Below are positions 1 through 64,000 of a stretch of DNA of 64,000 nt, one piece after another. The DNA lies in IMG/VR virus record IMGVR_UViG_2623620505_000001. One strand, 5' to 3'. Positions within the stretch are counted from its first letter, which is position 1. Each line of letters begins with the position of its first letter. Origin of the DNA: a virus. Its lineage: Duplodnaviria > Heunggongvirae > Uroviricota > Caudoviricetes. Both the position numbers and the translations under genes were made by a program. Under the pieces are notes generated by a model. That model made no database searches. It was not told the origin of the DNA and saw only the letters and a list, made by a program, of their open reading frames with translations.

Positions 1-84
1 GCGACTCGTTCATTAACCCGTTGTATCGGATTTTCCCTGTTACTCAGCAAATCCGCAGAAGTTACGTAATAAATCTCGCACAGG

Positions 85-696
85 ATGTGTCAGATGACGA
101 AAAATAAGTATGCAACGGTCGATTTTGACCAGGTTAATGAAAAGGGGCTGAAATCCCTTATCGCGGCGATCAATAAAACCGGTGTTACGGTAATTGAGGT
201 TGACTCCAGCAACCGCGCAACAACGAAAGATGGCGTTAAAGTTAAAACCGCAAAGCTGGTTCTTAACGACGGACAAATTCTTGCCATACAGGTAAACGAT
301 ACTGGCGATATATCGTCTGTGAGGCTGAATGGAAAAGCTATTCCTAACGCTCAGTCGCCGGATATCAAGACGCTTGGTACCGTCATGGGGCAAGCGGCCC
401 GCAAAAACTCCGCAAAATTCCAGAAATCACTGATCGCCAAAGCGAAACGTGTTGCCAATCCGGTAGACAAGAAACCGGCAGTAAAATCCAACTTTCAGCG
501 CCTGCAAGAGGCAAAACAGCGGAATGCTCAGGTGGTTGCCGCTTATAAATCAGCGCAGAACTCGGTGTCTTTCAATCAACAGCAGATCACTGATTTGCGG
601 GCGAAGCTGGATAAGGAGACAGGCCGACTCAATAACGAAAAGGCCCGAAATGGCGAACTCAAACGCCGTCTTAAGCAACTGAAAGCAGGAAATTAA
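85..696 (+). CDS. hdf: Hdf-like protein (homolog of DarA fragment), first visible gene of the Dar antirestriction operon
   Basis: 203-aa ORF with coiled-coil C-terminus; shares a KNSAKFQ-containing segment with the next ORF; stop is 1 nt before the next start; P1 darA-operon synteny. Confidence 0.6.
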   Translation: MCQMTKNKYATVDFDQVNEKGLKSLIAAINKTGVTVIEVDSSNRATTKDGVKVKTAKLVLNDGQILAIQVNDTGDISSVRLNGKAIPNAQSPDIKTLGTVMGQAARKNSAKFQKSLIAKAKRVANPVDKKPAVKSNFQRLQEAKQRNAQVVAAYKSAQNSVSFNQQQITDLRAKLDKETGRLNNEKARNGELKRRLKQLKAGN

Positions 697-697
697 C

Positions 698-2617
698 ATG
701 GAACAGTTCAATATCAATAAAGGGGTGACGATCAAGCCTGGGCTTGACGTGCTTCCCCCGCCAGTGACTGATGATGAATATCGCGCATTAATGGCCGGTG
801 AGGACCGCTATCTGATGACGGAATCCAACACCCTGGAGGAAATCGAGGCTACGTTCTTCTATGACACGCCGATCCACTGGTGTGCTACGGATTTACTGGA
901 GGCGATTAGTTCTACTCGTTTGCAGTTACACCGGACCATGCAGGCATTTGTCCGGGCATTGAACCAGAAGCTGAATGGTACCGGAATCTCTGCGGGGAGT
1001 GATAAAACGGGGGATGTGGCCCAGAGCGGCGCGCGCGCGATCGGCGGTGCTGAAATTGGCCGGGCACGTAACGTTAACGGGCTGCCGGTCCTGCCAGCCA
1101 TTATTCCGCTCAGTGATGGTCAGACTATCAGCATTCTGTTTCATAGCCCGACAGCGGAAAACCGGATCACCAATAGCGATACGCTGGTTGCTTTCCAGTT
1201 CTTACTGAATAAAAAAGACGTTACTCACACCGTTGCTCCGATGAGTGGACGTGATATGACGCTGGCGCAGGTCACCATGAAACTTGCCAACCTTGCAGAG
1301 AAAAACTCGGCAAAATTTCAGCGTGCGCAGAAGAAGAAAAAAGCCCTTGTTGATGAAATAACCCAACTACAGGCTGACAGTGACCAGAAAGAGGATGCCA
1401 TGAGCGACCTCGTGGATCAGGTGGCAGCGGTAGAAGGGCAGAAGGTAGATCTGGAGCAGAAAATTAACGCTGTTGCATCGGAAGCGGATTCTCTTTATGA
1501 AGAGAATGAGCGTTTGCAGACGGAGATTGATCAGCTCAATCGCACTGGTGGGCGCGATACCATTGCTCCTGCGGGGATGACTGGTGGACACTCTCGCGCG
1601 ATGACGGATCGCCTTGCCAGTATCAAAAATCGTATGCATATGAACGGGGAAGTGACGCTCAGTAATGGTGCATCAATGAAGCAATTCATTGAGGACGGCG
1701 AAGGGTATATCCAGTTAACCGATTCGGATGGCAGCGTGTACATGATCAAGGCTAAATCCATACAGGGTGTGGACATGGCAGATGCGATCGGCAAGCTGTT
1801 TAAAGCCTATAAAGCGGGTAATGTATCGGAATACCTGGTCCAACCAGAAGAACATAAACCGGAAAACGTCGAACCTGAACCAGCGGAGGATACCGGTAGC
1901 TCTTCGCCTGAACCAGAAGTCTCTGTAGGTGCATATCGATATGCCCTGCAAATGCGTCCGGCGGCCCCTGGCGCAATACCTGAAGGTAACAAAGCAATTC
2001 TGCCGCGCCCTGATGAAGGTGACCCGTATTATGAATATGCACGCTACGGCATTGCTACTTACGATACCCCGCTTTCTGATCAGCAAATGAGTGAGTACGA
2101 CCTGAAGTTATTGCCTCGCGAGGATTCTTTCGACTTCCTGGCGAAGACACTTACTAATGGTCCGTTTGGCAAATATGCACAAAAAGCTCTGGAGCTGGCC
2201 ACCAGCTCACCAGACGAGTTCCGCGTAATGCTGAAAACTCAGTTTCAAAAAACTTTCCCCAATATTGCGTTTCCGGGGGGCGCTGGCACCGAGAAAATGG
2301 TGCAGAGCATGATCAATGCATTGCAGGCCGAAGTCGGTGAGATTACTCAGCCAGAACCTGCCCCGGCACAGCCTGATGAAACGGTTAGCGAAGCAGATGC
2401 AGAGGCTAATAAAGCCATTGAATATCTCAATAACGTGATGGATATGCAAAGCACTGACATGGCGGAGATCCGTAACGCCCGGGGTAATGTCCGGGAAGCG
2501 ATTGCAGCCCTTCAGGCTGCCGGGCGTTTTGAGGAAAACGAAGAGCTGGTTAATGGCGCTGCTCGCCACTTGGCTGATCTGCTGGTAGCAATCCAGAAAG
2601 CGGGGGTAGCGGCATGA
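698..2617 (+). CDS. darA: DarA-like internal head / antirestriction protein
   Basis: 639-aa ORF; size and operon position match P1 DarA; internal coiled coil; coupled to flanking ORFs. Confidence 0.7.
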   Translation: MEQFNINKGVTIKPGLDVLPPPVTDDEYRALMAGEDRYLMTESNTLEEIEATFFYDTPIHWCATDLLEAISSTRLQLHRTMQAFVRALNQKLNGTGISAGSDKTGDVAQSGARAIGGAEIGRARNVNGLPVLPAIIPLSDGQTISILFHSPTAENRITNSDTLVAFQFLLNKKDVTHTVAPMSGRDMTLAQVTMKLANLAEKNSAKFQRAQKKKKALVDEITQLQADSDQKEDAMSDLVDQVAAVEGQKVDLEQKINAVASEADSLYEENERLQTEIDQLNRTGGRDTIAPAGMTGGHSRAMTDRLASIKNRMHMNGEVTLSNGASMKQFIEDGEGYIQLTDSDGSVYMIKAKSIQGVDMADAIGKLFKAYKAGNVSEYLVQPEEHKPENVEPEPAEDTGSSSPEPEVSVGAYRYALQMRPAAPGAIPEGNKAILPRPDEGDPYYEYARYGIATYDTPLSDQQMSEYDLKLLPREDSFDFLAKTLTNGPFGKYAQKALELATSSPDEFRVMLKTQFQKTFPNIAFPGGAGTEKMVQSMINALQAEVGEITQPEPAPAQPDETVSEADAEANKAIEYLNNVMDMQSTDMAEIRNARGNVREAIAALQAAGRFEENEELVNGAARHLADLLVAIQKAGVAA

Positions 2618-2979
2618 CACTATCAGCTATTGAGTTAATGGATCTCAGCGATAAGTTGGATGCTTTGATGTCCAAAGCGGCTACCGCGAGTGGCATGGAG
2701 TTGCTGGATATCAGCGATGAAATTGACCAGATCATGCAACAGATGGGGTACGGTGTGTCCGGTGGCAGTAGTGGCGAGGAAAAACAACCTTCGGTACATG
2801 ATGGTGTGCCAAAACTGGTTGCTGATTTCCTGGCTGATAAATTCGTCGATCAGAGCACCGATGCATTTATCGGTACCTTGCAGGATTTGAGTCAATATGT
2901 TGGCACATACATCGACCTGGACCAGGTTAAACAGCACACGGCGGCATGGATAGCCGCCAACATTAAAGAGGCAGCATAA
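2614..2979 (+). CDS. small protein downstream of darA (DdrA-like)
   Basis: 121-aa ORF; ATGA stop/start overlap with the darA-like ORF; synteny only. Confidence 0.5.
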   Translation: MTLSAIELMDLSDKLDALMSKAATASGMELLDISDEIDQIMQQMGYGVSGGSSGEEKQPSVHDGVPKLVADFLADKFVDQSTDAFIGTLQDLSQYVGTYIDLDQVKQHTAAWIAANIKEAA

Positions 2980-2991
2980 GGCGTAACAGGG

Positions 2992-5979
2992 ATGAGCTTA
3001 AGCGATCAGGTGGTAATGGCCACCAGCATAGAAACGCTGATCGAGCTGCTAAAGAACCTGCCCGGTTATGGGCGGGTTTCGTATGTGGTGACAGCGAAGG
3101 GAGACGAGGTAAAAACAGCGTTTGATATCGTCGATGCCTCAGCTCTTTTGGTATCCAATACTCTGGATGGGAAAATTAATCCTGACTATCCCCAGGAACT
3201 TCAGCCGCGCGACCGGACCCGCGCATCCAGCCTTCTTCAGGTTAACCAGATATCCAAAGATTTGCGGCCTGCTCAGCTTACTGATTCCGGTTTATCCAGC
3301 CATGGTGCGCCGATAATTGGTGAGGACAATGCCGTTGAGTCAGGTAATGGACGGACCATGGGGATCATCAAAGCCTATCAGGACGGCAATGCGGATCGGT
3401 ATCGTGAGTACCTGATTGAACATGCGACCGAATTCGGCATACCTCCTGAAAAGGTTGAATCAATGACGGCTCCGGTACTGGTGCGCCGCCGGTTAACTAA
3501 GGTTGACCGCGTTCAGTTTGCCAAGGACTCAAATATTTCTGATCTTCAGGAAATGGCAGCCAGTGAAAAAGCTTTTGTTGATGCCGACAGCATAACACCG
3601 GCGATGATGGCGCTTTTTAACCCGTCAGAAAGCGGAGATCTGCTTAGCCGCAGTAATGACGCGTTTATTCGCGGATTTATGACGCAAGTTGGTGCCACAC
3701 AGGCGGCTGGCCTTGTAATGGAAGATGGGCGACCAACGCGGCAACTTGTTGACCGTATACAAAACGCGATCTTTGCCAAGGCATATAAGGATGCGCGCCT
3801 GGTAAGGATGGTTGCAGAAGAACCTGATCCGGATATGCGTAATGTTCTGACGGCGCTTAATGCGGCAGCCAATGATTTTGTCCAGATGCAGGCTTTATCA
3901 GGAGAAGCGCACAAGCAGGCTGTGACAACTATTGTTGATGGCATTGAGACAGCGGATAGCCTCGATAAAAAGGCGCTGGCGGCATTGAAAGATGCGGTAG
4001 ACCTGGTAAGGCAATCGAAGGAGTCAGGCCAGCATATTACCGATGTTATTGCTCAGGGGGATATGTTCAGCGAAACGGCCCCGGAAGTGAAAGCACTCGC
4101 GTTGTTCATCGTCGCGAATAACCGTAGCGCGAAGCGTATGGCCACCGCCTTTAAGTTGATGGCTCAACGTATCAATGATGAGTTACAGCACCAGGGCCAG
4201 GCGCTGGGGGATATGTTTGGCGGTGGTGATGTGTCGTTACAGGATATCCTTCGCCAGGTGTCTCAGGAACTGGAAAACGAAGGCATGCAAGGGATATCCG
4301 GCGGTCTTTTCGAGTCCGTTTCCGGCGGTAGTTACAATGGTGTTGCTCCATATACCAGTTTGCTATTACATCGGGCATCCGGCATCAAAGACATTATTCA
4401 TCTGATCAGGCTGCTTTCCCGTACAGATCCCCAGGATGAACAGCTTGTACAAGTGCTTGCGCATTTTGTTCGAATGCCTGTTGCCGACGTGAAAAAATGG
4501 TGCCGATTATTCGGTATCAGCAATTCGTTACTTCGCGGCTTGTTAAATCACGCATCCTCCCTTGGGCGCGATGGCTTTGACGAGATAGCGCAGGCGATAA
4601 AAAACGGAGATATGCCACCAGCTATTGACTGGTTTTCCATTCGCCCAACCAGGGTGAAAGCATTCCTTAGCGCGGCGCATTCGGCATCACCATTGGCAGA
4701 AATGGTTCAGAGGTTGTCGCTCATATTCACAGACCATACCGCGTTGGGTGATCTGACTCTGGACGAGATGAAAGAAGCCTCCATTCAGTGGGCCGATCAA
4801 CAAAATGAGGTTAACTCTGACTTCTTGCCAGCATTCAGGAAGGCCGTTAGTAAAGCTGATGATGCCCGTGGAATTCTGAGGGCATTTAAGGCATTGCAAA
4901 GTCAGGTTAATAAACATGTCGGTGATATCGATGGGGTAACGGCGGAAGGCAGGGATATCCTTAAAGAGCACGGCATAACGCCAGAGTTTATTGATGAGAT
5001 CAGGACTGATATGCAGCGTGAGGTCGTATCGTCCCTGCAAATCGTAGCCAGAGCGTTGGCGGATGCTAATCCGAAGAGTGCGGCCATTGTTAACCGTGTT
5101 ATTGGTGATATTGAAGCATCGGAGGGCATGGGGGCGCTGAAACTCTTCCTTTCGCGAGCGTTTAATCCTAACGGCAATATTCTCCCCGGCATTATTGGTG
5201 AGGCTAAAAAGTATGTCAGCGAAGAAGAACTTGAGCATCTTGACCAACTACTTAAGCGATTCTCATATAACCCGCAGACACGCTGGCAAATGAATCAGCA
5301 AAGTATGGGTTCGGTCCACGAGAAAGTGTTATCTGCCATGAACAGTGCGATCGCCAACTCATCCGTATCTGAAGAAAAAGCTCTTGAGTGGGCCGACTCT
5401 TTTATCACGGAAGAAGTGGAAGAAGCCCGCGCTGGACAGAATGGTGGGATAGACCTGCGCAAGGAACTTGCTGATATTTATCGCCTGACCGGCGGTAAAA
5501 TTTCGACCTTATCAAAGGTGGTTCACCACCAGGGAAGGGCATATGCAAATATTAATGGTGTTGTTGCTGTCAATTTGAACGATGAAAATGCAAGTGCACT
5601 GTGGCACGAGCTGGGTCATCATCTTGAGTACAGTAACCCTGGTTTGTTAGAGAAAGCCCGGTCATTCCTGAAGGCCAATGTTGAAGGGGATAAGCCATCT
5701 TTCGTTAATATCGGTGGGCGTGGCAAGCCTGAATGGTGCTTCAGATCTCGATTGAGTAATATTTATATGGCGAAGGTATACCCGCCAGCCTCAGTAAGTA
5801 ACACCGGGAAAATTCGGCAGAAATCACCGACTATTTCCAAAACGTCAGCAACGGAAGTATTCTCTATGGCTCTTCAGTTGTATCATGACAAAGAGGCCGC
5901 TGCCGCATCACTGATGAATGGTGACGGATTGCTGGAACTGTTATTAGGTGTGGCAAAGGAGCTAAATAATGCAGATTAA
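2992..5979 (+). CDS. large Dar-operon protein (DdrB-like) with HExxH zincin-like motif
   Basis: 995-aa ORF; motif WHELGHHLEY near the C-terminus; synteny with the P1 dar operon. Confidence 0.55.
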   Translation: MSLSDQVVMATSIETLIELLKNLPGYGRVSYVVTAKGDEVKTAFDIVDASALLVSNTLDGKINPDYPQELQPRDRTRASSLLQVNQISKDLRPAQLTDSGLSSHGAPIIGEDNAVESGNGRTMGIIKAYQDGNADRYREYLIEHATEFGIPPEKVESMTAPVLVRRRLTKVDRVQFAKDSNISDLQEMAASEKAFVDADSITPAMMALFNPSESGDLLSRSNDAFIRGFMTQVGATQAAGLVMEDGRPTRQLVDRIQNAIFAKAYKDARLVRMVAEEPDPDMRNVLTALNAAANDFVQMQALSGEAHKQAVTTIVDGIETADSLDKKALAALKDAVDLVRQSKESGQHITDVIAQGDMFSETAPEVKALALFIVANNRSAKRMATAFKLMAQRINDELQHQGQALGDMFGGGDVSLQDILRQVSQELENEGMQGISGGLFESVSGGSYNGVAPYTSLLLHRASGIKDIIHLIRLLSRTDPQDEQLVQVLAHFVRMPVADVKKWCRLFGISNSLLRGLLNHASSLGRDGFDEIAQAIKNGDMPPAIDWFSIRPTRVKAFLSAAHSASPLAEMVQRLSLIFTDHTALGDLTLDEMKEASIQWADQQNEVNSDFLPAFRKAVSKADDARGILRAFKALQSQVNKHVGDIDGVTAEGRDILKEHGITPEFIDEIRTDMQREVVSSLQIVARALADANPKSAAIVNRVIGDIEASEGMGALKLFLSRAFNPNGNILPGIIGEAKKYVSEEELEHLDQLLKRFSYNPQTRWQMNQQSMGSVHEKVLSAMNSAIANSSVSEEKALEWADSFITEEVEEARAGQNGGIDLRKELADIYRLTGGKISTLSKVVHHQGRAYANINGVVAVNLNDENASALWHELGHHLEYSNPGLLEKARSFLKANVEGDKPSFVNIGGRGKPEWCFRSRLSNIYMAKVYPPASVSNTGKIRQKSPTISKTSATEVFSMALQLYHDKEAAAASLMNGDGLLELLLGVAKELNNAD

Positions 5980-6280
5980 AATCGCAGCGCCATTAGGCGG
6001 AGATGCCATTATCGAATTTGATGATAATGAAGAAGTTTCCGGGCGTTTAAGCATTATCTCCGGTGACATTACCGAGGACATGATCGCTGAAGCCATAGCT
6101 GGGGCAAATCCCAATAGCTATATGGGATTCGTTAACACCCTTGATGCTCCCGCAAGTGATGTTCTCCGAACGCTGCATCTTTACGCTGGCTGGTTTGTTG
6201 ATTGGCCAGCAGTAGATGGTGGCGATGAGGACGACGACGACGATGATTTTGGTGATCATGTAGACCAGATCGTATATTGA
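5969..6280 (+). CDS. small acidic protein with poly-Asp C-terminal tail
   Basis: 103-aa ORF overlapping the end of the previous gene; C-terminus DGGDEDDDDDDFGD; followed by a terminator. Confidence 0.5.
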   Translation: MQIKIAAPLGGDAIIEFDDNEEVSGRLSIISGDITEDMIAEAIAGANPNSYMGFVNTLDAPASDVLRTLHLYAGWFVDWPAVDGGDEDDDDDDFGDHVDQIVY

Positions 6281-6282
6281 AG

Positions 6283-6308
6283 AAATCCCGCCAATTGGCG
6301 GGATTTTT
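6283..6308 (+). terminator. rho-independent terminator between convergent operons
   Basis: aaatcccgcc-aatt-ggcgggattt hairpin followed by a T-run. Confidence 0.75.
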
Positions 6309-6311
6309 ACC

Positions 6312-7406
6312 TCACGAGAAACTCTTTTCTGATGTCAGCCAACAGTGCTCGTGCATATCTCTTGGTGGTTTTTCGACAAATGCCTCTTCAGCCACATCCT
6401 GCCAGGGGATTTGTTTAGCCCATTCAGTTATAGCGTTATGGTTTGCCGAGAATAACGGTATTGTATAGGCCTTCAGCCAGTCTAATGTGCTGGAGTTGTG
6501 TTTTTGAGCGTGATGTTTCGCATGGTGTTTGGCGATCACGATCGTAGGCACTACCCATTTACTACCGTCAGTCATTGTGAAGTGCATATTACGGGGAACA
6601 GATGACTTTTCCATCAACTCCCGAATCCCTGGGAATTTCCCCAAGATCAATCGGCGATATTCATCGCTATTGCGCCCACCAAACTCTTTGGCTTTGAATT
6701 CAAGATATGCTTCAGAAACGAGAGGTGAATCCTCTGTGTTTAGAGTTATCGCCGTGAAAAAACCAGCAGGATTGTTTTTACTATGGGCCAACCGGTGATG
6801 CGAATCATAAAAGTACCCTTTCTCGCGTTCCGATGGTTTCGACAGCAACAGCAGGCGCGAGTCATAATTGGTTAAATTGCCAGTTATCACTGCATGAGCG
6901 CGATCGCTGATTTCCGCCGAGTTAATAACGATGAAAAGATCGTGCGGTCCAGTAAAACCAGCCAGAGACTCTTCGTTATTCAGACAATAGGTTATATAGA
7001 CGCATCCCCATGTTTCACTGATATGCACCAACCCTTTGTCAGGGTGTATTCTGAAATAATTGCCAAGAAAAGTGTGTTTTTGGGTAACTCGCTCCCAATA
7101 ACGGAACATATAGTCAATTATTGTTTTTCGACAATCGTTAATCGCAGGAGAAACAACCACTGTACGGGAACACGAATACAGTATTGTTTGCAGGATGCTA
7201 ATCACTGCCACAATAGAGGTTTCCCCAATACCATGTGGTGTGGTGGCAGTGATTTTGGCTCCGGTGTTCTTTATCGCGTTAATAATTTTTGCTTGATGAG
7301 GTGTTAACTCAATATCAAGCAACTCTTTTGCTGCCAGTTCCCAATTGTCTTTATACCGTTCTATCAGTGCTAACCAGGCAGATTCATTCTGTATACGATT
7401 AATCAC
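6312..7406 (-). CDS. PacB-like protein: paralog of the terminase large subunit ATPase domain, lacking the C-terminal part
   Basis: 364 aa; clear similarity to PacB at 26514..27998 (GYFYDSHHRLA vs [11 protein letters not shown]; TAITLNTEDSPLVS vs [14 protein letters not shown]; Walker-like GIGETS vs GTGKSD). Confidence 0.7.
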   Translation of the reverse strand: MINRIQNESAWLALIERYKDNWELAAKELLDIELTPHQAKIINAIKNTGAKITATTPHGIGETSIVAVISILQTILYSCSRTVVVSPAINDCRKTIIDYMFRYWERVTQKHTFLGNYFRIHPDKGLVHISETWGCVYITYCLNNEESLAGFTGPHDLFIVINSAEISDRAHAVITGNLTNYDSRLLLLSKPSEREKGYFYDSHHRLAHSKNNPAGFFTAITLNTEDSPLVSEAYLEFKAKEFGGRNSDEYRRLILGKFPGIRELMEKSSVPRNMHFTMTDGSKWVVPTIVIAKHHAKHHAQKHNSSTLDWLKAYTIPLFSANHNAITEWAKQIPWQDVAEEAFVEKPPRDMHEHCWLTSEKSFS

Positions 7407-8307
7407 TTTCCACCTCTTCCGTGGTGTTTTCTTGCAGTTCTGTTAATGCAGCACGACATAGGTTCCGGGCATTGGCTATAGCCACACTTTTGACTTCATC
7501 CGTCATCGTGCAGGTAATGTACTGATCGAGTTCTTCAGCGCGGATGATGCTTTTGCCAATCAGAAACTGTATTTGCCATAGCAGATCGGCATCCATAATC
7601 AGAATTTCTGCCGGGCCTTCAGGGCCAGCCGGGAAGGAAACATAAGACTGTTTGCCCAGGCCGACAACTCGACAACTTGCTTCAAGAATTGCGCGCTTGA
7701 GGTCTGACTTTATAACGGAAACAGGTTGATTTTCACCAGTGATTACGCCGTTGACATGGAAAGGCATGTAGCTTGAAATACGCTCTACTTTCCACACGCC
7801 AGCAAGCGATCCTTCATGCAGCACAATGGGGGTAACCGCGAGTTTCATCTCACCATATAACTGCTGGCAGATAGCTGGATTGCTGAATACATCTAAAGGC
7901 TCACATTCAAACAGCGGCGCAATCTGCATGAGGTCCATCATGGTCATCCCTGGGGTACGAGCAGTAATGAATTTGCGCATACCAGTATCCATTGCGCTCC
8001 AGATTGCTACACCATGCTTTTTGCTCACTTCTTCAGTAAAGCCAAGGTGGCACATGATGGTTTTTTCGATAGCCAGATCAGAGATAGAAACCTTTTCGCC
8101 AGGTACTCCATCATTATTGATGGTCACTTCGACACTCTGGCCATTACGTAGGCGGTATTGAATGGTTTTAGTATTTTGTGCTGTCATAGTCTTTTCTCTG
8201 CTTAAAAACTGATGTATTGCGTCTTCAGGTGGGTTAGGAATGTTTTCCCACCAGCGAAAGCAATATCTCGTGGTGTTCTGTTCGTTAAAAACGCGTGCCA
8301 TTGCCAA
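7399..8307 (-). CDS. hypothetical protein
   Basis: 302-aa ORF, same strand and overlapping start of the PacB-like gene. Confidence 0.5.
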   Translation of the reverse strand: MAMARVFNEQNTTRYCFRWWENIPNPPEDAIHQFLSREKTMTAQNTKTIQYRLRNGQSVEVTINNDGVPGEKVSISDLAIEKTIMCHLGFTEEVSKKHGVAIWSAMDTGMRKFITARTPGMTMMDLMQIAPLFECEPLDVFSNPAICQQLYGEMKLAVTPIVLHEGSLAGVWKVERISSYMPFHVNGVITGENQPVSVIKSDLKRAILEASCRVVGLGKQSYVSFPAGPEGPAEILIMDADLLWQIQFLIGKSIIRAEELDQYITCTMTDEVKSVAIANARNLCRAALTELQENTTEEVESD

Positions 8308-8389
8308 CTTTGGCGTTTTTTAGCGAGTTCGTGCTTTTGTTGGCGTTTGGACCACCGCTTTTCTTTCAGTCGTTTTTTACTCATAAACT

Positions 8390-8878
8390 CTAAAACGGAA
8401 TATCGTCTTCAAAGTCCATTGGAGGTTCGTTATTGGCGCTGCTCTGAGGTTTGCCGCCACCGCTGTATTGCTGGTGGTTTTGAGGTTGGTTTGACTGCCC
8501 CCAGCCATTTGAGGACTGTGAATCGTCGCGGCGAGTGCCGATCATTTGCATGGTGCCGCCCTGGCTGACGATAATTTCCGTCGTGTAACGTTCTACACCG
8601 GCGTCATCAGTCCACTTACGGGTTTTAAGTTTCCCTTCGATGTAGAGCTGAGAACCTTTTCGTAAATACTCACTCGCAATTTCAGCAAGTTTTCCGAACA
8701 AAACGACTTTATGCCATTCTGTTTGCTCTTTCTGTTGGCCCGTTTGCTTATCGCGCCATGATTCATTCGTTGCGATGCTGAGTCTTCCGACTGCGCCGCC
8801 ATTTGGTATATACCTGATCTCCGGGTCTTGCCCCAGGGTACCAATCAGGATGACTTTGTTTACACCGCGTTGTGCCAC
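8390..8878 (-). CDS. ssb: single-stranded DNA-binding protein
   Basis: 162 aa; OB-fold N-terminus similar to E. coli SSB; Gly/Gln-rich linker; acidic tip MDFEDDIPF. Confidence 0.95.
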
Positions 8879-8897
8879 TTTTCTTACCTAATAAAAT

Positions 8898-8914
8898 AAA
8901 TTAATTAGAGCAAT
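8898..8914 (-). promoter_or_regulatory. C1 repressor operator (16/17 match to consensus) upstream of ssb
   Basis: aaattaattagagcaat, reverse complement of ATTGCTCTAATAAATTT with one mismatch. Confidence 0.7.
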
Positions 8915-9047
8915 AATGTATATCTTTGAAACGTGGCTAACAAGTGATTTGCATTATCCTGTGCCTTCTAAAGGGATCGAGTCAGTCGGTATTGGCTGTG
9001 AATGAGTGTTTGTCCTGGAGCGTAAAAAATTCGCTTATGAGGTCTTT

Positions 9048-9605
9048 ATGAAGGGAAAAACAGCCGCAGGAGGCGGTGCAATTTGCGCTATCGCGGTGAT
9101 GATTACCATCGTGATGGGTAATGGCAATGTGCGAACCAACCAGGCGGGGCTTGAGCTGATTGGTAACGCTGAAGGTTGCCGACGTGATCCATACATGTGC
9201 CCGGCGGGGGTATGGACTGACGGGATCGGTAATACACACGGGGTAACGCCGGGTGTGCGAAAAACCGACCAGCAAATCGCCGCTGATTGGGAAAAGAATA
9301 TCCTGATCGCTGAACGCTGTATTAATCAGCACTTCCGGGGCAAAGACATGCCCGATAATGCCTTCAGTGCAATGACAAGCGCGGCATTCAATATGGGATG
9401 CAATAGCTTACGGACCTACTACAGCAAAGCGCGAGGCATGCGAGTAGAAACGTCCATCCACAAGTGGGCGCAGAAAGGGGAATGGGTGAATATGTGTAAC
9501 CATCTCCCTGATTTCGTGAACAGTAACGGCGTGCCCCTGCGAGGTTTAAAGATTCGCCGTGAAAAAGAACGCCAGCTTTGCCTGACGGGGCTTGTCAATG
9601 AATAA
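9048..9605 (+). CDS. lyz: SAR endolysin (T4 e-type lysozyme with N-terminal signal-arrest-release segment)
   Basis: MKGKTAAGGGAICAIAVMITIVMG... followed by catalytic region NAEGCRRDPYMCPAGVWTDGIGNTHGV; matches P1 Lyz as I recall it. Confidence 0.92.
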   Translation: MKGKTAAGGGAICAIAVMITIVMGNGNVRTNQAGLELIGNAEGCRRDPYMCPAGVWTDGIGNTHGVTPGVRKTDQQIAADWEKNILIAERCINQHFRGKDMPDNAFSAMTSAAFNMGCNSLRTYYSKARGMRVETSIHKWAQKGEWVNMCNHLPDFVNSNGVPLRGLKIRREKERQLCLTGLVNE

Positions 9606-9852
9606 ACTCCGGCAGCTCCGCCGACTTTCGACAATGAAGTTATCGCTGGCGGCGATAGTTTTTGACTCGATTTTCATGGCGGTATATGTGCTCAATGAGA
9701 CGTGGCCACTGGAACCGCTATTGTATGCCGGGCTTCGGCTGTGCCTGACATTTTTGAGCATGGCTGCGAGATTGATGCAGCAGAAAGAAACCGCTTCAGA
9801 TTGTCCACGCCGCGCGGTGCGCAAATATATGGCACGCAGGCGAAGGCGATAA
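9592..9852 (+). CDS. small membrane protein downstream of lyz
   Basis: 86-aa ORF with two hydrophobic segments and a basic C-terminus; overlaps the lyz stop. Confidence 0.4.
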   Translation: MSMNKLRQLRRLSTMKLSLAAIVFDSIFMAVYVLNETWPLEPLLYAGLRLCLTFLSMAARLMQQKETASDCPRRAVRKYMARRRRR

Positions 9853-9863
9853 TAGTTAACGAG

Positions 9864-9892
9864 AACCCCGGCAGCTGCCGGGGTTATTTTTG
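9864..9892. terminator. bidirectional hairpin terminator
   Basis: palindrome ccccggcagctgccgggg followed by ttattttt. Confidence 0.7.
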
Positions 9893-9896
9893 GTGG

Positions 9897-34160: not shown

Positions 34161-34550
34161 TTAAGGTTCAGACCAGTTATCTTCAATAGCAATGCTTAAT
34201 CTTTGTAGCCATTCTGCTAATTTCAGCATTGCTTCTCTTTCGCTTAAACCACGAGGAAAATCATCAAGCGAAATTGTTGGCTTGAAGCCCCCGTAATTAT
34301 CCATTTCAACAGTCAGATTTTGCTCCAGCACGGTATTCCTTACGCGGCTATTGTGCCGAAGCAAATATACTGAACGTGATTTATTGGTTTTATGGTCAAA
34401 CTGATATTCGGTAAGTATCATCTGGCTTTTGCCATGACTATTACCTCTCCACATACTTACCTCACTTAATAAAACAACTCCATGCGTAGTTGATGATTTT
34501 TTCCCACGTAATATAAATCTGCACTCCGGCAGTAAAACCAAAGCCAACAA
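34161..34550 (-). CDS. hypothetical protein
   Basis: 129-aa ORF. Confidence 0.45.
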   Translation of the reverse strand: MLALVLLPECRFILRGKKSSTTHGVVLLSEVSMWRGNSHGKSQMILTEYQFDHKTNKSRSVYLLRHNSRVRNTVLEQNLTVEMDNYGGFKPTISLDDFPRGLSEREAMLKLAEWLQRLSIAIEDNWSEP

Positions 34551-34632
34551 TTGCTGAAAAAATCAAAACATTTACTTTTGACATTATAAATTCTCTCTCG
34601 GTGTCGTAGGTGATAGCACCATAATTGATAAT

Positions 34633-34884
34633 TTAGTGAGTTAGCAGTTCCATTTTTTGGATGATTTCCGCATGAGCATCATCGTTATCAACACTTAACT
34701 CGTTTAATGCCTCTCGCACTACATCAACTTCTTCTGGTTGGAAGAAGTCATCTCGGTAGTCACCAAATAGAACCGAAACAAGCCTGCCACCAGCAACATC
34801 AAGATTGGCGCTAACAGGTGGCTCTTTACCATCCTCAAATTCGACTACAAAAGTTAATTTCCCCATCGTTACCACCAGCGACAA
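34633..34884 (-). CDS. hypothetical acidic protein
   Basis: 83-aa ORF. Confidence 0.4.
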   Translation of the reverse strand: MSLVVTMGKLTFVVEFEDGKEPPVSANLDVAGGRLVSVLFGDYRDDFFQPEEVDVVREALNELSVDNDDAHAEIIQKMELLTH

Positions 34885-34948
34885 ATTGAATACAAACCCA
34901 GTGCTGCCGCCATCACAATTCCTACCGTTGCGAATGCTTCAGGCCAGC

Positions 34949-35818
34949 TCATTGATTCACCTCCTGCGGCGGTTCCGGTAGAGGCATCCAGTACAAGGCG
35001 TTCCCTAACCACGATAAAGTGCCGTCGCTCAACTCCACGTATTCCCCTTGTACCTGTCCTGCCATATACTCGCCGTGCTTTGAATAAATTAAAATCCAAT
35101 CATCTTGAGCGGGCATTCGCTCACTACAGCTTATCCAACCATCCGGAGTTACCGGAACTTGCGGAATGGCTGTCTGCTCTCGAACGTCATTAGGCGCTAT
35201 AGGTTCTGCTGCCAACTGACTGGCATATTTGTTAATGGTAACGATAAGCTCTTGCTCAGCCTCATCCAGACAATCACCGATACCTCGCCTGTCACCGTCA
35301 AAATCATCGAAATCGGCACGAATCTTGGCAACCTTCTGGATTGCGGACAACACCTCACTAGGAATTACCGGATAGTTGGTTGACGTTTCCGCGATTTCCC
35401 GAAAATTATTGGTTGACGAATTCTTGTTTTCCCGAAAGTTTCCGGACTGAAGCATGGCGGCGCGGCAGGCGTTCCAGCCTCTCACCTCTGCAATAGCGGC
35501 AACAGCATCAACCGCGTACATGCTAAGAGGATTAGGCATTGGTTTTTCTTCCGGTACTACTGGAACGGGGGGAGCGGCGTAGACCTCAATAATTCCATTA
35601 TCAATAGGCCATTCTCCATCCTTGAGGTAGTCACTTGTGCCGTCAACTTGCTGTTCTGCAATGTGGAATGCACCTATTGGTTTTGCTTCCAGCGATGCCA
35701 GAGCAATTCGTGCCAGTTCTTCCGCTTCTTCTGCTGGCAGTACAACGTTGCTATCAGGTCCGTATGTTTCGCGCCACTGCTTGATTGTCAGCAGTCGCTC
35801 TTTGGTAATAGTGATCAT
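34949..35818 (-). CDS. hypothetical protein
   Basis: 289-aa ORF. Confidence 0.5.
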   Translation of the reverse strand: MITITKERLLTIKQWRETYGPDSNVVLPAEEAEELARIALASLEAKPIGAFHIAEQQVDGTSDYLKDGEWPIDNGIIEVYAAPPVPVVPEEKPMPNPLSMYAVDAVAAIAEVRGWNACRAAMLQSGNFRENKNSSTNNFREIAETSTNYPVIPSEVLSAIQKVAKIRADFDDFDGDRRGIGDCLDEAEQELIVTINKYASQLAAEPIAPNDVREQTAIPQVPVTPDGWISCSERMPAQDDWILIYSKHGEYMAGQVQGEYVELSDGTLSWLGNALYWMPLPEPPQEVNQ

Positions 35819-36402
35819 GCCGCGTTTCCTTCTTTCTTATTAACAATTACACCGTCATATATTTCATTAAGGTGCCCTCTCAACTCCATGCGCCTTAATG
35901 CAGATAACATGTAATCGCATTCAACCTGCTTATTCCCAATAAAAGGTTTATCTTCAGGGTTACCCCAACAGCAATTCCCCTTGGGCCATCCATGTACTTT
36001 CCGTACTCTTCCGTTAACAACGTGAAGTAATCCCCAGCCGGGAGGTAAATCCTCAACTGAAATAATTCCCGGCTCACTAATAAAGAATCGCCAGTCGCCC
36101 ATTCCAAGAGATGGATTTTTACGAAAACGCTTTTTTCTATCTGCCAACAAGTCAGCACGAGAACACTTCGCCTCTATCAGGCATGATGCTGAATTTCTGA
36201 ACCCCATAGCATCTGGCTGTTCTCCGGTACTGGTTACAGCTATAAAGCGGTCATGAAAACAAACCTTGAACCCGTTGCGCTTAAGGAACTTATACGCAAT
36301 CTGACAGAGTTCGCGGTGTGTTAACGCCATATCACTCTCCTTTAGTGCGCAAGTGGTTTTTCCAGCGGTTTTGCGCCGCGCTGGGCTTTTTGCAAAAACC
36401 AC
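35815..36402 (-). CDS. putative PD-(D/E)xK-type nuclease
   Basis: 195 aa; D...EAK-like segment PDAMGFRNSASCLIEAKCSRADL; weak call. Confidence 0.4.
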   Translation of the reverse strand: MVFAKSPARRKTAGKTTCALKESDMALTHRELCQIAYKFLKRNGFKVCFHDRFIAVTSTGEQPDAMGFRNSASCLIEAKCSRADLLADRKKRFRKNPSLGMGDWRFFISEPGIISVEDLPPGWGLLHVVNGRVRKVHGWPKGNCCWGNPEDKPFIGNKQVECDYMLSALRRMELRGHLNEIYDGVIVNKKEGNAA

Positions 36403-36520
36403 AATCCATCATCCCGTAATATTTCATCAACCCCATCCGTCGGTTGCTGAGTCTCACCCACTGCCAGACGCCAGGAGCGTTTCTACGAACTAACAGAATC
36501 TTTGCTTTACGGTTTTTCAT
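36332..36520 (-). CDS. small basic protein, MKNRKAK family, copy 2
   Basis: 62 aa; N-terminus MKNRKAKILLVRR; start overlaps the stop of copy 1. Confidence 0.4.
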   Translation of the reverse strand: MKNRKAKILLVRRNAPGVWQWVRLSNRRMGLMKYYGMMDCGFCKKPSAAQNRWKNHLRTKGE

Positions 36521-36693
36521 CTTACAGCGTACCCTTTCTTCCGCCTGTTCTGTGACGCAGTAGGCTTACGCTTTGCGGCAAAAGCCACCTGACCAAATGG
36601 ATGGAGTACCGCTATCTTATGGTTGCTAATAACCAGCTCCACCACACGCACAGGTCGCTGTAAAAAAAGTCGTTTTGCCTTACGGTTTTTCAT
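36517..36693 (-). CDS. small basic protein, MKNRKAK family, copy 1
   Basis: 58 aa by my manual translation (MKNRKAKRLFLQRPVRVVELVISNHKIAVLHPFGQVAFAAKRKPTASQNRRKKGYAVR); below the ORF-track size cutoff. Confidence 0.35.
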   Translation of the reverse strand: MKNRKAKRLFLQRPVRVVELVISNHKIAVLHPFGQVAFAAKRKPTASQNRRKKGYAVR

Positions 36694-36865
36694 CGCTTTG
36701 CTCTCCTGCGTCTCTTTGCTGCTCGTCGTGCCGCTGCAATACCGGTATGGCGGCGCTTTGGTGACGGGATGATGTTGTCAGCCATCAGTACATGTGGCTT
36801 TGCAATTAGCGCAGAAGCCCAAAAACGAGTCGGGTACGGTAACAAGCCGATACATGCCACACGCA

Positions 36866-37459
36866 TTACTCACCTCCTTTGATGCGAATGCCAGCGGTGC
36901 GTGGCACATTAACTTCCACGATGCGCACAGTTGGTTTGTACATCTCAATCGCTGTCAGCCAGTCAGCGCCAGTCATGCGCTTTTCTGCATCGCCATTAGT
37001 CCAATTAACCGGTACACCAATAGCCTTCATCGCGATTTCTATTTCCCCGGCAATGGCGCTTTTTCCGCAACCAGTAAAACCAGATACAACGACCAGAACT
37101 TCACCTTTGGCTGGTTTTATTTCCCGCGCTTCCAGTTCTGCTATGCGCTTACTTCCATCCGAGATAACACCTTCGTAATACTCACGCTGCTCGTTGAGTT
37201 TTGATTTTGTCTCCTCAAGCTCAACTCTCAGCTTCCCTACCGTTAGCGCAATATCCTCGTTCTCCTGGTCGCGGCGTTTGATGTATTGCTGGTTTCTTTC
37301 CAGTTCATCCAGCAGTGCCAGCGCGATATCTGGCGAAAAGTGCTTCATAAAATCGTTAAGCGCATTAATTCGCTGATCGAAGGGCATTACAGGTGCTTCA
37401 CCAGCAATTTTTGTTTTTTCAGCGATTTCACGAAGCTTTTGATAATCAATCTTGCTCAC
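36866..37459 (-). CDS. coiled-coil protein with C-terminal P-loop (Walker A GFTGCGKS)
   Basis: 197 aa; N-terminus IDYQKLREIAEK shared with the 291-aa paralog. Confidence 0.5.
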   Translation of the reverse strand: MSKIDYQKLREIAEKTKIAGEAPVMPFDQRINALNDFMKHFSPDIALALLDELERNQQYIKRRDQENEDIALTVGKLRVELEETKSKLNEQREYYEGVISDGSKRIAELEAREIKPAKGEVLVVVSGFTGCGKSAIAGEIEIAMKAIGVPVNWTNGDAEKRMTGADWLTAIEMYKPTVRIVEVNVPRTAGIRIKGGE

Positions 37460-38190
37460 TGGTTGCCTCCTTTGCGAAGCTGGGCAGCAAAGTCAACTAA
37501 CCACTCAGTCATTTCAACCTTCCCTACCAGGTCTGAACCAGGGTGCATACAGCAATCACTCTGCGCCGCTTTGAAATCCTTATACTCATATTCTTGGGCC
37601 ACCAGATTTTTTGCAGCTTCTATAGCAGCATCCACGCCCTGCGCCCGCACTTCAGCCAGGAAAGCATCGGTGGCTGGCATATTTCCTGTTGCCTTCATGG
37701 CCTCCAAAATAACCAGAACGCCATCTCGCCCAACTACCTCAGCGATAACCTCGGTGTTGTCGCCAACAACATCGCAGAATGCCTGAACTGCCTTACGAGC
37801 CAGCTCATTCTCCACTGCCAGCGCCGTGCGATTACCCTCCAGCTCTGCAATGCGCTGTTTTGCGGCATCCAGTTCAATCGACAATTTTTCCAACTGCTCT
37901 TGATGCTTCTTGTATTCCTGATATGCGTGCCAAGACTGACCTTTGCGCACACTATCAGTGATATCAGTAATCTGTTCTGGTGTTAGCGTGGTCAGTGGCT
38001 GTGATGGGAAAATAAGCACTTTCCCGGAATCCCAATCAAAACCAGCGTGAATTGACTGAACCTCAACTGAAGGTGTTGAACCAATGCTGCCAGGCGAATG
38101 AACAACGATTGTTACATCCATATCGCGACGATGGCTGTGGTTGTTGGACAAAATACGATTCACCAACTCAGAAAATTTGGAAAATTTCAT
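37456..38190 (-). CDS. modular paralog-family protein (coiled coil plus conserved C-terminal tail)
   Basis: 244 aa; PATDAFLAEVRAQ and terminal AAQLRKGGNQ shared with paralogs. Confidence 0.5.
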   Translation of the reverse strand: MKFSKFSELVNRILSNNHSHRRDMDVTIVVHSPGSIGSTPSVEVQSIHAGFDWDSGKVLIFPSQPLTTLTPEQITDITDSVRKGQSWHAYQEYKKHQEQLEKLSIELDAAKQRIAELEGNRTALAVENELARKAVQAFCDVVGDNTEVIAEVVGRDGVLVILEAMKATGNMPATDAFLAEVRAQGVDAAIEAAKNLVAQEYEYKDFKAAQSDCCMHPGSDLVGKVEMTEWLVDFAAQLRKGGNQ

Positions 38191-38510
38191 GCTGATTCCC
38201 CTTTCTCTGCTCTCTCCTGTCGGAACATCACTATCATCAGGTCGCCTTTTGTCGCTATCCTGGCTGTTGTACCTGGTTCAATGCGGCTAAGCTCAAATGC
38301 GTCATAGAACGCTTCTAATGCCTTCTGGCGTAGTTCCTGTTTGCGCCGTTTTTTCCACTGTTTTAGGAAAATGGAACCCAGCCATCGCCATGTGCGGGAC
38401 ATGATGTAAAGCCAACCGAGAAGTGCCAGACCGGTATTTAGGAGCGTATCGATCGTTATTGTCGTGTCGATATTCACTGGCTGCTTCCTTTGCGAATTTG
38501 TTCCGCCCAT
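38187..38510 (-). CDS. small membrane protein
   Basis: 107 aa with hydrophobic helices. Confidence 0.4.
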   Translation of the reverse strand: MGGTNSQRKQPVNIDTTITIDTLLNTGLALLGWLYIMSRTWRWLGSIFLKQWKKRRKQELRQKALEAFYDAFELSRIEPGTTARIATKGDLMIVMFRQERAEKGESA

Positions 38511-39349
38511 TCTTCAAGGGATTTCTCCGCATATTCACCAGACAGGCCATCAATCGGATGCGCTTCATTAGCCAACTCTTCTTTCGCTGACAAAATCATG
38601 CGTGTAACGTCGAAAACTTCACGCAAAGACTTATTGATAAATCCGTGATTGAACGCAGCAGCAAGACGGCTGGCGGTATAGTTAATCCCCTCGTTGCGTG
38701 CTTCCGCACGAATTTCAGACAGGAAAGCATCGGTGGCTGGGATTTCGACATTAGGTCGAAGCTCATAATCACAAACTCTTTCAATCCATGGTGATACTCT
38801 GTCGCATTTCCTCTTCTTGCGTTCACCGACCTTGGTTGCCTGCTGAATAATTACCCCCCAGCAAATGCTTTCGACCTCTTCGCTCCATCCATCGCAAGCA
38901 TCGCCTCTATAGTCGTCAATTGCAGCCTCAGCAGCAGCGATAGCCTCCTCAGCAGTTTTGTGACACTCGAAACTAAATTCAGAGCCATATGAGAAATACA
39001 TAGCCCCGGCCTTCAGCGCCGCATTCTCCGCTGCCAGCGCCGCGAGATTAGTCTCAAGCTCTGCAATTCGACACATAGCATCAATATTTGTGTCCTCCAG
39101 GCGCTTAATTTCACCAAGCAGCTCCAGTGCAACCTTTGGGTTGAACGCGGCAACATAACGAGCGTTGTTCTCTGCATTTTTCTGTCCATCAAAGCCGGTC
39201 CATTTGATAACGTCTTCACATCGTTCATCACCGGGCGTGTGCACCGCATAAGTACCAGTATCCGTCGAAATAAATGCGACCCATTCGTCTGGTGTTGCCT
39301 TTTCTGCCGCCTCACGCAGTACCTGATAGTCAATTGTCATTCTCGCCAT
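38474..39349 (-). CDS. modular paralog-family protein
   Basis: 291 aa; IDYQVLREAAEK N-terminus, PATDAFLSEIRAE, terminal AEQIRKGSSQ. Confidence 0.5.
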   Translation of the reverse strand: MARMTIDYQVLREAAEKATPDEWVAFISTDTGTYAVHTPGDERCEDVIKWTGFDGQKNAENNARYVAAFNPKVALELLGEIKRLEDTNIDAMCRIAELETNLAALAAENAALKAGAMYFSYGSEFSFECHKTAEEAIAAAEAAIDDYRGDACDGWSEEVESICWGVIIQQATKVGERKKRKCDRVSPWIERVCDYELRPNVEIPATDAFLSEIRAEARNEGINYTASRLAAAFNHGFINKSLREVFDVTRMILSAKEELANEAHPIDGLSGEYAEKSLEEWAEQIRKGSSQ

Positions 39350-40017
39350 CCTTCACAGTTGTAATCACTACAGCCTTCAAAATCATATGGGCTGTACTGC
39401 CAGGTTATTTTTCCGCAATGCGGACAATTCCAACGCACCTTCCCGCTTCGCGACTTCTTTCTTCTGTTCTGCTCTTTCAACCAGTCAGGCATGACCAACC
39501 CTGCGCCCTGAACCATTGTTCTGCGGTTAAAGTTATTGATATTGAACGTCCGGCGCTTTGCTGCATCAGCAATGGAAAATGGCAACCAAACTATTCCTGG
39601 TTCGTTTTTGTTGGCGACGCTAAAGATGGTCGCTTTACTGAAGTCATCTGTTGGCAATCCACCGTGTTGAAGCCAGTAAACATCGTTGCCGTTCCAGCTA
39701 CCTTTTTTGTAGGCCACATACGCAGTGCAATCTGACTCAATCAGGCTTTCTGTAGGGATGTACTGGCAATCAACGTGCCACACAGCCATTGCATCCACGC
39801 TATCAGCGCAAACAGGCTGATCGATATCTCGTCCACAATTCCAGGCTTTTTGGGCTTCTTCCAGCGTGTAAACATGAGCGCGATCGATATCAGAACTGTA
39901 ACCATTGCCGTTATGGCAATGGAATGAGGCGTTATTACCCACAGTTTCACGCAAGCACATCATGTAAAAACGGTTACTCACTGGTTGCCTCCTTGGCGGA
40001 GTTGCGCTGCGATGCAT
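39337..40017 (-). CDS. hypothetical protein with C-terminal Cys cluster
   Basis: 226 aa; NCPHCGK...CSDYNCEGW. Confidence 0.45.
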   Translation of the reverse strand: MHRSATPPRRQPVSNRFYMMCLRETVGNNASFHCHNGNGYSSDIDRAHVYTLEEAQKAWNCGRDIDQPVCADSVDAMAVWHVDCQYIPTESLIESDCTAYVAYKKGSWNGNDVYWLQHGGLPTDDFSKATIFSVANKNEPGIVWLPFSIADAAKRRTFNINNFNRRTMVQGAGLVMPDWLKEQNRRKKSRSGKVRWNCPHCGKITWQYSPYDFEGCSDYNCEGWRE

Positions 40018-40217
40018 GAAAAAAAAGACTCCCGAGTGTGACAGTTAAGAGCTGGTGCGAACGCCGCGTTAAGAACGGCGGCATCACAGCCGTCATCAAT
40101 ATAGAGCGCAATTTTTTTCTCCAGGCGCGCTTTGGCTTCCTGCAGCTGCATACCCCGGCACGCACGCGGGATATAATCAGCAATTTGAGCGATAGCTTTT
40201 TCGTTCTGTTTAAACAT
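39978..40217 (-). CDS. short paralog carrying the family C-terminal tail
   Basis: 79 aa ending AAQLRQGGNQ. Confidence 0.4.
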   Translation of the reverse strand: MFKQNEKAIAQIADYIPRACRGMQLQEAKARLEKKIALYIDDGCDAAVLNAAFAPALNCHTRESFFSCIAAQLRQGGNQ

Positions 40218-40413
40218 GCTTCACCTCGATAGGCTTGATGGTGTCTAACAGCAGTCGACGGCGCGTATTTTCTGCAAAGTGGCGGCGTCCGGTATCTTTG
40301 TGGTAAAACTCATTTTTGCCGACGACCCACATCCGCTCTGTTTGGTGCAGTTTTTTTACCTGCGGACCGTCTTTGGTGATCACGGTGCCGGTATGGGTTT
40401 TTACGATTGTCAT
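40210..40413 (-). CDS. hypothetical small protein
   Basis: 67-aa ORF. Confidence 0.35.
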   Translation of the reverse strand: MTIVKTHTGTVITKDGPQVKKLHQTERMWVVGKNEFYHKDTGRRHFAENTRRRLLLDTIKPIEVKHV

Positions 40414-40496
40414 GCCACTACCTATTCGAACAGATGAACGAGACAGGCCGATGCTCGTCCACCTGAAAAACTGACGATTTGATGCATACTCACGGT

Positions 40497-41225
40497 TTAT
40501 TCCTGAATGCGCTTAAACTCGATTACCCACACCCAGGGATTAGCGTTCCAGCTTTCTTCACCATAGATGGATTCCCACAGACGCTGGAACGCAACCTTGG
40601 CCATTGCGAAATCCCCCTTGGGAGTAAGGAATGTTCCCGGGTGATCAGGAAGCAAACTTCCAGCAGGCGGAACGCCCTCATCCCTTGCATCGCATTCGCT
40701 GATATCGTTCAACCGCTCAACGCGCACGTTGGTTATTTCCAACAGGATGCGTGATGCCCATCGCGGCATGTGAATTGATGGACGCCACCCACCATCAAAC
40801 TTTTCATTCACAGTGTGAGGTTTCCAGTCGGCATCATCGGGTATCGACCATAAACCGTAATCACCAGGCTTTTGCTCACAACTGGCCCGATAAATCCTTG
40901 CTGCGTTCTTCTCATCGCCACGACAAAGGTTGTCGTTCCAGTCCACACTGCAACCATCTTCATTGCCTAATATCGCCCATGTTTCACGAACCCAAATTCG
41001 ATCGCCGACGATACCAAAGGGGCAATTGAAAACACTGCTTACACCATCAGCCCCGTACCACTGAAAACCTGCACCAATTTCCCTAACCATCACTGGTGCT
41101 TCTGGACCAACTTCCGCAGGCTGATTTTTCATTATCCGCCGCGTCTGCGTTTTCCTTCCTTCGAGGATGGCTCGGACCATCTCATCGTTGAAAATCATGC
41201 CGCGCTCTTTCACTTCGCCTTTCAT
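40497..41225 (-). CDS. hypothetical protein
   Basis: 242-aa ORF with a C1 operator upstream. Confidence 0.5.
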   Translation of the reverse strand: MKGEVKERGMIFNDEMVRAILEGRKTQTRRIMKNQPAEVGPEAPVMVREIGAGFQWYGADGVSSVFNCPFGIVGDRIWVRETWAILGNEDGCSVDWNDNLCRGDEKNAARIYRASCEQKPGDYGLWSIPDDADWKPHTVNEKFDGGWRPSIHMPRWASRILLEITNVRVERLNDISECDARDEGVPPAGSLLPDHPGTFLTPKGDFAMAKVAFQRLWESIYGEESWNANPWVWVIEFKRIQE

Positions 41226-41402
41226 GCATCCCCCTTACCCATGCGCGACGATGCCGCCAAAAGTGATAGAGAACAGCCAGAAATAGATCGCGGCCATAAT
41301 GATTTTGAATGCCGTGTTCATATTTTCAGCTCCTGTGATTGATTGGATACATGCCGCGCCTTGCGGCATGTTTTTATTTTCACTTTCTCTGTTTTAAAAA
41401 TC

Positions 41403-41419
41403 AATATTCATTAGAGCAA
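41403..41419 (-). promoter_or_regulatory. C1 operator
   Basis: atattcattagagcaat (15/17). Confidence 0.65.
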
Positions 41420-41926
41420 TTATTGTTGGTGGAGAAGCGCGTTTTCATACTCCCTGACCATTAACGTAAGTACGCCGTGACTCCTGAAAACACGCGCCAC
41501 TTCAATCTTATCTTCCAGCGCGAACGCAATTTTACTTAGACCAATTTTCTTCAGGAGATCAATCTTTGCTGGACCGTCATTTCTGTCATCGGTGGCAGGA
41601 CGCATAGATAGCAAAGGCTCAGCCCCGTTTGTTACGTACTTCCGCAGCCAGGCTCGTGTTTTATCCCTTGCGATCTCACAGCGCCCGGTTACAAACCAGA
41701 CCGTGTAAACGTTAAATAACTGGCGCACCATATCAATAACCGGAGTGATGGGAGTATCGGTGTCACAGGCGAGATTAAACTCGTTCCAGTCCTTTGTTAA
41801 TGCACCTTTACCTGGTGGCGGAAGCAAATGCAGTCTGTCTTCAGTTGCCTCTGATATTGTTCCATCAATATCGACTATGACGATATACGGACGTTCCTGG
41901 TGTGCGTGTTTATTGAAAATACTCAA
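41420..41926 (-). CDS. HAD-superfamily phosphatase-like protein
   Basis: 168 aa; DxDGT motif VIVDIDGTIS near the N-terminus. Confidence 0.55.
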   Translation of the reverse strand: MSIFNKHAHQERPYIVIVDIDGTISEATEDRLHLLPPPGKGALTKDWNEFNLACDTDTPITPVIDMVRQLFNVYTVWFVTGRCEIARDKTRAWLRKYVTNGAEPLLSMRPATDDRNDGPAKIDLLKKIGLSKIAFALEDKIEVARVFRSHGVLTLMVREYENALLHQQ

Positions 41927-41998
41927 ATGCCCTCCTCATTGGACGAAAAAAATGCTGGTGGGCGCACTCCACCAGCATTAAAAGTGACGCTGTAACTA

Positions 41999-43261
41999 TC
42001 AGCGGACGTAAATAGTGCCGCCGTTCTCTTTTTCCCATGCATCGCTACGTGCATAGCAAACATCGAGAAGTCTTCTTGCCGCTGTTTCCTCTAAACCCAA
42101 TTCGACAACCAACTGCTCATGACGGCGGGTAACCACATCAAACAGGGTATGCAACCCTTTAGTTGCCAGATCATCAATGAATTCCGGTTCGAACGGCAGC
42201 TCTGTATCTGCCAACATAACCTCTTGCGCCCACTCAACTCGACGGACCAATTCCGGGCGGCGGCTTTCCATCTCTTTACAGATCAATTCATGGAAGAACT
42301 CTACCCAACCTTCCGGCTGGAACTCGCGGAAAATTGCCAACGGCTGGAAGTTTGGCATCAACCATTCGTTGATTCGGATATCAATGGCATAGCCCATGTC
42401 GCAGCAGAACTGATAAGCAAAGTCCAGCTTAGAAACGATATAAGGACGCTCGTTATTGAACTCTTTAGGCGATGAGATCCCATAAGCCAGGAGGCGCGGG
42501 AAGAAGGAGATTTGCCCTAACGTCGGATGAAGTTTGCTTGCAGGGAAACGGCGCTCAGTAATGCCATACATTTCCTTCTTGAGCGTCGCAAATTTGGCAT
42601 TCTCATTAACCAGCGCGGTAACCTCTGCTTTTTTATTAGCAAATGCCACGCGCGCTTCGCTTGCATCTTTAATAGTTTTTTTGAGCTGTTGGTTAAGGTC
42701 GGCGACCTGCTTACGCAGTTCCTGTCGCTCGCTTTTAGCTTTGTTATAGCGTTTCTCAAGGTTAAAAGGATCAAGTTTCATGATCTCTTTATATTGAGAT
42801 TTTAGCGTTGAAATCTGTGAGTTCCGCAGTTCAACCATCGCGGTCATTTCATTGAGTTTTGTTTCCAGCTCAATGCTTATACGTTCGGCATTATCAGCAC
42901 GCTGGTTGGCGTCATGCGTCGCATCGTCGATCGCGTCCTGTTGCTGGCGTTTCAAATGTTCAATTTGTAGCTGAAGCTCTTCAATTTCTTTACCCTTCAG
43001 ACCGAGATCCAACTGCATATTTTCAGCTGCATCTACCAGGGAGTTATGGCTATCAGCTTCTGCGTTATAAACATCAATAAGCTGTGCGTGAAGCATCTCC
43101 GCTGACTGAACCGCATTATCAAAAAAACGCGCTGTGAGGTCATCACAACTAACGCGGCGTTGCGCGGCCCGGATGTTCTGGATAATGGCCGGGATACCGG
43201 CATTCAGGACGTCAGGGATAGATACATTTTCGATTGATTGGTTTTGTGCTGAAGTGCTCAT
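41999..43261 (-). CDS. hypothetical protein with long central coiled coil
   Basis: 420-aa ORF. Confidence 0.5.
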   Translation of the reverse strand: MSTSAQNQSIENVSIPDVLNAGIPAIIQNIRAAQRRVSCDDLTARFFDNAVQSAEMLHAQLIDVYNAEADSHNSLVDAAENMQLDLGLKGKEIEELQLQIEHLKRQQQDAIDDATHDANQRADNAERISIELETKLNEMTAMVELRNSQISTLKSQYKEIMKLDPFNLEKRYNKAKSERQELRKQVADLNQQLKKTIKDASEARVAFANKKAEVTALVNENAKFATLKKEMYGITERRFPASKLHPTLGQISFFPRLLAYGISSPKEFNNERPYIVSKLDFAYQFCCDMGYAIDIRINEWLMPNFQPLAIFREFQPEGWVEFFHELICKEMESRRPELVRRVEWAQEVMLADTELPFEPEFIDDLATKGLHTLFDVVTRRHEQLVVELGLEETAARRLLDVCYARSDAWEKENGGTIYVR

Positions 43262-43262
43262 T

Positions 43263-43481
43263 TCAAAGTTCCGTATTAGCTTGTGCTTCGGTCATTTTTC
43301 CTAAGTATGAAGGAGGAAGGACTACGCAATTTGTATCCAGTCCCTCACCTATGGCAGCCTGTAAAATTCTGGCTAAGGTGAGTCTCTTGTTGCGATACCT
43401 GGTGATGACATGCCTGATACCGCCGGTCGGCGTAACAAAGGCGATCAGCCAGTAGTGATATTTCCGTCGGAATGGCCACAT
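43263..43481 (-). CDS. hypothetical small protein
   Basis: 72-aa ORF directly upstream of the 420-aa gene. Confidence 0.35.
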   Translation of the reverse strand: MWPFRRKYHYWLIAFVTPTGGIRHVITRYRNKRLTLARILQAAIGEGLDTNCVVLPPSYLGKMTEAQANTEL

Positions 43482-43495
43482 AGTGCACCTTGTAG

Positions 43496-43512
43496 ATTGC
43501 TCTAATAAAAAA
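43496..43512 (+). promoter_or_regulatory. C1 operator-like site
   Basis: attgctctaataaaaaa (14/17). Confidence 0.55.
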
Positions 43513-43544
43513 CGTGATGAGTGTACATCACGTTTTAAAAATAT

Positions 43545-43561
43545 GGAATTATTAGAGCAAT
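43545..43561 (-). promoter_or_regulatory. C1 operator-like site, inverted partner of 43496..43512
   Basis: ggaattattagagcaat (14/17). Confidence 0.55.
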
Positions 43562-43562
43562 A

Positions 43563-44264
43563 TTATTCTGATTCTCGCTCAAAAAATGAGCTGATAAGGG
43601 GAAGCCAATCCTCTGACACTTCGCGAGGTCGCGGTTTGCCGTGGAAAAAGATTATTCGGCAGTCTTTTGGTAATGCCCCATTCCCCCTGGAGTAACGCGC
43701 GCTCGCATATTTTGAACCAGGTTCCACAACATCGGCCTTGTAACTTACAAACCATCCTGGATACAGATCCTGAAATGCTGGTGTATCATCGCCCATAACC
43801 TTTCGTAAGAACCCCTGGTCACCCCAGCACTCAGTAGTGACACAACGAGAAATCCAACCTTCCGGATCTTGCCAGAATGAACTCCAGATATGCGCTTTAA
43901 CACTATTTGGTATCCACAGGGCACCGCTGCCACGATATTGTGGATGGTAAAAATCCCTAAGCATGGTGAAGCTGGTTGGTGGATGCTCTAGGATTGGGCG
44001 TATATCACCGGCAATAACCGTGTCCAAATCCAGATAGAACAGATCATCGGTTATATCCGGTCGGAACAACTCGATTTTCGCCCACCAGCCACGGCACTTT
44101 TGCCACTGGTTGATCAATGGGACAACTTTGACGCCAGGTACATGTAAACGCTTCAGGTCTGTCAGGCAAATAATTTCATAGCCTTTTGGCAGTTGATTAA
44201 CCAGCCACTGCACATCGGAAGCGTTATAGTCACCACCAGAGCGAAAAACTAAAGCAATCTTCAT
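43563..44264 (-). CDS. hypothetical protein
   Basis: 233-aa ORF overlapping the ppp stop. Confidence 0.5.

Positions 44265-64000: not shown

Follow-up and report, generated by a model that had tools for sequence, protein, structure and literature searches.

The Dar antirestriction system of phage P1 has been studied since 1987. In P1, the basic protein Hdf and the acidic protein DarA, which have in common a DarA_N domain that leads into a long helix, pair via a parallel helix bundle, and cryo-EM published in 2026 resolved 55 such pairs docked on the inner capsid surface at penton–hexon junctions, where they touch the packaged DNA (PMC12810830). DarA comprises a propeptide (approximately residues 1–69, cut off by the prohead protease), DarA_N (residues 66–204), a coiled-coil helix, a penton-binding domain, and a tail bearing DarA_C (PMC12810830). 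The Hdf–DarA platform favors heads of normal size and is needed before DdrA, DdrB, Ulx, and DarB can be loaded (PMC12810830). Dar proteins leave the head with the DNA and protect only the DNA of that head, in cis, from type I restriction; protection from the EcoA/StySA family depends on DarA, and that from EcoB/EcoK has been linked to DarB, Ulx, and DdrB (PMC12810830, PMC12707154). Because the loading of certain Dar proteins depends on others, the phenotypes of dar mutants are confounded (review PMC12707154).

The stretch of DNA analyzed here (64 kb, hereafter the window) is, by its sequence, a P1-like plasmid prophage with 98% DNA identity to phage P1, in which Hdf, DarA, DdrA, DdrB, and Hxr are correctly named and all already known. 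Across bases 1–6278, DNA identity to reference P1 is 98.1%, and 19 phage records cover at least 80% of this query. An earlier note had described four genes (203, 639, 121, and 995 aa) plus a small acidic ORF, and all five ORFs lie exactly at the positions given there. Its assignment to the P1 hdf-darA-ddrA-ddrB arrangement is borne out by identical gene order and by 95.9 to 98.5% protein identity, the decisive opposite of the lack of significant similarity to P1 dar products against which that assignment had been set. Individually, identity to the P1 proteins is 98.5% for Hdf, 98.0% for DarA, 95.9% for DdrA, and 98.4% for DdrB, all over full length, and 97.1% for Hxr, with between 3 and 16 residues substituted in each of these five dar-operon products. 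As in the P1 annotation, hdf-darA-ddrA-ddrB-hxr lie on one strand, 3′ of lydB, and gene order, lengths, overlaps, and terminator are as in the P1 darA operon (AF234172/NC_005856; protein identity 96–98.5%). PHROG families match for Hdf, DarA, DdrA, and DdrB, and those of Hdf, DdrA, and Ulx carry antirestriction descriptions. The P1 features under the downstream match of the window include prt (portal) and pro (prohead protease). We found no sequence evidence in the window contrary to this identity, and the block is almost certainly the darA operon of a P1-like (Punavirus) plasmid prophage, gene-for-gene orthologous to that of P1. The two copies differ downstream of hxr, where reference P1 has isaB and IS1 and the window has 1.1 kb of sequence containing an ORF of 364 aa, and in the Hxr tail, which has one Asp fewer in reference P1.

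All five frames are full length and intact, with 0 frameshifts and 0 premature stops, which bears on whether the operon might be a degenerating leftover, no longer functional, of a defective plasmid prophage. Cryptic members are common among P1-like plasmids, and in SJ46, RCS47, and vB_EcoM-813R1 an IS200/IS605 transposase lies inside the block, so that the match falls into 2 pieces. The copy in the window, however, has no IS and has kept its start contexts and terminator as well as its frames, and we regard decay as very improbable. The P1-orthologous operon appears intact over the part that the window covers, but it is not complete, as the earlier note had called it. At the 5′ end, the P1 annotation places the late promoter LPdar, lydA, and lydB upstream of hdf, and LPdar, lydA, and most of lydB fall before base 1 of the window. 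What is present of lydB, the second gene of the operon, is its 3′ end (positions 1–107, + strand), cut at the window edge; the frame-3 translation of these last 35 codons equals the P1 LydB C terminus with one substitution. A search of the + strand over positions 1–6600 found no sigma-70-like promoter.

Genes within the operon are tightly packed. The hdf stop and the darA start are 1 nt apart, darA and ddrA overlap by ATGA, ddrA and ddrB are separated by a spacer of 12 nt, and ddrB shares its last 11 nt with hxr, whose ATG is preceded at 7 nt by an AAGGAG. From this junction spacing, translational coupling of the dar genes is a fair reading. The operon ends in a terminator hairpin at 6281–6308 (12-bp stem, −19.3 kcal/mol, z = −6.0 versus shuffles, U-run at the 3′ side), which was missed by a consensus terminator scan and found by direct folding; the genes on its two sides converge on it, so it may act bidirectionally. 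By analogy with P1, a single transcript made late in lytic growth would run from the Lpa-dependent promoter LPdar through lydA, lydB, hdf, darA, ddrA, ddrB, and hxr to this hairpin, and the tight spacing and overlap of the frames would link translation of the operon genes.

The first two complete genes encode the paired head proteins. Hdf (85–696, + strand, 203 aa) is basic, with a pI of 10.3, and consists of DarA_N (Pfam E 1.5e-21, residues 13–109) and a C-terminal helix; it matches phrog_1620 (“Hdf-like antirestriction”) and PDB 9ukm_H (E 9.5e-122). The true start of hdf is probably the ATG at 94, giving 200 aa: an AGGA lies 8 nt ahead of that codon but abuts the ATG at 85, and newer P1 records annotate hdf at 603 nt. 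DarA (698–2617, + strand, 639 aa) has Pfam matches to DarA_C (E 5.7e-17) as well as to DarA_N (E 3.8e-42), scores 1089 bits against NCBIfam equivalog model NF052326 (“antirestriction phage head protein DarA,” cut-off 350), and is matched by PDB 9ukm_I; both head proteins are matched over their full length in the solved structures 9ukm and 9vz0.

The name Hdf stands for “homolog of DarA fragment,” and the earlier note had proposed internal paralogy of these two proteins. Their pairwise BLASTP alignment (E 8e-4, 31% over 90 aa) and the presence of DarA_N in both confirm from sequence that this paralogy is real. The Pfam DarA_N model (PF18788) scores 76.9 bits in Hdf and 143.4 bits in DarA, in each case over positions 2–122 of 122 and far over the gathering score of 27 bits, and local alignment scores exceed those of shuffled sequences for the full proteins (z = 5.4) and for their N-terminal parts (z = 5.7). 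The KNSAKFQ segment that the earlier note had placed next to coiled coils in both proteins is indeed shared (Hdf residue 107, DarA residue 202), as is the N-domain, but similarity does not extend to the coiled-coil parts: taken by themselves, the helical segments show no significant sequence similarity (z = 0.9 versus shuffles), and the equivalence of these domains is structural only. No stretch of the DarA_N domain is better conserved than the KNSAKFQ motif. A shared 7-mer was reached in 1/2000 shuffles and two shared 6-mers in 0/2000. The weak score of the helices might suggest a chance or compositional match between coiled-coil-rich proteins, and the identical heptapeptide, encoded by DNA identical at 19/21 nt, a recent local gene conversion around KNSAKFQ. 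We give either explanation next to no credence, given the DarA_N bit scores and the N-domain z-score above. DNA identity, moreover, is confined to the 21 nt of the motif, which rules out recent hdf–darA conversion, and the Hdf and DarA copies remain colinear across three phage lineages, including phages with proteins only 33–39% identical; one Phe never varies, and an [N/G][S/A]xxF[Q/K]K motif stands in the same place. Paralogy of Hdf and DarA accordingly stands, and it was described in 2017, when DarA_N was defined as the only domain of Hdf and the N-terminal one of DarA (Iyer et al. 2017, PMC5512222). The operon identity, the DarA_N paralogy, and the DarA–Hdf capsid complex are thus all already known.

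DdrA (2614–2979, + strand, 121 aa) is a small acidic protein (pI 4.1) that has been detected in P1 virions (PMC9024508); it matches phrog_1855 (“DdrA-like anti-restriction protein,” E 1.2e-57) and no Pfam family. DdrB (2992–5979, + strand, 995 aa) carries an N-terminal DdrB-type ParB domain (residues 36–167; Pfam ddrB-ParB, E 1.8e-39) and a C-terminal HExxH motif. The motif reads HELGH at residues 872–876 and HEIGH in two homologs that are 43–44% identical; no Pfam peptidase family matched at E ≤ 0.1, and no solved structural relative of the protein was found. DdrB is reportedly processed to approximately 76 kDa. The C terminus is a putative metallopeptidase on the assignment of Iyer et al. 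(2017, PMC5512222), who described DdrB as a ParB-superfamily domain followed by a zincin-like metallopeptidase (MPTase). DarA-N, DdrB-ParB, and zincin-like MPTase domains also make up the polyvalent, virion-delivered effector proteins of that study, but there they are fused in one giant polypeptide, whereas in the window they are spread over separate coupled genes. Within ddrB, an ORF on the opposite strand (iddB, 3546–3944) was rejected as a candidate gene: in two divergent loci (L084 and L087, below) this antisense frame is open over just part of its length and ends elsewhere, and iddB seems to be a shadow ORF of ddrB and not a conserved gene.

The remaining virion Dar proteins are encoded in a separate darB-ulx unit, as in reference P1. 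The earlier note had placed DarB at 12695–19462, and the + strand ORF there encodes 2255 aa with 99.2% identity to P1 DarB, a virion methyltransferase/helicase protein, at a position that matches the P1 map. Ulx (19496–19936, + strand, 146 aa) is 100% identical to the P1 virion protein and matches phrog_1629 (“Ulx-like anti-restriction”); the P1 virion table lists it as aiding DarB incorporation (PMC9024508). The statement that the window encodes the full set of capsid-packaged antirestriction proteins holds for all six published virion Dar proteins, but only because Ulx, which the earlier list left out, is also present.

The P1 mechanism is carried over to the window because its proteins are 96–100% identical to those of P1. 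The Dar proteins of the window would be packaged, co-injected, and protective as in P1, with DarA cut by the prohead protease. Which of them would do the shielding is a separate matter. The block might chiefly be a capsid-assembly or head-size module in which Hdf and DarA act as scaffold or cement, leaving antirestriction to the cargo proteins DdrA, DdrB, DarB, and Ulx. In P1, deletion of hdf or darA reduces normal-size heads from approximately 80% to approximately 15% and keeps every other Dar protein out, and the pairs at penton–hexon junctions stabilize the shell (PMC12810830); the loading dependencies noted above, moreover, confound the mutant phenotypes (PMC12707154). However, the Hdf–DarA complex presents a positively charged surface that contacts DNA, and the pairs exit the head with the DNA (PMC12810830), and all of the genes are dispensable on non-restricting hosts. 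We therefore treat the assembly role as a tentative and somewhat unlikely account of the block; it is in any case compatible with the antirestriction reading, since it only reassigns which protein shields.

The last gene, hxr (5969–6280, + strand, 103 aa, with a poly-Asp tail), corresponds to the small acidic ORF of the earlier note, and its product has a pI of 4.05, with 24 D+E against 3 K+R. Hxr has been labeled an Xre-like repressor since 2004. No Pfam or NCBIfam family matched Hxr, and neither profiles nor the predicted fold revealed an Xre-like/HTH_3 all-helical DNA-binding domain. An AF2 model built with six distant homologs (pLDDT 75) has an alpha+beta core, for which no fold match was found; a model built on 7 near-identical sequences, at pLDDT 45, was of no use. 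The family consists of small proteins (96–103 aa) whose core is conserved (VLR, W..WP) and whose tail is acidic. In L084 and L087, where Dar proteins are only 33–44% identical to those of the window, hxr occupies the same place with the same 11-nt ddrB overlap. No relative of the distant Hxr family was found among 185,579 species-representative genomes scanned, and the family seems confined to P1-like elements. Three long proteins with repeated matches to Hxr residues 23–49 (P0021, P0026, and P0027) were set aside as compositional, with many GDVTGDG...-type repeats that we read as FG-GAP/VCBS-like.

Because Hxr has no repressor features and its coupling to ddrB is conserved, it could be an unrecognized Dar component or helper (for example a DdrB partner, a chaperone, or an acidic anti-restriction factor) instead of an Xre-like repressor, a proposal that we hold possible but rather doubtful. 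Hxr is absent from the P1 virion proteome (PMC9024508). This absence is weak evidence: trypsin would yield Hxr peptides of 4, 22, 41, and 36 residues, of which probably only one would be easily detected, too few for the two-peptide cut-off that was applied. A role in the Dar module would be mildly new, in that the textbook label would perhaps be wrong and the module perhaps one member larger.

The operon is present in 489/5,426 complete E. coli genomes (approximately 9%), and 509/522 places are on plasmids. Among P1-like plasmid prophages of Enterobacteriaceae, P7, SJ46, RCS47, JL22, phi456, and E. coli plasmids such as NZ_CP065205 carry the same operon at 98–99.9% DNA identity. Most dar-operon genes in RefSeq records are labeled “hypothetical protein,” and the practical value of the present analysis is annotation, in that the dar genes of the window can be labeled confidently. 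Far more divergent relatives occur in L084 and L087, IMG/VR contigs of uncultivated P1-like phages, which share with the window the hdf-darA-ddrA-ddrB-hxr order and the HExxH motif. Their Hdf copies have RGATAFQK or KGASSFQK in place of KNSAKFQK, and L084 has ssb and two reverse-strand ORFs between ddrA and ddrB. Across P1-like prophages, the cargo beside hxr varies, for example ompD in a P7-like mcr-1 plasmid.

The five close-packed ORFs at 85–6280 on the plus strand (203, 639, 121, 995, and 103 aa) are the textbook Dar system of an ordinary P1-like plasmid prophage, rightly recognized in an earlier note and already known. Megablast of window 1–6500 against 50,697 phage records matched only P1-like phages, and reference P1 (AF234172 / NC_005856) is 98.1% identical to window 1–6278. 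The P1 annotation supplies the names hdf, darA, ddrA, ddrB, and hxr, together with iddB for an antisense ORF within ddrB; immediately upstream it shows lydA and lydB along with the late promoter LPdar. The earlier naming of the first four genes held, with 95.9–98.5% protein identity to the P1 products in global alignment (Hdf 98.5%, DarA 98.0%, DdrA 95.9%, DdrB 98.4%); Hxr is 97.1% identical. Among complete Escherichia coli genomes, 489/5,426 carry the 6.2-kb dar block, 509/522 of its places are on plasmids, and copies reach 99.9% identity to the window.

The ORF positions and sizes first listed proved exact on an ORF check. A 1-nt gap separates hdf from darA, darA and ddrA overlap in ATGA, a 12-nt spacer precedes ddrB, and ddrB overlaps hxr by 11 nt, preceded by AAGGAG. 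After the final stop codon, between convergent genes, lies a strong hairpin at 6281–6308 (folding, −19.3 kcal/mol, z = −6). The operon had been called complete, and hdf to hxr are indeed all present, but its 5′ end is cut: bases 1–107 code for the final 35 LydB residues, so the window starts inside lydB, leaving both promoter and first gene out of view. hdf has in-frame ATGs at 85 and 94, with AGGA abutting the first and 8 nt ahead of the second; a 200-aa Hdf agrees with more recent P1 records as well as with its PHROG profile, and 203 aa is given in the 2004 annotation and PDB entry. iddB (3546–3944, minus strand) is open in the window and is probably a shadow ORF rather than a real gene, because in divergent homologs the antisense frame is only partly open and has different ends.

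Internal paralogy between Hdf and DarA, also proposed earlier, is borne out and already published: DarA-N, the DarA N-terminal domain, is the sole domain of Hdf (Iyer et al. 2017, PMC5512222). Pfam DarA_N matches Hdf residues 13–109 (E 1.5e-21) and DarA residues 66–204 (E 3.8e-42), and BLASTP aligns 90 residues at 31% identity (E 8e-4), ending at a shared KNSAKFQ, which sits at the C-terminal edge of the domain. This heptapeptide had been placed in a shared segment next to coiled coils; against 1000 shuffles, local scores support similarity of the full proteins (z = 5.4) and N-terminal parts (z = 5.7) but not of the helical parts (z = 0.9). The motif-coding DNA is identical at 19/21 nt in hdf and darA, and identity ends with the heptapeptide codons, which rules out recent gene conversion. 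In two divergent P1-like contigs (33–39% protein identity), Hdf and DarA are colinear through N-domain and helix, with DarA RNSAKF[QK]K, Hdf RGATAFQK or KGASSFQK, and an invariant Phe; thus, as judged from these sequences, the motif is a family feature and the exact Hdf/DarA identity is specific to the P1 lineage.

The mechanism is transferred from the P1 literature on near-identity of the proteins. In cryo-EM of P1, 55 DarA–Hdf pairs line the inside of the capsid at penton–hexon junctions, each held together by a charge-complementary bundle of parallel helices and contacting DNA with a positively charged face; the pairs are missing after DNA ejection, and the prohead protease Pro is thought to remove DarA residues 1–69 (PMC12810830). 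Both proteins are contained in PDB entries 9ukm and 9vz0. The charge pattern is kept here (Hdf pI 10.3, DarA helix segment net acidic), and annotated features under the downstream P1 match include Prt and Pro. According to the cryo-EM report, deletion of hdf or darA excludes all other Dar proteins from P1 and lowers normal-size heads from ~80% to ~15% (PMC12810830). The proteins identified in P1 virions include DdrA, DdrB, Ulx, and DarB (PMC9024508), and protection acts only in cis, on DNA from the same head (PMC12707154). All dar genes are dispensable in a nonrestricting host. By analogy, the window proteins would line the capsid, load cargo, and protect packaged DNA. DarB lies where it had been reported (12695–19462, 2255 aa, 99.2% identity to P1), followed by ulx (19496–19936, 146 aa, 100%) and lxc. 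DdrB has a DdrB-type ParB domain in its N-terminal part (Pfam) and carries HELGH at residues 872–876, kept in distant homologs and proposed to drive autoprocessing (Iyer et al. 2017, PMC5512222). ddrA contains a short internal repeat (2629–2652 and 2695–2718; IELMDLSD(K)LD / MELLDISD(E)ID), its copies 22 residues apart with 83% DNA identity.

The small acidic ORF of the earlier note is hxr (5969–6280), which the P1 annotation calls "possible repressor; homolog of Xre." We found no support for this label: Pfam (even at E ≤ 10) and NCBIfam gave no match, and neither profile nor predicted fold shows an HTH. The structure model, distant homologs included (mean pLDDT 75, pTM 0.62), predicts a core in which three strands are followed by a helix, two short bridges, and a second helix, with a disordered poly-Asp tail beyond it. 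The family is small (96–103 aa, conserved VLR and W..WP, acidic tail; one member a tandem duplicate) and gave no match in a scan of species-representative genomes. In L084 and L087, loci of divergent uncultivated P1-like phages whose Dar proteins are only 33–44% identical, hxr occupies the same place (8001–8294) with the same 11-nt ddrB overlap. The P1 virion proteome paper does not mention Hxr (PMC9024508); trypsin would yield peptides of 4, 22, 41, and 36 residues, of which probably one is readily detectable, under that study's two-peptide cut-off, so this absence is weak evidence. Hxr may be an unrecognized member of the Dar module, a lead rather than a result.

In several close relatives, among them SJ46, RCS47, and vB_EcoM-813R1, the dar block contains an IS200/IS605 transposase (insQ) and therefore matches in two pieces that span ~7.6–7.8 kb for a 6.3–6.5 kb query; this insertion is not present in the window block. 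In L084, ddrA and ddrB are separated by an insertion (3365–4834) that comprises an SSB-like 176-aa ORF and, on the reverse strand, ORFs of 205 and 100 aa, which shows that the operon tolerates insertions at this junction. Where the window has a 1.1-kb segment (6281–7398) absent from P1, reference P1 has isaB and IS1. The 364-aa ORF there (6312–7406, minus strand) matches phrog_5902, with weak similarity to terminase large subunit, and has no Pfam or PADLOC match; since ompD occupies the same slot in a P7-like mcr-1 plasmid, the interval from hxr to ssb/isaA seems to be a site of variable cargo. Just past lxc, in a low-GC stretch (0.41), a 379-aa ORF (20219–21358, minus strand) matches the PADLOC candidate defense family PDC-S33 (E 5e-87); in reference P1 the region adjoining lxc holds the EcoP1I mod/res genes, and the ORF looks like swapped defense cargo.

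Follow-up and report, generated by a model that had tools for sequence, protein, structure and literature searches.

The dar operon of a P1-like phage, contained in a stretch of 64,000 nucleotides (the window, with position 1 at its first letter), raises the question whether DdrB, encoded within the classic virion-packaged antirestriction system Dar, carries a genuine zinc peptidase domain. The open reading frame concerned shares 98–99% DNA identity with ddrB of P1 and P1-like phages. Its product includes the sequence WHELGHHLEY near the C-terminus (residues 871–880, nt 5602–5631), as the original prediction had stated, and this contains the only HExxH of the protein, located within the segment 5560–5700 that had been flagged. 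The prediction of a metallopeptidase in DdrB is already known from the P1 annotation since 2004 and from a 2017 paper, in which a C-terminal metallopeptidase domain and autoprocessing were proposed (Iyer, Burroughs, Anand, de Souza and Aravind 2017, J Bacteriol; PMC5512222). The P1 RefSeq note on ddrB reads "possible metallopeptidase", and the P7 gene is named "putative protease". Added here are a likely assignment of the domain to the lethal-factor-like fold, its position outside every Pfam and NCBIfam model, and its synteny with DarA_N genes. The features discussed are collected in Table 1.

Table 1 Genes of the dar operon region and features of DdrB, with nucleotide positions in the window.
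Feature	Position	Strand	Basis or remarks
hdf	85..696	+	Small head protein with a DarA_N domain, opening the dar operon context; Pfam DarA_N E=1.5e-21 and P1 annotation
darA	698..2617	+	Internal head protein, DarA_N and DarA_C; Pfam DarA_N 3.8e-42, DarA_C 5.7e-17; P1 annotation
ddrA (121 aa)	2614..2979	+	ORF list and P1 annotation
ddrB CDS (995 aa, 108.6 kDa)	2992..5979	+	ORF list, DNA match, P1 annotation
ddrB-ParB domain, residues 36–167	3097..3492	+	Pfam PF18763 E=1.8e-39
Middle region of DdrB, all-helical, residues 168–779	3493..5328	+	Full-length AF2 model, pLDDT 75; low-confidence stretches at 288–307 and about 440–590
Predicted C-terminal zincin domain (gluzincin, lethal-factor-like metallopeptidase), residues about 780–995	5329..5976	+	
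Three-stranded beta-sheet (842–845, 851–853, 857–860), before the active-site helix	5515..5571	+	AF2 model and alignment; contains R849 (nt 5536–5538) and A852, both near-invariant
Active-site helix, residues 867–881	5590..5634	+	DSSP of AF2 model
HExxH, H872-E873-L-G-H876	5605..5619	+	Predicted: H872 and H876 zinc ligands, E873 general base
E879, +3 from H876	5626..5628	+	Predicted second-shell acid; 152/154; paired in the HMM alignment with D of MtfA HEVAHKLD
E914	5731..5733	+	Near-invariant (153/154); starts the second strand (914–919) of the hairpin 897–905/914–919 in the full-length model
Y925-x-x-K928-x-Y930 motif	5764..5781	+	Y925 154/154, K928 141/154, Y930 151/154
P1-clade-specific loop insertion, residues 931–953, between Tyr motif and Glu helix	5782..5850	+	Column occupancy (only about 18–47 of 154 homologues); pLDDT lower, 71–79
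Glutamate helix, T954-E955-V-F-S958 (ExxS) and helix 956–965	5851..5886	+	E955 (nt 5854–5856) predicted third zinc ligand, 154/154; T954 90%, S958 92% of 154 aligned domains

The motif by itself is weak evidence and only mildly unusual, as about 3% of such proteins would contain one by chance (0.028 expected for the composition of DdrB, and 2.8% of composition-matched shuffles carried one). A fortuitous HExxH in a non-catalytic helical region would also agree with the lack of any match between this region and a curated family model. Judged from the alignments, the significance of the motif comes from its conservation, and conservation together with the predicted fold effectively refutes a chance origin, which is held to be exceedingly improbable.

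An exhaustive profile search retrieved 486 representatives of the family, while a word-indexed homologue search gave close relatives only. Conservation was counted in a local alignment of 154 domains, from about 150 homologues mostly 16–47% identical to DdrB. Residues H872, E873, H876, E879, E914, Y925, Y930 and E955 were conserved at 98–100%, and HExxH was kept at 152 of the 152–153 occupied positions. The motif was likewise invariant in two other alignments (A2 and A3), and the same invariants recurred there as well as in A4, an alignment made separately for a subclass; HELGH was kept in all 80 P1-like IMG/VR copies. Conservation among DdrB homologues, on which the original prediction could have failed, was thus found to be complete or nearly so at the active-site residues. 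The glutamates that it had noted shortly downstream fared unevenly, since E879 is conserved whereas E887 (25%) and E898 (30%) are not.

The same counts bear on the possibility that DdrB is a pseudo-enzyme or adaptor, with a zincin fold and perhaps a bound metal, which docks proteins such as DarB or Ulx on the DarA/Hdf layer and whose catalysis is dispensable for Dar. Pseudo-enzymes usually lose catalytic residues. The retention of E873, both histidines, the tyrosine and the glutamate throughout so divergent a set of proteins argues instead for selection on chemistry, and an adaptor without catalytic function is regarded as unlikely.

The AF2 model of residues 770–995 is confident (pLDDT 90.9, pTM 0.89) and places helices first, then a sheet of three strands, the helix with HExxH and a later one that begins at E955, in support of a real zincin fold around the motif. 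Two traits of gluzincins are recognisable: HExxH lies on a helix directly after a small beta-sheet, and the glutamate-helix motif (E,H)xx(A,F,T,S,G) is fitted by E955-V-F-S958 at the start of helix 956–965. On the strength of sequence and model, residues about 780–995 of DdrB form what is predicted to be a genuine gluzincin-type domain. A metzincin was rejected: metzincins are defined by HExxHxxGxxH with a third histidine, plus a Met-turn, whereas HELGHHLEYSN carries Glu and Asn at +3 and +6, where Gly and His are required.

We infer from topology and motifs that zinc is probably bound by H872, H876 and E955. The last is favoured because it is the invariant glutamate that fits best, 79 residues past H876. 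The zinc-peptidase arrangement claimed for the flagged segment therefore stands as regards HExxH, but the likely third ligand lies outside it. E914 or E879 could take this place instead. E914 is an alternative candidate for a metal or a substrate ligand, and E879 more probably acts in the second shell, akin to the Asp in HEVAHKLD of MtfA. In the mechanism proposed, H872 and H876 of the active-site helix would bind the metal with E955 of the later ExxS helix, E873 would activate the water, and E879, in the second shell, would orient one of the His ligands. Y930 (or Y925) is a candidate oxyanion-stabilising tyrosine in the style of LF-like peptidases, and would stabilise the tetrahedral intermediate.

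The domain was not recognised by the family models searched. Pfam gave no match for residues 751–995 even at E <= 10, and the C-terminus of DdrB was without a match to MPTase-PolyVal (PF18818) in particular; among 60 family members no peptidase model was matched, except for one marginal Reprolysin_4 hit at 0.0046. Nor was the DdrB C-terminus matched in NCBIfam, in the PDB sequences or by PADLOC, and Foldseek against the PDB returned no match. In PHROGs it matched only families of unknown function.

The closest structural neighbours of the domain belong to the LF-like gluzincins, namely PPEP and LF (M34) and MtfA (M90). Sequence or profile similarity to this group (PPEP-1/-2/-3 and LF of MEROPS M34; MtfA of M90) was not significant, and in the comparison of the DdrB family with the MtfA alignment hhalign gave a probability of 6.4% and hmmsearch was not significant either. 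In a low-stringency hhalign against MtfA the residues H, E, H, E/D, Y and E aligned collinearly, Y930 being paired with the Tyr of 'DAYAAS' and the E955 helix with AECFAV, and this alignment is taken as a hint only. In DdrB E955-V-F-S matches the EXXA motif of MtfA. The spacing from Tyr to Glu is 6 in the DdrB-family consensus (Y410/E416 in P0051) and 25 in P1 through the insertion, against 7 in PPEP-3 (Tyr190/Glu197) and, as counted from sequence, in MtfA. The DdrB family differs from these gluzincins in the additional invariant residues R849, E914, Y925 and K928, and in its biology, DdrB being a phage head-internal protein while the LF-like enzymes are secreted toxins or a cytoplasmic regulator. 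Taken jointly with the processing role proposed below, a fold of the anthrax-lethal-factor-like gluzincin kind (PPEP/LF/MtfA) is considered likely.

The zincin-like MPTases described among polyvalent proteins represent the same object, as the C-terminal MPTase of P1 DdrB is named there; their fold is described as made up of a sheet of three strands, a helix with HEXXH and a Glu helix, and phage-type clades have an acidic residue at +3 of HEXXH (PMC5512222). The partner domains found in DdrB homologues, namely ddrB-ParB, Phage_Mu_F, InPase, Portal_Mu, LPD3 and PBECR1, belong to the repertoire of polyvalent proteins packaged in phage heads, with partner PHROGs annotated as 'minor head protein / head morphogenesis', and the set (ddrB-ParB, MuF, InPase, LPD, PBECR) is that of the same paper (PMC5512222). 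ArdC of plasmid R388 (PF18818) resembles DdrB in the fusion of a gluzincin domain to a nucleic-acid-related N-terminal domain, in being an antirestriction protein that enters with DNA, and in its HExxH and Glu helix (H201, H205, E229). In ArdC, the nearest studied analogue, the metalloprotease site is dispensable for antirestriction.

The gene neighbourhood was examined by a locus search seeded with a distant member, as seeding with alignment A3 gave P1-like contigs only. In 50 of 62 diverse IMG/VR phage contigs the peptidase gene was found downstream of, and in most cases directly adjoining, DarA_N (Hdf/DarA-like) genes of the same strand, and Pfam confirmed 8 of the 9 tested. A DarA_N-peptidase fusion suggested by an iterated HMM (P0066 / L008) was not confirmed by Pfam and was not used. 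A fixed pair of peptidase and giant effector was also discarded, the downstream gene being variable and at least 700 aa long in only 15 of 66 loci.

The domain would thus be part of a conserved head-internal module, in which an Hdf-like protein is followed by a DarA-like one and then by the peptidase protein, and its most likely activity would be limited proteolysis during head assembly. In favour of this role, DdrB is listed among the virion proteins, with the remark 'aids DarB addition to capsid'. Against it stand the non-essential nature of ddrB, the attribution of DarA and capsid protein processing in P1 to the prohead protease Pro, and the dispensable active site of ArdC. According to the published proposal, DdrB would cleave itself, the 109 kDa product giving rise to the 76 kDa form reported for virions. 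Cleavage of co-packaged Dar or polyvalent proteins may also occur, and would tie in with the need of DdrB for DarB loading.

Whether the peptidase itself is packaged is a separate matter. As relayed in PMC5512222, DdrB is reportedly trimmed to about 76 kDa prior to packaging, and the packaged part is predicted there to be N-terminal and free of the peptidase; the "packaged protease" of the original prediction is accordingly not established. Such a fragment speaks against an injected effector that is packaged, reaches the cell together with the DNA and cuts a host protein, for example a subunit of a type I restriction enzyme, although this was named as one possibility by the same authors (PMC5512222) and corresponds to the attack on host defence proteins suggested in the original prediction. 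LF-like peptidases typically clip host proteins, and a C-terminal fragment of 76 kDa would start near residue 300 and keep the peptidase, exactly where the only long disordered linker of the model (288–307) is located. Dar protection, however, is confined to DNA packaged in the same virion and works in cis, as would hardly be expected if a diffusible protease destroyed the restriction enzyme, so that an injected effector appears quite improbable.

More specific roles can be envisaged. The peptidase may be the dedicated processing enzyme of a widespread three-part capsid-internal module, clipping the N-termini of DarA-type proteins or maturing giant co-packaged effectors such as DarB, or else a C-terminal 76 kDa fragment may enter the cell and cleave a host defence protein; this proposal is speculative and rather doubtful. 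The apparently intact protease site of DdrB is conserved across hundreds of proteins from the interior of phage heads. If the proposal were true, in either reading, an uncharacterised and unmodelled peptidase family would gain a defined counter-defence role in phage.

DdrB is encoded here by a P1-like phage (Punavirus), and the ddrB gene shares 98-99% DNA identity over its full length with ddrB of P1, P7, SJ46, RCS47 and others. The HExxH motif of the original prediction is present in DdrB as its sole copy, with 0.028 expected for a protein of this composition. By itself the motif is weak evidence, as 2.8% of composition-matched DdrB shuffles also contain HExxH. A 132-aa ORF lying antisense within ddrB (3546..3944, - strand) corresponds to the annotated putative P1 gene iddB and has no Pfam match. 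The stretch between hxr and ssb (6312..8307, - strand), 99% identical to phage vB_EcoM-813R1, contains two ORFs (364 and 302 aa) that neither Pfam nor PADLOC matched. The region of the 302-aa ORF matches P1 isaA, and the 364-aa ORF stands in place of isaB and IS1 of P1, so the window phage is without the IS1 insertion of reference P1.

Genes of the locus, elements of the predicted peptidase domain and conservation of its residues (local alignment of 154 domain segments)
Feature	DdrB residues	Window (nt)	Conservation	Remark
hdf		85..696		P1 gene order
darA		698..2617		P1 gene order
ddrA		2614..2979		P1 gene order
ddrB		2992..5979 (+)		995 aa
hxr		5969..6280		P1 gene order, after ddrB
Four helices	772-832			AlphaFold2 model
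Three strands	842-845, 851-853, 857-860			AlphaFold2 model
R849	849		152/154
Helix bearing HExxH and E879	867-881			AlphaFold2 model
WHELGHHLEY	871-880	5602-5631
HExxH (H872-E873-L-G-H876)	872-876	5605-5619	H872 and E873 152/152 each; H876 152/153	within DdrB
H877	877		83%
E879	879		152/154
Helix	883-896			AlphaFold2 model
E887	887		25%
Hairpin region, strands	897-905, 914-919			full-length model only
E898	898		30%
E914	914		153/154
Tyr motif	925-930		Y925 154/154; K928 141/154; Y930 151/154	after hairpin region
Loop, lower confidence	931-953	5782..5850		AlphaFold2 model
T954	954		90%
E955	955		154/154
S958	958		92%
Helices	956-965, 967-976, 980-993			AlphaFold2 model

When 1.84 billion cluster representatives were searched exhaustively with a profile, 486 proteins reached E <= 1e-3 and 69 reached E <= 1e-10; a word-indexed search gave close relatives only. 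HExxH was found to be invariant or nearly so in the 154 domain segments compared, and the invariant set of this local alignment was recovered also in A2 (60 full-length proteins, most of them sharing 16-47% identity with DdrB), in A3 (140 sequences) and in A4, a separate alignment of the ~625-aa subclass. HELGH is kept in 80/80 P1-like IMG/VR copies, and K928 is the sole key residue varying among their 22 distinct C-terminal variants. A chance origin of HExxH, conceivable from the shuffles, is thus extremely improbable. Of the three glutamates shortly downstream that the original prediction presumably meant, E879 is conserved and E887 and E898 are not.

The AlphaFold2 model of residues 770-995, built with A3, reached pLDDT 90.9 and pTM 0.89, and its strands, HExxH helix and E955 helix, together with residue conservation, support the zincin reading of the motif. 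Its structural neighbours were PPEP-3 (9g0j, score 8.3), PPEP-2 (6fpc, 7.7), Certhrax (4fxq, 7.3), anthrax lethal factor (LF; 6psn, 3kwv, 1yqy and 2l0r, 7.1-5.9), MtfA (3dl1, 7.0) and edema factor (1xfv, 6.5). In the model E955 opens helix 956-965 within E-V-F-S, which fits both the gluzincin 'glutamate helix' (E,H)xx(A,F,T,S,G), a motif quoted in the ArdC structure paper, and EXXA of MtfA.

The E. coli MtfA sequence includes HEVAHKLD and ...DAYAASDPAECFAV..., and the family HMM pairs HELGHHLE with HEVAHKLD, placing E879 on the MtfA Asp. Low-stringency hhalign of the family against 120 MtfA sequences was collinear on H, E, H, E/D, Y930 with Tyr and E955 with Glu, at a probability of only 6%, so that this collinearity is a hint and not proof. 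PPEP-3 binds zinc through His153, His157 and Glu197, with Glu154 as the base and Tyr190 forming the oxyanion hole; the LF counterparts are His686, His690, Glu735 and Glu687. By analogy, H872, H876 and E955 would bind zinc, E873 would act as general base, Y930 (or Y925) would stabilise the intermediate and E879 would be a second-shell residue; E914 or E879 may alternatively be the third ligand. From Tyr to Glu the spacing is 6 in most of the family and 25 in the P1 clade, owing to a loop insertion of ~19-23 residues (931-953) that separates the Tyr motif from the Glu helix, both of them invariant. This loop, missing in most members, could be regulatory or substrate-gating.

No Pfam, NCBIfam or PADLOC model, MPTase-PolyVal included, matched the domain in DdrB or, one marginal Reprolysin_4 hit (0.0046) apart, in 60 homologues, and a PDB sequence search found no relative; PHROGs 2299, 20397 and 33618 span it with the label 'unknown function'. 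Partner domains in the 60 homologues were ddrB-ParB (16/60), Phage_Mu_F (8), InPase (4), Portal_Mu (2), LPD3 and PBECR1, with partner PHROGs labelled 'minor head protein / head morphogenesis'; the domain-bearing homologues are head-packaged polyvalent proteins. The 903-aa homologue P0028 has two DdrB-type peptidase domains (360-496 and 745-863), echoing the multi-MPTase polyvalent proteins of Iyer et al. A stand-alone domain of this type occurs in P0047 (270 aa) on contig L009, in a plasmid-like context (Rep3, DnaB, HTH) with no DarA_N near the gene, so phage head modules are not its only setting.

A DarA_N protein lies directly upstream of the ~625-aa peptidase protein in two metagenomic contigs. 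Among 62 diverse IMG/VR loci (L090-L151) that share 26-43% identity with the query, a sample biased to one subclass and including near-duplicates, same-strand DarA_N ORFs were upstream in 50, usually abutting the peptidase gene, and 34 of these 50 had the P1-like pair of a small Hdf-like and a large DarA-like protein; the other 12 were mostly short contigs or had another architecture. Pfam confirmed DarA_N in 8/9 ORFs tested, some also carrying InPase or DarA_C. The order small Hdf-like DarA_N, large DarA-like, DdrB-type peptidase is thus kept far beyond P1 (window 85..5979, loci L005 and L006/L007). The ddrB-ParB domain occurred in only 3/62 peptidase ORFs, so what is conserved alongside DarA/Hdf is the peptidase and not ParB. 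In the 790-aa peptidase protein P0066 (L008, 4041..6410) an iterated DarA_N HMM matched residues 5-135 (E = 5.7e-22), as a fusion of DarA_N with the peptidase would; the Pfam DarA_N model gave no confirmation of such a fusion.

The metallopeptidase prediction for DdrB is already known. In the P1 RefSeq record ddrB carries the note 'unknown protein function; possible metallopeptidase', the P7 gene is called prt ('putative protease'), JL22 has 'putative metallopeptidase', the family was among zincins 'suspected but not described formally' (Lenart et al. 2013), and Iyer et al. 2017 (PMC5512222) identified the C-terminal MPTase and described its fold. They proposed that DdrB is cut by its own MPTase, ahead of packaging, to the reported 76 kDa form and predicted the N-terminal fragment to be the packaged one. 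Such a product fits residues 1 to ~698 or ~300 to 995, and the only long low-confidence linker of the full-length model (288-307, window 3853..3912, pLDDT < 50) coincides with the start of the C-terminal alternative. In the virion proteome DdrB is represented by 39 peptides (59.5% coverage); Hdf and DarA come first, Dar proteins then load in order, and DdrB, which is non-essential, 'aids DarB addition to capsid'. Cleavage of DarA and capsid protein is credited to the prohead protease Pro.

The literature search found no test of the DdrB active site. The E229A mutant of ArdC, called analogous, retains full antirestriction function, which cautions against taking catalysis as the basis of the phenotype. 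A non-catalytic adaptor is unlikely, every catalytic residue being invariant. Less likely still is an effector protease injected into the host, since Dar acts strictly in cis. We consider it likely that the DdrB domain is a real, probably active LF-like gluzincin performing limited proteolysis in the head-internal Dar module, with self-processing of DdrB as the role proposed in print. To the earlier annotation are added the LF-like fold assignment, a residue-level active-site proposal with E955 instead of the nearby Glu residues, the finding that no curated model describes the domain, and strong synteny between DarA_N and peptidase genes. Which 76 kDa fragment enters the head decides whether a 'packaged protease' exists.

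Follow-up and report, generated by a model that had tools for sequence, protein, structure and literature searches.

A maintained, very probably non-catalytic paralogue of the terminase large subunit PacB in a variable slot of a P1-like phage

Few phage proteins are as conserved as the terminase large subunits, which form the molecular pattern sensed by bacterial Avs receptors. The phage DNA of 64,000 nucleotides analyzed in this study (the window) encodes not only the resident terminase large subunit PacB but also a second protein resembling its ATPase domain, p364, whose gene is located about 19 kb from pacB, outside the pac operon and apparently in the ssb early operon. The question is what a second terminase-like protein does in this position. 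The initial annotation regarded it as a truncated PacB paralogue next to ssb, which might serve as a packaging or DNA-translocation accessory or as a decoy. The genes and protein regions that bear on this question are as follows.

26514-27998, minus strand: pacB, encoding the resident functional terminase large subunit (494 aa) with intact GHGTGKS and IIDEAS motifs and the nuclease half
27998-29191, minus strand: pacA, located immediately upstream of pacB and encoding the second subunit of the pacase (open reading frame list; tblastn identity to PacA of related phages)
6312-7406, minus strand: p364, encoding the 364-aa PacB paralogue (open reading frame list; GTG start at 7406, stop codon at 6312-6314)
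6621-7406, minus strand: N-terminal domain of p364 (residues 1-262) with the terminase large-subunit ATPase fold, homologous to PacB residues 1 to about 265
7215-7244, minus strand: degenerate Walker A or P-loop, TTPHGIGETS (residues 55-64), with Glu62 at the position of PacB Lys62
6915-6938, minus strand: degenerate Walker B, LFIVINSA (residues 157-164), with Ile161/Asn162 at the positions of PacB Asp162/Glu163
6714-6818, minus strand: segment best conserved with PacB in the cross-clade conservation scan, GYFYDSHHRLA ... TAITLNTEDSPLVS (residues 197-231)
6315-6599, minus strand: C-terminal small domain of p364 (residues 270-364), a beta-hairpin and helices with the His-rich stretch KHHAKHHAQKH

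Using the pacB of the window as the reference, BLASTP aligned residues 11-272 of p364 with residues 11-274 of PacB (93/266 identities, 35%; 58% positives; E 1e-53). Furthermore, a profile of the paralogue clade matched a profile of 29 PacB homologues over 284 columns with a probability of 100% and an E value of 6.6e-60 in hhalign. The extents of these two alignments indicate that the similarity is domain-wide and is not a low-complexity patch, and the resemblance to PacB first noticed by eye was thus confirmed by both pairwise and profile comparison. All the motifs on which it had been based were found: GYFYDSHHRLA (residues 197-207) and TAITLNTEDSPLVS (residues 218-231) have counterparts in PacB, and GIGETS was aligned to PacB GTGKSD. 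The motifs in common are GYFYD[ST]HH, TAITLN.E.SPLV, GGR...Y, and G.FP. When conservation was scanned in the paralogue clade against PacB, the residues common to both were those of the N-terminal helices and the 176-232 segment, and residues 197-231 ranked top of all segments with 35% of positions shared and invariant. The paralogue clade was monophyletic in a neighbor-joining tree and sister to the entire PacB clade. p364 is thus anciently paralogous to the ATPase domain of PacB, the large terminase subunit of P1, and the existence of a second gene of this type distant from pacAB was borne out.

The AF2 model of p364 was confident (pLDDT 93.2, pTM 0.88), and all of the top 30 Foldseek matches were terminase large subunits, with Sf6 gp2, the ATPase domain of P74-26 TerL, D6E TerL, and T4 gp17 as the best matches. 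Comparison with the solved ATPase domains (4IFE for Sf6 gp2, 4ZNL for P74-26 TerL, 5OEB for D6E TerL, and 2O0J for T4 gp17) gave E values from 5e-09 to 1e-06 and a probability of 1.0 over about 260-315 aligned columns, at a sequence identity of 11-16%. The terminase chain of the Avs3 complex 8DGC was also matched (Foldseek E 1.2e-4). AF2, Foldseek, and hhalign thus agree on an ASCE P-loop ATPase fold of the terminase type. However, the solved TerLs belong to active motors whose Walker motifs are intact and whose full-length forms have a nuclease, whereas p364 has neither.

Database searches returned little beyond this relationship. Searches of Pfam, NCBIfam, and PADLOC gave no match for p364, PacB, IsaA, or Hxr, and a PDB sequence search gave nothing for p364, IsaA, or the profile of the small domain. 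In BFVD, only uncharacterized homologues were retrieved. The PHROG 5902 profile matched p364 over its full length (residues 1-364, E 1.2e-186) and also PacB (E 2.2e-151), indicating that this cluster mixes true terminases with dead paralogues. The last 85 or so positions of the same profile match free-standing small-domain proteins. The gene of the p364 type is labelled as a terminase large subunit in the records MH422554 and MH445380. Consequently, with such labels and the merging in PHROG 5902, automated annotation can report two terminases where one is plausibly active. Literature searches on dead or decoy terminase paralogues, on isaA/isaB function, and on P1 anti-defence hotspots did not turn up a description of the p364 gene.

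The active site of the ATPase domain was then compared residue by residue with that of PacB. The P-loop had been called Walker-like; its glycine backbone is indeed present, but the motif is degenerate, since the catalytic lysine of Walker A is replaced by glutamate in PHGIGETS (Glu62) and GIGETS contains neither Lys nor Arg. The hhhhDE signature of Walker B is also missing, as LFIVIN places the non-acidic pair Ile161/Asn162 at Asp162/Glu163 of PacB. Among PacB homologues, K62, D162, and E163 were invariant in the 29 aligned sequences, and the Walker A motif GHGxGKS occurred in 116 of the 120 sequences scanned. The losses were common to all five subclades of the paralogue, which are diverged down to 37% identity: the Walker A region reads GIGETS, GIGRPQ, GIGQKT, GIGHKS, and GVGTKT, and the position of the Walker B Asp is occupied by I, V, T, M, and L. 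The non-catalytic motifs kept in p364 are the Gln of the TPHQ/TWQQ motif, the glycine backbone of the P-loop, the S-x-P C-motif, and the GYFYDSHH...LN.E.SP segment.

The nuclease is lost as well. The protein ends at residue 364 without an RNase H-like domain, and the earlier observation that the C-terminal nuclease region is missing proved correct, as no part of p364 corresponds to the nuclease half of PacB. A profile comparison of residues 270-364 with PacB revealed no similarity along its entire length (hhalign probability 0.85%), which rules out a degraded nuclease domain; an initial full-length MAFFT alignment spread these residues across the PacB nuclease, and this spurious portion was discarded. 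In addition, no small-subunit gene accompanies p364, which lies downstream of ssb and isaA, whereas pacA-pacB are at 26514-29191. Judging from these residues, p364 is predicted to carry out no ATP hydrolysis, DNA cleavage, or DNA translocation and is very unlikely to be an ATPase, although it may bind a nucleotide given the conserved P-loop backbone and Gln. The suggested role of a DNA-translocation accessory is accordingly unlikely in the sense of a motor, with both the Lys of Walker A and the Asp-Glu pair of Walker B gone.

p364 is nevertheless not a truncated protein, contrary to its first description. Where PacB has its nuclease, p364 has a distinct and conserved domain of about 95 aa (residues 270-364, approximately), which also exists as a free-standing phage protein and belongs to a family of phage proteins of about 100 aa without annotation. 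This family corresponds to the C-terminal part of PHROG 17928 (phrog_17928 matched the domain with E 1.6e-13) and has no Pfam model; phmmer returned 154 representative matches, and the family profile 1052 proteins. The whole domain of p364 matched the family profile and carries its Trp, Ala, and Phe core positions: in an alignment of 72 sequences including p364, W20, A28, A32, P53, F55, W65, A66, W71, and W92 of the domain were invariant. The domain was confidently modelled by AF2. While most members of the family are free-standing early genes of other phages and prophages, p364 is a fusion to a dead terminase domain, and its clade has features of its own, namely the His-rich helix KHHA.HHA.KH and QIP where the family has NNM.

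The arrangement of the two domains varies among phages. Both are present in reverse order in P0139, the fused paralogue immediately follows ban in L032, and phage JK004 has a stand-alone small domain, gp35, separated from the ban gene just upstream by a single small gene. The two domains of p364 are functionally linked. In the search of phage records by tblastn, the C-terminal domain was found in five records only, and blastn of E. coli genomes did not find a free-standing small-domain gene. Free-standing genes of this family adjoin RecT/YqaJ genes or, in lambdoid-like prophages, sit among the early genes that separate the repressor gene from int, and certain members are fused to long coiled-coil N-termini. 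A 332-aa gene after ban in the window was considered as a further paralogue and ruled out, having no similarity.

The surroundings of the p364 gene in the window are formed by the following genes.

5969-6280, plus strand: hxr, a convergent gene forming the opposite border of the variable slot (open reading frame list)
7399-8307, minus strand: isaA, 94% identical to P1 IsaA, with the probable real start at ATG 8178 (Met44 of the open reading frame)
8390-8878, minus strand: ssb, the first gene of the presumed early operon ssb-isaA-p364 (open reading frame list; P1 annotation)

p364 is not directly adjacent to ssb as had been stated, because isaA (7399-8178, or to 8307 for the full frame) lies between them. 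The PHROG 2326 match in the isaA frame begins at residue 44. The isaA stop overlaps the p364 start by 8 nt, and an IsaA homologue is found directly upstream of the paralogue in four of the five subclades; by its sequence arrangement, p364 is translationally coupled to isaA. No terminator-like sites were found on the minus strand from ssb to p364, and upstream of ssb the P1 annotation lists the operator Ossb, which is controlled by C1, together with the promoters P1ssb and P2ssb. p364 is thus apparently part of the ssb early operon.

The slot between hxr and isaA has been published as variable among P1-like phage-plasmids (PMC9603915; PMC6906374). In reference P1, where the initial annotation had looked to a comparison, no such gene occurs and the slot is filled by IS1 and the unrelated isaB, a region that is non-essential in P1 (PMC10695390). 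P1 IsaB (201 aa) resembles neither p364 nor PacB; the p364 gene therefore lacks a counterpart in P1, and IsaB as its remnant was ruled out. An anti-restriction dar/ddr operon, whose Dar proteins enter virions, adjoins the p364 region in the window. Furthermore, Tad2-like genes (PF11195) occur in the operon of the paralogue in SJ46, Ro157c2YLVW, and L022-type phages. These matches were limited to neighbouring genes in related phages, and no known defence or anti-defence family was matched by p364, IsaA, or Hxr in PADLOC or by p364 in Pfam.

Orthologues with 96-99% identity to p364 were found in 119 plasmids and 99 E. coli genomes. The copy in the plasmid prophage NZ_CP039843.1 has 100% identity. 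The frame was full-length in 118 of the 119 plasmid matches and in all 100 matches to E. coli genomes. One phage record, ON470617.2, has a frameshift at the 3' end of the gene. The dN/dS ratio of p364 was 0.27-0.28 in two comparisons, and that of the C-terminal domain was 0.12-0.18. All five subclades, down to 37% identity, retain the two-domain architecture. A dN/dS of about 0.27, together with the catalytic losses in every subclade, indicates a maintained pseudoenzyme and not debris, and p364 is very probably a maintained non-catalytic PacB paralogue. Unlike PacB, which is core, p364 is optional: 99 E. coli genomes carry it against 598 with pacB, that is, about one-sixth of E. coli P1-like elements. 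The paralogue clade was found only where the contig or genome also encodes a PacB-type terminase, or on contig fragments whose shortness precludes a decision. In a phage whose PacB is 88% identical to that of the window, the paralogue is only 37% identical and is at another locus; p364 therefore does not co-diverge with the resident PacB. These data show that p364 is an optional cargo gene under purifying selection.

The function of such a protein is probably exerted through binding and not through DNA packaging. The dead ATPase domain would act as a targeting module directed to the same places as the N-terminal half of PacB, with PacA, a PacB ring, DNA, or a host receptor recognizing terminase as candidate partners, and the activity would reside in the small C-terminal domain. 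Such a terminase mimic might blunt a host system that senses terminase, or might disrupt the packaging machinery of a competing P1-like element; PacA would be a candidate binding partner of the mimic. A role in conflict is preferred over housekeeping because the gene is patchy and located in a cargo slot, because Tad2-like anti-defence genes occur in its operons, and because its divergence does not track that of the resident PacB. We tentatively favor a non-catalytic terminase mimic used in phage-host or phage-phage conflict, as a possibility that still falls short of being probable. The association with Tad2-like genes is weak evidence, and the pattern of kept residues fits a phage partner (PacA or PacB) at least as well as a host sensor. 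Because the operon is repressed by C1 in P1, p364 would be silent in lysogens, which limits readings as superinfection exclusion.

A precedent for a terminase-like fold at an immune receptor is Ksap2 of phage Bas60, a non-terminase protein with a weak terminase-ATPase-like fold that activates KpAvs2 (PMC11564622). Both Ksap2 and p364 resemble the terminase ATPase domain, and Ksap2 engages a terminase-sensing immune receptor (PMC11564622). Decoy action, as suggested by the initial annotation, is a possible reading. In its modular form, the dead ATPase domain would bait whatever recognizes terminase (a pattern-recognition receptor of the host, such as Avs, or the packaging proteins of a rival phage), and the small domain, possibly with IsaA, would neutralize the partner; we consider this specific form unlikely. 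Avs3 reportedly touches both active sites of the terminase, that of the ATPase and that of the nuclease, as well as the bound ATP. These are the very features missing from p364, which counts against a simple Avs decoy.

The main rival to the conflict mimic is regulation of the phage's own pacase, which we regard as a plausible minority reading. The dead domain, produced early from the ssb operon, would bind PacA or join PacB as a non-catalytic or poison subunit, and would delay or tune both pac cleavage and packaging until concatemers have formed by replication. The restriction of the clade to PacB-type terminase contexts (or to the undecidably short fragments) is consistent with this, and so is the best conservation with PacB in the N-terminal helices and the 176-232 segment despite the lost active site. 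The terminases of several phages use the N-terminus of their large subunit to bind the small one. The timing also fits, since the ssb promoter is early and C1-controlled in P1, and p364 is translationally coupled inside an operon of replication genes. In addition, ring ATPases often include dead paralogues, such as delta/delta' of the clamp loader, which in concept only resemble p364 in that the ATPase fold is kept, catalysis is lost, and function is exerted by binding or assembly. However, clamp-loader delta/delta' are core whereas p364 is optional, and p364 in a PacB ring is conjecture. Against the regulator stand the carriage of p364 by only about one-sixth of E. coli P1-like elements, the normal packaging of reference P1 without it, its divergence independent of the resident terminase (the 37% paralogue beside the 88% PacB, at different loci), and its cargo slot beside anti-defence genes.

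It is doubtful that p364 is a replication or recombination accessory, in which the dead fold would bind DNA such as concatemers or pac-cut ends and, with the small domain, would protect or hand over this DNA, for example against RecBCD. In its favor, the window has ssb nearby, L032 and JK004 have ban, the gene of a DnaB-like helicase, and the L022 type has a dUTPase gene; the RecT/YqaJ or repressor-int surroundings of free-standing small-domain genes and the coiled-coil fusions of some members point the same way. Nevertheless, no DNA-binding or nuclease-inhibitor family was matched, the neighbours are merely early-operon genes where cargo inserts, and the distribution is patchy.

A functionless, decaying remnant of a duplicated or captured pacB would account for the lost catalytic residues and nuclease, for the GC content of the gene (43.8%, against 48.6% for the window), for the frameshift in ON470617.2, and for the absence from reference P1. 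This reading is already largely refuted and very improbable in view of the low dN/dS, lower still in the C-terminal domain, the nearly universal full-length frames, the architecture kept by five subclades, the confident and well-packed model, and the retained coupling to isaA. Finally, a working second terminase or translocase ATPase with an unusual active site, as the database records imply, would agree with the fold, the conserved Gln, glycine P-loop, and S-x-P motif, the Lys one position later (GIGxK[ST]) in three subclades, and the MH422554 and MH445380 labels, but is hardly credible for a protein whose P-loop has no Lys or Arg, whose Walker B pair is IN with a hydrophobic residue or Thr at the Asp position in every subclade, and which has neither a nuclease domain nor an adjacent small-subunit gene.

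Since reference P1 lacks p364, findings made in P1 do not apply to it. If the present reading is true, p364 is a natural pseudoenzyme of a packaging motor, carried as swappable cargo beside anti-defence genes, and its partner could show how phages regulate, protect, or sabotage packaging. If the terminase mimic in particular is true, p364 would define a novel class of proteins acting in counter-defence or in interference between phages, and would provide the first function for a family of more than 1000 small early phage proteins.

Homologues of ddrB, hxr, ssb, lyz, pro, c1, pacB, pacA, ban, and dmt are present in the window, which is from a P1-like phage (Punavirus). Three genes on its minus strand are considered first.

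6312-7406, minus strand: p364, a 364-aa paralogue of PacB
7399-8307, minus strand: isaA as a 302-aa ORF, 94% identical to P1 IsaA
26514-27998, minus strand: PacB, the resident terminase large subunit (494 aa)

In a BLASTP comparison, p364 and PacB were 35% identical, with 58% positives, across 266 aa (E 1e-53; p364 residues 11-272, PacB residues 11-274). When a profile of three diverged p364-type proteins was aligned with one of 29 PacB homologues (hhalign), the probability was 100% and the E-value 6.6e-60 over 284 columns. The three motifs quoted in the initial annotation were all found in the two proteins. Because the similarity was domain-wide and far above chance, both alignments ruled out a short low-complexity patch as its sole source. 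The best-conserved parts were the N-terminal helices and residues 176-232. No match to PacB itself was found in Pfam or NCBIfam. A structure of p364 predicted with AlphaFold2 (mean pLDDT 93.2, pTM 0.88) drew on aligned p364-type proteins, PacB homologues in truncated form, and homologues of the C-terminal domain described below. The top 30 Foldseek matches of the model in the PDB were exclusively terminase large subunits, including Sf6 gp2, the P74-26 TerL ATPase domain, D6E TerL, and T4 gp17 (E 5e-09 to ~1e-05, probability 1.0), indicating that the N-terminal ~262 residues are, as modelled, a terminase-type ATPase domain.

The Walker-like motif quoted initially was present in position and degenerate, as was Walker B. 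The Walker A region of p364 is TTPHGIGETS (residues 55-64, aligned with residues 55-64 of PacB), with Glu62 at the position of the lysine. The Walker B segment is LYIIDEAS in PacB (residues 158-165), whereas it is LFIVINSA in p364 (residues 157-164), with Ile161 and Asn162 at the positions of the aspartate and the following glutamate. In PacB, K62, D162, and E163 were invariant in the alignment of 29 homologues with identity down to 48%; among 120 homologues scanned, GHGxGKS occurred in 116, and Walker B was DE[AS]S in every one where the pattern search located it. What p364 does retain are the P-loop glycines, an S-x-P motif, and the TWQQ/TPHQ Gln. By the usual criteria p364 is a pseudo-ATPase, for which nucleotide binding without hydrolysis is possible.

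The p364 gene had initially been described as a truncated PacB paralogue. The nuclease region is indeed missing; however, a different domain stands in its place. Profile comparison of residues ~270-364 with PacB gave no match anywhere along its length (hhalign, probability 0.85%), and these residues belong to a separate family. An exhaustive phmmer search with residues 265-364 matched 154 cluster representatives, mostly free-standing proteins of ~100 aa and some fused behind coiled-coil or Cys-rich N-termini, and a profile built from 50 members retrieved 1052 proteins. Among the best 120 of these, no Pfam domain was found and the few with a source name were all called hypothetical protein. A Pfam search of ten family members and a sequence search of the PDB with the small domain gave no match. 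The domain also sits at the C-terminal end of PHROG 17928.

The two domains were also encountered together in other arrangements. In the fusion protein P0139 the order is opposite to that in p364: the small domain leads, and a PacB-like domain carrying GSGTGTTT follows. At this locus (8001-10384 of a GCA_024867085.4 contig) a transposon interrupts the gene after 246 aa; by eye, the 548-aa ORF of the transposon resembles a Tn3-family transposase. An AbiH gene and a RecA-dependent nuclease gene lie near this fusion. In a P1-like contig (L032, 6583-9062), a 362-aa dead paralogue directly follows the DnaB-like helicase gene ban, with no IsaA. The helicase of Cronobacter phage JK004 (MZ188976.1; locus 2369-4306) is 85% identical, and at the same place after its gene, beyond a 96-aa ORF, there is a free-standing small-domain gene. 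The reverse-order fusion and the fused and free forms after ban are evidence, at the level of gene arrangement, that the two domains of p364 work together. Extra cargo thus occurs after ban in these two phages; in the window, ban (53053-54423) is directly followed by an unrelated 332-aa gene of PHROG 2518.

There is an 8-nt overlap between the isaA stop and the GTG start of p364 (GTGATTAA), and GAGGTG lies just upstream, suggesting translational coupling to isaA. The start of isaA itself is probably ATG 8178 (Met44), since residue 44 is where similarity to PHROG 2326 sets in and since, in Ro157c2YLVW, the upstream extension of the ORF (49 codons) is split off from isaA by a Tad2-like gene. No terminator-like site was found on the minus strand between ssb and p364, and in P1 the C1 operator Ossb is annotated as controlling the ssb promoters, which makes an early ssb-isaA-p364 operon likely. 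The match of reference P1 (NC_005856.1) to the window extends up to hxr and resumes at window position 7383, which lies 16 bp beyond the isaA stop (7399) on its 3' side. P1 lacks p364 entirely, and IS1 and isaB occupy the slot (locus 1990-3496). P1 IsaB (201 aa) showed no similarity to p364, PacB, or IsaA and no Pfam match, so that P1 is no model for this gene. The slot belongs to a variable region of P1-like phage-plasmids (PMC9603915; PMC6906374) that is non-essential in P1 by CRISPRi (PMC10695390).

Contents of the intervals on either side of isaA
Window: ssb-isaA, nothing (~210-bp spacer, 8179-8389); isaA-hxr, p364
Reference P1: ssb-isaA, nothing; isaA-hxr, IS1 and isaB
SJ46: ssb-isaA, Tad2-like (PF11195) gene; isaA-hxr, nothing
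Ro157c2YLVW: ssb-isaA, Tad2-like gene; isaA-hxr, 95-aa ORF

An IsaA homologue lies directly upstream of the paralogue in four of the five subclades described below. In the ~52% subclade (contig L022) the pair is elsewhere, ~4.4 kb downstream of pacB, in an operon that follows pacB and a 345-aa minus-strand gene.

L022, 2922-9291: Cre-like tyrosine recombinase, two small ORFs (PHROG 1968 and 6669), dUTPase, Tad2-like protein, IsaA-like protein, paralogue, 73-aa ORF
Tad2-like genes (PF11195, E ~1e-22): L090 (SJ46), 1500-2345; L089 (Ro157c2YLVW), 2417-3094; L022, 6779-7219

If the L022 operon is expressed in lysogens like cre, its paralogue may be made in the prophage state. As Thoeris anti-defence 2-like genes directly precede isaA in three P1-like settings, in two of them between ssb and isaA, the ssb-isaA operon seems to be an anti-defence cargo site, and the ~210-bp spacer of the window looks like an empty slot. 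On the other side of p364, the putative repressor gene hxr (5969-6280) had a dN/dS of ~1 when compared with the copy on the E. albertii plasmid. The numbers are small (5.5 synonymous and 19.5 non-synonymous differences), but they suggest relaxed or diversifying selection.

The 90%-identity cluster of p364 orthologues contained 851 member sequences. The gene was found in 119 PLSDB plasmids (118 at >=80% coverage) of Escherichia, Salmonella, Klebsiella, and Shigella, and in 99 of 5426 complete E. coli genomes, with 100 hits, all essentially full length and 98 on plasmids. Since pacB was detectable in 598 of the same genomes, about one in six P1-like elements in E. coli carries p364. The DNA identity of pacB across E. 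coli genomes was bimodal (364 records at >=95%, 227 at 80-90%), indicating at least two PacB lineages among these elements. Only one further full-length paralogue carrier occurred in the species-representative genome set. GC content was 43.8% in the p364 gene and 48.6% in the window. Nei-Gojobori dN/dS of p364 was 0.27 relative to the copy on an E. albertii plasmid (dS 0.17) and 0.28 relative to a viral contig of 91% identity, with lower values for the C-terminal domain (0.18 and 0.12, respectively); ssb gave 0.13. The gene is under purifying selection and maintained. In vB_EcoM-813R1 (ON470617.2, locus 1933-3003), the orthologue is frameshifted near its 3' end, with altered C-terminal residues and a dN/dS there of ~1, due to faulty sequencing or to a small domain that is genuinely disrupted.

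At least five p364-type subclades were found in IMG/VR (91-99%, ~52%, ~50%, ~48%, and 37% identity to p364). Their lengths are similar once N-terminal extensions, probably artefacts of ORF calling, are set aside. The Walker B aspartate was replaced by I, V, T, M, or L in all of them, and canonical GK[ST] was absent throughout (GIGETS, GIGRPQ, GIGQKT, GIGHKS, GVGTKT). In a neighbour-joining tree of the ATPase domain, where long-branch effects are possible, the p364 clade was monophyletic and sister to the whole P1-like PacB clade. The loss of catalytic residues is old.

We infer that p364 acts by binding. The dead ATPase domain could be a targeting module that mimics PacB in its N-terminal half; the active module would be the small domain, since it also occurs free-standing and in the reverse fusion. 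The patchy distribution, the swappable slot, the Tad2-like neighbours in three settings, the dar/ddr anti-restriction operon alongside, and a paralogue that does not co-diverge with the resident terminase would favour a role in conflict, either counter-defence or interference with a rival P1-like element. In one phage whose PacB is 88% identical to that of the window, the paralogue is only 37% identical and lies at a different locus; p364 is optional cargo. Terminase-ATPase-like non-terminases can meet terminase sensors, since Ksap2, a phage protein with a weak fold of this type, binds and activates an Avs2 receptor (PMC11564622). The parts best shared with PacB, however, would suit a phage partner, PacA or PacB, at least as well. 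Moreover, Avs3 reportedly contacts terminase at active-site features and the nuclease, which p364 lacks, and this counts against a simple Avs decoy. For these reasons, the main rival to a conflict role is a self-directed one, in which p364 would regulate the phage's own pacase or act as its poison subunit. A replication or recombination accessory ranks third. Decay of a gene under purifying selection and an active second terminase with both Walker motifs degenerate are poorly supported.

Taken together, the alignments and the model identify p364 as a PacB homologue with a TerL ATPase fold. Four features that define a functional terminase large subunit are lacking in p364: the lysine of Walker A, the Asp-Glu pair of Walker B, a nuclease domain, and the expected operon context. 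It should be neither classified nor annotated as such an enzyme. The GenBank records MH422554 and MH445380 name the gene terminase large subunit, RefSeq labels it hypothetical, and no description of p364 was found in the literature. PHROG 5902 merges p364 with PacB and carries small-domain signal in its last ~85 profile positions; this mixture of PacB terminases, dead paralogues, and small-domain signal is an annotation trap. The anatomy of p364 is solid and somewhat surprising, and its function we infer: judged from its residues and domains, it is a natural pseudoenzyme of a packaging ATPase with a new domain partner.

Follow-up and report, generated by a model that had tools for sequence, protein, structure and literature searches.

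Genes A, B and C, three of four genes that lie close together in a 64,000-nucleotide stretch of DNA (the window), very probably belong to the known, heavily shuffled Ead/Ea22-Eae superfamily of early accessory proteins, being mosaic genes in which a variable head, a coiled-coil stalk and a C-terminal domain open to exchange follow one another, and the conserved tail at the gene ends is for the most part the ribosome-binding site and start of the next gene. The same explanation, in which we have good confidence as a whole, takes gene D to encode a small unrelated protein that has only the gene-end junction in common with the others, and places genes A to D in a tightly packed leftward operon controlled by the C1 repressor in a P1-like IncY phage-plasmid of E. 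coli. The anatomy of the sequences, the freezing of codons at the gene ends, the portability of the junction and its combinatorial partners were observed directly, and on this explanation the annotation of the region is settled as an Ead/Ea22-Eae accessory cluster.

It had been proposed in an earlier note on this DNA that the four open reading frames form a paralogue family of shuffled lambdoid accessory genes of the Ea/Ead type. All four frames exist on the minus strand (Table 1), and the lambdoid assignment is supported by the Pfam Ead_Ea22 domain in A and C, the Eae-like character of B, a match to lambda ea22 and reassortment among relatives; the paralogy holds for A, B and C, which are related, but is not demonstrated for D, which shares only the tail. 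Gene C can be read as an open reading frame of 291 aa from an upstream ATG (38474-39349), but its more likely start is the ATG at 39340, which is annotated as such in NZ_CP067401 (a 99.4% identical plasmid) and forms an ATGA overlap with the upstream gene.

The region is 99.4% identical to the IncY plasmid pXJW9B263-2 over 98%, and 14 C1-operator-like sites were found in the 64-kb window against an expectation of 0.35. One operator-like site stands at the head of the operon of genes A to D, where the annotation of P7 has Op(hea) at the equivalent place, after pap, the P7 Ead-like gene being part of the C1-controlled 'hea' operon. No convincing internal terminator was found in the operon.

Table 1. 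Features of the gene cluster, in window coordinates or in residues (aa) of the protein named
Feature	Position	Strand	Remarks
Gene A, 197 aa	36866..37459	-	Ead/Ea22-like; GTG start overlaps B stop
Gene B, 244 aa	37456..38190	-	Own head, coiled coil, Eae-like C-terminal helical domain
Gene C, 288 aa from ATG 39340	38474..39340	-	Ead_Ea22 N-terminus, divergent Eae-like C-terminal domain
Gene D, 79 aa	39978..40217	-	phrog_1344
Gene E, 214 aa	39337-39981		phrog_2457 profile begins at GTG codon
DUF4752 gene	38187-38477		GTG start annotated in NZ_CP067401
58-aa gene 3' of A	36690-36866		phrog_13831, E 2e-41
IDYQ[KV]LRE[IA]AEK	A aa 4-15; C aa 3-14
PATDAFL[AS]E[VI]RA	B aa 172-183; C aa 201-212
A[AE]Q[LI]R[KQ]G[GS][NS]Q, then stop	Ends of B, C, D
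B head	B aa 1-113		phrog_6026, E 4e-54
B coiled coil, RIAELE...ALAVEN	B aa 113-128
B Eae-like C-terminal helical domain	B aa ~172-240
RIAELE...ALAVEN coiled-coil block of B	37807..37854	-	Counterparts: C 39023-39070, A 37130-37147
PATDAFLAEVRA block of B	37642..37677	-	First helix of Eae-like domain; intragenic mosaic joint
PATDAFLSEIRA block of C	38705..38740	-	Counterpart of the PATDAFL block of B
C-terminal domain of A, aa 119-187	36899..37105	-	Conserved, ~70 aa; Walker A GFTGCGKS, VRIVE strand
Walker A, GFTGCGKS	A aa 127-134; 37058-37081	-
B/A junction, CGC AAA GGA GGC AAC CAG TGA	37456..37476	-	SD AAGGAGG; A GTG overlaps B TGA
C/DUF4752 junction, CGC AAA GGA AGC AGC CAG TGA	38474..38494	-	SD-like AAGGAAG; GTG start
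D/E junction, CGC CAA GGA GGC AAC CAG TGA	39978..39998	-	SD; GTG start of E
A 3' end, CGC ATC AAA GGA GGT GAG TAA TG (IRIKGGE-stop)	36864..36886	-	SD; TAATG overlap
P1 C1-repressor operator-like site, ATTGCTCTAATGAATAT	41404..41420	-	Two mismatches to consensus; overlaps promoter-like site
Promoter-like hexamers	41448-41419		Overlapping operator-like site

The shared motifs were recovered where they had been described before, and in a six-frame translation of the window the tail pattern occurs three times and the PATDAFL and IDYQ blocks twice each. Between A and C the N-termini show 31% identity across 104 aa (E 3e-4); between B and C the C-termini show 26-27% across 90-96 aa (E 2e-4 and 3e-7). 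B and D agree in nine of their last ten residues; a tblastn search of each protein against the window returned no paralogue at E<1e-3. At the level of profiles, phrog_368 matches A (E 5e-30), B (E 2e-75) and C (E 6e-65). A further shared block, absent from the earlier note, is the coiled-coil segment RIAELE...ALA[AV]EN, which is present in B and C (87% identity over 46 nt) and partly in A (17 of 19 nt identical to B), its ALAAEN motif being near-universal among homologues.

The Ead_Ea22 model of Pfam (PF13935, gathering score 27 bits) matches A over residues 2-110 (98.4 bits, E 7e-28) and C over residues 5-129 (70 bits, E 4e-19), with no match in B or D. Gene A, annotated as ead/Ea22-like in NZ_CP067401, consists of an Ead_Ea22 N-terminal domain with coiled coil (residues 1-112) followed by a mini P-loop-like C-terminal domain, and in gene C a variable middle separates the coiled coil from the Eae-like C-terminal domain; both appear to fit the Ea22 architecture of an N-terminal segment, a coiled coil and a separate C-terminal domain. 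At the nucleotide level A and lambda ea22 show 92% identity across 193 nt of the coiled-coil part and agree in 28 of 29 nt at the 3' end, and between these two stretches the C-terminal domains are unrelated. The architecture, tetramer and mosaicism of Ea22 have already been published (PMC10834534), and the tetrameric protein is described as biasing the choice between lysis and lysogeny towards lysogeny (PMC7093339, PMC10834534). The N-terminal and coiled-coil signature of lambda Ea22 and of the Stx-phage variants V1-V3 (PF13935/IPR025153; Dydecka 2020, PMC7093339; Goddard 2024, PMC10834534) is also that of A and C, and the likeness extends to the mosaic plan, in which the N-terminal half is conserved and the C-terminal domains are unrelated, to the several variants per genome, to the early repressor-controlled operon and, for A, to the ending IRIKG(G)E of lambda Ea22. 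The two systems differ in their replicon, which is a P1-like phage-plasmid here and a lambdoid prophage for lambda and Stx Ea22, and in the C-terminal domain, which is mini P-loop-like in A and Eae-like helical in C and is thereby distinct from the alpha/beta dimer domain of lambda and from DUF551; the pro-lysogenic phenotype is a feature shown for lambda and Stx phages. By analogy with lambda and Stx Ea22, these proteins may provide an oligomeric scaffold with exchangeable C-terminal domains.

Gene B carries its phrog_6026 head in place of the Ead_Ea22 N-terminus, and its C-terminal module has 713 homologues, many of which are named 'eae-like domain protein' by NCBI. B and C each match phrog_368, 492 and 614, C aligns to the Eae-like module of B with E 3e-7, and an AF2 model of the B domain consists of four helices with a core pLDDT >90, PATDAFLAEVRAQGV being the first helix of the domain. 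The same module, composed of PATDAFLAEVRAQGV, a variable helical middle and FAAQLRKG, is found in P22 Ead/Eae-type and 'eae-like domain' proteins (phrog_368/492/614), a domain with neither Pfam model nor solved structure whose hundreds of homologues have variable heads, like B and C. In contrast, D falls in phrog_1344 only (E 1e-52), and a profile-profile comparison with the Eae-like domain (hhalign) did not place it there, only its last 14 residues (66-79) being aligned; at the 3' end 17 of 17 nt are identical between D and B. Since it shares the tail only, D is not a demonstrated paralogue.

The last five codons and the stop, AAA GGA GGC AAC CAG TGA, are a strong Shine-Dalgarno (SD) sequence followed by a 6-nt spacer and a GTGA overlap, and K-G-G-N-Q-stop is the in-frame reading of AAAGGAGGCAACCAGTGA, with the GTG of the next gene overlapping the TGA. 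Stop/start overlaps (ATGA or GTGA) with an SD inside the upstream gene are common in phage and bacterial operons. With coupled overlapping cistrons defined by an SD 5-9 nt upstream and a start that overlaps or abuts the upstream stop, the B/A, C/DUF4752 and D/E junctions all have this layout, the SD lying 6 nt before the GTG inside GTGA; the layout as such is ordinary, and what stands out is the presence of one 18-nt version of it at many unrelated junctions. An SD-like element is found in the last ~6 codons of every gene in the run 34949-40217, and all junctions of this run have an ATGA or GTGA overlap except that of A (TAATG). The downstream starts are backed by profiles that open at the GTG codon and by RefSeq annotation: the Pfam model begins at residue 2 of A, in agreement with its GTG start, and the start of the DUF4752 gene comes after a C-type junction in six viral loci. 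The tail sequence probably drives the translation of the next cistron and couples it to that of the gene before.

The pattern of codon use points in the same direction. Among distinct junctions, Gly at -4 is encoded by GGA in 27 of 27 (background 0.20), Gly at -3 by GGC in all 22, and the stop is TGA in 27 of 27, whereas for Ala at -10 and -9 all four codons are used. The residues themselves vary (GGNQ, GGSQ, GSSQ, GVQS, GVRS, GVIQ, GGNR), with G replaced by S or V, N by S, I or R, and Q by S or R, while AAGGA and [AG]TGA persist. The last predicted helix closes with [FILW]-A-[AE]-Q-[LI]-R, a segment that undergoes free synonymous change, GGNQ lies outside this helix in the model (pLDDT about 54), and a relative, P0105, continues for 17 residues beyond LRQ without GGNQ. 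By this codon evidence, only A[AE]Q[LI]R of the tail is conserved as protein. Furthermore, an exact-match scan for the 18-mer returned 123 sites with 41 upstream contexts, 41 downstream starts and 82 combinations; upstream of it stand at least five unrelated protein families and several open reading frames of 6-15 codons, and downstream about 70% are Ead/Ea22 N-termini.

The earlier note had read the tail as a docking element common to different effector heads, and the decapeptide as a whole, A[AE]Q[LI]R[KQ]G[GS][NS]Q, could in principle be a functional C-terminal peptide, that is, a docking motif, degron or oligomerisation tag with one common partner. Such a function would fit the retention of A[AE]Q[LI]R as protein, with four synonymous differences between B and D and many codon variants across families and otherwise different modules, the common terminal +GE tripeptide of Ea22 proteins, published as a "motif of unknown significance" (PMC7093339), and the persistence of the element in lambda without a real downstream gene. 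Nevertheless, we consider it improbable, since the last five residues coincide with SD, spacer and GTGA overlap and their codons are synonymously frozen where the residues vary, the 18-mer also follows unrelated proteins and open reading frames of a few codons, GGNQ is predicted to be unstructured (non-helical, at low confidence), P0105 lacks the tail, other genes of the operon differ in their terminal residues but share the layout of SD and overlap, and yeast two-hybrid surveys found no partner of Ea22 (PMC10834534). The docking tail is not supported, although the A[AE]Q[LI]R part, being conserved as protein across otherwise different modules, may have a function at the peptide level. Reading the tail as a ribosome-binding site probably accounts as well for the +GE motif published for the Ea22 proteins of lambda and Stx phages (PMC7093339): the lambda gene ends in ...ATC AAA GGA GAG TGA, and its end IRIKGE-stop is homologous to the end of A. 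The homologous AAAGGAGAGTGA end in lambda has only a 5-codon open reading frame after it, and there the element is a remnant or else serves some other function. The case calls for caution, as a conserved "C-terminal motif" of different proteins can turn out to be the in-frame translation of the next gene's ribosome-binding site.

Less probable again is the idea that the shared blocks, without any role of their own, are leftovers of very recent gene conversion among tandem and co-resident paralogues, and that the resemblance of the tail to an SD sequence is incidental. Block DNA identities of 26/27, 17/17 and 28/29 nt and the abundance of 95-99% identical relatives in E. coli prophages and plasmids would agree with it; however, the SD core and NTGA overlap are kept in diverged tails (GVQS, GVRS, QEGEQK, SEVQS), every junction in the window is followed by a correctly spaced start codon of a recognised gene family, and the IDYQ block has six synonymous differences between A and C, which indicates that it is conserved through selection on the protein. 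Chance or low-complexity matches among unrelated open reading frames, a view to which the weak whole-protein pairwise similarity and the tblastn result might lend themselves, have a negligible probability and are refuted by Pfam and PHROG profile matches of E 1e-19 to 1e-75, by the conservation of the blocks in hundreds of homologues and by the shuffles, the tail pattern, the PATDAFL block and the IDYQ block each being found in 0 of 100 shuffles of the window.

Several observations bear on how the mosaic of heads, stalks and C-terminal domains may have been assembled. The PATDAFL blocks of B and C are identical at 26 of 27 nt and their tails at 21 of 23 nt, and the sequence between block and tail differs; likewise, the PATDAFLAEVRA block is invariant across relatives whose flanks differ on both sides. 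Within the tails, at 39992-39994 and 38474-38486, megablast matches to many phages are interrupted, and alignment end-points cluster at 37630-37679 (B block) and 38700-38749 (C block), in a histogram that is biased because the loci were picked for containing the PATDAFL block. Among relatives, heads, middles and C-terminal domains are combinatorially reassorted. The joints of the mosaic family are probably the IDYQxLRExAEK N-terminus, RIAELE...ALAAEN, the PATDAFLAEVRAQGV helix and the gene end, and the blocks would act as homology arms that exchange heads, C-terminal domains and whole downstream genes. Such a use is suggested by the fact that the blocks are almost identical in DNA between lambdoid prophages and P1-like plasmids that reside together, from which we infer that recombination takes place at them.

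Modular evolution, with conserved boundary (linker) sequences at the module junctions of lambdoid phages, is said to have been described by Susskind and Botstein and by Clark et al. in 2001. It is cited in PMC3029335 as 'short conserved boundary sequences'. Lambdoid boundary sequences are likewise short and identical in DNA, sitting exactly where genes end or domains meet, between unrelated flanks and in many partner combinations; unlike in that model, the boundary sequence here, which may be used for recombination, is also coding sequence, ribosome-binding site and start/stop overlap. The junction offers a clean natural case of one short sequence that codes for protein, signals translation and forms a mosaic joint, and it could be used for studying the exchange of accessory cassettes between prophages and phage-plasmids.

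The Walker A motif that had been pointed out in one of the frames is present in A, but the bare pattern is not significant (1 found, 2.1 expected in 64 kb), so that its weight comes solely from conservation across the domain family. This family has 444 representatives at 50% identity and no Pfam family of its own, and of 149 diverse representatives nearly all retain G[FL]TG[SC]GKS with EVLVxV in front of it; in A the domain has a strand, this motif and then a helix. Pfam gave sub-threshold matches only (APS_kinase, E 0.047; AAA_16, E 0.099), a PDB profile search with the C-terminal domain of A matched P-loop segments only (E >= 0.02), and Foldseek with the same domain found nothing; the best matches in fold and sequence, which are weak, are to P-loop NTPases (Walker A GxxxxGK[ST]), a group whose SIMIBI class includes SRP54 and dethiobiotin synthetase. 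Two further readings, which we assess jointly and regard as doubtful, are that this domain is a minimal P-loop module or that the DNA-identical joints are selected adapters. On the former, the module would bind nucleotide or phosphate only once assembled by the Ea22 coiled-coil oligomer; on the latter, the joints (coiled-coil block, PATDAFL block and ribosome-binding tail) would serve phages in exchanging C-terminal effector cassettes and entire downstream genes. If true, the P-loop module of A would be the first point at which an Ea22-type protein becomes accessible to biochemistry, and, the mini P-loop-like domain being widespread, its testing is the best route to the function of such a protein. 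The conserved VRIVE strand of A could be a Walker B analogue.

The four open reading frames reported in the earlier note (A to D) are present, every gene of interest lies on the minus strand, and the likeliest start of C is the ATG at 39340 (288 aa), matching the RefSeq annotation. The segments said to be shared among them are real: the degenerate patterns for the C-terminal tail (A[AE]Q[LI]R[KQ]G[GS][NS]Q), the PATDAFL block and the IDYQ block occurred 0 times in 100 shuffles of the window, and BLASTP aligned the N-termini of A and C (31% over 104 aa, E 3e-4), the C-termini of B and C (26-27% over 90-96 aa, E 2e-4 and 3e-7), and B with D, where 9/10 of the last residues are identical. A further block, which had gone unnoticed, is the coiled-coil segment RIAELE...ALA[AV]EN (87% over 46 nt between B and C, partial in A); a search for further paralogues elsewhere in the window returned none at E<1e-3.

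Genes, shared segments and operator-like sites of the region
Feature	Position	Strand	Detail
A	36866-37459	minus	
B	37456-38190	minus	
C	38474-39349	minus	or from 39340
D	39978-40217	minus	
DUF4752 gene	38187-38477	minus	after C
E	39337-39981	minus	214 aa, after D
Small basic ORF	36332-36520	minus	first of three in tandem, ATGA overlaps, just downstream of A
Small basic ORF	36517-36693	minus	second of three
Small basic ORF	36690-36866	minus	third of three
289-aa protein	34949-35818	minus	C-terminal DUF551, E 6e-11; phrog_60
IDYQ block	A aa 4-15; C aa 3-14		
PATDAFL block	B aa 172-183; C aa 201-212		
Tail	final ten residues of B, C and D		
GFTGCGKS	A aa 127-134		
B tail DNA			CGC AAA GGA GGC AAC CAG TGA
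D tail DNA			CGC CAA GGA GGC AAC CAG TGA
C tail DNA			CGC AAA GGA AGC AGC CAG TGA
C1-operator-like sites (examples)	57602-57618; 25063-25079; 8898-8914; 61124-61140		
C1-operator-like site	41404-41420		promoter-like site overlaps it; equivalent of P7 Op(hea)

It had been suggested that these genes are shuffled accessory genes of the lambdoid Ea/Ead type, and this assignment proved right. The threshold of Pfam Ead_Ea22 is passed by A (E 7e-28) and C (E 4e-19), phrog_368 is matched by A, B and C, and A, which has 92% nucleotide identity to lambda ea22 over 193 nt spanning the coiled coil, is a close relative of that gene. B lacks the Ead_Ea22 N-terminus and possesses its own head (phrog_6026), followed by the family coiled-coil block and a C-terminal module; a search with this module retrieved 713 proteins, many called "eae-like domain protein", whose plan from N to C comprises heads that differ widely, the ALAAEN motif of the coiled coil, a variable linker, a near-invariant PATDAFLAEVRAQGV, a middle in at least 5 unrelated versions and an [FI]A[AE]QLRKG end. 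In C the Eae-like module is present in divergent form. D, of family phrog_1344, was considered as a stand-alone Eae-like domain of 79 aa and rejected; because profile-profile comparison aligns its last 14 residues only, its place as a fourth paralogue is not demonstrated. Ea22 proteins have been described as tetrameric, with a coiled coil set between a short N-terminal segment and a C-terminal domain that varies, their genes as mosaic, with several variants in one genome, and their effect as pro-lysogenic by an unknown mechanism (PMC7093339; PMC10834534). Modularity is a known property of the Ea22 family, and the genes described here add new members to this known mosaic family. No significant match among PDB chains came from sequence searches with A, B and C, which also did not recover the published lambda Ea22 C-terminal domain, consistent with unrelated C-terminal domains; an NCBIfam search gave no families, and Foldseek comparison of the Eae-like helical domain with the PDB gave a best E of 3.5, with no fold assigned.

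The tail had been read as a common docking element on different effector heads. Each of the three tails contains a Shine-Dalgarno (SD) sequence, AAGGAGG (AAGGAAG in C), and then, 6 bases on, a GTG overlapping the TGA stop (GTGA). The GTG in the B tail starts A, to which the Pfam model aligns from residue 2; that in the C tail starts the DUF4752 gene, as annotated in RefSeq; and that in the D tail starts gene E, with the phrog_2457 profile beginning on exactly this codon. Other junctions in 34949-40217 have the same layout with other residues (SD in the last ~six codons plus an ATGA or GTGA overlap), the junction after A having TAATG in place of ATGA/GTGA. The sequence thus shows an operon whose cistrons overlap: the ribosome-binding site (RBS) of each gene is contained in the final codons of the gene before it, and three junctions are near-identical. 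Among 27 distinct 3' ends, taken from 80 viral loci and the window, Gly at -4 is encoded by GGA in 27/27 (against a 20% share of GGA among the operon's Gly codons), Gly at -3 by GGC in 22/22, and the stop codon is TGA in 27/27; all four synonymous codons are in use for Ala at -10 and -9, and both for Gln at -8. B and D show four synonymous differences within AAQLR, and the following 17 nt are identical. The endings seen are GGNQ, GGSQ, GSSQ, GVQS, GVRS, GVIQ and GGNR, with AAGGA and [AG]TGA retained in all, so that tail residues change where the SD core and start codon permit; one relative, P0105, has 17 further residues after LRQ and no such tail. AlphaFold models the C-terminal domain of B with a core pLDDT >90; its last helix stops at LRK, and GGNQ is non-helical (pLDDT ~54). 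An exact scan of viral contigs for the 18-mer AAAGGAGGCAACCAGTGA found at least 123 sites, with at least 41 contexts in the upstream frames (at least 5 unrelated protein families and several ORFs of just 6-15 codons), at least 41 different gene starts downstream (~70% of those listed being Ead/Ea22 N-termini, S[KE]I[DN]YQxLRE) and at least 82 upstream/downstream combinations. The frozen codons, the varying residues, the non-helical GGNQ and the unrelated upstream contexts indicate that the 18-mer travels as the putative translation-initiation region of the downstream gene, which would put KGGNQ on any protein ending there. The same observations, down to its occurrence after the 6-15-codon ORFs, leave the docking reading unsupported; the sole conserved protein feature in the tail is [FILW]-A-[AE]-Q-[LI]-R, with which the last helix ends.

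Dydecka et al. reported a C-terminal motif common to all Ea22 proteins, a basic residue and then Gly-Glu ("+GE"), the significance of which was unknown (PMC7093339). The 3' end of lambda ea22 reads ATC AAA GGA GAG TGA (IRIKGE-stop) and that of gene A ATC AAA GGA GGT GAG TAA TG (IRIKGGE-stop), where the ATG starts a 58-aa gene of phrog_13831. Since both ends bear an SD, +GE would be the same phenomenon at another spacing, and is probably AAGGAG read in frame. In lambda (NC_001416, locus L083 ~530-550) ea22 ends AAAGGAGAGTGA, an SD with a GTGA overlap, followed by a 5-codon ORF (VRSVL) only and then a ~190-nt gap to ea8.5. That only this ORF follows counts against a purely translational explanation, and the lambda element is either a relic of a cassette boundary or has another role. 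The lambda end has the look of a vestigial cassette junction.

The shared blocks also coincide with boundaries between modules. A and lambda ea22 have in common the coiled-coil DNA (92%, 193 nt) and 28/29 final nt, and the ~230 nt between share nothing; the same flanks thus enclose two unrelated C-terminal domains. Between B and C, 26/27 nt of PATDAFL and 21/23 nt of the tail agree, and the intervening sequence is dissimilar. Among relatives, one upstream module (e.g. WLVDFAAQLRKGGNQ) precedes at least 10 different downstream sequences, and one downstream gene comes after at least 7 different modules. Many megablast alignments to other phages break at 39992-39994 (D tail) and 38474-38486 (C tail). 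A break-point histogram is biased by how loci were chosen and is supporting evidence only. The notion of exchange at boundary sequences reportedly goes back to Susskind and Botstein and to Clark et al. 2001. It proposes homologous exchange of modules mediated by short conserved boundary sequences (cited in PMC3029335), and the mosaic pattern is consistent with such exchange, which would imply recombination at these sites.

As regards the Walker A motif noted in A, the generic pattern GxxxxGK[ST] was rejected as stand-alone evidence, with 1 occurrence in 64 kb vs 2.1 expected by chance. What holds is its conservation: GFTGCGKS lies within a sharply conserved ~70-residue domain (A aa 119-187) with 444 representatives at 50% identity (348 with E<=1e-10), located N- or C-terminally in proteins of 110-623 aa, nearly all of which retain G[FL]TG[SC]GKS. 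The domain matched no Pfam family, and a Pfam scan of ten long proteins carrying it gave no partner domains and one sub-threshold AAA_16 match. The model of the A C-terminal domain has a pLDDT of 81, and a PDB profile search matched P-loop segments of true NTPases only (E >= 0.02). It is a putative mini P-loop-like domain, too short for a complete NTPase core.

Over 98% of its length, the stretch 36500-40500 shows 99.4% identity to the E. coli IncY plasmid pXJW9B263-2 (NZ_CP067401); it is also matched by hundreds of other non-mobilizable plasmids of E. coli, ~90-100 kb in size, and, in patches at 95-98% identity, by P1, P7, SJ46, Stx-converting and other lambdoid phages. Searching the whole window with the P1 C1-operator consensus, ATTGCTCTAATAAATTT, gave 14 sites with <=3 mismatches vs 0.35 expected. 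The window is therefore a P1-like phage-plasmid, and the 14 sites provide a map of C1-controlled operons across it. In P7 the equivalent stretch comes after pap and a C1 operator annotated Op(hea). With an operator-like and a promoter-like site at 41404-41420, and no convincing terminator between there and 34900, A to D are thus predicted to belong to a repressor-controlled operon. This operon resembles the early pL-driven exo-xis region of lambda, in which ea22 sits (PMC10834534).

The GTG starts would rely on a strong SD and probably on termination-reinitiation coupling, and the DNA-identical joints could allow heads, C-terminal domains and adjacent genes to be reassorted between co-resident prophages and phage-plasmids. 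If they resemble lambda and Stx Ea22, the proteins would be coiled-coil oligomers showing interchangeable C-terminal domains, expressed upon derepression; the published Ea22 phenotype, from lambda and Stx phages, is pro-lysogenic. The modest additions to current knowledge are the RBS explanation of the conserved tails, the published +GE motif included, and the uncharacterised mini P-loop-like domain.

Two of the small ORFs, 36332-36520 and 36517-36693, are paralogues (both start MKNRKAK; 37% identity, E 5e-10; phrog_1380), and 36690-36866 matches phrog_13831 (E 2e-41); NZ_CP067401 annotates 36332-36520 alone of the three, and the other two appear to be missed genes. The 289-aa protein lacks the Ead_Ea22 N-terminus, and phrog_60 also weakly matches the N-terminus of C; DUF551 is the reported C-terminal domain of Stx-phage Ea22 variant V2, and the protein has apparently also arisen by this shuffling of cassettes. 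Gene E (phrog_2457, no Pfam) corresponds to P7 upf87.6 (L082 7215-7859), described in the P7 record as a 'putative tyrosine protein phosphatase'. In NZ_CP067401, the closest plasmid, a phosphoadenosine phosphosulfate reductase family gene (L001 7911-8783) lies directly upstream of the 67-aa gene F. Homology between the window and NZ_CP067401 stops at ~40430, and in place of that gene the window has a 242-aa one (40497-41225, phrog_874), one more cassette difference in the same operon.
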